Source: Phaeosaccion multiseriatum (taxonomy: Eukaryota > Protista > Ochrophyta, other classes). Taken from it: a DNA stretch of 64,000 nucleotides. The number at the start of each line of letters is the position of its first letter. Position 1 is the first letter of the stretch. Below, one piece after another: positions 1 to 64,000 of this stretch. The translations under genes were made by a program, and so were the position numbers. The notes under the pieces are model-generated. The model ran no database searches. It had not been told where the DNA came from and was given only the letters and a program-made list of their open reading frames with translations. The stretch spans positions 744,001-808,000 of the forward strand of contig OZ218956.1 of NCBI GenBank assembly GCA_965112735.1. Direction: 5' to 3'.

Positions 1-260
1 GACCACACTCGCTGCTCTACGCAGAGGGCTTCCTCTGTACCTTACTAGGCCGAAAGTAACGTCAAGAAACACGCGCGCGCCCACAAACCCGGGGGGAAAA
101 AAAAACTAAATGACAAACGGCCAACGCGTGCTCAGCTTTCCGTCTTCTCTTGCGCGAGCGAGGACACTGGGCAGCCAGTGCTAGCGTGCTCCGGTTTGAC
201 TAGCCTGGGTGGAGGGGAAGGAAGGCAGCTAAGCTGCTTTTCCCGGCTGGGAATTGGTGA

Positions 261-3200
261 ATGATGTCTTATGAGGGCCTGCCCACAGAGAAACAGGCCA
301 TGGCAGCAGCAGCAGCCGTGGCCGCGGCAGCAGCAGCCTCAGCCTCAGCGCCCACGGGTGCTGCAAATGAATTTTCCAGATCGATCCATCTTCCGCCAGG
401 CCACATGCTGGCCGCTGCTGATTCGGCCGAGTTTGAAGATGACGACGATGAAGACGACGACGAGGAGGACGGGAAGGATACCGAGGGCAAGGCGGGGGGC
501 AAGGAGAAGAAGAAGCAAGTCAAGACTCGCTGGTCTCAGGGCGAAGAGGAGGTGCTAAAGAGGGGGGTGGAGCGGCACGGGCTGCAGCAGTGGAAGCTGG
601 TGGCCAAGGACCTACCCGGCAAGACTGATATGCAATGTTTCCATCGTTGGCAGAAGAAGTACAACAATGGAAACAAGGGACCGTGGTCGGCGGAAGACGA
701 CGAGAAGGTGGTGAGATTAGTGGGCGAGCTAGGAGCGAGAAAGTGGAGTCAGATTGCGTCGAACTTGCCAGGACGGACGGGCAAGCAGTGCAGAGAGAGG
801 TGGCACAACCATTTAAATCCGCACATCACCAAGAGGGCGTGGACCTACGCTGAGGATCGCGCCATTCTCGAGTTGCACCAGTCGCGTGGCAATCGGTGGG
901 CGGAGATTGCCAAGATGCTGCCGGGACGGACGGACAATGCCATCAAGAACCACTGGAACTCCAGCATGAAGCGCAAGGTAGGTCGGACCGGGGCAGAGCT
1001 CCGCTAGTCTCTTTGGCCTAACTCAGTGTTGTTGCTGCGTACACAGGCCGAGACAGTCCTACTCTCCACCACCTTGAACTGGGCGAGTCCAGAATGGGCT
1101 TCTTACGGCTTCAAGAACATCATTGACATGGCTGTGGCGGCGGTCAGGGGCACGATTACTGTGCACAACCCGAACGAGGCCCCGACTCGGAGAGGTGAGA
1201 CCCCCACGCCCCCCCTTCTCCCCCCCCGGCCTGTCTTATGTTTGTTGTGCCGTTTGTTCTACAGGCCGGCCCCCTCGCAAGCGTAGTCCCAGTGAGGAGC
1301 GCCGCTTCAACGAAAAGAAGGCGGAGAAGGCAGAGAAGGCGCGCCTGAAGAGCGAGAAGGAGGGCAAGGCGGACAAGAGCAAGAGGGGCAGGGCGGCAGC
1401 CCCTCCACTCGCTGCCTTGGAGAGCACCAGAAGCAGGTCGTCGGTATTCACACATTCCGCCAAGGAGAATATCCAGCCTGCTGCACGCGCGGCACTGGGG
1501 TCCTTGTCCTCCACCGGGCCCCCCGCCGGTCCAAAGCAGTACGCAGAGGAGGGCGACACACACCAACCCAGTGCGATAACGCAAGGCGGGTCGGTGGAAG
1601 ACGAAGCGGCTCGACTGTTGCACCTACGCCTCCCCGCGCCGCATTTGGAGCGTGACCAACTGCAGCAGCAGCACAATTACTTTGACGTGCAACAGCAGAT
1701 GCAGATGCAGCAGCACCAGGATAAAATGGACCACCTGCAGCAGCAGCAGCTGCCTCGGCACCAGACGGCCCACCAGCGACAAGTGACGCAGCACCAACAT
1801 CAAGAGTATTGCCGCCTGGAGATGCAGCAGCAAATGGATCAACAGCAACAACAGCACGGTTTGGGGGGGCTTCCCCCAAAGCAAGCACAACGACTCTTTC
1901 CGAATGTGACACAGCAGGAACAAGACTACCAGTATCATCAGGGGCCGCACGACGCTTTCTGCGAGGACTTGGACTCTACTCAGGAGGTGATGATGGCCCA
2001 CGTCTCGTCGGCGGACACTTCTGCCGACACCTCTGCGGACCTGTCTGTGGACGACATCGACCCCAGCCACCTACCGCAGGGGCCTACCACCCCCGCAGCG
2101 GCTGGCAGGCAAAGAGGAGGCATGTCTCACTTTCCGCAGCAGGTGGGGGAGATAACGGGCCTGAGTAAGCGCATGGGGGACGTCAAGTTTCTGGGTAGCG
2201 AGACGCCCAAGACGACAACCCCCGAGGGCCAGCAGACAGACGACAAGCAGGCCGACTTTAGCTTGTTTCCACTCACTCCAAGCATATTTGGGGGGGGCAG
2301 CAGCAGCAGCGTGACCTCAGGTGCGTGCGCGCGTGCGTGCGTGCGTGCGTGCCTGTGTATATGTGTGGCCTTGTTCGATAGGGAAACTAACTGAAACTTG
2401 ATGATGTGTGCTCCTTGCTCTCCATCGCAGAAACTCGGTCGCAGGCCAACCCCATGATGGGAGAGTCGCCGTCGCCGTCGGCCTTTCTGGCCACGCCTTA
2501 CAGCAACAAGAAGGGGTCCCTCAACACCCCCACGGGCTCGCACAGCGGCCCCTTCTACGGCGGCATTGGCAGCAGGCGGCAGCAGCAGCAGGGTGGGGGA
2601 GGCGACCAGCACAGCCCTATGCTGGGCAATTCGGGGGGCAGTCCTGCTCTATCCGAGATAAGCATGTCGGGCATAAGTCCCTACAGCATGGAGGACGTCA
2701 ACGTCATGATGTTGTACAAGGACATTGACCCCCCCGTGGCCACGCTCACGCAGGAGTTGGAGCAGCAGCAGCACCACACCCTCCAGGTAGGTACAGTAGG
2801 TGCACGCCCCCTGTCTCGTTGTAACTGTCTCGGTGTAAGGAGATGTGTTGGTTTCCCCCCACCCCCTCCTCATCAGGACCGACCCACCCACCCACCCCAT
2901 TGCGCACCACAGCAGGGCTGCGACGAGGGAGCCGCCAGAGCGGCAGAGGGCCTCGCATCTCTCAAGAACTCTCCCGCCAAGCTCCCCCCTCAAGGTGAGC
3001 AACAGCAACAGCAAGCAGCAAGCGCCATAATTTATAGTGCGTTGCTGGTGTCAAACTTCCATTCCGTCTCACCACATTGTACCGCATTCGTTTGGCTGCC
3101 GATTGCTCAGCAGCTTCCAAGACTCCTCAGTGTAAAACCCCAAAGGCGAAGCTGCTCAAGCGGGTAGCCTCCCCCGAAGTTGCTTCGGATACGCCCCTCC

Positions 3201-3537
3201 CCAAGCGCAAGCTGGACGACTTTGCCGCAGGAGCTGCCGCCGCCGCTATGGACTCCGCAACCGACAGCTTCCTGTGCTCCCCCACCCTCATGTTCAGCAG
3301 CCCCGTGTGCAAGCGGCGGCGCACGCATAAGAAGGAGCACGCCAGCGACAAGTAAGTGACTAGGCAAGTCAAGTCAAGTGCTTTACTGATTTCCCCTGCT
3401 GGTCTGCTGCCTCTGTGCTGACGCCTGCTTGCTCTCCTGCCCTCAGGATGGTACTGGCCGATGGCGGTACCGATGAAGAGGCTGCTTCGAAACTGACAAT
3501 GGCGGGATTTTGCCGCGATAGCCCGCCCGCGCCATGA
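261..3537 (+). CDS. R1R2R3-type (3R) MYB transcription factor, about 7 exons
   Basis: Three tandem MYB repeats ([15 protein letters not shown]; [27 protein letters not shown]; [32 protein letters not shown]), followed by a Q-rich, S/TP-rich C-terminus. GT-AG introns at about 978-1046, 1195-1264, 2321-2430, 2787-2912, 2995-3110 and 3352-3446; TGA at 3535-3537. Confidence 0.9.
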
Positions 3538-3660
3538 ATCAACTTGTTATTTTTTTTAATTAATAATTAATCAAGTATCTAAGGGCCGTTCTTAAGAGCA
3601 AAGAAGCACAGCAATCACAGTAAATAAAGGAGCACAGCAAATTTTATCTAAATAGCTTTA

Positions 3661-5546
3661 CTACCATGTCTCGTCTGGCTTGGGGACCCCCTCGTCCACT
3701 GGCGTGAAGATCATATCTTCGGCCAGCGCCTTCAACCTCTCCACTTCCTCCGTGTGCACGGGAGTCCCGGAGGTAGGCACGTCGAACGATTCGAATGGCG
3801 AAAAGTCCATCATGAGCTCGTCGCTCCTCGGGTTCTTCATACTGTATACTGTTCGGTCCACGTCCGGAGAGATGGGGTTTCTCCTTGCCTCTGTCCCGAA
3901 GGGCTTGGGCAGCAGCCAGTGGAAGCTCATACCCACCTTCCGCCTTGTGCTGGACGGAACGTAACTGCCCTGCAGCTTGGCCAGCTCCAGCCGCTCGGAG
4001 GCGAAGTCCTGCATCTCCTTCTTGAGCTGCTCCCGCACGAAGGAGTGGCTCCAGGAAGCGTACTTGGACTTGAGGCCCCTGGCCACCTGGTGGAAGTACT
4101 TGTCTGCCTCGCTGATGGCGTCGTCCATCTCCTTCGCTACTGAGGGGGATATCCGAACGGTGGACAGCGACTTGCGGAACTTGTTCATGGCTGCTTTGCG
4201 CAGCTCTGTGATTTGGTCTCCGTGGGCCACCGTCAAGTCCCGCACGAGGGCTGCCGTGAGCGCTTTCCGCCTCGTCCTGACCGTCTTGGAGCGCCTGGCG
4301 GAGGCCGTCAGCTCGTCGAACTGCGCGAGCACGTCCTCAATGACGCTGTCGCTGTGCTCCCCAAACTCCTGGTCCAGCCCTTCGAAGGCCACACGCATAC
4401 CCTGTAGGAGACCGCGGAATGATTCCGAGCACTGCTCCGCGGCGGCCGAGGCCACGTATGCTCCCTTGAGCTCATTCTGTGTGCAATTGTGATTCATTGG
4501 GGGGGCGTTGCAGCGCATGAGCAACGTGGTGGGGGCACGACCAGAAGCGGGCAAAGCGAAGAAGCATCACACAACTCACCTCCGAGGCCCTCTCAGAGGC
4601 CTTACTGCCCCCGAGAGTCTTTGCCGCCTTCATTCTTCTGAGCACGTCTTGTCCTGTTGCGCCCGTCACCTCCCCGGCGAGGAGGGAGTTCTTTAGGGCA
4701 GCCACTTGCGAGGTCCAGGCCGACTCCGCCAGGCTGGGGTGCGGCAGGCACACCACGTCCACGTCAAACACCTGGTCCAGCGAAGCGTATTCGAAGGACG
4801 CTGGCTTCACAATGGAGTCCCACAGCGCCTTCAGCCCCTCCTTCACAGCGGTCTCCACCGCAGCGAGACTGTCCGGGTCCTGGTTCACGTCTCGGACTGC
4901 CACGACAAGCTTGCGCTGGAGAGGCGTATCACCCAGCTTGTTGGCAGCGTGCAGGACAAGGAGGCTCTCCATGGCGGGCTGGAGCCCCCCCAGCCCAGCT
5001 GCAGCACCACCTTCCCGACCCAAGTCCGGCATCAGCACATTGAAGATGACAACGTCCGACCCTGCCATGGCTGCACTCGCTGCCGTCGCCCCGTTGCTAA
5101 TGCCCCCCTCCTCGCCAGCAGACGATATCCCAGCCTGGGCCTCAATCAGTGCGACTCCCTCATCCACCCTTACTGCAGACGTATCACTTCCATACAGCGA
5201 TGACAATAGAGTGGACTTGCCACTCCGCCGACCTCCCTGCGAGTAAACAAGAGCAGGAAGGAGAAGAGGCAGGAAAGCAGCAGGAAGCAGCAGGAGCAGC
5301 AGGAGCAGGACGCAGCCTGATGAGATTCGCACGCTCCTTGCGTGTCGAATGGTGGGACGGCCCAGCACTCACCAGGCAGGACACCGTTCGCAACGTGGCG
5401 TCGCCGCTATCAGACAGCTGGGCTGCAAAGCTATGAGGGGATGTGGAGGCAAACGCAAGCTGCGCCTGCTGCTTTGCCGCAACCAAACATGGCACCAACG
5501 CCGCTGCTGCCACGAGGAACGGCAGCAGCCGCAGGGGGGGGCTCAT
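3661..5546 (-). CDS. RHD3/Sey1 (atlastin-like) GTPase-related protein with N-terminal signal peptide
   Basis: The spliced product (introns 5372-5237 and 4579-4477) reads MSPPLRLLPFLVAAAALVPCLVAA...TVSCL|GGRRSGKSTLLSSLYG (P-loop). It also has AMAGSDVVIFNVLMPDLGR, KLVVAVRD and LWDSIVKP..FDVDVVCLPH, which match RHD3/Sey1 blocks, followed by a helical stalk. Confidence 0.7.
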
Positions 5547-5681
5547 CACCAAGGCTAAGAGAATGGAACTGCCCTTTCCTGCTAAAAAAAAATGTGGTTC
5601 AGGGAGGGGAGGATGAATTTAAATTGAAACTTATAAATCGCGTTTCGATATTTCCACCCCCCCAAACTATAGGAGAGGACG

Positions 5682-7581
5682 ATGCCGGTTGGGCGGAGGA
5701 GGCCACGGTCCAACGATGGGGACAGGAGCTCGGACAGCGAGCGAGAGCAGGCGCGGCTTGAGGGGAGGAGACGATGGATGCGGATGTGTCGCACCACCGC
5801 GAAACGGCGGTGGCGGCAAATGGGGGTGACAGGAGTGGGTATGCTTCTGCTGGCTACGGCGCTGCTGTGCATCACGGCGTACCTGGAGAAGTGGCACACC
5901 AACTTGGACGGGTTGGGGGGGCACAGCAGCCCGAAGAATGATGCTCAAGAGGAGGATGATGATGCGCCGCTGTACTTTGCGGATAAGCTGGTCCCTGCGG
6001 CCTTTCGTGACTACGGTGCGATGCATAGCAGGACAATGGCCTCCTCGTCACTGGCGAAGCAGGCCAAGTATGTTCTCTACGACTTACCGGGAAAGACTTC
6101 TCTGTCGCACGCTCTCCTCGGACTGGTGAGTGCCCCCCTCCCCGCCCACTTCCGTGCTGCTACTGCTCGTGTTTTTGGCCAACCCCCTTCTTTCTTTCTC
6201 TGTCTCCTCTCCCCGTCCAGACCTCAACGTACTTGTTCGCTCTGATGAGTGGCCGTGTGCTTCTCGTACGCTGGTCTTCTTCGGACCAGAACATGCCCGC
6301 CGTGGGGGCGGGGAACAGTTCGCACGTGGGATTGTCGTCGGATGACGTCTTCGGCGCGAATGACGTGCTTGGTACCGGCGGCAGCGGCAGTGGAGAAGGC
6401 AGCAGCAGCAGCGGCGGCGGTGGGGGTGCTAGTGGCGATGAGGCAACTACGGTGGACGACTTGTTTCTCAGCCCAGGCTTTTCCTGGAAATGGTTTGACT
6501 TTGTCAACCATTGGACAGACGACTTTGGGCTGTCCGAGTCGCTCATCCAGCTGCATGACTTCGACGTGACGGGACTGTCCAGCGACTTGGTGTGTCGGCA
6601 ATTAGAAAGCCTTTCGGAGAACAAGCAGTTCATTCGAATTGTCAATGGGCAGCAGTACTTTGCGCCGCTGCTCTCCATCAACCCTTCGCCCCGAGCGATC
6701 TCAATCATGAACCAAATCCCGGAGGGCGATCTGTTTGCGTACCTCTGCAACTGGGTCCTTCGGCCTGTGCCCAGGTGAGAAGACGCTTTGGCTTTTCCTT
6801 TTGTCGCTTTCTGTACTAGACACAAACAGTGCAAACATTTGTCAACAATTTTATGTCCTTTTCCCTCTGAACAATGCGCAGCGTAATGACGGCTGTCCGG
6901 AACTTTCGCGAGCGCTACCTGCAGAGGAATTACGTCATTGGTATGGAGATTACACTGGAGAGCCCACTGAGCGAGTATGGCACCATGCCTGCCCCGCAGC
7001 AGGACATGTTCTTTGAAGAGGCGTCATCGGCCTCCTTCCGCGCTTTGGATGACCTGTCCGATAAGAGCGCAGGCGGGGGCGTTGTGATTCTGGTTGTGAC
7101 AGACGACGAGGCGGCGCTACGGCAGCGACTCAATTACATTCAGCAGGGTGGGGGGGAGGGTCTCGGTGCCGCAGGGGTGCTGGCCATCACGGGGCCCAAG
7201 GGCTTTGGCACCACCAAGCTGCTGACCGAACTGCAGATGATGTGGCTCTTGGGGGAGTCTGACATGTGCATCGTGTCCCCCGCCAGCGCAATGGGGGTCT
7301 TTGGCCACGCCAGAACGAGCAAGGCGCCCATCGTAGTGGTGGACGGTGCAAACGCTCACCAAAGCACGTCGTCGCAACCATGCCTTGCGCATATCGAGCG
7401 TGACGTGCAGGCCACTGCGTGCTACGACACCTCCATGCTCGACGTCATCTCCTTTGACCCGAGCGTCCCGTGTGTGTCTCCGGCGGCTGCAACAGCTACA
7501 GCAGCGCCAGCCGCAACAGCACCAGCGGGGAACGGCAGAGAGCTCCGTAGAAGCGTGCAATACGAGCAGCAGTTCATGTAG
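5682..7581 (+). CDS. Type II membrane fucosyltransferase-like protein (GT37/GT23-like fold)
   Basis: Basic tail plus one TM (GVGMLLLATALLCITAYL). Motifs SLSHALLGL|TSTYLFALMSGRVLLVRW, VIGMEIT, VILVVTDD and ELQMMWLLGESDMCIVSPASAMG resemble xyloglucan fucosyltransferase motifs. Introns at about 6126-6220 and 6775-6881. Confidence 0.6.
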
Positions 7582-7596
7582 CAAAAACGTGTTATT

Positions 7597-10500
7597 TTAT
7601 ACATCCGTCGAGCTCCACGGCCTGCACGGCGCAGTCGTCGTGGCCGGGAACTGCAGCGTCTTGGGGTAGTGGGGCGCCTTGCTCCACTTGCTGACGGGCG
7701 CCAGGGGGGGCGCCACGCTCCTGAGCAGCCTCAAGGGCGGACCCGCCCATGGCGTGGTTTCCTGCAGCAGAGGAGGAGGAGGAGGAGGACGGCACCAGTG
7801 AGTTCGGGGGAGTATTTCTGCGAAACACAAACCGATCCAAGCAACAACCCTCTTTTACCTTAGACAGGCGCCGCTGCACCACCGTCCACACAGGCGTGGC
7901 GGCGACCGACAGCTCTACAGACGCCTCGCGGGTGGCGCTCACAATGCTCTCCAGACTAAAGTCCTCGAAAGGGTTCCTCGCGGGAGGCCCGGGCTCACTC
8001 AGCGGCACCGGCTCGGCGGCATTGGGGTCCTCCTCCGGGGGCCAAAAGCCGGCGATGGGAGAGTCGTCGTCCATCAGCCGAGCAAGGGCCTCGGGCAAGA
8101 AGGGCTGTCCCTCGCGAGGCATCATGGCGAGGCAAGCCACGCTCGCAGACACAGGCGCTTGATCAGACATGGGCGGCGTGATGGGACTACTGCGGGCCAG
8201 TCTGTCCCTGTTCTCCTCGATCCACTCCACCACCTCTGCACAGCTGGGCGCTCGTTTCTGTGGGGCAGCGATTGCGCGGGGGTGGGTGGGTGCCTTTCTT
8301 CACATTTTGTGTATTTGCGGCAAATTTGGAAACGCACGCACCTCGTTGTATCTCCAGTAGTAATTGCCTGGGCATCCGTCAATGTACATTTGGATATTCC
8401 AGAGGAGCCCTTCCAAGTATGCCTCAACATTGTACGTCTTTTCCCGCCCCCCGGGGGTCAGGCGGGCCATCTCTTGAGCTTGCCGGTGCTGCTCCTTCTG
8501 AGTTTCCACCGCAGACACGAAAACGTGGTGCAAGTCTGCAGAGTACCACAGGGGGTGGGCACATCACACACGAGGGATGACGTGAGGGCCAGGGGGGGGG
8601 GGGGGGGGCGGAAGGGAAAAGGGGAAGCCCCCAAAAGACAAGACCGAGTGCGCGTGCGTACCTGGCCTAATTTCTTTCAGCGCGTTGAGAGCTGCGCAAG
8701 AAGAGAGGAGAGAATTAGGTTAGACTTCTTTCAATACGAAGGGGCTTTTTCGCGCTCACTGGAGCCACGTACCTGCGGCTGCCTTGGCCTCGGTCCCGCT
8801 TCTGTAGCCTTGCCCTTCCGGGCCCTGGCCAGATGAGAAAACTTTCCCGCCAACCAACACGGAGCCGATCCATCTGTTGGGGTCACTCGGCACGGAGGTG
8901 ATTTCGTACTCTGGCTTGTCCTCGCAGTCGTCGCCCAGGAACCCGCGGTCCCATGCCACGTTGAGTTCCTGCGCGGCCGACAGGGTCACAAAGTCATCGC
9001 CCCGGTCAAAGCCGCTGCTGAGCCTGCTCGTGCGCTCAAAGAAGGCCTGCATGAAGTCCCAGTTGAAGGAGCGCTGGGCCGTGTCCAGGGCAAAGTGCTT
9101 TCCGTGTTCCGCGGACTGGCGCATACGGTGGTACTCCTGGGTAGCCCGCTCGAAACTCATGCCTCTCATCTTGCGTTTGTTTGGACGCATACACACACAA
9201 CCAAAGTCAGACACGAGGGAGTGAGTGGGACGGACGGAGGCAACAAACAACGAGAGAGAGAGCGCGCTCACCTTGGGTAGGTAGTCATTGCCATTGAGCA
9301 CGAGAAGCAGCACCAGATCCAAGCGGAGAGCTGCAGACATGCCCGGGCACTGTGCATCCAGAATTTGCACCATGCCCTGCACAGACACCAGGCTGCTCTC
9401 GGAGGGGCGCGAGTCGAAGATGAACAAGTTCTTGACCTACAATAGTCAGCGGTTTGGGGCTTTTAGTTGGAAGGAAACGAAAGGCATTTTGGCGTACATT
9501 TCATGACAAAGAGGGGGGGCACATTCACACCTTTAGCAAGGCCAAGCCCTGTAGTATCAGGTCCGAGTCTCCACCCACAATGACAATGCTATCCTTACTC
9601 CCTTCTCTCTGGGTCAAGTTGACCCAATCGACGATCTTCAGCTCCCCCTCTCCCTGAATCTCCGCCCCGCTTATAAAGAAGCGCACGTCGGCAAAGCGTT
9701 GACTGCGAACCCGCGTGTAAGCAAAGTAGCGCAGCGCCTCTTGAAACTGGTGGCGGGCGTAAATGACAACAAGGCAAGGCGTCAGCCACCTGGACGGGGC
9801 CCCAGTACACGTAGACAGCTGCCTGCCGGCGTCAGTCAGTCACCTTGATCATTAGCGGTGTCCCTGGAGTGAGGTGCAGGGTACTCATGCCTTTCTTGCC
9901 CACTTTCGTATTCTCCCTGCGATGCCGCTGAGTCACAAGCTTTGCCATGGGTGCACATCCGTCCAGGGCAAACACCACGCTCTTGCGGGGCTCACACGTG
10001 TCCAATAAGCGCCCCACCTGCGTAATGCGGCATCGAAAAATGCAGCTCCGGTTATGAATTGTAAACCTCCCCCCCCCCCCTCCCAAACACACCCTGTGTA
10101 CCAACCTCTTTGAAGGTGCGCACAATGGCGTGCTCGTCATTTCGGCTCTTCCTCACGGCGACGTGGAGGATTTGGTTCATATCGATACACACATGATCGA
10201 ACAACATCCCTGTGCACTTGGCAGGTATGGGCTTGAGGGCCCCCGGATACGCCACCTTCAACCATTTCTTCAAGCCTGCGATTCCTATGGAGAAAAAAAA
10301 CAAGAGGGGCTGAGGGGCGGAGGAAGGCAATGCGCCACAAACACGAGAGCCAAGGAGGCCTATGGACAGGCCGAGGCAGATGGATGGGCGTGTACCCTGC
10401 TGATCATAGACAAGGGAAGGAGTTTGCTTGCTTAAAGTCTGCTCACACACCTGGCTCACCCAGGCACAAAAACGTGAAGAAAAGAAGCACGAGCAGCAGC

Positions 10501-10746
10501 CGCATGGAAAGTAACCCCCCCCCCACAGCACCAAGTAGCTAAAGACCACTGGTAGAGGGGGGCAGCAGGACTGAGAGAAAGCAAGGGGGCCAAGAGGTTG
10601 TCGAAAGGAAAGAGGAACGGGGGGGGGGGAAGTCAACAAAAAGCGGACTCCGAGCTGAGATGAGGGAGGGCTCTGACGCCATGGCCTGCAAAAGCCACGA
10701 AAGAGACAAGCAAAAAAAAGAAACATGTCGATCTCGAGGGCCTCAT
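7597..10746 (-). CDS. XRN-family 5'-3' exoribonuclease-like protein (short form), multi-exon; 5' end uncertain
   Basis: XRN_N motifs GIAGLKKWL, DHVCIDMNQILH, FALDGCAPMAKLVTQRHRR, LTPGTP, GEGELKI, GGDSDLI, GNDYLP and YLEGLLWNIQMYIDGCP..YWRY. Candidate starts are ATG 10746 or ATG 10505. The last exon likely ends at TAA 7597-7599. Confidence 0.8.
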
Positions 10747-10846
10747 GGTGCTGGAACAAGAAGTTTGGTGTTCAGGTTCAGCAGGGCGGTAGGTCGTAAG
10801 TTGGGTCGGGTGGTAGGCTGCGAATTTGTTTTTTTAATTAATCAGG

Positions 10847-12791
10847 ATGCTCCTTTTGGGGCTGCGGAGGTCGGGGGGGGCTGCTGCGGCAGCGGCTGCC
10901 AACAGCCTGCAGCGACTGGGTGCGCCGCTGCACACGAACCCATCAGCTATGAGAGTGGGGGGGGCTCGTGAGAAGGTGCTGGCCCGAATCCGCTCCGTTC
11001 AGGAGAAGAAGGGGTTCCAAACCATCAACAAGACTCCGCGGGACAGCGACATGCTTGTCGTGGGCTGCGGCATTGCCGGCGCGTCCGCTGCCCTCAAAGC
11101 CGCGAGCATGGGACTTCAGGTTACCATGCTTACTTCGGCGATGGATCCGCTGGACTGCAACAGCTACTGGGCGCAGGGCGGCATCATCTACAAGGCCAAG
11201 GACGACCACCCCAGCCTGTTAGCGGACGATGTGTGCACTGCCGGAGCCGGCATTTGCGACAGCGACGCCGTCATGAAGCTCGCTCTGGACGGGCCTGGTC
11301 GAGTAGAGGAGATGTTGCTGGGCATGGCAAAGGTGCGCGCATCCCTCTTTGCTCTCAGTGCACATACACACAAAAAGGATACACACATTTTCTCTAACTC
11401 CTTTAGACCCCTCCAAATCTTAGGTGCCCTTTGACCGCACCCCCGAGGGCGAGCTGGCCCTCTGCCTGGAGGCCAGCCACAACCGCGCGCGAATCATTCA
11501 CTGGAGAGACCAGACGGGAAGGGCCATTACGGAGTGCGTGCAGGCTGCGGCTGCCACGCACCCCAACATTCGCCTGGTGCGAGGGGCGACTGCGGTGGAC
11601 CTAGCCCTGGCGTACGGCGGGTCGGCAGCGGCGAGCAGAAGTGGTCCGAATGGCTACGGAGGTGTGCAGTGTGTCGGGGCCCATGTGCTGGTGCAGGAGG
11701 AGGAGGGCGCCAAGGCCCGACTGGAGACCATGCTGGCCAGCAGCACTGTGCTCGCCACGGGGGGGCTGGGCGACTTGTACGAGTACACGTCCAACCCCGC
11801 GAGTGCGCGCGGCGACGGCTTTGCAATGGCGCTCCGGGCAGGCGCCGCGCTGAGAAACATGGAGTATGTTCAGTTCCACCCGACCACTCTCCCCGTGGAG
11901 GGGGATCGCAGCTTTTTGCTCACCGAGGCCTTGCGTGGCGAAGGTGCGATCCTCAGAGACTCTGACGGACGAGCCTTTGCCAAGGATTACCACCCGCAGG
12001 GCGAACTGGCGCCAAGGGATGTGGTGAGCAGGATGATTGTGTCGGAGATGGACGCAAGGAGGGAGCCCTACATGTTCCTGGACATTTCCCACCGGGACGA
12101 GGATTGGATCCGACGTCGCTTTCCCGGGGTGTACAAACACGCCCTGGCTTGTGGATACGATATCACCGCCGGGCCCGTGCCCATTCAGCCCGCCGCACAC
12201 TACTTTTGCGGGGGCGTCATGACCGACCTTAGCGGACAGACCACCCTCCCGGGCCTGCTGGCGGCGGGGGAGGTGGCATGCACAGGTCTCCACGGAGGGA
12301 ATCGCCTGGCGTCCACTTCTTTGCTCGAAGGCGTGGTGTGGGGCTGCTCCTTGGCTGAGCACCTCACCAGCCCCGTGGAAAGCGGCACCAACGTTACCAA
12401 CCTGGAGGCCCTCAGCGCTTCCGCCGGCAATGCCTCTCTGATTCCCCACGACCACCGCGGTCTGGGCCTGCCCGATGCGGACCCCGAGGGCCTGGAGGCT
12501 GCGTGGAAGCTTCTTCGCCGCACTATGACGGACAAGGTGGGCGTGGTGCGTACTGAGCGGAGTCTGCGAGAGGCGCTGGAGACCCTGGACAAACTGCACG
12601 CGCAGGCCAAGGCCATCTACGGACAGACGAGGCTGTCTCCCCACACCTCGGCCCTAAGGAATGCCACGGACACAGCTGGGATGATTGCCCAGGCGGCCGC
12701 GGCAAACCCAGAGTCTGTGGGGACCCACTACCTTGAACCCGAGGAGGACGAGAGCTTTGGGGAGGAGGACGAATCAATGTTGGCGGCGTAG
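10847..12791 (+). CDS. nadB: L-aspartate oxidase (NAD de novo synthesis)
   Basis: FAD-binding VVGCGIAG, SYWAQGGI, EASHNRARIIH, VLATGG, QFHPT, LLTEALRGEG, ELAPRDVV, AAHYFCGG and GLHGGNRLASTSLLE; one intron at 11333-11423. Confidence 0.93.
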
Positions 12792-12832
12792 GCACATTGT
12801 TTGTTTGTCGGGGCACCCCCCTCTTTTTTTAA

Positions 12833-13079
12833 CACTCGATTTGCGTAAGAATCGCCCAAATCGCCCCCAATAAATTTTTTGGACACTTGTAGCAAAGTGA
12901 GACGCTGGGAGAAGCGCTGTAGCTCTGCGTGTAGCTTTGAGATGTCGATCGATCCATAGTCTTTCGGCCTTCATCGCTTTTTTCCCTTCCCTACTTGTCA
13001 GCATTTCTGCAAGAGCACTCCCCCTTGCCGCCCGACCCCCAAAACGGGCGATTTGAGCGATTCTTACGCCAATCGAGCG
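12833..13079. mobile_element. Non-autonomous piggyBac-like MITE
   Basis: About 34-bp terminal inverted repeats with 3 mismatches (CACTCGATTTGCGTAAGAATCGCCCAAATCGCCC ... GGGCGATTTGAGCGATTCTTACGCCAATCGAGCG). TTAA flanks both sides (12829-12832 and 13080-13083); no internal ORF. Confidence 0.75.
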
Positions 13080-13175
13080 TTAAAAAAATTGATTGAGCCA
13101 GTTGGCAGTTGGAGCTACTGGCTGGGTTCTTCCAAATACAATGCCGAAGTACAATAATCTCGCAGGAAATTAGTG

Positions 13176-15939
13176 TCAGTGCCGGTCTGACTTGGTCATC
13201 TTGGCCATGTCGAGCACGCGCAGCAGCTCGTGACTCTCGAAGGGCTTGGGCAACACGCCACTAAAGCCGCTGCGGCGGTACAGCATGAGGTCCGGCTCGT
13301 CGAGATTGGCGGTCATCGCGATGATGGGCAGGCGGGCCCTGAGGGGTTGATATAAGCAAAGAAGAAAGCGTTAGCTGTGTTCGGTGTTTCCCTATCCCAC
13401 TCTTCCTTCGCCACTCGCTCCGGGAGGGAGACGCACCCGTCCTTTCGGAGCTGCATACACACGTCCATCCCGTTGGTACGCTGCATGACAACGTCCAGCA
13501 GTATCAAGTCCGCGTTGTCGTCCACCGGGGAGTCCCTGCACATGTGGTCAATCAAGTCGCCGTCCTCAAGCGTGCGGACAGAAGTATATCCGAGTTCGGA
13601 AAGCATAGTGGTTCCGACCAGTGCGACAATGGGGTCATCGTCCACTAGAAGCACTCGAAAGCTGGCGTTCTGCTCCAAGTCGGGCGGTTTCCCGTCTCTC
13701 GGAGGGGGCTCGGCGCTGGCAGAGGTCGCCGAACACTCCTGGAAAGACCACACAAAAGGGAGGAGGTCAGAGCAAAATTATGTGGGCAACTCAATCCCCT
13801 GCTAAGGATTGCTACCAACCTTAACCTCCTCCGCCAGCTTATCCGACGCATCATCACTGCCGAGGAGCAGAGATGATGTGTTGGTGGGTCCATCTCCCAC
13901 CCGTACGCAGCACCAAAAGAGGTGTGTGAAGCCCGGCTGAGGGGCCTCCCCAGAGCCGAACTCCGCCGCCATTTCCGTGACAATTTTGTGCACTGCTTGC
14001 AGCCCGAGCTTTGCAGCGTTCTCCTCTCCCTCCCCGTCGTCCATAATCTCGACCCTCAGGCTGTGTGCGCAGCAGCCGGTAATGAAGCATGTGTTTTTTA
14101 GGTGAGTAGCTGTGTCAGGGGAAAACACCAAAAAGTACCAACTTACCCAGGCTTTGCGGCTTGTCGTTCTGGAGTCATCCACGCCATTCTTAAGCAGACC
14201 TTGCCTTGACAGCGCGAAATTGCGTTGAGGAGCCCGAAAAAGCAAATCTCCCGGACACGAGCCAGGTCCAGCTCCACCACGGGGGGCACCTGAGCTTCCA
14301 CCACGCAAGTGACGTTCACCTGCGTTTGAAAGCCTCGAGTCTGCTCAACAACATCGGCCGCTAAGTCCCGGATACCGACTCTCTTCAGACGACACACACG
14401 CGGGGAGAGGTAGCCTTGTCAGAAAGGCATGGGGTTCGGCTACATTCCATTCCACCACGCACTCACTCACTCACCTGTGCGCTTCTCCGAGGATGCAGCG
14501 CGCCATACCCAGAGCTTAGCTTGTCGGCCTCTTTGGCGCAGAGCTGGGCACAGTAGCTCATCGTCTCCATGCCATCCAGGGCGAAGGCTCCGTCATCACC
14601 CCATGCCTCCAGCACCTCTTGCATGCGATTGCTGGGGGCTTGCCCTTGCCTTTGCCCGTCTACTGACTCTCGCATCCCCTCCACCAGCTCACACGTGTCC
14701 ATAATGACGCGCAGAGGGTCCCGTATACCCAAACAGGTCCGACCCACTACCGCACAAAGCGCCTGTTGGGGAGAGATACGATTCCTCAGATCCTCCGGAG
14801 GGAGGGGTGGGGGGGGGAGTGCACGCCCCATACAGACCTCTTGTTCGCCCACACTCCTCACTGCCTTTTGCACGTGAAAAAGCTCTCGCCAAAAAGCCTT
14901 CCGTCGGCTTCTTTCACAAGCGTAGGCTAGTGAAATCGTGAGACAGCAAAACGCAGTCGCCCAGAATAGCAAAGCCACCTGAGGAAGGATGACGTTCCCT
15001 TCAGTATCAATCCAATCTCACTACCCCAGAAGCGTCGGAGGCTGAGCAGACAAACCTACCTTCCACTCTGCGTTTGTGAGTCGAGAGAGAATCAGCCAAA
15101 GCCACGCACTTGTTCTCACACCCGCCGCCATGGCAGCCGCCATCCAGCAGGTGGAGGACAGCCCTGTTTGTTGGGGGGGGGGGGGGCACGGCAAACGTGA
15201 AACATTTGAGAGCCACCTCTCTCAGAACGCGCCAAGTCCGTCGGTCGTCACTCACCAACAGAGAAATACCCCAGATTAAAAAACACATGGGTGAAGAAGC
15301 TCGTGAGCCAGTACTCTACACGAGGCATAGAGGTGCTGCTTGGACGCAAGCAGTTCCATTCATGGACAACCTGAGCCAACAGAACCGCCGTTTCGCCCAG
15401 AAGGCCTGTGCGCTCCCCCCAACCAAAGCTCATCCTTGTCCAGCTCAGGACGAGCGCCAAACAGTAGAAAGGCGAGCCTGGAAGCAAGGCATGTTGCGAG
15501 AGGATCTGGAACAAAGCCGGCTTGTACGCCGCAAGCAAGTGCTGGACCGCTTGTTGCAATGTCAGCAAGAGCAGCATGCAGAGCCTGACGGGATGCACAT
15601 TGTGCTGGCCAGACCACTGTACAAAGAGGCTTTCCTGTCCCGTTGAGGAGAGAGAAAGAGAGGAGAAACGCGTGAGGAGCACAGAACAGAGAGGAGGAGA
15701 GAGGAGCGAGAGAAGCGAGGAGAGGAAGATCAGCAAGGGGAGAGCTGATCACTACCGAGCTCTGCCCTCACTATCCAATAACGCACCGTCTCGGGCTGAA
15801 GAAACTTTAGTGTTGTGCTTGAGATCTTGAGCTTCCTCAATGTATCTCTGTCCAAAAGCGCCTGCTTGACTGCTGTAGTTGGTAGTAGCTTTCTCTGGCT
15901 GTGCTGCCCTGGGGATGCCGCGCCGTTGGCTCCCTTCAT
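13176..15939 (-). CDS. Multi-TM hybrid histidine-kinase-like protein with degenerate kinase core and C-terminal receiver domain
   Basis: Receiver: RVLLVDDD...LILLDVVMQ.TNG...LPIIAMTAN...GFSGVLPKPF. HATPase remnants: DLARVREICFFGLLNAI, LRVEIMDDGEG and LGLQAVHKIVTEM. HisKA-like CLGIRDPLRVI. N-terminal hydrophobic segments end in YACERSRRKAF. Confidence 0.7.
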
Positions 15940-16044
15940 GAGGGGAAATTAACACCTTTCTGGGGATGATATTGATGAGGAACACGTCGGAAGTCAGTGA
16001 AAGCCAATACCGCCAAAAAAGCATTGGAAAAAAGGAGAAAACAA

Positions 16045-17299
16045 ATGGACAAAAAGGCCGCAGTGATTTTCGACGTTGGCAGTGTGCATGTGCAATGTGG
16101 ATTCGCAGGGGAGTACCGGCCGAGGTGCGCCCTCCCCTCTCCTGGTGCGGCTGCGACGACTGCAGATTGGACGCTCTTCCTGGATAGAGTGTACACTGAG
16201 TATCTGCAGTGCCGTCCAAGTGAGCGCAGAGTGGTGGTGTGTGAGAGCTTGGTTTGCGAGCAGTCACAAAGAGAGAATTTGAAACAGGCCCTGCTGGCAT
16301 CTCTGGGAGCACCTCTGCTCTCTTGCTCTCCGGGGCCGTCCTTGGCACTGTTTGCCACGAGCTCGAGTACAGGTCTTGTGCTAGACATAGGGGATCGAGA
16401 GGCACACATCATGGCGGTGTGCAGTGGTGTTGTCGTGATGAGGAGCATTGGAGTGTACGCCTTGGGGTGCGAGGCCATACGGAGAGGCTTGTTTACTGTG
16501 CTCCAACAGCAGCTTGGAGGACAGCCGTACGAGGGCAACGCCATGGGCGCACTGCTGGATAATATATTGATGCGGTCCTGCCTATTGCAAGTGGGAGGTG
16601 TACCCGCAGAGGAGCAAGTAGCGGACTACCACTTTTTGTTCAAGGGGGGAGTGCGAGTCTCCATCCCAGGGGTGAGTGCATTGCAGTTTGTGGGCACACC
16701 GAGAGTGTTGCTTACCTCCGCCCTCGTTTCGTATGTTGCTTGCGGCAGTCCGCCCGAATATTAGTGCCTGGGGAGGCGTTTTTCGGCGGAGACGACGAGG
16801 TAAGGGCTCGCCCCCCTGTGGGATTGGCTGGGCCTTTATTTCACGCCCACTGTACCTGTCTGCTTCCATTCACCCCAAGCAGTGCAATACCTTGGCCACG
16901 GTAGTGCTAGATTGCTTGGAGAGGTGCCCACAAGATGCACGGAAAGGGGTGGCCAGCCACATTCTAGTCACCGGCGGAGGGGGGATGATCCCAGGCCTGT
17001 GCGGTCGTCTAAAGGAAGAGATTTTGCTTCTCGCAAACAGCGACAACAGGTATTCGTGGGCAAGACCCATGGCGGGCGTCATCCGGATGGTCAAAGCCCC
17101 GTGTGCACGGTCGCACATGGTGTGGCAAGGAGCGTCCGCCTTTTTCGGGAGAGAAGGTGAGAGAGGACTGCGAGTTGCAACGTGTGGGTGGTGCGCACAC
17201 AAAGGCACTCAATGTACATTTATTTCATCCTTGTGCCCCGCAGACCTCCCTGCCCACATCTTTTCGAAGGAGCTGCCCGACTGGATGTCGGTCGGCTGA
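16045..17299 (+). CDS. ACTR10: Actin-related protein 10 (dynactin Arp11)
   Basis: AAVIFDVGSVHVQCGFAGEYRPRC, YLQCRPSERRVVVCES, GLVLDIGDRE, ILVTGGGGMIPGL and a C-terminal LPDW. Confidence 0.8.
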
Positions 17300-17383
17300 G
17301 TGTGTGTACATATGTACATAAATTGTGCGGTGTATTTTTTAGAATCGCCTGGAGGGCGAAACCATTCAGCTACAAGACTGGGA

Positions 17384-18528
17384 TTAGACAGCGATGGAGT
17401 ACTTGAGAACCGGGGTCGTGCCCGGGGGCTTTTGAACGTCCACTGCACCGGCCACGCCCAGTCCCAAGGGCTCCAACAGCTCATCCTGATCTTCTTCCAT
17501 GGCGCAAATGTCTCGGACTTGGCGTTCGTTGACGTTGGCCGGGTAGAAGGGAGGCTGCAGCTGGAACACTTTGGGCGCAGAAAAGGGGTGGACTACGCTC
17601 CCGGTGTATATGACTGTTGTGGGTGCCGACTGAGTCTTTTCAAAACTCCGTGAGGCCGAGGCTTGGGGGCACGGCACTCTGTCGAAAACGACTCGACCAC
17701 CCCGCCCAACGCGCCCCCTACACCGGAATTTGAAGACGGGCTCCACGCGTGCCTTGTCCTCGTGGACAGTGTACGACGGTAGCTGCGGCTGGACTGGTTT
17801 GTGAATGTCGAGCTCCGTATCACGAGTAGCAAGGGCATCCATGAATGAAGGAAGTACCGCAATAAAAAGCTTTGGCGCAGAAGTTCCTTCGTCTTCCCCC
17901 CCGTCCCCTGCCCGGCTCCCGCCGCCGTCTCCGCCCTTTTTGCTCTTCTTCTTCTTCTTGGACTTGTCTCCGCCTTCCCCTCCGTCACCCGCCCCCAACA
18001 CGTCATCATACTCTCCCAGCTTTAGTTTGAATTCCCCGAGCTTGATGGTCGGCGGTCGTGGCCTGCCGCTCGTGTCCGTGAGGTCGTACAGGGCTTGCTC
18101 AAACAGCTCTCTCTGGATGAGCAGAGCTGCTTGCTTCAGTCGCTCTCTGGAGCGGACCGACCCTAGCACGTCCAGCATTTTGGTAAAATCGCGCTTCAGT
18201 TGCTGCATCTTGCGGTAGCTTTCCGTGTCGTTCTTGCGGTTCCTGCGCAGCTTGTAACGCTCCTTTTCACGCGGCCGGAAAACCTTGATTTGTACAAAAA
18301 GAGACAAAAAGGGACGGGAAAATGTGGGCTCGCAAGCGGCGTGGAACACAAAACCCGGACGGTCACTTTTGTTACCAAGAAGTCAGGTTGGAAGTGTGGC
18401 AAAGCCAGTAGGAGGTTAGAAAGGAGGGAGTGAGAGTGTGTGCAGTGGAGTGGATAATGGAGAGGTCACTTTTCCAAACAGGCTTGGGCAAGCCGGTCAA
18501 CTGTCCAAATGACTCTCTCTCTCAAACA

Positions 18529-18562
<34 letters not shown>

Positions 18563-19426
18563 CCTTGTGTGGGTCAGTATCGCCGGGCGATGTGACTGGC
18601 CAGAAGCGTCGCAGTAAGGATTTACCGAGTTTTTGGCGCTTGGCCTTCCAGTATGCGTACACGTGATTCCACACATCCTCGTGCTCCACCTTGCTCATGC
18701 CCAGCTTGGACACAAACAGAGCCTCCGCTTGGGGCTGCAGAACTAGGCCGCCCATGCCCGTGGCCTTTTCCATCACATCAATCATCCGCTCCAGCTTGGG
18801 GCCATCTAGTTTGCCAGCTCCGGGCTGCTGCAGACCGTAAACCGGATGCTTGCGGAGCCACGTGTGGTCCTCTAGCTCCAAGTCGTACTCACTACAAGTA
18901 AAGTCCTCCTCGTTGGCCGCCTGGTGCTTGCTGTAGCGTATATAGCCCACAGACAGAGGGAATGTGGCCGGCTGCTCCTGCTCGTACTCTTTGACGTGGT
19001 GAATAATCGGCGTCGGAATGTCCTTCTTCTTTGTCTCACGCACCTGTTGTATTGCGCGTGAGCGTTATGGGAGTAAAAAAAAGGCGCGGCCGAATCGAGG
19101 AATTAATAACAAATCTAATCGGACGACAGCTAAGTGAAGAAGCGTCCTGCTACTTGTGTGGTAAGTACGTGCGAGCGACCGGGGTACCTTTCCAGCCATC
19201 TCTATTGTTTGAACAACACTTGCGACTGTACAACTTGTTTTGTTTCGGTTTTGTCCCGCCCACGCGCCCTCCAAAACACGCCACCCACCTCTGGCTTGAA
19301 GGCCTTGCCCTTGTCCATTCCATCCTCGTCCTCGTCATCGTCGCGGCACTCCTCGCGGAGCAGGGGAAGGGCTTGAAAGATGCCAACGATCCGGGGCACG
19401 TTCTTCTTCACCGCGGGCGTGGTCAT
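17384..19426 (-). CDS. EPL1: Enhancer of polycomb-like protein (NuA4 subunit EPL1/EPC)
   Basis: DIPTP..V.EYE, YIRY, EYDLELED..WL, VYAYWKAKR...SLLRRFW, DTDPHKVFRPRE..KLRRNRKND and C-terminal RGRVGRGGRVVFDR. Confidence 0.85.
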
Positions 19427-19642
19427 GGTGCTAGTCACCTGCTAGGCACTCGCACGGCGGAAATACACAGAAATGGGAAAGGGAAGAACCGAGGGGAGGG
19501 CTACGTTCCTCTCTCTCTCCCCCTCCACCAGAGAGAGCTTAGAGAGCTTCAGAAAAAATCAAGTGTGGTTTCCGATCGGGATGTTTTCCCTGAGCCCTTT
19601 CCCCCCTTCCCAAATCCCCTTGCCCTCCCCACCCACATCACG

Positions 19643-20512
19643 ATGACAATCCTATCCAAGCTTGTTGGAAAGCTTTCAACGGCTCGAGCGGAGAGAGCGA
19701 GGGTTGCGGAGAGGCTTGTCGCGCTCGCGCGTCGGAATGGAGACAAGGAGGAGCAGCGCTTGCTGGGGGAGATGGTTGCGAGCGGCGAGGCGGTCTTGAG
19801 CAGGAAGGAGAATGAATGCTTGTCGAGCATGCACGAGGCCATATTCCTTCACTCTGCGAGAAGGCTGGCCAGCTTTGAAAGATTGCTGCGGGAACTGGAA
19901 GCTCTGCTGGCCACCGCTGCCGGCCTTTCGCGCCTTTTGCGAACAGACAAGGCGTTCTTCCTGCACGCGCTCGAGAGGATGGCTGTGTCGTGCTCCTCTG
20001 AGGGGCAGTGCGATGGAGTTAGTCCCGATCACGACCATAACTACCTATCGTTTTGTGGTGGGGGCAGCGACCTGTGTCTCGAGAGGTGTACGGCATTTTG
20101 CCTGGCAACAACACGAGGATGGCCGGAGTCGAAGAGCATTTTGTTGGCGCTCAAGGTCTGCCTTCCTATAGCGCACGAGGAGGAGGCTACGCAAATTATT
20201 GTCACCCACGCGTGCGCCACGAAGGAGAGCGAGGAGGGGGGCGACGACTTGACACTGAGGGTAACTCTCTGGTCCGCCTCCGACACCCTCGTGACCAGTG
20301 TCAAGATCTGCGATACGACGGTGGTCGAGGGCGTTAGCAGCACCTGTTTGGGTCGCGTCAAGGTGGGCGGCGCCATTCCACGGGTCGCGACCAGCGGCGC
20401 TTTGCACAATACTCGAGGGTGCATCCACAATTTCGTTCTGACGGGTGTGGGGCACGCTGTCGTCATCTCCTTGCGGTGCGTCACACTGGGTTCAATGAGG
20501 ACCGACTTGTGA
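19643..20512 (+). CDS. Hypothetical protein (helical N-terminus, beta-rich C-terminus)
   Basis: Open frame of about 289 codons from ATG 19643, divergent from EPL1, with coding-like composition; no recognised motif. Confidence 0.5.
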   Translation: MTILSKLVGKLSTARAERARVAERLVALARRNGDKEEQRLLGEMVASGEAVLSRKENECLSSMHEAIFLHSARRLASFERLLRELEALLATAAGLSRLLRTDKAFFLHALERMAVSCSSEGQCDGVSPDHDHNYLSFCGGGSDLCLERCTAFCLATTRGWPESKSILLALKVCLPIAHEEEATQIIVTHACATKESEEGGDDLTLRVTLWSASDTLVTSVKICDTTVVEGVSSTCLGRVKVGGAIPRVATSGALHNTRGCIHNFVLTGVGHAVVISLRCVTLGSMRTDL

Positions 20513-20702
20513 CCATAACAAGGGCATTGCCTATTGTATTTACAGCTGATTTCGGAGCTGATGTATAATCGGTTTTTGGATATTCCTGTTCGGAAGCCAC
20601 CGCGATAGCCAAGGTCGAGGCTTACGGTGAGACAGGCCAGACTCTTCCTTCCCTTTCGCTATTCCTATGTTTTCTATGTACACACGTAACACTGCGCAGT
20701 GT

Positions 20703-22129
20703 TTACAAAAAGTATCTTCGTTTTGCACTGTTCATGTACGGCCGTAGGACCCACTCGTTCTCCGCCTCCAGCTGCTCGATGGTCCCCAGCTTGATCTGGT
20801 ACAGCTGCATCTCGAAACGAGGCCCGATTTCCTTGAGCACCACGTCGCACCCGTTCCTAAATTGACACGTGTGTGGGGCAAGGAAGGGCGGCGACGTATT
20901 GTGGACAAGCTACGATACAAACACAGAGAACACTCTCGGCGTCGATCCTTGGCCAGGGCAGGAGCCGGGGTGCTTTCGAAATGCATACCCTCCTACCGCA
21001 TTTCCACATGACACAGTACCAGGACGCATGCCCTAAAAAATTGTCCTACATAGGGGACACGCTCGTTATTTGACTGCCAAGAGAGGATAGTACTTACTTT
21101 TCGAAAACGTGGTGCCTGTAGCTAATGTAGTCGCTGTCATTGGCGAACGTCATGACGCGCTTGCTGTCCGCCTTGGGCACGGGGAAAATGTGCTTCAAGA
21201 TGGACACGACGCGCTCTCCCAGAGATGTCGAAAATCCGTCAAACACCAGGTGTGGATACGCCTGCGAGAAGAGTCCTTCACTCAGACCCAAGACAACAAG
21301 ACAAAAACAACACGGAGGTACGGTACCTCACCTCACTCATTGTTGCCCGCGATTCGATGTCATGCCTCAAGACACATCCGCTGAGAGAAAAATATGCCGT
21401 TGGGCCTAGCGGGAGATGGCAAACCACCAAGCCGTCTGGCTCCCCACGCGTTTCTTGAACCACCACAAGGTCCGAAAAATCATTTGTGCGACACGCGTCC
21501 AGCAGTTCCTCCACCTTAAAATAAAGGGTGGGTACAAAAAACGGATGAGACTACACCACCCCTGCTGGTCCTGCCTGCATGTGGTATAATAATCACCTTG
21601 TGATTTCCTCTGTTGATTCGCTGGGCACAAGGCACCACCAACTTGAGCTCCTTTGCGAACTGCTTGAGCCGACTACTTGGGTCCCTCGAGGTGGTCACGC
21701 ACACCTGCACCAATGCATGTCGCATGACCACGTCTGCAAACATGAGCGTGCAGTCTGTTTTCCAAAGCACTTGTCACACACAGACCTTGGGATCACGTAG
21801 CCCGGCCTGCGCGTACTCATCGTCGAGGTTCGTCCGCACTTGCTTACTCTGGTCGTCCTCCAAGGCAATATCGTGTCGCAGCTTACTCTCGGCATCGCGA
21901 AGCTCCGTGGGTATCGCCTTTCCTTCCTGCAAAGCCTCCCTGAGATGGACGTACGGTACGGGAAAGGGAGGGTCTATTCAGGCAAGCTCCTCCAAAAAAA
22001 TTGAATTAGAGCTGCTGAAAGACTGTACCTGATGGCGGTCTTCCTTTCATAGTTGACTCTCTCCTTGCCCTCCAGCGACTTGCGGTACAGATACTCCTTT
22101 CGAATACGGACCTGCCGACGAACGGCCAT
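20703..22129 (-). CDS. IMP4: U3 snoRNP protein IMP4 (Brix domain)
   Basis: [88 protein letters not shown] and EWVLRPYMN. Confidence 0.93.
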
Positions 22130-22289
22130 ACTTGCCCACGAGCCACAGAGTCTAAAGGGAAGGGGGCCCGGGATCCGACGGCGGAGTCCTCCAACAACCT
22201 AATCGCATCCACTTCTTTTCTTCTTTTTTCTTTTTTCTTTTTTCTCTTTTTCTCTCTTTTTCTCTTTTTTCTTTTTCCTTTTTCATCCA

Positions 22290-22719
22290 CTACTGTGATT
22301 TCGCGGTTGAGTGGCACTTTTGACACCCAATTAACGCCCCATTAATTTTTTTTTACGCCAAATGACGATTTTTTTGACGACGTTTGACGACGTTTGACGA
22401 CGTTTGACGACGCTTTAGCCCCCTATTTGACTATTTGACGCCCTTTGACGCCTTTTGACGCCTTTTGACGCTCTTTGACGCCCTTTGACGCCCTTTTCCG
22501 TGATGTTTTTTACGTGATTTTTTTTAGACGAAATTAAGGCGAATTAAGATAAAAGGGCGTCAAAGTGCGTCAAAGGGCGTCAAAGGGCGTCAAATAGGGG
22601 GCTAAAGCGTCGTCAAACGTCGTCAAACGTCGTCAAAAAAATCGTCATTTGGCGTAAGAAAAAATTAATGGGGCGTAATTTTGCGTCAAAAGTGCCACTC
22701 AACCGCGAAATCACAGTAG
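22290..22719. mobile_element. Foldback/MITE-type palindromic element with TA-flanked termini
   Basis: Arms of about 200 bp in inverted orientation; termini (C)TA|CTGTGATTTCGCGGTTGAGTGGCACTTTTGAC ... GTCAAAAGTGCCACTCAACCGCGAAATCACAG|TA(G). Internal 10-bp TTTGACGNNN arrays. Confidence 0.8.
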
Positions 22720-22721
22720 CC

Positions 22722-22853
22722 CGAATTAAGATAAAAGGGCGTCAAAGTGCGTCAAAGGGCATCAAAGGGCGTCAAATAGGGGGCTAAAGCGTCGTCAAAA
22801 AAAACGTCATTTGGCGTTAATTGGGCGTCAAAAGTGCCACTTAACCGCGAAAA
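22722..22853. repeat. Partial tandem duplicate of the right arm of the foldback element
   Basis: CGAATTAAGATAAAAGGGCGTCAAAGTGCGTC...AAAAGTGCCACTTAACCGCGAAA repeats 22540-22710 with deletions. Confidence 0.8.
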
Positions 22854-23225
22854 AAAGATGTCCTGACACTTATACCTAGTACTACCCATATGCCTTCACC
22901 TCAGACCTCTCTCCCTCAATACTAACTGCTGAATACTTATAATTGTTTGTATTGTGTAAGGGGGGGTAAATGCCATTTCCAGGGGGTGCCAAAGCAGGGC
23001 GGGCAGACGCGTCTGCCTCGCCCTTACTCCCATCCACCCCGTTGGATTCCCGATAATCCCACTCGTCCCCCCGGGCCGGGCGGGTGAGGAAACTTTTGCT
23101 GTCGCTGCCGTCTCCATCGCGCGGTGGACTGCTGGGCTGCCCCCTTCGCTGTCCTTCTCACCGCGCTGAGCTCTTCGGCTAGTGAGTGCTAGATTCTTGC
23201 TCTACCCCGGTGGGCTGAGCGTCCT

Positions 23226-23817
<592 letters not shown>

Positions 23818-24945
23818 CTGGCCTGCATCCTTTGCCGTTGCACAGCCTCTCCGTCTGCTGCCATCTTGAAATGGCCGTGGCCGTTGCTGCCATCTTGACT
23901 CTTGACAGGGAGGTGCAGACGCTTTGCTCTCTCAACGAGGCCGTGGCGGGGCAGTCCAAGGAGCTGTGGATGGCAGCCAAAGACGCGGGGCAGGCCCGCA
24001 GAAAGATCTGGTGAAAGAAGGGGGGCGGGCAGTCGGAGAGGGTGGGAGAGGGGGTGGGAGAGAGGGTGGGGTCTGCTCCGGCGATCCGCTTGAGCAGACG
24101 AAAGAAGGCTCTGTGCCAGGCAGTAAGGCAGTGAACGAGTGCCCTGTGCCATGCCTAACAGTGAGTGGTGCGGCTCCTCTGCCTCTCCGCCCCTCCGCCC
24201 CCCCGCCCTGTCCCCCCAGCCCCTGATAATCGATGATAAGAACACGCCCATCCCTCCGCTGCCATCCCCCCCCCCCCATCCACTGCCATCCCCCCTCCCT
24301 CCACTACCACCCCCCCCCCTCTCCTTCCTAGGGAGTGGATGGAGTACCTTGATCTTGACACAGGCAACACGTTGCACCAAAAGTGGGTGGACGTGCAAGT
24401 CACGCAGGAAGTAGAGGTGTCTGTCTTTGACGGCTTAAAAGGAAGGAGGGCGCTGGCCTGGCCCTTTAGAACAGAGGAGGTGCGTATTTGTCCTGTCTTG
24501 GATGGATGGCACTGGATGGGTGTTGGATGGTCATGGACAATCATGGTTGGTCCTGGATGGATGGTCCTGGATGGATGGTCCTGGAAGGCCGCGTTGCTTG
24601 GGCCTTTGCTTCTTGAGGGCTGCCGCTCAGCCCCGTCCGTTACAATGGCGTTCCCCCTCCCATCTCAACGCGCTCCCGCCCCTCATGTTGGCACGTTGGT
24701 GATACACGGCAGGGAGAGATGCGGAGGCGGGAGCGATAGTGCCGAGCAAGAGAGGCAAAGGAGGGTAAGAGGGGACCCAAGAGGAGGCCAATGCTAACAA
24801 TGCAAATGCGGAGGTTACGCTGGAGATTGTGGACTACTTCGAGTGGACCAAACTGAAGGACTTCCAGAGGGAAGAGGCAGAGCTGCTCGGTTAGTGGGGG
24901 GGATGGCAGTGGATGGAAGAGGAGGGGGGGTGGCAGTGGATAGGG

Positions 24946-25175
24946 TTCGACCCCTGACACACTATCCGCTATCCGCTATCGCCGGCGCCAGCCGGCGCGC
25001 TATCCGCTATCGGCAGCGTCAGCCGGCTTTGGGGGGGGGGGGTTGTTGGGGCGTGCTATCCGCCAGCCGGCGCGCTATCCGCTATCGGCCGGCGCCAGCC
25101 GGCACGCTATCCGCTATCGGCCGCGGCCGATAGCGCGCTATCGAGAATGTGGGCGATAGTGTGTCAGGGGTCGAA
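24946..25175. mobile_element. MITE, TTCGACCCCTGACAC family
   Basis: TIRs TTCGACCCCTGACACACTATC / GATAGTGTGTCAGGGGTCGAA; direct repeat TAGGG on both flanks; internal GCCGGCGCCAGCCGG and CTATCCG repeats. Confidence 0.85.
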
Positions 25176-25687
25176 TAGGGTGGGAGGGATGAAAATGGAG
25201 CGAGCGACGCTTGCTCGTTAATTCCCATCTCCAGTCATGCGCACCAAACCAAGCGAGGGAGGGAGGGAGAGAGAGAGGCAAAGGGCGGTGGCCAGCCCCC
25301 ATCGCATCCAGCGAGTCGAGCCTGACGCCCCTCATCCACAGCCATCCCCCTACCCCATCCATCCACTGCCATCTCCTGCCATCTACTGCCATTCACTACC
25401 ATCCCCGACTCACAGGCTGGTACTCGGTGGTTCATCACAGCGACTACGTACAGTCTGTGGACAGCTTCCTCATGCTGCGAGACCGGGTGCCAGGACTCGG
25501 GCTCTTCCTCGACACCAGGCAGGAGCAGTGCTCACTCCAGAGGCCCAAGGCACTCACTTCTTGGAAGGTCCTGGAGGCGGGAGGCAGGGACACAAAGGAG
25601 AGGCTGGGGCAGGCGCTCGATTGGGAGAGGTGTGGGAAGAGAACTCGCACGGCAACACCTTCTATATCAAGCAGGAGGTGCGGTGTG

Positions 25688-25896
25688 TTCGGCCCCTGAC
25701 ATGCTTCTGAGGCGACCCTGCTTCCTGCTTCTGGCCGGCGCCAGCCGGCCAGGCAGTTTCCACGTTCTGGGGGAAAAGCCATGTAATAAGCCAATGATGA
25801 GGGCCAAGGTTGCTTCCTCCTTCTGGCCGGTGCCAGCCGGCCTGCTTCCTGCTTCTGGGCTGGCCTGTCTCAGCCAGAAGCATATCAGGGGCCGAA
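25688..25896. mobile_element. MITE, TTCGGCCCCTGA family
   Basis: TIRs TTCGGCCCCTGACATGCTTCTG / CAGAAGCATATCAGGGGCCGAA, flanked by TGTG on both sides; internal GCCGGCGCCAGCCGG. Confidence 0.8.
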
Positions 25897-26096
25897 TGTG
25901 TCAAGCAGGGGGGTGGTGGGAGTGCGAGTGTAGAGGCATATGGGTGGACAGGAGTAGTGTGTGATGCATCACTGGGACCGCCCTGTGGACGCGGACGACT
26001 TTGTTGATCTCAGCACGGGGCAGTACCAGGGAAGGGGGGGGGGGATGGCAGTGGATGGCAGTGGATTGCTGCTCACCACTCACCACTCCCCACAAA

Positions 26097-26280
26097 GTCA
26101 GTCGGTTAGTATGTCAGTCAGCCAGTCAGTCAGTCAATCAGTCAGTCAGTCAGTCAGTGAGTCAGTGAGTCAGTTAGTCAGTTGCTTAGTCAGTACGTCA
26201 GTCAGTCAGTGAGTGAGTCAATCAGTAATTCATTCAGTCAATCAGTCAGTCAGTTAGTCAGTTATTCGGTCAGTCAGCCA
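26097..26280. repeat. Degenerate (TCAG)n microsatellite
   Basis: GTCAGTCA array seen directly. Confidence 0.9.
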
Positions 26281-27149
26281 CAGTGCACTCCACAGCTAGT
26301 GCTAGCCCTGCCCTGCCCTACCCCAAGTGCAAGTCGCCTCTCCTCGTATACATTTCCTGGCCTGACGTCTTCTTGCTCTCCTTTCCTCCCAACCTAGCTA
26401 GGCTCCAAGTGGATAATCGGTAGTAGAGAGAGAGAGAGAGAGAAAAGAACGCTAAGAGAGCTCACTCTCCCAAATTTCCCCCCCCTCCCTTCCACCCCAA
26501 ACTACTGTTTTAGCGAGTTTGAAAATGCGCACCGTGTTGCCCTAGTCGAGACAAGTCGAATGCCGGCATCGTTGCCTCCTGCAACCTCTATCAAGTTCGG
26601 TTCTATGGTGTGGAGGCCTAACAAACTGAAACTCCTGTTCCTTACGTAAGGGCCGTGCGGGTCTTACATATGGGTGTCAGCCCAGAGGGCCCTCCCCCCA
26701 CCCCCCCCCCTTGAAGTGCCTCTATCGCCGAGTTGAGCAGTTTTGGTTACTCGTCCCAGGTAGGGGTGGGTTAGAGTGAGTGAGCTCTCTAAAACAAAAT
26801 CCCCTACTTGTAGCTTGTCTGAGGATGCGTGCGTGTGCGCGGGTAACAGGGTGGGCAGGAGGGCTGTGTCGGTAAGGAGCCCAGAGGGCGTTGCAGAAAT
26901 TTTGGAGCCGCGAAGCCCCAAATACTGATCGAAAGGTTTCAACCAGCTATAATTCTGTCTACCGAGACGGTCACGGACGAGAATGAACCTGAGCACATGG
27001 ACAAGGAGGGCGTGTGGGGAAAGGAGCCGTCACTAAAATGCCATGCGGGGCTCTCAAACCCGGAGAAATACAAAATAAATTTACCATATTTTTACCTTTC
27101 GCGCAGAGTCCTCACACTACGAGCACTTTTTGCTTTTTTGGGGCACTTT

Positions 27150-27531
27150 TTCGACCCTGATTACTGATTACGGCCGGCGCAGCCGGCCTGATTACTGATT
27201 ATGACCGGCGCCAGCCGGGCTGATTACTGATTACAACCGGCGCCAGCCGGCCTGACGTGCTATCGACGCGCGGCGCCATTGCTTGCTTCATTCTCCGCGG
27301 GTCCGATAGCGATAGCACGCTATCGGCCGCAGGCGATAGCACATAGCACGCCGGCTGGCACCGGCGATAGCAGATAGCACGCCCTGGCGATGGCGCCGGC
27401 ATGGGGGGTTGGCAGGCCGTTCGGTAGCAAGTCAGCCAAGGCCGGCTGACGCCGGCGGTAGCAGCCAGGTAACACGCCGGCTGGCGCCGGCCCGGCGATA
27501 GCACATAGTAGATAGTACGTGAGGGGTCGAA
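27150..27531. mobile_element. Degenerate/chimeric MITE of the TCGACCC family
   Basis: Begins TTCGACCCTG and ends GGGGTCGAA; internal CTGATTACTGATTA and GCCGGCGCCAGCCGG repeats; no matching TSD. Confidence 0.6.
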
Positions 27532-27789
27532 CGTAAAGTTTTACTCCACGTGGAGTCCGAATAGTTGTACACACGGGGCCAGCACGTAAAACCGGTCACA
27601 GGTAGCGACTGCGGAGTCACAATGTTCTTTTTTTTTTGTGTGAACGATCAGCCAGTCCCACCAGGCCGTGGATAGAGGATAGAGATGAGGAGAGTCTGGC
27701 AAAAAGACTACACCCTGTTTTGGGGTTATGCGCTATGTATGGTTCATTCGCGCTTCATTGTTATTGTATGAAGATGGCCTCCCACCCAG

Positions 27790-29752
27790 TCACCTCCTTG
27801 TTGTTTGAGTCTGCAGCTGCAGCAGTAACGAAGGGTTCTTGAGCTTGACCAGGTTGTTCACATCCTGCAAACGAGCCTGCATCAGTGCTAATCGCGACTG
27901 GGGTAGGGGGGAAGGTGGGAGGGAGCAGTGTTGAGACGAGCACCTAATGACTAACCCATGACGCACTCTACTTACTAACCTTAATCGCGTTGAATCGGTA
28001 CGTAATTTGGTGCTGCACAACATCCTCTGGCGACCGTGTAAACTTCAGGGAGGCCAGCTCCACATACTTGAAATTCAAATTTTGAATCAGGTCCAGCCGT
28101 GCATTCACGTCCTGTTGCATAACAAAGACTGCCAGATGGTTGTGGGGCTCTTTGATGCAGTCGTTCAGCATGCTGGACAGGTGGTAGAGCGAAGAGAGGC
28201 AAAGTATCCTTCAAATTGGTGGTCGGGAATGGTCTTCGGGTTGGGGTTACGCAATGATTGGGTATTTGATGGGCATGATTGGGCGGGTTAGGGTAAGCTT
28301 GGGTGCTATGGACGTCTCAACTCAGAGTCTAATCACATCTGCTCTCTCTCTCACGTACCGAATAATGACGTTGGCCCAATCGGCGTACTCCACCATGAGT
28401 TTTTGCTCCTCTTGCATGTCATGGAAGCCCGCCTCGTTGATGACATGTGTGTACGAGTAAAAGAGATCTGCCTCGCTGGACAGCTCCACCCGAATGCTTT
28501 GAGGAGCGTCGTCGTCGCCAAGAATGAGAATCTTGACCTTTATAGCCTCGAGTGTTCCCACCTGTTGTGGGCTATCACCAGTCTCCTGCGGGCGAGTGAG
28601 AGGGGGCAAACACACCCACACCTTTAAAGGGGGGGAGGAGGGCGGGGGGGGGGGTTGCAGGCGAGTACAGTACCTGCACTCGAAGCTCGAAAGGCACCTC
28701 CCGGTCGTAGATGACCCGGAAACCGTCAGCGATGCTGAGAGAAACCGACGAGAAGCGGACGGGCGGACGGGCGGGCGGGCAGGGGGTGGAGGAGGTGAGG
28801 ACAGACAAGAGAACAAGCAGCTCACTTGTGCTCTAGTGTCCTGCCACTTGCTCTCTAGTGTCCTGACACCCCCTCTGTCCTGACATCTGACACTCCCCAT
28901 CTATCTGCCCTGCCACCCCGCCTCTGTCCTGCCACCCCCCCTCTGTCCTGACACTCCCCATTGACACCTCCCTGTCCTGATATCCCCCATCTCTCTGTCC
29001 TGCGGCTCCCTCTGTCCTTCAAAAGGGATGGTTATGCAGAGCCGTACTGGTACGATTGCTCGTCTCCATAACGCCTCCCCCGCGTCGAAGCCCCACCATC
29101 GAACACTTCCCTCTCGCCCTCTCCCACCCACCGCCCACTCCCCACGTAGCGAGGGTGCAAGAGGATCACAAACTTGCACTACACGCTCCTTCTCCTCCAC
29201 ACCCCTCTGTACCTCCCTTTTCTCCAGACCCTTCTACTGCTGTTGCCGATTGTTTGTACCACATGACCCCCCCCTCTAAGCCCACAGAGTACAGTATCCT
29301 CTGCACGGAACCAAACAGTGTCTCCGGGGTGTCGCCTCCCTTATTGAGCGTAGCTTGGCCCAACAATTACTCCTGCGTTCGACCGTTAAGATAAAGACCT
29401 ATCACGCAGTGGCAACTCCCGAACAGACCACTCTTCCTTCCCCTGCGCTGCTGCTCCCGAACTGCTCGTACCACATGCCCCCCCCCCCCTTATTCCAAGG
29501 AGCACAGTGTCCTAAATTGAAGGTAGCCATGTATGCTGCTCCGTCCGATCGTAAAGACCAGCCAAGTTGTGAGGGGCAGTGGGTTTGGAAAGCTCTGGAC
29601 AATTTGCAGTGGGTTTCTAGCTCAAATACCACGACAAGACCTGAACACAAAAATGCACTGCTTCCTCCGCCGTACCTTGGGTCCATTTCCTCAATGGCTG
29701 AAAAGTCAAACGTTTGCATCAGGTCAAAGTCCGCAGTCCCCAGGGTCGCCAT
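27790..29752 (-). CDS. SAS-6-like protein (SAS6L): SAS-6 head domain plus short coiled coil
   Basis: IYDREVPFELR, IRVELSSEADLFYSYTHVINEAGFHDMQEEQKLMVEY, MLNDCIKEP, LDLIQNLNFKYVEL.SLKF and LQDVNNLVKLKNPSLLLQLQ; 5 exons; first intron 29675-28735. Confidence 0.8.
28830..29015. repeat. Intronic imperfect tandem repeat (CTCTGTCCTGACAC-like unit)
   Basis: About 8 imperfect copies visible within SAS6L intron 1. Confidence 0.7.
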
Positions 29753-29962
29753 CTTGTTCGCCTGGGAGAGACACAAGTCTACACATGAGCCGTGCTGCTC
29801 TGGATAGTGAGCAGAGTCCAGTGCAAAGCCCCCGTAGTAAAAGAAACGCAAAAGCCCCACCTTGGTGTCCCAGCGAAGACCGCCCTGGTTTCTCTCCCTG
29901 CTCGGGTCCTTTCTCCCTCTCTTCTCCTCCTCCTCCCTTCTCTCCCCTTCTCTCCCCCTCTC

Positions 29963-29964
<2 letters not shown>

Positions 29965-30027
<63 letters not shown>

Positions 30028-30052
30028 TGGTGTGTGTGGTGTGTGTGTGTGT
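29965..30052. repeat. (CT)n(GT)n compound microsatellite in the SAS6L/RFC3 intergenic region
   Basis: Seen directly. Confidence 0.9.
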
Positions 30053-30234
30053 ATGTCTATGTTTGTTTTTATTATCGGCATTGATACGTCTCGCAACCGC
30101 CCGGTTCGCAGTTTCAGCTCCGCCGAAAAAAAAATTATGGCAACGATTTTCAAAATCCTCCTTCCCTCTCCTCCCCCTTTTTTTATATCTCTCTCTCTGC
30201 TCACGCTCTCTCTCGCCTCGGCCTCAGTCTGATC

Positions 30235-31675
30235 ATGCTTTGGGTCGACAAACACCGCCCCAACACATTGGATAAGCTGGACATTAATGATCCCTTGACA
30301 CAGGTGCGTGATATATACCCCTCTCTGCTTTACTTTTCCCCCTTCTCTTCTCTTCCCTGCTGTGCCTGCTACTTACCTTTTCTCGCCTCTTCCCTCCATC
30401 CCCCACGTCTTCCCTGCATCCAGCACGTCTTCCCTCTATCCTCCGCGTCTTCTTTCCCTCTCCCCCACACCTTAAAGGTTGATCCCCCGCTCCCTGCCCC
30501 CTCCCCCCTCTCCTTTCGTCTTTCTACTTGCAGCGCCTTCGCTCGATCAGTGCTGATGGAGAGATTCCTCACCTCTTGTTCTACGGACCCTCTGGGGCTG
30601 GCAAGAAGACGAGGGTCCAAGCGCTATTGAGAGAGATTTATGGCAGCGGTGTTGAGAGAGTGCGGCTCGAGCATCGCTCTTTCAAGACGCCCTCAAACAA
30701 GCCGCTGGAGGTGACGACGGTGGCGAGCAACTATCACATTGAGCTCTCGCCCGGAGATGCTGGAGGGATATACGACCGCTACGTCGTACAAGAGGTGGTG
30801 AAGCAAATCGCTCAGAGCCAGAATTTGACGTCGGGAATCGCTGAAGGAGGGGGAGGTGGGGGGGGAGAGGGCGGGGCCAGCAGCATGAGGAAGAAGCGCC
30901 CCACGTTCGTGGTGGTGGTCATCATGGGGGCAGATCAGCTCACAAAGCAGGCACAGGCTGCACTCCGTCGAACCATGGAAAAGTTCACGTCGTCCTGCCG
31001 CCTCATTCTTTGCTGCAACTCGGCGAGCAAGATTATTGATCCCGTGCGCTCCCGCTGTCTAGCCCTGCGAGTTCCCGCCCCCACACACGCGGAGATTGAA
31101 ACGGTGATGCGCAAAGTGAGCAAGAAGGAAGGCGGGGGACAACAATTGCCGCAGGAGGTCGCTGCGCGTATTTCCCACCTCTCTGCGCGGAATCTACGCA
31201 AGGCGCTGCTCATGCTGGAGACTGCCCACGTGCAATGCGGAAGCACTCCCCAGGTGAGCCCAGTCCATCCCTTCTGTCCGGGATGCCCAAGGTTGACAGA
31301 GCTATTTTACATACTAAATCTCCCTCCTCCCTTGGTCAGGCGGAGCAGAAAATACCACTCACGGACTGGGAGCTGTACACCGCGTCCATAGCCAAGGACA
31401 TTCTGCGGGACCAGTCTCCCCAGAAGCTGCTTGTCGTCCGGGAGAAGCTGTACGAGCTGCTGGTCAACTGCATCCCCGCGGATGTCATCCTGCGCACCCT
31501 CACCGCGGAGCTGTTCAAGATGATCGACGACGACGTGAAGCACCAAGTGGCGCACTGGGCCGCCTTTTACGAGGTGCGCCTGCATCAAGGAAGCAAGCAC
31601 ATATTCCACCTCGAGGCGTTTGTGGCGCGGGTTATGGGCTGCTACCGACAGTACAATCTTGACCTGTTTTGCTAA
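30235..31675 (+). CDS. RFC3: Replication factor C subunit 3 (yeast Rfc5 type)
   Basis: MLWVDKHRP, PHLLFYGPSGAGKKTR, SNYHIELSP.D, AQAALRRTMEK, IIDPVRSRC, LYELLVNCIP and IFHLEAFVA; introns at 30304-30533 and 31254-31340. Confidence 0.93.
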
Positions 31676-31700
31676 TATGTACAGTGTTTTTTTACTTCAC

Positions 31701-33095
31701 TTAGTAGGTGAGCGGAAGTTGGCTCACCCTTCGGTTGTACTGCTTGGGGATACTCAGGTACGGCCGATCGTCCTTCTCAAAGTCGAAGGCCTTATCGCTG
31801 GGTGTCCAGTGTGTATCGCCAGTGATCTTGCTGGCAAGGTCGTGGTCCACAATGTATCGTTCTACGGAGGCCCCAACCATGGCTTCCACACTCTTGCCCT
31901 CTTTCAACAGCTCCCGCACTACGCGAGACGAAATCTTCTCCGTCGATGCGTCGAGAATGGCCGCGTCCTCAATAACGTACCCAATGTCACGAAACCTGCC
32001 CCGTAATTCCTTCACCATTTTGTCGCAGTCGAGCGGACGGCACACCGTTACCACGCCAAAGCCGTCCTGCCGCAAGAGTTGTGGGTTGAGATGCACCACC
32101 TGGGAAGCCTCGCAGAGATACAGGATGCGCACCCCGCCGCTGTGCTCAGGGAAAGCTTCCTGAAAGGAGGCCTTGACGTGCTCTAGTACGCTCATGTAGT
32201 CCATAATCCTCCGTCTGGTAATCTCCCACGGATCGACAGTCAGCCAGCTGGACTCGCCCACCGCCTTGCGCACCATGGCGAGGCGATGTTTGGGAGGAAT
32301 CACTTCGCTGGGCCGCGAGCGGTGCCGCTGCCGAACGAGCGTGGGGTGCGAGGGAGAAACGACCCCGCCCACCACCTGCATCCCGCATTCCTCGAGAAAG
32401 TGCTTGGCAGTGTAGAAAAATCGAAGGTGGAGCTTGTGCACAGGATTGAACGTGCCCGAGCCCACCAGCAACACTTTGTCGCGGTCGGGCTCGCATTTGG
32501 TCAGGATCTTGGCCACCTTGCCCCAGATTTTGTCCACGTTAAAAGGTGCCAGAGACGGCAGGCACCGCGCTTTGGTGGTGGTGCAAGACTCCTCCTCCTT
32601 CCCCACCAACTCCTCCTTCTTGCTGCTGCTGCTGCTGCTGGTGGTGGTACGGAAGCGCGCCAGTAGCTCCGTCACACCCACACGAAACTCCAAGACTGTA
32701 TCCGCCCGGTTTCCCTCCCTCTCGTACGCCTGTAGCAGGGCGTACATTCGTCGGTTCTCCGCCGCCAAGAGCATCCGAACCCTTTTCCCCTCCCTCTCCC
32801 CCAGCACCCCGTCGCTAACTAGGCGGTCCACTGTCTCCCCAGCGGTGAAGCAAAGCTTTCCGTCCGCGTCGTACGGATTCCGTCGAGCGCAGCCCGGGTC
32901 GAAGACACTGCTTCGATAGCTCTTCCTTCCCAGCCGGGGCAGCAGCAATCGAGCCCCATCCTCCTCCCCCTCCCTCGGAAGGACACCAGGACTGGGAAGA
33001 CTCCTCTTTCGAGAAGAGACCCTTCGGAGATGAGGCACGCTCACACTCGACGCCAACTGCTGCGGCGGCTGCTGCTGCTGCCTCCTCTTTTGCAT
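31701..33095 (-). CDS. Nicotinamide/nicotinate-mononucleotide adenylyltransferase-like protein with N-terminal extension
   Basis: LLVGSGTFNPVHKLH, VVGGVVSP, HRLAMVR.AV..SSWLTVDPWE, ISSRVVRE and V..SVERYI..H.L; single-exon ORF. Confidence 0.75.
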   Translation of the reverse strand: MQKRRQQQQPPQQLASSVSVPHLRRVSSRKRSLPSPGVLPREGEEDGARLLLPRLGRKSYRSSVFDPGCARRNPYDADGKLCFTAGETVDRLVSDGVLGEREGKRVRMLLAAENRRMYALLQAYEREGNRADTVLEFRVGVTELLARFRTTTSSSSSSKKEELVGKEEESCTTTKARCLPSLAPFNVDKIWGKVAKILTKCEPDRDKVLLVGSGTFNPVHKLHLRFFYTAKHFLEECGMQVVGGVVSPSHPTLVRQRHRSRPSEVIPPKHRLAMVRKAVGESSWLTVDPWEITRRRIMDYMSVLEHVKASFQEAFPEHSGGVRILYLCEASQVVHLNPQLLRQDGFGVVTVCRPLDCDKMVKELRGRFRDIGYVIEDAAILDASTEKISSRVVRELLKEGKSVEAMVGASVERYIVDHDLASKITGDTHWTPSDKAFDFEKDDRPYLSIPKQYNRRVSQLPLTY

Positions 33096-33264
33096 TGTTT
33101 GTGCTTGAGTCTTTTCTAATGTAAGAAGAAAAAAAGCTGGGGGGAAACCGGCGAACGTGTCAAAACAAAGCGTCTTGCTTTGGATTGTTAAAAGCCCAAT
33201 GATCTCAATTGCTCAATTGGAAAGAAAAAGTAATAAGGCAATGAGGGTTTATGCTCGATTATGC

Positions 33265-33314
33265 TGGTTCCTGCTTCTGGGCTGGCCTGTCTCAGAAGCA
33301 TGTCAGGGGCCGAA
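33265..33314. mobile_element. Solo terminal fragment of the TTCGGCCCCTGA MITE family
   Basis: TTCCTGCTTCTGGGCTGGCCTGTCTCAGAAGCATGTCAGGGGCCGAA closely matches 25846-25896. Confidence 0.75.
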
Positions 33315-33402
33315 TCGGAGCCCCCCTCCCCCCCTTCTTTGTGTATCTCAGAATTCCAAGGAAATTTGCGACACACCCAAGCTGGGGCAACTCTCCCCAT
33401 TC

Positions 33403-36400
33403 TCAGCCACTAAATTGGGCGGCCTCCAAACTGCAGCTGCGGAGCCGGGCGCCCGTGACAACAAAGCTGCCCTCCGATGTTGCATCCTCAATACCGAATG
33501 CGACGGGGAGGGAAACGTCGTCAACGATCGCGCTAAGGTCGCAAATCGTAGGGCCCGTGGTGTCAACAGCACACGGCTGCCTGCCAATGGCGGTATAGTC
33601 GCCCCCATTTTGTTGCATGTACACTTCCACCTCCCGCTCTTCGCCTGCATCCACGGCTGCAATTTGAAAAGAGAGACTGTACACCCGCCCCGCAACGGGG
33701 ATGGCCAAGGCTTGGAACAGCTGCATGTGCCAATCCTCCGGTGCCGCCGTCTGGACATTGTACAAGGCTCCGCTGTCCACGCCAGTGATGCTGCCGACGA
33801 GGGTGGTTCCCTCCGTATTGACGTACGCGTCCCAAGCATCCAGGCCAGCGTCGAAGCCTTCGTTGGTGAAAAGTTCCGCACCATCGGGGCAGTTCAGGGG
33901 GCCACTGATGGGGGCAGTGGTGATCACCGCCTCAGGGGCTAGGGGAAACAGTAGTGGGTGTGGGGGGGGTGGAGGAGATTGATTTCAAAGTGAACACGAA
34001 AAAGGGATATGCAAGGGAAAAACAAGAGAGGAGAGAGGACGAGAGATGCACATATGGGGGGCGTACCTAGGGTAGTAGGCGCTAAAGAGGGGAAAGCGGT
34101 TCCCTCCGCAGAAGGGGCTGGGGTAACAGACATCGGCGCCGGGGTGGCAGCAGACGGCGGTGGCCCACACAGCGCGGCCCCCGTGAGAGTGTACCTTCCC
34201 CCGTCCGGTCTTGCGTCCTCGTGCTGAAAGCCAAACTTGACGGGGAAGGTGAGGTCGTTGATGACAGCGGAGACGGTGCACACCGTGGTCGAGCCGAAGC
34301 CTCCGGGCTCACCAACGGAGCACCTCGTCCTCCCGAAGAAGGGATAGTTGCCTCCGTTCTGCTGGATGATCGAATCCCCGGCACCTCCCTCCCCATCCTC
34401 GGCAGTCATGACAAACGTCAGAGTGTACCTCTGCCCTACAACGGGCACGGGGATGATCTGATTGATTTGCATGTGCCAATCCGCTTGGCCAGAAGACTCG
34501 ATATCGAACAAGGCTCCGCTGCCAGCGTCGGTGATGCTCCCCACGAGGGAGGTATCGGTTTCCTTGATGAAGGTACCCCAAGGCTCCAGGCCGCCGTCGA
34601 AGCCTGGGTTGGTGAAAAGGTTGACGGTACCAGCGGGACACGTCGGGACAGGCGGGCCAGGCGCGCCAATAGGTGCTGGGGTTGGGGTTGCTGCTGGTGC
34701 GACACACGTCGCGCCCCCCACAATGAGGAAGCTGCCCTCTCTTTCGCCACCTTCGATGCCGAACTTGACAGGGGTGGTAATATCGTCGATGACTGCGGTC
34801 ACGCTGCACGTCGTGGTCGTGGGACCCGCGCCACCAACGGCACACGCCTCCCTGCCAAAGAATGTCCATGGGGCGCCGTTCTGTTGAATATATGCAATCG
34901 CCTCGCCTCCGTCGTCATCCACAGCTTCGAGATCAAACGTCAAAGTGTACGTATCTCCTGCGACGGGGATATCAAACGTCTGATAAATTTGCATGTGCCA
35001 TGCCTCTTCTCCAGCGGTATCAACATCGAACAAAGCTCCGTCGTCCGCGCTTGTGATGCTGCCCTCGAGGGTGGTCCCGGTTGCCTTGACGAACCATGAC
35101 CAACCGGCCAGGCCGGTAGTGAAGCCCGGGTTGAGGAAAAGGTTCCCGTCGCTACTACCATCCACGCACGTCGAGGAGCCCGTGGCCGGGGCAGTGGTGA
35201 TCACCGCCTCAGGGGCTAGGGGAAACAGTAGTGGGTGTGGGGGGTGTGGAGGAGATTGATTTCAAAGTGAACACGAAAAAGGGATATGCAAGGGAAAAAC
35301 AAGAGAGGAGAGAGGACGAGAGATGCACATATGGGGGCCGTACCTAGGGTAGTAGGCGCTAAAGAGGGGAAAGCGGTTCCCTCCGCAGAAGGGGCTGGGG
35401 TAACAGACATCGGCGCCGGGGTGGCAGCAGACGGCGGTGGCCCACACAGCGCGGCCCCCGTGAGAGTGTACCTTCCCCCGTCCGGTCTTGCGTCCTCGTG
35501 CTGAAAGCCAAACTTGACGGGGAAGGTGAGGTCGTTGATGACAGCGGAGACGGTGCACACCGTGGTCGAGCCGAAGCCTCCGGGCTCACCAACGGAGCAC
35601 CTCGTCCTCCCGAAGAAGGGATAGTTGCCTCCGTTCTGCTGGATGATCGAATCCCCGGCACCTCCCTCCCCATCCTCGGCAGTCATGACAAACGTCAGAG
35701 TGTACCTCTGCCCTGCGACGGGCACCGGGATGATCTGACTGATTTGCATGTGCCAATCCGCTTGGCCAGAAGACTCGATATCGAACAAGGCTCCGCTGCC
35801 AGCGTCGGTGATGCTCCCCACGAGGGAGGTATCGGTTTCCTTAATGAAGGTACCCCAAGGCTCCAGGCCGCCGTCGAAGCCTGGGTTGGTGAAAAGGTTG
35901 ACGGTACCAGCGGGACACGTCGGGACGGGCGGGCCAGCCGGTACAGGGGGCGGGGTTGCTGCTGGTGCCAAACACGTCGCGCCCCCCGTAATGAGGAAGA
36001 GACCCTCTTCTCCTCCACCTTCAATGCCGAACTTGACAGGAGCGGTAATATCATCGATGACTGCAGTCACGCTGCACGTCGTGACCGTACCCTCACCACC
36101 CACGGCGCACGCCTCCCTGCCAAAGAAGGTGTATGGGGAGGCGGTTTGCTGAATGAATAAAATGGCCTCCCCTCCGTCGTCATCTACAGCTTCGAGATCA
36201 AAAGTCAACGTGTACGTCTCTCCTGCGACGGGGATGTCAAACGCCTGGAAGATTTGCATGTGCCACGCCTCTTCTCCAGCGGTATCAACAGCGAATAAGG
36301 CTCCACCACTTCCCGCAATGCTGGTGATGCTGCCCTCGAGGGTGGTTCCAGCCGTCTTGACGAACGTCGACCAACTGGCCAAGTCGTCATTGAAGCCCGG

Positions 36401-36737
36401 GTTGAGGAATATATTATTTCCACTGCCGGGGCTGTCAAGAGGGCACTCGGGGGTCGCTGGAGAACGTATGTGCCAAGCAAGAAGAGAGCAGGCGAGGGAA
36501 GGAGGGAGGGAATGAGGGCGACATGACTGTAAAGGCTCAAACAAAAAACTCATAACCACCTAACTATTTATCTTTCTTATGCAGCAGCAATTGCGCCCGC
36601 CGCCTCCACTCGTGGCCTTTGATTCCATCCGGCTGCTGTCCTTCCCTCTCAGGTCTCCTTTCTGAAAGAAGCAAGGGCTCCCACTCACCGTAAGCCGTCG
36701 CTGCTGCTGCAAGAACCACAGCGACGTACTTGTTCAT
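33403..36737 (-). CDS. Secreted non-catalytic protein with five tandem CBM4/9-like (galactose-binding fold) modules and P/T linkers
   Basis: The signal exon MNKYVAVVLAAAATAY (ATG 36737) splices in phase 1 to ATPECPL at about 36457. Five repeats of N.F.NPGF..GL..W...WHMQI.Q...G..YTLTF...IQQNG follow. Phase-1 introns at 35343-35217 and 34066-33940. Confidence 0.75.
33915..36430. repeat. Intragenic tandem duplication with 1277-bp period
   Basis: 33915-34650 is nearly identical to 35192-35927, including the intron; the remaining halves are more diverged. Confidence 0.95.
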
Positions 36738-37264
36738 GTCGTTCGCGTGCTACAGTAGTGCACGCTTCTAAGAAGAAGGAGAGATCCCCTCTCTTGCGGC
36801 CACGCCCCATGGTACAAACACAAAGTTTTTGGGTTTTTTTCATTTTTCATGGAAGATTCTGGGCTCTGCATCTGGAGGACTATGGAAAAGGGTCTGACCT
36901 TGGAAAAGGGTCTGACCTTCCTTCCAATTGGCAACATCACTGAGGCTTCGCCAGTGATGTTGCAGCCAGCAGGGGGAGGTGTTCGGGCACAAGGGAAAAA
37001 ATCTCTCCTTGCGCTGTTGCTTGGGTTGCGAAGGAGGGAAAACCCGTACCCCGGGGGAGCGCTCCTCATCGGCCGAAACCTAGAGCGTCCGCCGGGGCAG
37101 GTCGTGGTGACGACCGCCGCCGCGCTGCACTGCCCAAGAGAAATCCGTTACAGAAACACACCGGTGAGGGTGGTTATCTATATGGATTATGGACTATGGA
37201 AAGAACGAAGAAAGAAGCAGCTACGTTGTAGTCCAATGGGTGAGGGGGGGAGGGTCGGGGGGGA

Positions 37265-37392
37265 ATAGCTGATTCAGCGTGCCGGCTGGCGCCGGCCATA
37301 GCTGGTAGCGCGTCGGCTGCACCGGCGAATAGCAGATAGTGCACCGGCTGAGGCCGGCAATAGCGATAGCCCAATAGTGCGTCAGGGGTCGA
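37265..37392. mobile_element. Terminal fragment of the TCGACCCCTGAC MITE family
   Basis: GCCGGCTGGCGCCGG and GATAG repeats ending in ATAGTGCGTCAGGGGTCGA. Confidence 0.7.
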
Positions 37393-37829
37393 TTATGAAA
37401 GAGGAGGGTCACTAACCACACTCCACGGAATAGAAGCCGGGTCAGAAGAATCTAGAGAAGGGCCGCATGCAAGACTTTCAGCATCGGTGAGAGTTCGACT
37501 GCAGGCTCCGGACCCGCTTTAATCCATCAAGCCTCCCCCAGGAGTCTACTGCCCCGTGATCCGGGATGCCCACCACCACGACTCCCTTACTCGACGCATT
37601 CCAAGTCGTCGGCCCCCGACAAAGTTCGCAAAACTGAAAAGTGGATGGATTCGATGGAAAAAACCTGCCCGCTTGACGCTTTCCTGAAGCTGGAAGCTGA
37701 TTTCGATGTCGACTTCCCTCGCATCGAGATAGACTTGTACATATCGACGTCGACTTTGGTAGGTCTGAGAAGCAGGGCCGGCTGGCGCTGAAGCCTGGCC
37801 GGCTGGCGCCGGCCAGAAGCTGGAACCTG

Positions 37830-38413
37830 AGTACCTTGTCGGCGTCCAAGGGGAAATTCTACAAATTGCTCAAGCCGAGATCGGCCTGTCCAAAGCGCTG
37901 TCTATTGCATCAACCTGCAGCCCCATAGCTCTCGGTACAAGTCAAAGCTGATAGCGTGCCGGCCCTACCTCTTGTGCCCATGTACCTACCGTCATTACCC
38001 TCCCTACCCATACACACCTTTGCCGGGCAGAGGGGGCATGGGCAGAAGACAGGCGTGTCAGGGTGTGCAGAAAAGTGTTGCCTCTCTTGTCCTTCACGTT
38101 CACATCTGCGCCCTTATGAGCAACACTGTACTTCCCGGGCAGGTGTCAAACCATTCTCATTCTTCTCGCACACGCTGGTCCCAGCCTTCAGCAAAACCTT
38201 CACACGAGGCGCCCATGAGGCCGCAGATTGGCCGCAGGCAGGCACCAAGGCGGGGACCAAGGCCTGGTGACCACAAAAAAAGACCTTCAGCACCCTGAGC
38301 AGCTTCCGGCCTTCCCTTTCAGGCCCCTGCGCGGACTTGCCGCTGCAGCGCTGCGCTAACAAAGGCGTTCCATCCCCTTGCAAAAAAAAGGCGTCCCATC
38401 CCTCGTCTATCAT
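37830..38413 (-). pseudogene. Ankyrin-repeat gene remnant
   Basis: VKVLLKAGTSVCEKNENGLTPA, then after a frameshift KGADVNVKDKRGNTFLH, then ADLGLSNL*NFPLD with an in-frame stop. A MITE fragment lies at 37770-37826. Confidence 0.55.
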
Positions 38414-38730
38414 TCACGCCGGCGCAAACTCCTGACAAGTGCGCAAGACGACTAGAGCCATATCATAAAAACCTGAAACACTCACACGAAGAAGCTTTGG
38501 CTCTTTCGAAGCAAAAGTCACAACCAGGCAGTTGTCTTCGAGCACAGCGGTCCGCCTCATTCGTGTGGGCTGCAGCTCTCGGTCCACGCCGAGGCTTTCC
38601 CAAGCCAAGGTAGCCACTTGCTCGGAAGGACAGCTGACACGAAGCACGCTGGGGTTTAGAGGATACATTAGAACACGGCACTGCTTTCCGCCAAGTGAGT
38701 TTACAGGGACTTTGCTTACCAACTGTACAT
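38414..38730 (-). CDS. PCC1: KEOPS complex subunit Pcc1/LAGE3
   Basis: MYS|CVLRVSCPSEQVATLAWESLGVDREL.P....R......L.V.F......LLRVSVSGFYD; intron at about 38719-38649. Confidence 0.85.
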
Positions 38731-38814
38731 GTCCTTCTTCTGTTTATAAAAATGAGAGTGTCTACATTTAGTGGATGGCAGTGGAGGGCCAAAAGTGCTT
38801 TACTTTCCCCCCCC

Positions 38815-39023
38815 CCCCTGAACACTATACCCTACAATGCGTGTGTACGTCAGCCGGCCTTGACTTGGTGCCGAACGGCCTGCCAACCCCCCCCCCCCCC
38901 CCCCCCCCACCGGCGCCAGCACCAGGGCGCGCTACAGCGGCCGAAGCGTGCTATCAGACCCGCGTGGGCCCGACAGCATGCTATCGAGAATGCGTCGATG
39001 ACACACACACACACAGGGGTCGA
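38815..39023. mobile_element. Degenerate MITE (TCGACCC family) in the Pcc1/AAA intergenic region
   Basis: GTCAGCCGGCCTTGACTTG..CCGAACGGCCTGCCAACCCCC matches the reverse complement of 27403-27451; ends CAGGGGTCGAA. Confidence 0.65.
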
Positions 39024-39030
39024 AGATTGT

Positions 39031-41193
39031 ATGACTGCCGCCCTTAGATGTTACCCTGTCGTCGACGAGGTTAGCGGGTGCTGCTGGTCTAGTCAGCCTC
39101 TCGATGTCCTCTTGCCTACGGCGTTTTTCGCAGCCTCGGCAGGAGGAGGAGCGGCAGATCGTCCAAAGAGCGGCGGCCATGTGGGCATTACGCTGGCGGG
39201 GAGGCGAGTCCTTCTCGTGGCAGTGGCGGTGTCGCACCTTGCCGCCGACGAAGTGCAGCTGCATGGCTGGGTGCTTGACTTCTTCGCGCTTTCTCCAGGG
39301 GACCTCCTCCCTGTCGCGGCAATCAGCGCAATCTCTGTACTGCAGCCTGAGCAGCAGCAACAGCAGCAGCAGCAGCAGCCTGGAGGACTGAAGTTGGAAG
39401 TGCTGCTGCTGTCATCCGTTCCAGTGGCGCTGACGCACTCATTGGTGAGGATCATGAGACGAAGGCTACTGCACTGTGTCGTCGCGCAGGGCTGCGTGGT
39501 CGCGTTTGGTGCCTTTGGGTCGCTGGTGAGGGCTTACATCGACAAGAGCTCGTGGGGGACCGCACTGTGCAGAGTCTCTAAGCAGACACAGTTGGTGGTT
39601 GGGGTTGCTACTACATCACCTCCTGCAGCTCCTGGTGCAAGCGGAGCTTGCGCGCTCGTGGGCCGAGAGCGGGAGCTGTCCGAGCTCAGGAGATGTGCTT
39701 TGATGGCACTTCTCCCCACAGAGGTGCCTCGCGGAGCCCTGGTCTGCGGCCCCCCAGGAGTGGGGAAGACAGCGCTTGTCCTCCAATTGCAGAGGGTGCT
39801 TGGGGGTAAGGTACGATTTGTTCGCCTGCGGGTGGGCCTGGCGACTGTGTGGGCGCCGCCAGCAGCAGCAGCAGCAGGAAACGAAATCTTATACATTGTG
39901 CTGATCGAAGAGGCTGATTTGCAGCAGCGGGAGAATCCCACGGCGCTGATCCGAGCGCTCGGGGCTGTGGAGAATGCCATCGCTGCTGCAGGGTGCAAAT
40001 GCTTTTTCATTGGGGAAGCAAGGTCTTCTTTGTCGATGGGGGAAAATGCGGTGTTGTTTGGGCCCGGCGGCTTTCTGGAAACGAGGCTGGAGCTAACTGA
40101 AGCGCCGAGCGAGAGTGACCGGCTGGCGATGGCGCATCGCCTTGCGGAAAGAATGCGCATCCCAGTACAAGCAGGCTTGGCGCGCCGTCTTTCGCAAGAG
40201 ACTCCCGGGTATTTGGGTGGTGACTTGCAGCTGATCCTCAAAATGGCGTTCACGCAAACCCGTTTGCGGGCTCATCGTGATGGGTCTCCTCCACAACTGC
40301 AGTGGAGAGACGCGACTGTGGCCTTGCGAAACGTGCTGCCAACCTCTCTTGATGGCCTTGTAGATGACCGCTTCGTGCAAAACCTGTCTTGGCAGTCTGT
40401 TGCGGGGTACGATGAGGTGAAGCGCCGGCTGCAGTACCTGATCCAGTGGCCGTGGCTGCATCCCGAGGCGTTCCAGCGCATGGGCTTCTCCAAGGGGGGT
40501 CTGCCGGGCGTGATTCTGGCGGGGCCCAGCGGATGCGGAAAGAGCCTCATCGCCAGTGTGCTGGCCAACGAGTGCAGAGCAACCTTCATCAGGGTGCGCT
40601 GCAGCGAAATCATGTCGCGATTTCTGGGTGGGGCAGAGTCCAAGGTGAGACAGCTCTTTGAGAGAGCAAGACGAGCCGCGCCCTGCATTCTCTTTTTTGA
40701 CGAGCTGGACTCCATCACGCAGGCAAGGGGGGGCAGTGGCAATTCTGTTCTAGACCGAGTGCTGAGTACTCTACTCAACGAAATAGACGGCATTGACGCG
40801 TCTTGCCACGGAAAGGGCGTGTTGGTGTTGGCGGCCACCAACCGCATCGATGCCATCGACTCCGCCCTCTTACGGCCTGGTCGTCTGGAGCAAGTTGTGC
40901 TGGTCCCCCGCCCCTCACACAGAGATCGATGCGCCATCTTCGAGCTGCATACCCAACGGCACCACGTGCCGCTCGCCCCCAATGTCGACCTAGAGGAGCT
41001 AGCTGGTGAGCTCTACTGCCCTCCTGGGGCTGGCGGGGCAGACATTGCCGGTGTGTGTAGAGAGGCAGGCATGTGCGCTCTTCGGGAGGATTCGGATGCG
41101 CAAACCTTGGACAGGCGCCACTTTGTTCAAGCAATCGCACAGAGGTGGCCCAGAGCAAATGGCAACACCATGATAAATTCTATTGTACCGTAA
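39031..41193 (+). CDS. CDC48-family double AAA+ ATPase (AFG2/SPATA5L1-like)
   Basis: D1 has GPPGVGKT with a degenerate Walker B (VLIEEAD). D2 has GPSGCGKS, FFDELD and AATNRIDAIDSALLRPGRL. Intronless; start taken at ATG 39031, downstream of the MITE. Confidence 0.8.
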   Translation: MTAALRCYPVVDEVSGCCWSSQPLDVLLPTAFFAASAGGGAADRPKSGGHVGITLAGRRVLLVAVAVSHLAADEVQLHGWVLDFFALSPGDLLPVAAISAISVLQPEQQQQQQQQQPGGLKLEVLLLSSVPVALTHSLVRIMRRRLLHCVVAQGCVVAFGAFGSLVRAYIDKSSWGTALCRVSKQTQLVVGVATTSPPAAPGASGACALVGRERELSELRRCALMALLPTEVPRGALVCGPPGVGKTALVLQLQRVLGGKVRFVRLRVGLATVWAPPAAAAAGNEILYIVLIEEADLQQRENPTALIRALGAVENAIAAAGCKCFFIGEARSSLSMGENAVLFGPGGFLETRLELTEAPSESDRLAMAHRLAERMRIPVQAGLARRLSQETPGYLGGDLQLILKMAFTQTRLRAHRDGSPPQLQWRDATVALRNVLPTSLDGLVDDRFVQNLSWQSVAGYDEVKRRLQYLIQWPWLHPEAFQRMGFSKGGLPGVILAGPSGCGKSLIASVLANECRATFIRVRCSEIMSRFLGGAESKVRQLFERARRAAPCILFFDELDSITQARGGSGNSVLDRVLSTLLNEIDGIDASCHGKGVLVLAATNRIDAIDSALLRPGRLEQVVLVPRPSHRDRCAIFELHTQRHHVPLAPNVDLEELAGELYCPPGAGGADIAGVCREAGMCALREDSDAQTLDRRHFVQAIAQRWPRANGNTMINSIVP

Positions 41194-41239
41194 AAAGAAT
41201 ACTGTCTACGTAGTAAGATATTGTATGTACGTATAAGCA

Positions 41240-44200
41240 CTACTTGTTGGCCGCGTGTCGATGTCCCTTGAGAGCCGCCAGTCGCTGTTTGAGGGCGTTG
41301 GTGTCCGTGGAGGCCGCTGCTCCGGAGGGGAGGACCCCGACAGCGCGCCTGTCGACGACGTTGGTCTTAAAGGCCAGCGGCTCCACGGGGCTAGGCTTTC
41401 CTTGAGCCGCCTGCGCCAGTCTCTCCTTGATGCTCTGCACCGTCTTGACAGATTGGTTGGGCCGCTCATTCTCACAGCCGGCCCGGGGGGGGGCCTTTGC
41501 CAAATCCTCAGCCGCTTTTCTGTCTCTTTGCTCCATTTCAGTGACAATGAAAGTCTGAAAAGCAGGACTGAGATGCTCCAGATACGGAGCGAGGACAAAG
41601 CCTGGGGGCAGGGTCTGGAGGTAAGCATGTAGCGCCGGCATGTCTTTGGCCTTGACGAGTCGCGCGAGCTCCTCCTCCCAATTCTCCAAAAACATGCCCT
41701 GCTGAACAGCAGGCTCTGGCAAGGCGGGCCTCCGCAGAACGCAAGTCATTGGTAGGGCCGCCGCATCTAGACTTGCTTGCACCCTCTCGGGCGGAACGGT
41801 GTCTTGTACTTTCTGCCACACTCTACCAACGCAGTTTGTGATTCGACCTTGCAGCCCGCCGTCGCTTCCAGCAGCCGCGGTAGCAGCAGCAGACGCTACA
41901 TACTCATAGTACGTGTTCAGAGCCCTGACTAGCTCCACAAGCTGCGGCTGCTGTTGACCGTCCGCCATGTCCCTAGCCGGCGACCGCCACAAAGGGCGCT
42001 CCGAGACGCGAGCCAACAGCTTGAGGTAAATTTTGAGCGTCTGTGAAACACGTACACACACACACACAACCACACACAAGTGAGCGGAAACAATGACTCA
42101 GCGCAGAGCAAAAGGACAATAGACGATACCTTGGTATCCCGGTGGGTACTTCCCAATAGGCGGATGAGGGCGCCCTGCCCCACTGCTGCAGGCACGCAGT
42201 CTATGGTGGAGACGGCCAACTTGTTGAGGGCCTTAGTGATTTGCGGTAGAACCTCCTGATACCCCTCGAATGTCGTACGATTCTCGTGCACAAGCCGATC
42301 ATCCGTGAGCTTCCCGCAGACCGCCTGTAAGAGACGAAGCACACTCTCCACATCCATGCCCACCGCAACTTGGCGAACAACCACCATCAATGTCGCCAGC
42401 GCCTTGGTGATGAGACACAGGTCCATGCCCCCAGCCACATCCATTGCGTCTTTGGGGGATGAGCACACAAAGGCAAAGTCCACACAGTCTGAGAGGGTGC
42501 CCACAAGGGAGGGTGCTTGACTTGCCCGCAGCTTTCCACTGTCCGCCACACTATACAGCTCCTGAATCTCCTTCGACGCTGCGCTGTAGCAAGGCTCCGT
42601 CGCGTCAATAGGGTGCGGTAGTCGCAGCAAGGTCGCCAAGCTGGTCAGTAGGTCCGCTTCTCCAAAGCCCCCCCCCCCCGCCAAGTCCTCCTCCTTGAAC
42701 TGAAAGAGGTCTTCCGCGTCCGCGCACGACGCATTCGACACCTGGTCCGAGGCGGTCTCTGACAGGGAGGAAGAGTCCAAACGCAAGTGGTCGAGGTCTG
42801 CACTGTACTCCACGCCTCGCGCCACGGCAGCCACGGGAGCCGCGGGAGGAGGTGCCTTGCTTGGTTCAAACGCAATCGTCGGGAGAGGTGCAACAGTTGC
42901 CCCGCCAGTAGCGGGTTCGGCGCTCTTTGGCTTTCGCTCTCTGCCCAAGGCCTTGAGTCGCTCGTCAATCAGCGCCTTGGCCTTGTCCGGTAAAGGGCCA
43001 AGCATCTTGTAGAGCTTGCCGCTGTTGTTGTCCACCTGGGCGTAAAGAGCCTGAATGGAGCACAGCGCAGCGTTGCGCACGTCTGCCTCCCTGGCATCCA
43101 CCTGCTTGGAGAGCTCGCGAATACCCTTCTTGCTCACAACGCCGGCCCCACTCTGGCCGACGACTCGTGCCACCTGTATTCCATACATGAATGTCAGGTA
43201 CCAAAGGGGATAACATCACACAAATGACCTTTCACTCACCTCCTCGAGGCACGCCGTCTTGGTCCTGCTATTCTTGGAGCTGACGGCGACCAGCAGCATC
43301 GCCACGTACTTTTGCGTAGAGTACAGCCGACTGGCGAGGACCATGACCCTCCGAAATGCCACTCGAAACCGCTCCTTCCCCTGGCCGCTCTTCTCCAGGA
43401 CCGTGGGTAATAGCACGTCTGCCTCGTAGTCCGTCAGCGAGTAGCCCGTCTCGAGCAGCTGCGTTGGGGTTTGGTGGGGATTTTCGCACACGACAATACA
43501 AAAGAGTAGGTTGGAGATGTGCAGCCAAACGAGAGAGAAAAAACAAAACAAAAACTTCCAATGCCGTCCGCACGTACCATCTGTAGCGTCGCCTCGATGA
43601 CGGACATCAAGCGCTGCTGAGCTTGCACGTTTTCTTTCTCGCATAGAAAGAGAGAGAACCACTTGAACACTAAGTCCAGATTGTCCACAAAGGCACTGGA
43701 GCACGTGGTGAGGGCGTCTTGTAGAACCTCCAGCCCAGGCATTGCCCCTTCCATGCCGCTCGTCTTTGGCGGGAAAAGCTTCCCCACCACGCTGGCTGAG
43801 CCCAGATAAGGCGTGAATTGAGCCCGCAGCGCCTCCATCTGCCCGGTCCGCGGCTCATCAGACGACACAAACCACCTCTGCCGTTTGTCCTGCTCTTGCC
43901 GCTTCGTCTTGGAGCTGTTCCTCTGCATCGAACTACTGCTACTTCCAGCCTTGGGGGGCAAGGCCTGGGCCACCACCTCCTCCTCTTCAGGTCTTGCGGA
44001 GACTGGTGGGATCTTGGGACCTTTCCGGGCAAGCGTGGCGACCCGCGCGGCCGGTAAATTGGTAGGTGCCGCGTTCGCTGCTGGTACCGCACCTTCCTCC
44101 TCCTCTGCCACTGCTGCTGCTGTGTTCGCCTTGCCAGCGGCGCAGATGCGCTTTATAGCCGGCTCCATCTGCCTCTTGACGGCGGCTGCAAAGTCTCGAC

Positions 44201-47200
44201 TCTCCTCCCTCACCTTGTCTGCGGATACGTGACCGTTCCCCACAAAAAAGGCTAGACATTCCTCTGCCGTCTGGCGAACGGCAGCACTCTTGTCTTGCAT
44301 GCACGCTAGCAGCGGGGACACTTGAGCAGCAGCAGCTTGCTCCACAGCACCACCGCCGCTTGGGTTCCCAAACACAGCAGGAAAATGTCTCAGCTGCCAG
44401 AGGAGAAGGTCGTGCCTGCCCACCACATTAGCAAGAGCTGCCGACAAAAACGGCAGCAAGGCTTCCACCGTGGGTGCGTGAGTGGAGTCCCCTTCTCCAA
44501 CACAAACAATACTGTCCAAAGCGCTGAGTGCCGCGTCTCGCATGGACTTTTTGTTGTCCGCGACGCAGGCCAACAACTGCTCCGCATAGACTCTCCCAAC
44601 CTTCGGTGAAGCCTCCACCCCAACACTTCTCGACACTTGGGCGATGGCTTGCGCTGCCAAGGGCTTCAGGTTGGATTGGGAGTCTTGCAGCCTTGCACGA
44701 AGGGCCTTCAGCACTTCCACAACAGCTTTGTTGGGCTCAATGTAGTGGCCACTTTTCTCGCACGCCTTCACCACTTCTTCTAAGGCAGACTTGCGTCCTT
44801 TCCAAGCCGCCTTTCCACTCACGTTTCCCATCTGCTCTATGCAATCCTTCAAGGACAGGAGAGCGCTCAAGTCGGACCGAGGTAGAGCGGCCCCCCCCCC
44901 CCCCTCACCACCACCAGACTTTGCCGCACCAGAGCCTCCACCTCGCGACGACCGAACTGGCTTGAACGAGGACGAATCGAATCCAACCCTCCCGAATTCT
45001 ACGTCCAGCTGAGTCTTGAGAGCGGGCTTAATCGAGTCAGGTAGCATGCCCTTCACCGCCGGTCCGGCCTGGTGAAAGATTTGGCCCAAGAGCCCCACCG
45101 CAGAGGCCCGGATTTTGACATTGCCATCATCCAACTCTTTCACGCCAAACTCCGTCACGCGGGGAATAGAGAGTGCATGACCACCAAACTCAGTAACGCT
45201 CTGCTGAAGCCAAGCAAGTGCCGCTTCGTGCAGGGCCGGAACCTTGCTTCCCGCTGCCCCAGCCATGACCATTTTGGCACACACTGCTGGAGTGGTGGCC
45301 TCTGACGCTGCTGTCAACAGCCCACCTACGCAGTCCTTCAGCTTCCTATCGCCCAGCTTCTCCACCGCCGGACGCAACACAGCCCTTAAGGCTGCTTGGC
45401 TGATCTCGGCTCCCTCCTCCCCAAACGCATCCATACACGTTTTGACGGCCTCAAAGGCAGCCTTCAGCACGTTGAAGTTGGAGTCTTTAAAGCCCTTTGT
45501 ATGATCCTGGAGAACGACAATGAGAGGGGAGAAATACTTTTTAAAGTCCCTTGAGGCCGCCGCTGCCTTCCCCAGACCCTCCAAGGCCTCCCTGCGTTCC
45601 TGCCACTTGGCACTTGTTAGATTGGGAAGCAGAGCGTCGACTCCTTCCATCTCCCGAATGATATCCAGCGCCTCCTCTGAGCTCGGTAGGGCTTCCTCGC
45701 CGCTACTGTCTGAAGGTGTGGTGGTGGTCGACGAGGTATCCTTTGGCCTCCTGGTCCTCAAAGAGCTTGTCGCTTTCGTTGAAACTGAAGGACCCACAGG
45801 CCTTTTTGAAGGTCGCTTTTGAGACGCTGCAGCAGTCCCTTGCGTTGGTGCGACCCCTGAAACTTTCCCCTCCAAGACACCACCACCACCGCCGCCGCCG
45901 CCGCCACCACCACCACCACCACCGCCACCACCACTTGCACTTGCACCACCACCACGCAGTGCTCCCTGGATTCTCGTAAATATCTTCTCCTGCGATGGTC
46001 GAAGTCCTTCCACAAGAGTCCACACTGCTCCTCCTTTCCCCCCTCCCTCCAGCCGCTTTGCGGCACTAATCAAGGCAAGTATCGTGGCCATTGCCGCCGC
46101 ACGAACAGCAGGATCATTGTCTCGTAAAGACGAGAGTACAGCCTCTGTGCACTGGACGTAGGACTCGAGCTGCTGAGGGAACTCCGGGGAAGGGGTCGAC
46201 ACGCATCGTCCCAGCCACTCCATCACAGCGACCCGGGAATGTGCAGCCTTTTTGGCGTCAAGTGCCGCAACAATCTCCGGGACGATCACTTCTAGTGGCA
46301 GCGACGACCTAAAAACAGAGTCCAGATGATCGGCCAAAGGCTTCACGCACTTCTTGTCCTTCAGCTTTGAAATCATCGCCGCAGCAACTCCCTTCGCGTG
46401 GGGCGAGAATCCCTTTCGCAGACCCTCTGCGAGCAAACCCAAGAGCTTGAATGCAGTTAGCGCCACCTGCACATGCGAATGGTCGCCCAGCGCCTTGCAG
46501 GTTTTGACGAGATCGCTGTAGTTGCCCGGCATCAGCTTCGGCACTCCACCGATAATGTCAATGGCCTCCTGCAACCCCCCAACCTTTTCGCTCCACTTGG
46601 CTTCGCTTAATTTGGCGTGAAAGTCCGATTTCGGCAGCCTGGCCAACAAGTTCACCTGCAGTTGTCATTGATACAGTAGTCGGTATGAAGAAAAAGACAA
46701 AACCGAAGGCCTCCTCTCCTCCCCAAGCCCCATCTTACCGGCTCCACGAAATCTCTGGGATCAAACGCAGGTCCTCCCTCTTGGTTAGAGTCAGCCCTCT
46801 CAGACACAGTCATCGTCCCCGCAGTACCGGTCTTTGGCCTGCGGTGATGGGCGCAAGCAAGGGGTGGTGAGGTATACACTAAACCTCGGCGCCCCCAAAG
46901 GCCTGCTCCTACTTTCGGCGTACCTGTCCTTTCGAAGATAGACCGTGGGCGTCATCCTGCCAGTAGGCGTTTCGAGGGCCATCTTCTCGGCAATGGTAGT
47001 CTGCGTCGCCTTCTTTAGCCCCTCCAGCGCTGGCTTGAGTGGCTCTTCCCCCACCCACTTTTTCATATCCACCAGCAGGTCCACGGCAGCGGCCCGCACG
47101 GCCACATTCCTATCCTCGAGTATGGCAGGCATCTCACCAAGCAAGTCCCGCACAGGCATGGCGGGCACACCGAAGGAAGCGAGTGCCTGGCGAAGGCACT

Positions 47201-48185
47201 CGATGCACGCTGGAGGCACCTTGGGCTTGCGGTCCTTCAGCCCGGCTATGAGAGCTACCGTCACGGTTTGCGCTGTATCAACCTGCACATGAGGTTTGGT
47301 TTGTCGGAGGGAGGGTTAGGAGCCATCTTTCGCTCTCAAGTCTCCATCGCCCCCATCCACCCCACCCACCTCCATGAATTTCAGAAGGACACTTTGAGCC
47401 TTGTTTGCTGTTGGCTGTCGGCCGCTGAAGCCCTTGGCAATCACCACAGGAGCCAGGGCCTCTGCATTCTCGCTCGGGGAGGCGCATTTGTCGGCGAAGT
47501 GCAGTGCAGCCTCCAAGCCAGCGTCCAGGCAACTGGCATTGCTGTCTGCCACAAGCCCCTTCATAACCCTCGCTGTTGCATTGTGTTGGGAATGTTGACA
47601 AGCACAACACCAAAGGCCGGGCACGAAGTGTCAGCAGCACGCAAAACGGAGGACTGCGTCCCCCAAAAAGGCTTACCATACGTGTCGAATACAGAATCAC
47701 TAGCCTGGCTGCCCTCGAAAAGGCGAGCTAGCTCCTCGTAGGCCGGCTTACGAATCTTCCAGTTCTGCACAGACACGCATTCACAGGTTACACAACGAAA
47801 TCGAGGCGTAGGTCGCGAACAGCGCCACCCATACCTTGTCGGTGACGCGATCCGCCAAGGGACCTTCCGCAGCAGCGTCCGGGCCCGGATCGGGGCCTGG
47901 GGGCGAAAGCGCTCCAGAATCCGTGCTCGGACGAACAGAGGGAGCAGCCGCAGGAATGTGAGATGGCGGAGCAGCAGGCGGAGGCTCTGATCTCACGGGC
48001 TTGGGTAGGGAGGGCAGAGGCTCGCCCGCTCCGGCTTCCAGCTGCTCCTGACCCCCCTCCCCATCCTCGTCAAAGCGAATGGAGGAGCTAAATTGCTTCA
48101 AGTCCTCCACTGAGAACGCCTCCGATGCAGAAATACATTCCTTGCAGCGGCATGCGGCGTTCCGGGAACAGGCGGTGTCGCCCAT
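41240..48185 (-). CDS. CKAP5: XMAP215/ch-TOG/MOR1 microtubule polymerase (multiple TOG domains)
   Basis: TOG signatures NWKIRKPAYEEL, KWSEKV, KWQERREAL..GFKDSNFNV, WKGRKSALEEV and LTDYEADVLLP...SKNSRTKTACL; C-terminal LKQRLAALK. Confidence 0.9.
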
Positions 48186-48429
48186 GCTAGTTGTGGGGAA
48201 GTCAAAAAAAAAAAAAAAAAAATCAAACTGTCGCCATGCAGGTGTATGGGCTACGCCCCAGCCGTTACACTTAGCATTTACGCTGCTGTTGTGTTGCTAG
48301 TGTTGCTGCTGTGCTGTTGCTGCTGCACTTTCTCTGGGGGGCAGGCTTGTCTATTTCTCCCTTGTTTTTTTTACAAGACAAGGTACTTCACCTTTGGAGA
48401 GAGATACGTGGGCACAGGTGGCGGCCGTG

Positions 48430-48944
48430 ATGGCTCAGCCAACTGAGGTCGAGTATAGGAAGCTAACATCAAAGCCGCTTGTGAAGGTGTGTTATAGTGA
48501 GAACGGGGTGGGGGGTGGAGCGAATGGCCTCACTCACTGAGAGGGAGAAGGAAGGAAGGGGGGGCGTGCGAAGTGGCCTCACTCACGGGGTGTCTTGCCT
48601 CCTCGTTCCCACAGAGTTCCGACATGGCAGCGGACGCAGTGAATGAGGCCTTAGAAATCGTCACAATGTCGGTGGACAAGTTTAGCTCGGCAAAGAACTA
48701 TGAGGTGCGTACGATTAGCAGGAGGGGGGTTGTGGGGAGCTCTGGGGAAGACACTCACCTCTGCACGTTTGCGAAACTTCGGCAGGCAATGGCGGCTATG
48801 ATTAAAAACTCCATGGACAAGAAGTTTGGCAACTCATGGCACTGCGCTATTGGCGAAGGATTCGGCTTTGAGATTACGTATCAGCGGTATTGCATGATAT
48901 ACGTCTTCTACGGACATATCGGTGTGCTTTGTTTCAAGTGCTAA
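48430..48944 (+). CDS. DNAL4: Dynein light chain 4, axonemal (LC8 family)
   Basis: PLVK|SSDM, IKNSMDKKFGNSWHCAIGEGFGFEITY and C-terminal LCFKC; two introns. Confidence 0.85.
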
Positions 48945-49280
48945 CAGAGGGAGAAGGGATCGGCGATGGGCTTCCCCCGTGCCTCCGTTGAAGTGGCAGT
49001 AGCGGCAGCAGCTTCTCGAGAGCACGCTACCGGGTCCGCGAGTAGCATTACCTTGGGCGACAATCGCCAATCGTACCTGGCTGGCTACGTGGGCGTTGCG
49101 CACGGCGCGACTCGTGATTGGTAGGTACATTGTTAATATGAGATACTGAGGTTCCCACTACTGCTACACCCCCTCCCTCGGCTGCGAGCAGAGCGATGGT
49201 AGCAGAAGCGTTGAGAGGCGCCGGTACGTCAAGCCTCACTTCTTGAGGCAAATACTCCAAATGCACAACTGCGAGACACC

Positions 49281-50195
49281 TCACTGCCCATTGCCTTCTC
49301 CGAGAGTGTTGAGGTCAGCGTGCCATCTGCTAACATCGTCCCAGGCAGTCCTCACTTGCGCCTTGTGGGCGGCAGTGGAGGCCTGGAGCGCACCGTTTCT
49401 GTCTTCCACCGCCTGGCGCTCGTACACGAGGCGCCTGCGTTCGTGATCTTTGTGGGCCAGTGAGATGGCCCGAAGTTGGTGCTCAGGAGGCAAGGTCGTT
49501 GCTCGGACAGCATCCTGCGACCTGGTGGAGGGAGAGCTGCAGACGTTAGTTTGGGAGACCTTTCGTATGGAGAAGAGAAAGGCGACCAGCCCGCGGAGCT
49601 TGACTGCCCTCCGCTCCCCTCTTGGTGCAGCCATTCAGGCTAAACATTCCCCCCAAAAAGGAGCAGTCGGAACCAGAGAAGACGCTTCCACCTCCCGGGG
49701 ATTCAAGATGCAAATAGGACTCCTTCCTTTCCGCAAGGCCAGCCCTCCGAGCTGGTTCCTTACTACTCACCCCGCAGCCACAGGTGTTCCATCGTCCTTG
49801 AGCGATTGGCGGACGCGCTCAATCTCCAACAGCTTTGAGTTGAGACATTTCTCCGCGCAAACCCTGCTGAATTCCTCGCCCGCATGTTCCTTTATCACCT
49901 CAATCATTTGCGAGCCAAAATCTTCCAGTTCAGTCTCCTCCGGAGGGCAGCCAATGAAATCTGTGTAGTCGGAGAAAAACTCACGAATGTATTCTCCAGT
50001 AAAATTTTGCAGGGCTCTACTTAGCAATTGGTCGTGAGCCTGGCCGATGGGAGCGGGGCACGGAAGGTAGCAGCAGAGCGGATTGATAAAAAGGCGGAGG
50101 TGGCGTTCACCATGTTCAGAAATAGGGGAGAGCGAGACTCAGCCTACCTTCTTTATGTGACGCATCAGCTCTGCCGGTCGCTCATCGCTCTCCAT
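49281..50195 (-). CDS. Small coiled-coil protein, possibly kinetochore Nnf1/PMF1-like
   Basis: Three exons giving about 180 aa: EEFSRVCAEKCLNSKLLEIE, LPPEHQLRA and ERRRL......EDRNGAL. The pattern resembles Nnf1. Confidence 0.45.
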
Positions 50196-50604
50196 TTCGT
50201 GCCCGTCCCGTCCCCGCACTGGAATGGTCTCAAAAGGGGAGCGTTATTGAGAAAAGGGAAGGGGAGGGCCAGATTGAGGTAGACTTGATAAAGAACCTTT
50301 CTCTAGGAAAACCAGTAGCAGCCGCAGCAACAGGAAGCAGTAGCAGAGGATAGCCGGTTAACGAAAATTGTTGGGGGGTTTATTGTTGTTTGGGGGGAAG
50401 GATAATAAAGGGAAGAGAGATGCCAGAGGAAGAAGAAAAAAAAAGTGGTGGAAGCAAGCACGTTGGTGCTCCGCGTTATTTTCAAACCGCCAAACCTCCC
50501 CTCCCTTCCCTTCCCCTCTCGGATTCACCTCGGCCTCTGGGGAGGTTCAGAGGAGAACAGGGGGCGGGAAAGGGGGAAGGAGTGTGTGAGACCTGGGATT
50601 AAAC

Positions 50605-52002
50605 ATGTCGAACCTTTCTATTTCTGAAGTCTACCGGCAGAGCGGAGGACTGGTGCAGTGGAGTCCGGACTGCAGGCACCTGGCCTGCTCCCTCGGTGCC
50701 CGTCTTGTCGTACGGGATGCAAATACCTTTCAGGTGGCCGGAGACGGGCCGAAGGCTTGCCAGGACAAGATCGAGGCCATTGAGTGGGCGGCGGACTCTG
50801 ACTTGATCCTCTGCGCATCGTACAAGTCCTCCATCGTCGAAGTATTCTCTCTGTCCCAGCCGGATTGGCGCTGCCGTATTCGAGAAGGCGTGGCAGGGTT
50901 AGTGAAGGCAACTTTCGCGCCGGATGCCCGGCATCTGTTGACGTTCTCCGACTTTTCGCTGCACTTGAATGTCTGGTCCCTCATCACAAAGGAGGCGTTT
51001 TATGTGAAGCAGCCAAAAGCACCTCCCGGCTCAGTGTGTTTTAGTCCCAATGGAGACTACATGGCGATTGCAAGTCGGCTGGACTGCAAGGACCGGGTCG
51101 CTATTTATGATTGCTCGCAAGAGTGGGCTTGCATCAACGAGTTTCCGGTGGACACGCTGGATTTGACTGGTATAACCTGGTCACCCGATGGCGACTCCAT
51201 CTGCGTGCAAGATACGTCCCTGGAGTACGTTGCCCTGTTCTACGCCGTGGACGGCAGCCTTTTGTCCCGTTTTCAGCCTTACAACAACGCCTTGGGAATC
51301 AAGGCCTCTTCGTGGTCACCGGACGGCGCGTTTCTCGCCATTGGGAGCTACGATGAGAGCCTTCGGCTTCTGGCCTGTCTGGATTGGAAGTCCGTTGCTG
51401 AGCTGCGCCACGTCCATCCCAAGCAGCAGAATCGAAGCTGCTCTCCTCCGTCGATTTACTCCGAGTGTTTAGAAAAGCCACAGGATCCAGAGGAGGCAAT
51501 CGGGGCCTTGAGAGCGGGCGCAACCCTAAAGTGCTTTGGGGAGCGCGACCCAATGGCTTCTTCGTTGGAGGAGGACGTGTACTTTTCCTCTCATGACCTA
51601 CCGGCAGTCTTGCCCAACGAGCGGCCGGACATGCTCAAGTCTAGTCCACGCCTAGGTGTAGGGGTGATAGCCTGGAGCCACGATGGCCGCTACATCGCCT
51701 CGCGCAATGATAACATGGCTGGCACGCTGTGGATATGGGACGCCAGGGTCATGGGCTTGGCTGCAATTGTCCAATTCAGGGACAGCGTTCGGTCATTTAA
51801 ATGGTCCAGCACTAGCACCACGCTGGCAGTTTCCACGGGCAACTCGCGCATTTACTTTTGGAACCCTCGGGGCATGTCGTGGGCGGCCGTTGCAGCAGAC
51901 TTTCAAGTGCTCGGGCTTCGGTGGAGAGCGGACGGCGATGCGCTTTTACTGCTCAGCAAAGACAGAATGTGCCGAGTCTCATTCTCCGCCGGGAATGACT
52001 AA
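50605..52002 (+). CDS. WRAP73: WD-repeat protein WRAP73/WDR8 (centriolar)
   Basis: RLVVRDANTFQ, CQDKIEAIEWAADSDLILCA.YK, W.CRIREGVAGL, LGIK...WSP.G.FLAIGSYD and YIASRNDNM..TLWIWD. Confidence 0.9.
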   Translation: MSNLSISEVYRQSGGLVQWSPDCRHLACSLGARLVVRDANTFQVAGDGPKACQDKIEAIEWAADSDLILCASYKSSIVEVFSLSQPDWRCRIREGVAGLVKATFAPDARHLLTFSDFSLHLNVWSLITKEAFYVKQPKAPPGSVCFSPNGDYMAIASRLDCKDRVAIYDCSQEWACINEFPVDTLDLTGITWSPDGDSICVQDTSLEYVALFYAVDGSLLSRFQPYNNALGIKASSWSPDGAFLAIGSYDESLRLLACLDWKSVAELRHVHPKQQNRSCSPPSIYSECLEKPQDPEEAIGALRAGATLKCFGERDPMASSLEEDVYFSSHDLPAVLPNERPDMLKSSPRLGVGVIAWSHDGRYIASRNDNMAGTLWIWDARVMGLAAIVQFRDSVRSFKWSSTSTTLAVSTGNSRIYFWNPRGMSWAAVAADFQVLGLRWRADGDALLLLSKDRMCRVSFSAGND

Positions 52003-52743
52003 AGTGGCAATTTCTTCCTCCTGTGAATATTTTAGGCATGTACTTAACTGATCTTTTCTTCGAGAGGACTCTCTGCTTAGCCCTGAGCTTGCGCGAGAGC
52101 GAGAGATTTTCTCCCTGTCCCTGTGGGGCCAAAGGTGTGTGAGTCGAGTGACTGCTGTTGAGTGAGTGAGTGAGTGGGCGACAGAAAACTGAAAGGGTTA
52201 AGTGAGTGAATGAGTGAGTGAGTGATCAAGAGGGTGGCGGGGGGGGAGCGATGTAGGCAATAGGCTGGTCTGGCGCCGAAGGACGGACGTCTGCGCAGCA
52301 ATGCGGCCCGAACAAGATTTTGACCCCATGCCTCCTCCAACGCCATTTCAAAAATGCTCACCTGTTTAGAATGAACTCTCTCCCTCAATCGCCACAGAAA
52401 AACTGAAAATGAAACCTCCATCGTGACCACGTGTGGATAGACCTCCATAAAGCAGTGTTGCGAAATCAGGAAAAAAGAAGAGATCATTGTGCTACGACAT
52501 GTGTCCAGCGATGCTGATAGTGTGATGTGATTCGATCATGTTTTCGTATCGATTCGTAGCGTATGTAGTGAGTGAAGATGGGATGCTTGGCTAGTCCCCA
52601 GACATGATGTTATCCATGATCTGCATTCCTGCGTAGTTTTTTCATTACCCGCGCCCTCGCCCAGTGGTATGATGTGATCCGACCATACTATTCACTGTTA
52701 ACACAACTCTGGTGGTGTTTTTGGGCCCCAGACCACCCACGTG

Positions 52744-55203
52744 TCAGGGGGTTCGGGCGGCCAAAACCCTCTCTTGAATATTCCAGAAACAGGATGGGTT
52801 TGGCGGGCGCACCTCTCTAGTGTGCTGTATGCGCCTCTCGGCTGCCCAATCAAAGTCGGAAGCCATCCTTCTGAAGCGCTTGTGGACCCCCCTAGCCTCT
52901 GCCTCACACTTCTTACGAAGGGTTGCGTCCTTCTCCTCCCTCGTCAGCTCCGGATCAACAATGTCGTCAGCGTCCGTCCCCATCACCGGACAGGTCCTGC
53001 CCTTGGTGCTTCGTCCGTTTCTTCGGCGGTGGTCCAGCGGCGGTAGATCCACCCGCTGAGTGCTCCACCGAGGCCTTTTGAGCCTTTGCCGCCGCTTTTG
53101 CTTCTGCCTTCTCCTCCAAGAACTTCTCGGTCATGATGGCGTACTCGGCGTAGCCTGTGAGGAAGTCCTCAACACCGATCTTTCGCTGCTCAGCCATCAT
53201 CAACGGTGACTGCATTAGACGAAGGTCAAGCAGGGCAGCAACACGATCATTTGCAGACATGCAGACAACAGCTTTCTGCAGCACGCTCTCTTCCCTCCCC
53301 AGTGCTTCTTGAAGGGGCGCACCGTCAGGCATCCGGTCAGGGAGGGCCCCCGCCGCGCCTTCTCCAAAGTGCCGCACTGCCTCCCGCAGCGCTCTAGCCC
53401 GGCAGATTCTGCCTATACGCTCACTGAAGTCCTCCACGTCCACAAAAGACCGTACAGGCCTTTTCTCTCCCACTGCCTCCAGGTCGATACACTGCATGCG
53501 GTCAGCGCGCAAGGCGCGGAACAGCTCGGTCTTCACAAGAGGGGTGAATGCTTCGGTGTAAGCCTTCTCGTTCTGCGCAATAACTGTGAGCTTCCGCGTC
53601 ACGTCAAAAGACTGCCTCCATCTCCTTCAACTGCCCCCATTGCTCGTCCATCACTCTAGCCAACGCTGGGACTCTCTTCTCTATCATGTAGACTCTATGG
53701 GCTTTCCACTGCCACAGGCGCGAGCACAGTAGAGAGTGGACCGATGCGATGCGAGTTGTGTTGATGCTCAGCTCTGGCTTGATCTTTGCATTGACGCCGA
53801 CCCTCCTGCAAATATCCCACAGTTCCTCCACACGGACCTTGTGAGAAAACAGCTTAGCCACTGCCCGGGCTCGCTTAAGAAGTGCCTGCCCCTCCGGGAA
53901 CGGATTGATCGGAACCTTCTTCCTTGAGTGGCACCACATGTCCCACGGCAGACGAGCCCACCTGCGCAATGACATGAGAGAGAGGGAGACGGAGGGAGTG
54001 AGGCGGGTAGGCTTGATAATAGGAGAAAAGAGACAGCGAGCAGCTAGACAACGACGCAAAGCAGTTCATGGTCTATCTGCCTGCTTCACTCCCGCTCCCC
54101 CCACCCCTCCCTACACCCTTGACGCCGACGCCCGAGCTCACCTTGTCAAAAAGCATGCATCAAGCACGTGTGCTCTTCCTGCCCCAGCTCGGCGGCCACA
54201 CCAAGTGCCGCCCCACCTTCCATAGCACCGATCAACACATCCTCCAGCTTGACACCGCCTCGCTCCTCCATCATCTCCCTGAAAAGGTTTGCCACATTGA
54301 TATCGGTACAGTGGGCAGGCGAGGTTGGGAGTCCTACACAGATGAGCGATTCCTCGAATAGTCGGGAGGAATGAGCTGGAGGCCCAAAGCTTCGTACTTT
54401 TGGCCTGAAGCAAGCGTTCCACCGTCGTGCAGGGCCTGGGCAATTAGGTTACCACTGTGACTCTGCCGCGTAGCAGAGAGCTTCTCCTTGAGGAAGAAGA
54501 GGAAGAAGCTAAACTCTGCCTCCACACACTTTTGGAGATTCTGCCGATTGAGGCACAGTGCGCCGCTTCACCGTACCTCCGTGGGTCCGCACCATCCAGT
54601 ATTGCTCTAACTTTCTTTCCTTCCTCCCTCCTTCTTCTTGGAGATGCACTGCTGCGAGTAGACGTACCACTGAGCCTGCGTCACAAACGCATGATGCTTG
54701 GCTGTGAAGCCTGTTGTGTTGCAGAAGCTGACTAGTCGTCACAAACGCATGATGCTTGGCTGTGAAGCCTGCTGTGTTGCAGAAGCTGACTACCAAAGAT
54801 CTTCGCATGTCCATCTGGTGCCCCTCCCCCGCCTTCGCGACAGTGGCAATGGCAATCTGCGTCTCCGGGTGCTTCTGAGTTAAGTGAGCGATGGCTGTCT
54901 TCGTCTGAAAAGAGGCACCAGTCGGTGTCGGTGTCAAACGAAGCGCCGTGTTGCATTCCCCAATCACCGCGCCGTCTGTATCTTTGACCTTGACGCGGCA
55001 AAGAAGTTCCCCTTCTTGCCTGGAGGCCCTGTCGCCAGAGGATGATGGGCCTGCATCAAATAGCAATGGCCCCAGAACGTGAACGCTTTCGCCTCGCCAG
55101 AAAGGGGCAAACCGCCGACTCTACTCCAGGGCATAGGGTTTGTGATGAGCCTTTTTGGGGGGCCGGCCCGCGGCCGCGCGCCCTGCTTTGTTTTCGCTGA
55201 CAT
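52744..55203 (-). mobile_element. Disrupted hAT-superfamily transposase with N-terminal BED zinc finger
   Basis: BED-like FWGH...C..(EC)...TAIAHLTQKHP; ALHDGGTL (first Asp); CLMH (CxxH); TTRIAS (TRW-like); WGQLKEMEAV...T.IAQ.E; AALLDLR. Frameshifts, stop codons and a 58-bp tandem duplication; no hATC C-terminus seen. Confidence 0.7.
54679..54794. repeat. 58-bp tandem duplication inside the transposase
   Basis: CGTCACAAACGCATGATGCTTGGCTGTGAAGCCTGYTGTGTTGCAGAAGCTGACTA occurs twice. Confidence 0.95.
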
Positions 55204-55238
55204 ACGAAATGTGTTTATTTTCCCCATTACATTGTAAC

Positions 55239-56052
55239 ATGGCGCTCTTGTTTCATCATGAGGTACCTCAAAGAGTTTATTGGGATCGGAAGACGTTCAG
55301 CTCTGTAGAAGATCACCTCTCTGCCTTGTCCACCTCCACCACGCTCTACGTGGGAAACTTGTCGTTCTACACGACGGAGATTCAGGTGAGTGGGAGGTAA
55401 AATGGAGAGAGAGGGCTGCTTCCCTCACGGTGCACCCCCCTCCTTTCTTCTGCCTTCTCTCAGATCCACGCGTTCTTTTCACAAGTAGGACCTGTGAGGA
55501 GAGTGATCATGGGCCTGGACAGGGTCAAGCGAACTCCGTGCGGGTTCTGCTTCGTCGAGTAAGTGGGGAAGAGAAGCACGCAAACAGCACTGCTGCTTTC
55601 CCCTCTGATTTGGCGAGTGTCCTCTGTTTTCGTAGGTACTTTGATATCGCAGATACTCATGCAGGGGTGAGCTACTTGTCCGGCACCAGTCTTGATGAGA
55701 GGATCATCCGTGCAGAGCTGGACCCCGGCTTTCGGCAAGGACGGCAATTTGGAAGAGGTGCAGCAGGAGGGCAGGTAAGACCTGTGTCGTGTCCGGGCAG
55801 GGAGGGACTTTCTCTCTCTCTACATATACGTCCCCTTTCAATCTTGTCTCGTTCCCGCTTGACCATGCGTGTCTCTGGCATGCAAAGGTGCGGGACGGGC
55901 GCTTGAAGCAGGACCCAGGAAGGCCCCAACAGCAGCTGCCAGTCCGGGTGGAGAAGAGAGACCGCCCAGATGCGAGAGATGACGGGAACGATGCGTCAAA
56001 GAAGGCGAAGCGAAAAGAAGGCGCAGATACCCCAGAAGAGATGCAGGCATGA
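55239..56052 (+). CDS. NCBP2: Nuclear cap-binding protein subunit 2 (CBP20)
   Basis: [17 protein letters not shown]|I...[17 protein letters not shown]|Y, LDERIIR.ELD.GF..GRQFGRG..GGQV; three introns. Confidence 0.95.
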
Positions 56053-56694
56053 CTTATTTTAGGATAATTGGGGGTTGACGGCGTATAGCTGGAGACGCGA
56101 GGAGTCGATGCGCAGCACACGCTAGTTGAGCGCGTTGTTGGCCTCCCTGGCTCAGTAGGCGACACCACATGGCCGCCCAAGCCAAAGCGGGGGCGAGATG
56201 CGAGGCGACTGCTCCTCAGAGCGCCAGCAGCAGTTGCAGAGCAGCAGGGGGAAGCTCTCGCCAAGACGATCATACTTCCGAACCACCATCAGCAGCACTA
56301 GCAGCAGCAGCAGCAGCAGCAGCAGGGTGCTCACGGGGTGTAAGTAGAAGCTTGGCGCCGGGGCGGCACAGTGTCCGGCGACCACTTGGAATCTGGAGGC
56401 AGGGAGCGCACCTCCAAGCAATCCCGTTGTGTGCCGTCCATCGCCCGGACTCAGCAGGAGCCTTTCTTCGGGGTCTGAGAGCTTTTCCAGCACACGAAGA
56501 TGCGCTTGCTCTCAGAAACTGCATCGCGCCCAGCCGCACCAGCTCGCGGACGGTTCGTGGACGCCTTTCACCCATGCCATCGTTTGGGGGCCGGGGGCAG
56601 GGAGGGGTCGGTCAAAGTGAGGGCCTAGCTCCACTCACGGGCTCTCTCATTCTGGCTCGAATCGCCAGACCTTCCCTTGTTGCTCCTCTCAGCC

Positions 56695-57518
56695 CTACTC
56701 CAAGACAAATATTCGAGAAGCAATGTCATTGACCATCCAGTCCATACCCTCAACTAAGCCACTTCCCGTAACAGCGCTGCACGCCCGTATTGACCAATGC
56801 TTCTTTTCTAAAACTGATCCGGAGAGGTCCAATGCATCTGCAACTTGAGACACCGAGAGCGCCCCATCCATGTCCTGGGGGGAGTAAAGGCGGTTGGTAA
56901 GGCCTTGCAGAAGCGGAGGGTCATTCACTGTCAATGCTTTGCATTGCTTGCTTACTTGCTTGTTCGCCAGAATGAGCAGCGATGCGCCTTCGAGCTTCTC
57001 TTGGTGCAGAAGAGCGAAGAGCTCGTCCTTGCACAACTTGAGAAGGTCGGGGTGGGGGAGAGACGTAAACACAGCGACACCTTACAGTGTACGGACAAGG
57101 AATTATCGAGGTCGTACCTGGAGCCGATCTCGGTCTGCGCTATCCACTACGAAGACTAACCCATCCGTCTTTTCAAAGTAATTCCTCCAATAGCTACGAA
57201 TTGTCTGCTGCCCTCCCACATCCCACACGCTGAGACTAAAGCCTCGGTGCTCCAGAGTCTGGATGTTGAAGCCGAGGGTTGGACTTATGGTTGAAATGTC
57301 CTCCCCATTGAACTTCTTTACAATGGTGGTCTTCCCCGCATTGTCCAGGCCACTTGAAAGAACAAGAGACAGAGAGGGAGGGGAGAGGGGGTGAGAGAGT
57401 TTAGGGAGGGGAGACAAAGAGAAAAATAGTCGGAGGGATGGGGACATACTCACAGAATCAAGAGACGAAGCTCTCTCTCCTTCCGCTTAACCTTCTTCAG
57501 GATGCTGAGCAAGCCCAT
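56695..57518 (-). CDS. ARL2: ADP-ribosylation factor-like protein 2
   Basis: [22 protein letters not shown]|[55 protein letters not shown] and DIASRIF. Confidence 0.95.
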
Positions 57519-57598
57519 TTTTTCGCCCCTTTCGTACCCAGGGTTCTAATTCCTATGTCAACAAACCGTTACCCGGTCTCTTCACATCTTGAAGCACG

Positions 57599-59263
57599 AT
57601 GGAGTACAAGGACGATGACAGCATTCCTATCTCTCCACATGGGCAGCTTCTCGGGGGGGATCACTCTCCAACCGCCGGGGACACCAAGGCCTTTTTTGAG
57701 CGCAAGTCCACTGCTAGGGAGAGCATAGTTGGGGATGGGTCCTGGCTGTCGCCCTCGCTCACGATATCCGAAAACAGCTCGGAGGTGTTCTGCACCAAGT
57801 TCTCGCCGGACGGCAAGTAAGTGTGGTCGTGCCCGGACCTGATCTCTCCTCTCTCTTTCGATGCTGCTGTGCTAATGGAAATTAACGCTCTGGAACTCCA
57901 AAAGATTTCTAGCAGCGGGTTGTGGAGATGGAGCTATACGCGTCTTCAACACGTCGACGGGAAGACTGGCGTACAATCTGCAGGCGGGCTCGGCAATGGC
58001 TCTTCCGTGCACGGCTCTTCGCTTCCGGCCGACCACTGCGCAGGCGAAAACCAAGTACGAGAGGCAGTACTGGGCACTCGCTCTTCCACAGAGGCCTGGC
58101 TTACGGAGCGCGCCTGTCCCCCCTTACGGCTGTACAATCTCAGGAATGTTCTCGTTGCTGTGAACGCCGCTGGGACAATCCAGCACTGGCACATGACTTC
58201 CAGCAAGTGCCTAAACACGATCAGGCACGAGAATCAGTTTTACGCTTTGGACTACCGTGAAGACGGACAGGTGAGTACAGTGTGTGTTTGTGTCCTACTT
58301 GTGCCAAAGTAGAGCTGTGTGTGACAATGGACGTACTCTCTCCCCGAAAAAATACTGAAACCAAGGTGTTCGGAGTGGCGGGGAAGGACCACGTCGTGCG
58401 TATCTTTGACGAGAGCACAAAGCAAGAGACTCTACAACTTGCTGGAGGGACTGGGTACGGCTCGAGCTCCGCCCCGGGGCACTCCAATCGAGTCTTTTCT
58501 ATCAAGTTCCATCCAGAGGAGAGAGAGGTGATGTTGAAGACGGGAGGTGGGGATCCCGCGGTCATGGGGTTTATTTGTCTCACTCTTTCCCTCCTTTTCC
58601 GCTGCACAAGATGGTCCTGTCTGGAGGGTGGGACAACACAATTCAGGTAAGAGGCTTGGGCTGCGGTTGACATTGCAGTGTTATCGTCGATACGCTAAAT
58701 CAACTTCCTCTTTGCGACATCTCCAGATTTGGGACATGCGAGCGGGGCACTCCGTTCGAAGTATCTATGGCCCGCACATTAGTGGGGATTCTCTGGACAT
58801 TTGTGGAAACGAAATCCTGGCAGGCTCATGGTAAGTGTAGCCCATATAGCTCTCCATCTAGCTTTCGCGCGCGCAATTTCTAACGTTGCCTCCAAAACAT
58901 GTCCCCAGGCGACCCGAAAATGCCCTGGAGCTGTGGGACTATGGCTCCGGCGAGCTGATCCGCAGCGTGCAGTGGTCCAAGTCCCGCTCATCGCAGCCAA
59001 CTCTGCTCTACGCCGCGCAATTCAGTAAAGCTTGCGATGGAGGGCGCTATATTGTGGCGGGTGGCAGTGGGGCCAATGAGGCCAAGGTCTTTGACCACTC
59101 AAATGGAGACAACCTGGTCGGGACCATTACTGGTCTTTCTAGAGGCATTTTCACGGTGGATGTTTCTCCCGACCAAGAGGTGAAAAAGTTGGCGGTGGCT
59201 GGAGGAGACGCCTCCATTCGCATCATCGATATAATGGAGACAGGAGACGAGGACTACAAATAG
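57599..59263 (+). CDS. WD40-repeat protein
   Basis: Multiple WD repeats (VFCTKFSPDG, GHSNRVFSIKFHP, SGGWDNTIQ|IWDMR, LELWDY) across about 8 exons. Confidence 0.8.
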
Positions 59264-59292
59264 CCCCCCGCCCCACCCTCCCCCTCTCCCTC

Positions 59293-60443
59293 TCATCCTC
59301 CTGTGTACAATCCATTGAATAAGAAGCTGAATTCGTCCTGTCGCTGTGGAGGCACACCTGCGACCCCAAAGAGTGCCCAAAACAATCCTCGCGCTACCAC
59401 CTTCGCACAAACGCCCGCGCACATTGCCGCGAGAGCCAGCCTACGATTCGTCTTGAAGCGCGGCGGATGCTGCTGCAAAAATCCTTCTCTCCTTCTCCGG
59501 CTCGAGTGCTGGGGAGCGAAACTGCCCTCCCCGTTGGGGGCGACAAAGACGGCTAGTACGACCGACAGAGCGAGGTGCTGGCTCGTGAGAACGAGGAGGC
59601 TAATGGTGTTGAGGATGACGATTTGTTCGTCCCATATCATCACGAACAAGGCCAAGAACTTGACGAAGCTCGGAAAGAGGACAGCCCTGTGCACCGTAGA
59701 CAAAAAATCTTCCTGTCCAGCGCCCACCGCAGCCTTGGTAATGGCCTTCAGCAGCGATGCCCCCCCGGCAGAGGCGCTGTCCGTGCTGCCACTTGCACCA
59801 GCCGTGCCACCATCGGGATGCCTCAGCTTGGCTTGGCGATACACAACAACTACCCCAAACACTCCAAGAAGGAACATGGCATGTTCCCAACAGCACATGA
59901 CAAGAATAGACCCCAAGTATGACAGCGAAGCCGCTGATACATGGCCGGCTCCAGTCTGAAAAGAGCTCGTGACCGAATACGTGGCTGCTCCACTGTGATC
60001 CTCGCAAACCTCGAGCAGCTGCTTGTCAGAGCAAGGAACAAAACCCACAGCAGTTAGATCTCTCTATCCTGCCGTTCTGCCAAAGCACAAGCGCTCACTA
60101 ATCGAGCCCACAGGTCGCTCACCGGAGTCTGGGTCAAGCCCAGATGGATGAGGCCTGCGTCCAGGACCAGCAGGCAGATGGTCACTTGCCACAGTTTCCA
60201 CGAAGCGGAAGCAGCAATCGCTTTCCCAGACTGGCCCAGGTGGCTATCCCTGTTAAACAGTAGGTGGCGGTAAGCCTGTGCGCGATGCAGGGCCAAGTCA
60301 ATGGCCAGCAACACGCGCTCGTACTCTACATACTTGTCAGCCACACTGCCGCAACTCTGGCATCTCTCCAGGCGGATACTTAACGCGGAGTACTGCTTGT
60401 ACAGCTGCCGCACCCTACTCCCGCAAACCACGCAGGCGAACAT
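59293..60443 (-). CDS. ARV1: ARV1-family sterol/lipid homeostasis protein
   Basis: CVVCG....LYKQYS...IRL.RC..C..VADKYVEYE.VLLAIDL.LH...AYRHLLFN, then TM segments and FVMIWD. Confidence 0.9.
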
Positions 60444-60643
60444 TCGCTGTAAAGCTTTTTACCCCATGTAAAGAGCCAAGAGCCCTCACGAAGCAAGCGA
60501 ACATTCGCGCTCTTAACTCTTTACAATACTTCATTTCGAGGTGAGCGCGTTTGGGTAGAACGCCCTCCCAAACACCCCCAGGAAATGAAACGGTATCTGT
60601 GAAAATAAAGAAAAAAGAAAAGACATAACATAATAATAGCATT

Positions 60644-63600
60644 ATGACGGACAAGGAGGGGGGGGCGGGGCAGGGGGGGTTTGATCCCCTCAAAGGTGAG
60701 TTCAAGAACAGAAGGGGAGAGAGAGAGGGAGGGGACGACCTCATCCTATTTTTACTATTTTGCCCCTTCTCTTGACACTGCAGAGGAGGACTCCACTACA
60801 TGGGAGGACGAAGAGAGCGAGATGAGTGTGGAGGACATACTCCACGCGATGAACCTGGAGGAGAAGCGTCGGAAGGCCAAGATTGTGGCTGCGAAGGATC
60901 GAAAGGCACTTCTGGAGAGGGTAAAGGCTATTCAAGGAGTGTCCGCTCTGAAGCAGAAGGAGGCTATCATTGCCAGGAAGAAGGCACGAATGCCGAGTAC
61001 GATTGCGAGAAACATTGCTTCGACGGTGTCTAAGGTTGCTAAGGAAGAATTTAAGGACGCCATGGAGGACGTACATATCATGTTGCGACCAGAATGGGTG
61101 AGTGAGGAGGGAGAGGTGGTGTGGATGAGTCCATAAAGCCGGCTGCTGTCGCACCCGGCAATGTCTCTGCTCTGAGTCCCGGTGCTCGAACCCCGTCCTG
61201 CAGCTCACACGGGAAGGGAGGCGTGCCAAGCATCTTCAGCGTATTTCACGGGCGGAACGCCAAATGGGGGCCATCTACCAGGAGCTCGCTAATACTCGGC
61301 AGAAAGAAGGAGAGCGGAAAAAGGTGGGCTGGTTGTTCTTCTCCGCCCCCTTGCGGCTTTCGTGGTGCACGAGTTAACGCATCGTCCTTTTGAACTCTGT
61401 CTCTGTGCCCAGCTCGACTACATTAGCTGGAAGACTAGAAAAGACATGCTGGAAAAGGGCAAGACCACCGACATGCTCAAGACACGCCTTGTAGTGATGG
61501 AAGACCTGAAGAAGCGAGAAGAGGACCTGAATCGATACCACGAGCGGATCGAGGCGGACTACATAAAGAGGAAGGTTGAGGAGCGAGAGAGGAAGGAGGC
61601 ACACCTTCAGGTACTGTGTGTTTTGAAAGCTCCTTGTTCAATGGTTGAGGCCGTCAACTGAAGGGCCAACGAACGACATTTCCCCGTCGAGCAGGCTCGC
61701 GAACACAAGCGCCAAGAGACTTCTCTAGCTCTCGCCAAACATTGGGATGAGCAAGGCATCATCTTGCGCCAACGAGCCAAGCAGCTGAATGAAGCGAGGA
61801 GGGAAAACATTGGCAAAGGCTACGTGGGGAAGCTTGGTCCACTTCAGGACGTGCTAGTGAGTGCTCCTAGGATGAAGTTAGTATACATGTATTGATATTC
61901 TGACGGGGGGGTTTGGGTCCTCTTGTATTTGTCCAGGAGGCTGCTCGGGAGGGGAAAGTAGAAGACCAAACCACGGCGCCTGAGGTGAATCACGGACAAG
62001 TGGCAACCATGCTTGCTGACAAGTTGGGTATTTATGCCCCGCCAGAAGCGCACTCTGCCTCCCAGGGTGGAGGCGGAGAGGACCCCTTCGAGGTCGACCT
62101 CTTCCAGCGCACGCTACAGGTTCGTCCTCGACCCTCCCTTTTTTTGTTTCGGCCCCCAGATAGTAGTGTCCGGTTTAAGTCTCCCTCCCTTGCCTTTTGT
62201 CTTGGCCAGGTGTCCCATGAAGAGGAGTGGGTCCGGCTTGCGGAGCTGGAGTCGGAGGAGCAAAGGACTCAGGCACTGTACGACTCTCTCCAGGTGAGGA
62301 CCCACGCGCGCCACTGGAAACAAGATGATGTGTTGGTCATTCAGTGTCTCCTGTCTTGTTTGTTCCAGGTTGAAATTGCTGCCCGTGGGGATGAGGTCGA
62401 TCGACTCGTGGATCTACGGGGTCGTCTGGAGGCGGAGAGGAAACAGCTGACTGAAGAGCACGTGCTGATGATGAGAGACTCGAGGGCAGCCAATAGGGAC
62501 CTTAGCGTCGTGGAGAAACAGGTAAAGGCAACACATGGGGGAGGGAGGGGGGATGCTTTTCATGTGCACCGTCCTGTCAACCATGGGTCCCCACGCAAAC
62601 GTCCTCCCATCTTTTGAAATGCAACGCAGATGCAGCACATGCGAAAGTTGAGGCAACGAGACATCCGCAACCAACTAGTCAGCCTGCAACAAAGCGTCGT
62701 AGCGAGCCGCAAGCTTGCATCGGACGCAGAGGCTCAGTCCCTGGGGGTGGCCCAAGGCGTGGCTTCGCTCAGAGAACAGGGGAGGGAGGAGCGCCAGAGG
62801 CTCGAAGGAATGAATAGCGGTCTAGGTAAGTCGAGGCTGGAACCTCTCTCCCTTTTGTCGGGTGTCCCAAAGGAAGGCAGAACTAAGCGCCTTCCACGAC
62901 TTCCGCACATGCGATGCAGGCTCTCTGCCCCTTGTGGTGGGTCGCAGCATCACAAAGGTGCCACAGTCGAGTGGTCCATTGGCGGGCAGCAAGCCTCTGG
63001 CGGGTGGACTCCCGTCTGACGAAATGACGATGGTCATGCACGCTAGCAGGCTGGAGGTGGTAAAGGCCTCTGTTTCTGAAGCCTTGAAGATGCATTCTGC
63101 AATACTTGTGGGAGAGCGGACCGAATGGCTCTCGCTCATTGAGCGAGAGAACCGGAAGGACGACTTGGAGGCGACCCTGTCAAGGATGGCGGCGGCCTCC
63201 GAGCGCTTGAAGCTGCTCGGTGGAGAGGATGTCAAGGAGAAGCTCGTGAGGGCAGTCGCCTCCTTCAGCAGAGCGGGCGGGAAACGCCTCCTACACGATG
63301 CGGGAAAGGTAACTCAGGCGGTATCTCCCTTCCTCCCTCCCTTTTCTCCCGCCAGATGGTAAGAGAGCTCTTCCCTTTCGTCGTTCTGTGCCGCCCATGT
63401 CAACGACAGGTGATTCGAGGCGCCCTTCCGTGGTGGATGCATAGAGAAGTAAGCATGTGCGCAAATGTGGAGCGCTGGTGTCCAAAGGATGTGGAATCTG
63501 AGGTGCCCGAGGGGGTGGCCACGCAAGAGGAGAATGAAGGCATTCCCAAGAAGGCCGATGAGGAGGTAGGGGCTTTGGCGGGACATGTCGCGGCGGTGAA

Positions 63601-64000
63601 CGGAGCTGACCCGGCGAATCACGCGGAACGAATGCAAGGATGCAGGTGAGTGTTTGCTGAGTCATCTAACTGCGTTCGGTTCGCAGAGTCGTTTGTTTCG
63701 CCTTCTTCCTAACTTCTGCAGTAATATCTTCCTGCCTTTTGCCACAGTCTATCGCGCGCAAGCATGGGCTACATTACGGGCGTTGTGCCGCTGCCGAAGT
63801 TTGAGCTGTGGACCATCAGTCTCGCAGTCACGAGGAGGGACCTCTGCTCGGATGATTGTGGCGACCCAAATGACTGGGTCGGGGTCAAGCTCGGACCGAC
63901 CTTAGATCAGCTCGCCGAGGTGCGTCGAGTCCCGTCTGTGCACCTCTTGCAATGCCTATTGTCGCCCGAAACGTTCACTCCCACTTGTCTCTTTTGTTGT
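60644..64000 (+). CDS. Long coiled-coil protein of unknown function; continues past the window end
   Basis: More than ten GT-AG-bounded exons with E/K/R/Q-rich heptad sequence; the last visible exon ends at a GT donor near 63920. Confidence 0.6.

Follow-up and report, generated by a model that had tools for sequence, protein, structure and literature searches.

A Sey1/RHD3-like gene with an N-terminal leader in Phaeosaccion multiseriatum, probably an ochrophyte copy of the red-algal PTF2/ORF261 type

The gene and its locus

The window, a stretch of 64,000 nucleotides of Phaeosaccion multiseriatum contig OZ218956.1, carries a minus-strand gene of three exons at 5546-3661. The model was read from the sequence and predicts a product of ∼548 aa, with the start ATG at 5546-5544 and the stop TAG at 3663-3661 (both minus strand). 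Its features are as follows:

5373..5546 (-): exon 1 (translation), 58 aa, with start codon, leader, transit-peptide-like stretch and the β1 strand preceding the P-loop
5475..5534 (-): hydrophobic core of the leader, residues 5-24, mean Kyte-Doolittle hydropathy 2.2 over 19 residues
5412..5474 (-): A/S/Q-rich, acid-free stretch, residues 25-45 (five A, four Q, four S, plus K and H; no D or E until D46)
5237..5372 (-): intron 1, 136 nt, GTGAGT...CAG, donor GTGAGT at 5372, holding a GCAGCAGGAGCAGG-type low-complexity repeat
4580..5236 (-): exon 2, 219 aa, RHD3/Sey1-type G domain
5213..5236 (-): G1/P-loop GGRRSGKS, intact (alignment)
5129..5146 (-): degenerate G3, I-E-A-Q-A-G replacing the canonical L-D-V-E-G-T (alignment with canonical RHD3/Sey1 proteins and orthologues)
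4889..4903 (-): V-A-V-R-D, the "RD" (G4-type) motif, kept (alignment)
4477..4579 (-): intron 2, 103 nt, GTGAGT...CAG
3661..4476 (-): exon 3, 271 aa plus TAG, short Sey1-type helical stalk followed by a conserved non-helical C-terminal module
3895..3996 (-): signature E-R-L-E-L-A-K-L-Q-G ... F-H-W-L-L-P-K-P-F-G (alignment, 15 orthologues)
3706..3720 (-): M-[VI]-[FY] motif near the C-terminus, common to the orthologues and marking the true C-terminus (alignments)

The spacing at the junction of exons 1 and 2 (V-S-C-L/G-G-R-R-S-G-K-S) equals that of V-S-C-I-G-S-Q-G-T-G-K-T in Tribonema and others, and across the junction at intron 2, exons 2 and 3 are colinear with homologues of unspliced length. 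A start codon inside intron 1 was considered and rejected: although the frame stays open there and encodes hydrophobic residues, it contains no ATG. Joints reported at 5308/6399 were likewise not accepted as introns, as they are low-complexity GCAGCAG repeats. Positions 5281-5310 of intron 1 are touched by many unrelated genomic contigs. The public runs that contain the stretch (four runs from one sample) are all DNA contigs of the source genome, identical to the window and lacking splice joints at either intron.

The gene is closely flanked on both sides. On the 3′ side, 124 bp separate it from the stop of a convergent neighbor; on the 5′ side, a divergent gene lies 135 bp from exon 1. A missing 3′ exon encoding transmembrane segments was rejected on account of these 124 bp and because the homologues end at the same place, likewise free of transmembrane segments. 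Since the C-termini are colinear, the absence of a membrane hairpin, already noticed in the earlier note, is not due to a truncated model. Within exon 3, no transmembrane segment was found by hydropathy (maximum over 19 residues, 0.57), and the C-terminus is hydrophilic. At the other end, an alternative first exon without the leader would have to fit next to the divergent gene, and the leader recurs in orthologues; the first exon as modeled has so far held.

A G domain with incomplete nucleotide motifs and a conserved C-terminal module

Exon 2 matched Pfam RHD3_GTPase (PF05879) with an E-value of 6.4e-20 (72 bits; cut-off, 42.4), and by sequence the window protein matched Sey1p in the PDB at 7.5e-5. 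Structure models cover exons 2 and 3 separately; the AlphaFold model of exon 2 reached a pLDDT of 82 and a pTM of 0.81, and Foldseek returned Sey1p (5ca8) as its best fold match in the PDB (1.5e-8; probability, 1.0). The assignment to RHD3, which the earlier note had made from the letters alone, is far beyond chance. A word-index protein search with exon 2 gave no match within its length window, the method being near-blind here.

While the P-loop (5236-5213) and the RD motif are intact, the G3 box (5146-5129) reads E-A-Q-A in place of D-x-E-G, with both the canonical Asp and the canonical Gly gone. From G1 to the strand past G3, the protein is ∼26 residues shorter than Sey1p, and the switch-I segment Q-T-T-K-G-I-W is absent or shortened. 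The degenerate character first ascribed to G3 thus extends to switch I. Because the G domain retains its fold, P-loop and RD motif but has lost the Asp and Gly of G3 and part of switch I, the protein would at best bind nucleotide, and hydrolysis would be impaired or non-canonical.

Exon 3 matched Pfam Sey1_3HB (PF20428; 5.3e-8), but only over profile positions 2-133 of 419, so that the stalk has about one third of the length of the Sey1 profile. The exon-3 model consists of five helices between residues 2 and 169 (∼170 helical residues; pLDDT >90), the remainder being of low confidence. It superposed on Sey1p (5ca9) with 3.8 Å over 177 columns (probability, 0.99); Foldseek E-values for this model were all >0.1, and Sey1p alone superposed well. 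A search of NCBIfam gave no match, and neither did a PDB sequence search with exon 3. Beyond the stalk lies the signature module, in which E161, R162, L163, A166, G170, H186, L188, P192, F193 and G194 are invariant or near-invariant in 15 orthologues, red algae included. The window protein retains every invariant and near-invariant column of the C-terminal half, and this pattern of conservation makes the stalk and the C-terminal module the probable seat of the conserved function.

Like canonical Sey1p/RHD3 (5ca8, 5ca9), the window protein has the G-domain fold with its P-loop and RD motif, as well as the initial portion of the three-helix-bundle stalk. In contrast, the window protein has no C-terminal transmembrane hairpin or tail, only about one third of the stalk, a degenerate G3 and a gap of ∼26 residues around switch I, and it bears an N-terminal leader. 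Canonical RHD3/Sey1 ER fusogens face the cytosol, have no signal peptide and possess a long stalk built of several three-helix bundles; membership among them was rejected for these reasons (incomplete G motifs, short stalk, no transmembrane pair, leader present).

The degenerate nucleotide motifs, together with the fact that the public runs with the locus are DNA only, might also be taken as signs of a decaying or mis-modeled gene without function. That reading is hardly credible given that the frame is open over three exons with consensus splice sites, that all the conserved columns of the C-terminal half are retained, and that the models are confident in both the stalk and the G domain.

Placement within the Sey1-like family

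A full HMMER search yielded 113 matches, the best of which are proteins of 515-560 aa with the architecture of the window protein. Its closest relatives are the ochrophytes Tribonema minus, Chrysoparadoxa australica, Choristocarpus tenellus and Phaeothamnion confervicola, and red-algal members of the same sub-family occur in Cyanidium caldarium, Porphyra umbilicalis and Gracilaria changii. All named members are rhodophytes or ochrophytes; several leader-bearing members are metagenome/Logan records without a taxon, and the best match from Cyanidiales (P0158) stems from a metagenome-type assembly, not from strain 10D. Common to the sub-family is a C-terminal R-L-Q-L-A-K-L-Q-G ... H-W-L-L-P-x-P-F-G module with colinear ends. 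Word-index searches with a seven-sequence profile and with the Cyanidium member P0120 gave three proteins each, a low yield that probably arose because alanine-rich words swamped the limit of 8000 candidates. In the ESM Atlas, one Rhodophyta and one Bacillariophyta cluster of ∼544 aa, almost without Pfam signal, were noted as leads only.

Three Sey1-like paralogues have been passed from a red alga into the nuclear genomes of the CASH lineages (PMC12412216), and periplastidal diatom copies of the family have been described (Moog 2011; Zauner 2019; MBE 2025). The gene in the window is real, yet it belongs to a family already described from red algae and all lineages with red plastids and is not new; the unprecedented architecture that the earlier note had seen in it does not stand. 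To which of the paralogues it belongs was judged from exon 3 and from the G domain. Exon 3 scored between 1e-57 and 1e-15 against members with the HWLLP module (Cyanidium, 1.6e-26; Gracilaria, 5e-30; Porphyra cluster, 8e-24), but no better than 5.6e-8 against other paralogues. In the G-domain tree, the window protein joins the leader-bearing members (SH-aLRT 81), and a branch with an SH-aLRT of 90 parts the sub-family from all other rows. Two proteins which, by their Q-rich C-termini, would be of the PPP1 type (P0014 and P0060) lie beyond that branch and have exon-3 scores of 2e-7 and 6e-8, respectively. On these scores and on tree position, a PPP1 orthologue proper was rejected. The PTF3 (CMQ054C) type was also rejected, as the window protein has neither the ...F-D-I-D-L ending nor the G-N-F-Q block. 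A C. merolae member of 638 aa with a DIDL-type C-terminus lies on AP006499 at ∼120 kb, which by its chromosome record fits CMQ054C, that is, PTF3; it and its brown-algal leader-bearing orthologues fall on other branches of the G-domain tree. By its sequence, the sub-family of the window protein is a paralogue of both PPP1 and PTF3. With these two types excluded, it is probably the PTF2 (CMD101C)/nucleomorph ORF261 type, an equation reached by elimination.

Each of the described systems resembles the window protein in some respects. PTF1-3 of Cyanidioschyzon merolae (CMI311C, CMD101C, CMQ054C) lack transmembrane segments, bind transit peptides and are PPP1-like (Baek 2022, PMC9407449). As in the window protein, a Sey1/RHD3-like N-terminal G domain is followed by a short stalk, transmembrane segments are absent, and a C-terminal block, including glutamines within it, is conserved. 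The hallmark of the family, 400-500 N-terminal residues that resemble Sey1/RHD3 and lack transmembrane segments, is present in the window protein. However, the red-algal proteins are leaderless and cytosolic, unlike the window protein with its signal-peptide-like leader, and the typical GTP-binding motif of Baek 2022 contrasts with its E-x-x-A in G3 and its shortened switch I. PPP1 (Toxoplasma TGME49 087270; Thalassiosira 267353) belongs to the same superfamily with the same red-lineage distribution; its location is shown or likely to be periplastidal, it acts in plastid protein import, being essential for import into the apicoplast (Sheiner 2011, PMC3228799), and it has a conserved C-terminal glutamine patch. 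It is nevertheless a separate paralogue, and the GTP-binding domain retained in the window protein is reportedly missing from diatom PPP1. ORF261, ORF532a and ORF534 of the Guillardia nucleomorph are Sey1 homologues of the periplastidal compartment, ORF261 corresponding to CMD101C (Zauner 2019, PMC6559170). GFP fusions place the diatom homologues in that compartment (Moog 2011, PMC3101018), and the Phaeodactylum copies (sORF261/532a/534) are encoded in the nucleus and carry a bipartite signal, an architecture that the window protein, with its leader and putative transit-peptide-like stretch, would match.

Within the sub-family, the alignment lacks the P-loop in Porphyra, Gracilaria and several algal copies, and the canonical G3 in the window protein and its ochrophyte relatives. 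Judged from these losses, the nucleotide motifs decay repeatedly within the sub-family.

Leader, targeting and possible role

The hydrophobic leader and the A/S-rich stretch behind it, both noted earlier, are borne out by the hydropathy of residues 5-24 and by the acid-free composition of residues 25-45, the latter being a candidate for the transit-peptide-like part of a bipartite signal. Hydrophobic N-terminal leaders are present in the complete sub-family members outside the red algae, and the orthologues of Cyanidium, Porphyra and Gracilaria have none. Of the earlier proposal of a lumenal or plastid-directed protein, the secretory/plastid route is supported, with the periplastidal compartment as the most likely destination. 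Taken together, the gene is most likely an ochrophyte nuclear copy of a transmembrane-less red-algal Sey1/RHD3-like PTF/PPP1 protein, probably of the PTF2/ORF261 type and periplastidal.

The cleavage site and the choice between periplastid and stroma were predicted from the -3/-1 rule together with the diatom "+1 aromatic" rule. In diatoms, an aromatic residue at +1 after signal-peptide cleavage separates stromal from periplastidal targeting. Cleavage sites obeying the -3/-1 rule follow residues 23, 24, 33, 35 and 41, and the +1 residue at all five is A, K or S, never F, W, Y or L. Cleavage before F32 instead, giving an aromatic +1, would send the same family member to the intermembrane space or the stroma. 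The sequence there (Q-L-A/F-A-S-T-S-P) indeed resembles the ochrophyte A-S-A/F-A-P motif of stromal proteins, and in some orthologues, a small residue close to the leader's end is followed by F or L (A-T-A-S-F in P0006; M-A-F-A-G-G in Choristocarpus). However, Q at -3 violates the rule, the F/L position in the orthologues falls where the mature fold begins, the family originally resided in the cytosol of red algae, and its diatom homologues are periplastidal, which together make this destination improbable.

The stretch behind the leader is short, with ∼20 residues ahead of the conserved sequence, as would be expected of a Sey1-derived protein that has a signal peptide only, lacks a functional transit-peptide-like region and resides in the ER lumen or is secreted, without a role in the plastid. 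This seems quite improbable, as named members are confined to red algae and algae with red plastids, the stretch is acid-free and A/S/Q-rich like transit-peptide-like regions, and the published diatom localizations are periplastidal.

The 20-residue hydrophobic core with its mean hydropathy of 2.2 could alternatively serve as an uncleaved signal anchor in place of the C-terminal hairpin, so that a protein tethered to the chloroplast-ER or periplastidal membrane would still remodel or tether membranes. This matches the membrane-remodeling function suggested in the earlier note, and vesicle-like structures in the periplastidal compartment have been discussed (Zauner 2019, PMC6559170). Prolines at 9 and 19 and the V-A-A/K site are, however, typical of cleaved signal peptides, and the leaders of orthologues have just 15-18 residues. 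In addition, a degenerate G3 and switch I, with the P-loop lost in several orthologues, would be intolerable for a fusogen, and no more than about a third of the Sey1 profile is left in the stalk. An anchor is thus a rather unlikely explanation, and membrane remodeling is less supported as a function than preprotein targeting or import, which published data on the family favor.

For the periplastidal Sey1-like protein favored here, the following course is proposed. In red algae, proteins of this kind reside in the cytosol and work on the surface of the plastid. Following secondary endosymbiosis, the gene would have been transferred to the nucleus of the host, acquiring a signal peptide and a short transit-peptide-like stretch on the way. 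These would direct the product back to what had been the cytosol of the red alga and is now the periplastidal compartment. In this compartment, the protein would most likely work at the third plastid membrane, either in soluble form or peripherally bound. By analogy, its leading candidate role would be preprotein targeting or hand-over to an Omp85/Toc75-type channel. Within the family, only C. merolae PTF1/3 and Toxoplasma PPP1 are known to bind transit peptides or to be needed for import (PMC9407449, PMC3228799), and plastid division is the published alternative, being favored for the ORF261/CMD101C type (Zauner 2019, PMC6559170).

The locus bears on two questions about complex plastids of red origin, namely, how proteins pass the third membrane and what replaces the Toc34/159 receptors there. 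To our knowledge, red-lineage plastids have no Toc34/Toc159 GTPases. Sey1-like PTF/PPP1 proteins are the main candidates for third-membrane import, and with this gene they gain a well-defined member from an ochrophyte in which the G domain persists; for annotation, its value lies in a correct placement within a known but understudied family. As the nucleotide motifs are repeatedly lost while the stalk and H-W-L-L-P-x-P-F-G are near-invariant, it is conceivable, though doubtful, that the sub-family is a nucleotide-independent adaptor, namely, the long-sought receptor or chaperone for transit peptides, which would act in the stead of Toc34/Toc159 where the Omp85/Toc75 channel faces the periplastidal compartment. 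The contrast as such, with nucleotide motifs apparently dispensable in one of three paralogue lines and a C-terminal module near-invariant from Cyanidium to the brown-alga relatives, is not stated in the PTF/PPP1 papers cited, and it shows which part to mutate first.

The gene and its borders

The Sey1/RHD3-like gene was read on the minus strand as three predicted exons of 58, 219, and 271 codons, together encoding a protein of ∼548 aa:

5546, minus strand: start codon ATG (sequence reading)
5372–5237, minus strand: intron 1, short, with GTGAGT...CAG ends
4579–4477, minus strand: intron 2, short, with GTGAGT...CAG ends
3663–3661, minus strand: stop codon TAG (sequence reading)

Hidden terminal exons are unlikely because a divergent gene (ATG at 5682; spacer of 135 bp) bounds the 5′ end and a convergent gene (stop ending at 3537) bounds the 3′ end; the gene proposed in the earlier note is real, with the correct limits. 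Public runs containing this DNA comprised only contigs of the source genome, which are continuous across both introns. Low-complexity repeats of the GCAGCAGGAGCAGG / GGCAGCAGC type at 5281–5310 (inside intron 1) and 6392–6428, common to many other genomic contigs, gave rise to peaks in depth and to spurious “joints” (5308 to 6399) in contig mapping. The frame of exon 2 remains open through most of intron 1 (5237–5368, minus strand), where it would give a leucine-rich hydrophobic run; no ATG is present in this frame across that interval, and it is probably the chance product of a CTG/CTC repeat. The convergent stops lie only 123 bp apart (3538–3660), and their AT-rich spacer includes T8-AATTAATAATTAAT, a stretch that is a candidate for a 3′-end signal used by both genes in a very compact genome.

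A Sey1-like G domain and stalk

The assignment to RHD3 was recovered by profile search: exon 2 matched the Pfam family RHD3_GTPase (6.4e-20; residues 51–190 on profile positions 72–206) and exon 3 matched Sey1_3HB (5.3e-8), limited to profile positions 2–133 of 419. The sole sequence match in the PDB was Sey1p of Candida, with the P-loop aligned to Sey1p residues 65–82 and the alignment picking up again at Sey1p residue 140 (query residue 50). Compared with Sey1p, the window protein is therefore ∼26 residues shorter in the region of switch I and of the strands that precede G3. Modeled with AlphaFold on a 17-row alignment (pLDDT 82, pTM 0.81), exon 2 had Sey1p as its first fold match (1.5e-8), followed by RNF112, atlastins, and GBPs. 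Exon 3 was modeled as five confident helices (residues 2–169) and a low-confidence tail; the helices could be overlaid on the stalk of Sey1p (3.8 Å, 177 columns, probability 0.99).

Searched in full with HMMER, a library without the window's own protein gave 113 matches to exon 2, the best being 37–48% identical. Members of the top group (515–560 aa) have, like the window protein, a leader, a G domain from residue ∼40–50, a short stalk, and a hydrophilic C-terminus, and have in common R-L-Q-L-A-K-L-Q-G, followed by R-x-P-V-G-x-x-F-H-W-L-L-P-x-P-F-G-x-D-A and, close to the end, M-[VI]-[FY]. Exon 3 contains no hydrophobic segment (maximum 19-residue hydropathy of 0.57), and the window protein is colinear with this group up to the last residues, which settles that the C-terminal membrane hairpin is missing, as had been claimed.

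The P-loop, GGRRSGKS, encoded at the very start of exon 2, is intact, in agreement with the earlier reading. In the alignment, G1 is likewise intact in Tribonema, Choristocarpus, Cyanidium, and the library homologues P0002 and P0011, and is lost from the homologues P0006 and P0115, Porphyra (G-S-G-G-S), Gracilaria, and three unnamed members. G3 reads D-V-D-G or D-V-E-G in Cyanidium and Porphyra and [LIM]-E-[AV]-x-[SA] in the window protein and its close ochrophyte relatives; in the ochrophyte copies with this latter G3, the switch-I segment is missing as well. The RD motif has been retained almost everywhere. Mean column identity was 36% in the C-terminal half versus 29% in the G domain, with 6 versus 0 invariant and 12 versus 2 nearly invariant columns. 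With degenerate motifs and a G domain less conserved than the C-terminal half, the “pseudo-GTPase” reading suggested for this protein is reasonable for the whole paralogue line.

Sub-family and paralogue identity

Members of the window's own type include the ochrophytes Tribonema minus, Chrysoparadoxa australica, Choristocarpus tenellus, and Phaeothamnion confervicola, and the red algae Cyanidium caldarium, Porphyra umbilicalis, and Gracilaria changii, the latter three without a leader. A second TM-less type ends in ...F-D-I-D-L (C. merolae, Galdieria, Compsopogon, and, with a leader, brown algae), and a third has a very Q-rich C-terminus. Exon 3 scored 1e-57 to 1e-15 with its own type and 5.6e-8 or worse with the other paralogue types. 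In a quick maximum-likelihood G-domain tree, which has several long branches and moderate support, the window protein grouped with leader-bearing members (SH-aLRT 81), and a branch of 90 set its whole type apart from the other paralogues and the canonical TM-bearing Sey1/RHD3. A Bacillariophyta cluster of the ESM Atlas (140 members, ∼544-aa “hypothetical proteins”) is a near neighbor of the orthologue P0021; just 14% of these proteins still give a Sey1_3HB signal, and the families listed as common among them include none for the G domain, a hint of further decay in the diatom copies of this line.

TM-less Sey1/RHD3-like GTP-binding proteins that bind transit peptides are known from C. merolae as PTF1-3, whose C-termini resemble PPP1 (Baek et al, 2022; PMC9407449), a probably periplastidal protein required for apicoplast import (Sheiner et al, 2011; PMC3228799). 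Phaeodactylum homologues of nucleomorph ORF261, 532a, and 534 were localized to the periplastidal compartment (Moog et al, 2011; PMC3101018); these ORFs are Sey1 homologues, with ORF261 tied to CMD101C and plastid division (Zauner et al, 2019; PMC6559170). A 2025 SELMA phylogeny (PMC12412216) places three red-algal-derived Sey1-like paralogues in CASH nuclear genomes. The three C-terminal types found here fit these three paralogues, and the window gene adds a member to a known, understudied family.

The F-D-I-D-L-type protein of C. merolae (638 aa; 119493–122409, at ∼120 kb of the 1.23-Mb record AP006499.2) has an acidic insert of ∼60 residues, placed after G3 and before the following helix, that is missing from other members. 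Its record is, judging from the accession series, presumably chromosome 17, and the protein therefore fits CMQ054C, that is, PTF3. As notable Q-richness is ascribed to PTF1, we infer by elimination that the window's type is probably PTF2/CMD101C/ORF261.

Leader and genomic context

The leader noted earlier is present: exon 1 encodes a hydrophobic core of 20 residues (mean hydropathy 2.2), an A/S/Q-rich stretch without acidic residues, and a β strand leading to the P-loop. Sites obeying the -3/-1 rule follow residues 23, 24, 33, 35, and 41, with A, K, S, S, and A at +1 and F/W/Y/L at none; the most textbook-like is V-A-A|K, with P at -6, and orthologue leaders have A-A-A|R, A-A-A|K, and L-L-A|T sites. 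In diatoms, a non-aromatic +1 residue is said to retain the protein in the periplastidal compartment. This rule is touched on in Sheiner et al, 2011 (PMC3228799). A caveat is Q-L-A|F-A-S in the window protein, which resembles the stromal motif. Overall, the protein is most likely a periplastidal PTF-type factor.

The divergent neighbor (5682–7581, plus strand), 135 bp from the Sey1-like start codon, has multiple exons, the first encoding a basic N-terminus and then a single hydrophobic segment that resembles a type-II anchor; a Pfam search with its three large ORF pieces gave no match. A survey of large ORFs in the window gave an ordinary housekeeping context:

11424–12791, plus strand: succinate-dehydrogenase/fumarate-reductase flavoprotein piece
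38695–41193, plus strand: double-AAA ATPase
43434–46655, minus strand: TOG/CLASP-like HEAT-repeat protein
50605–52002, plus strand: WD40 protein
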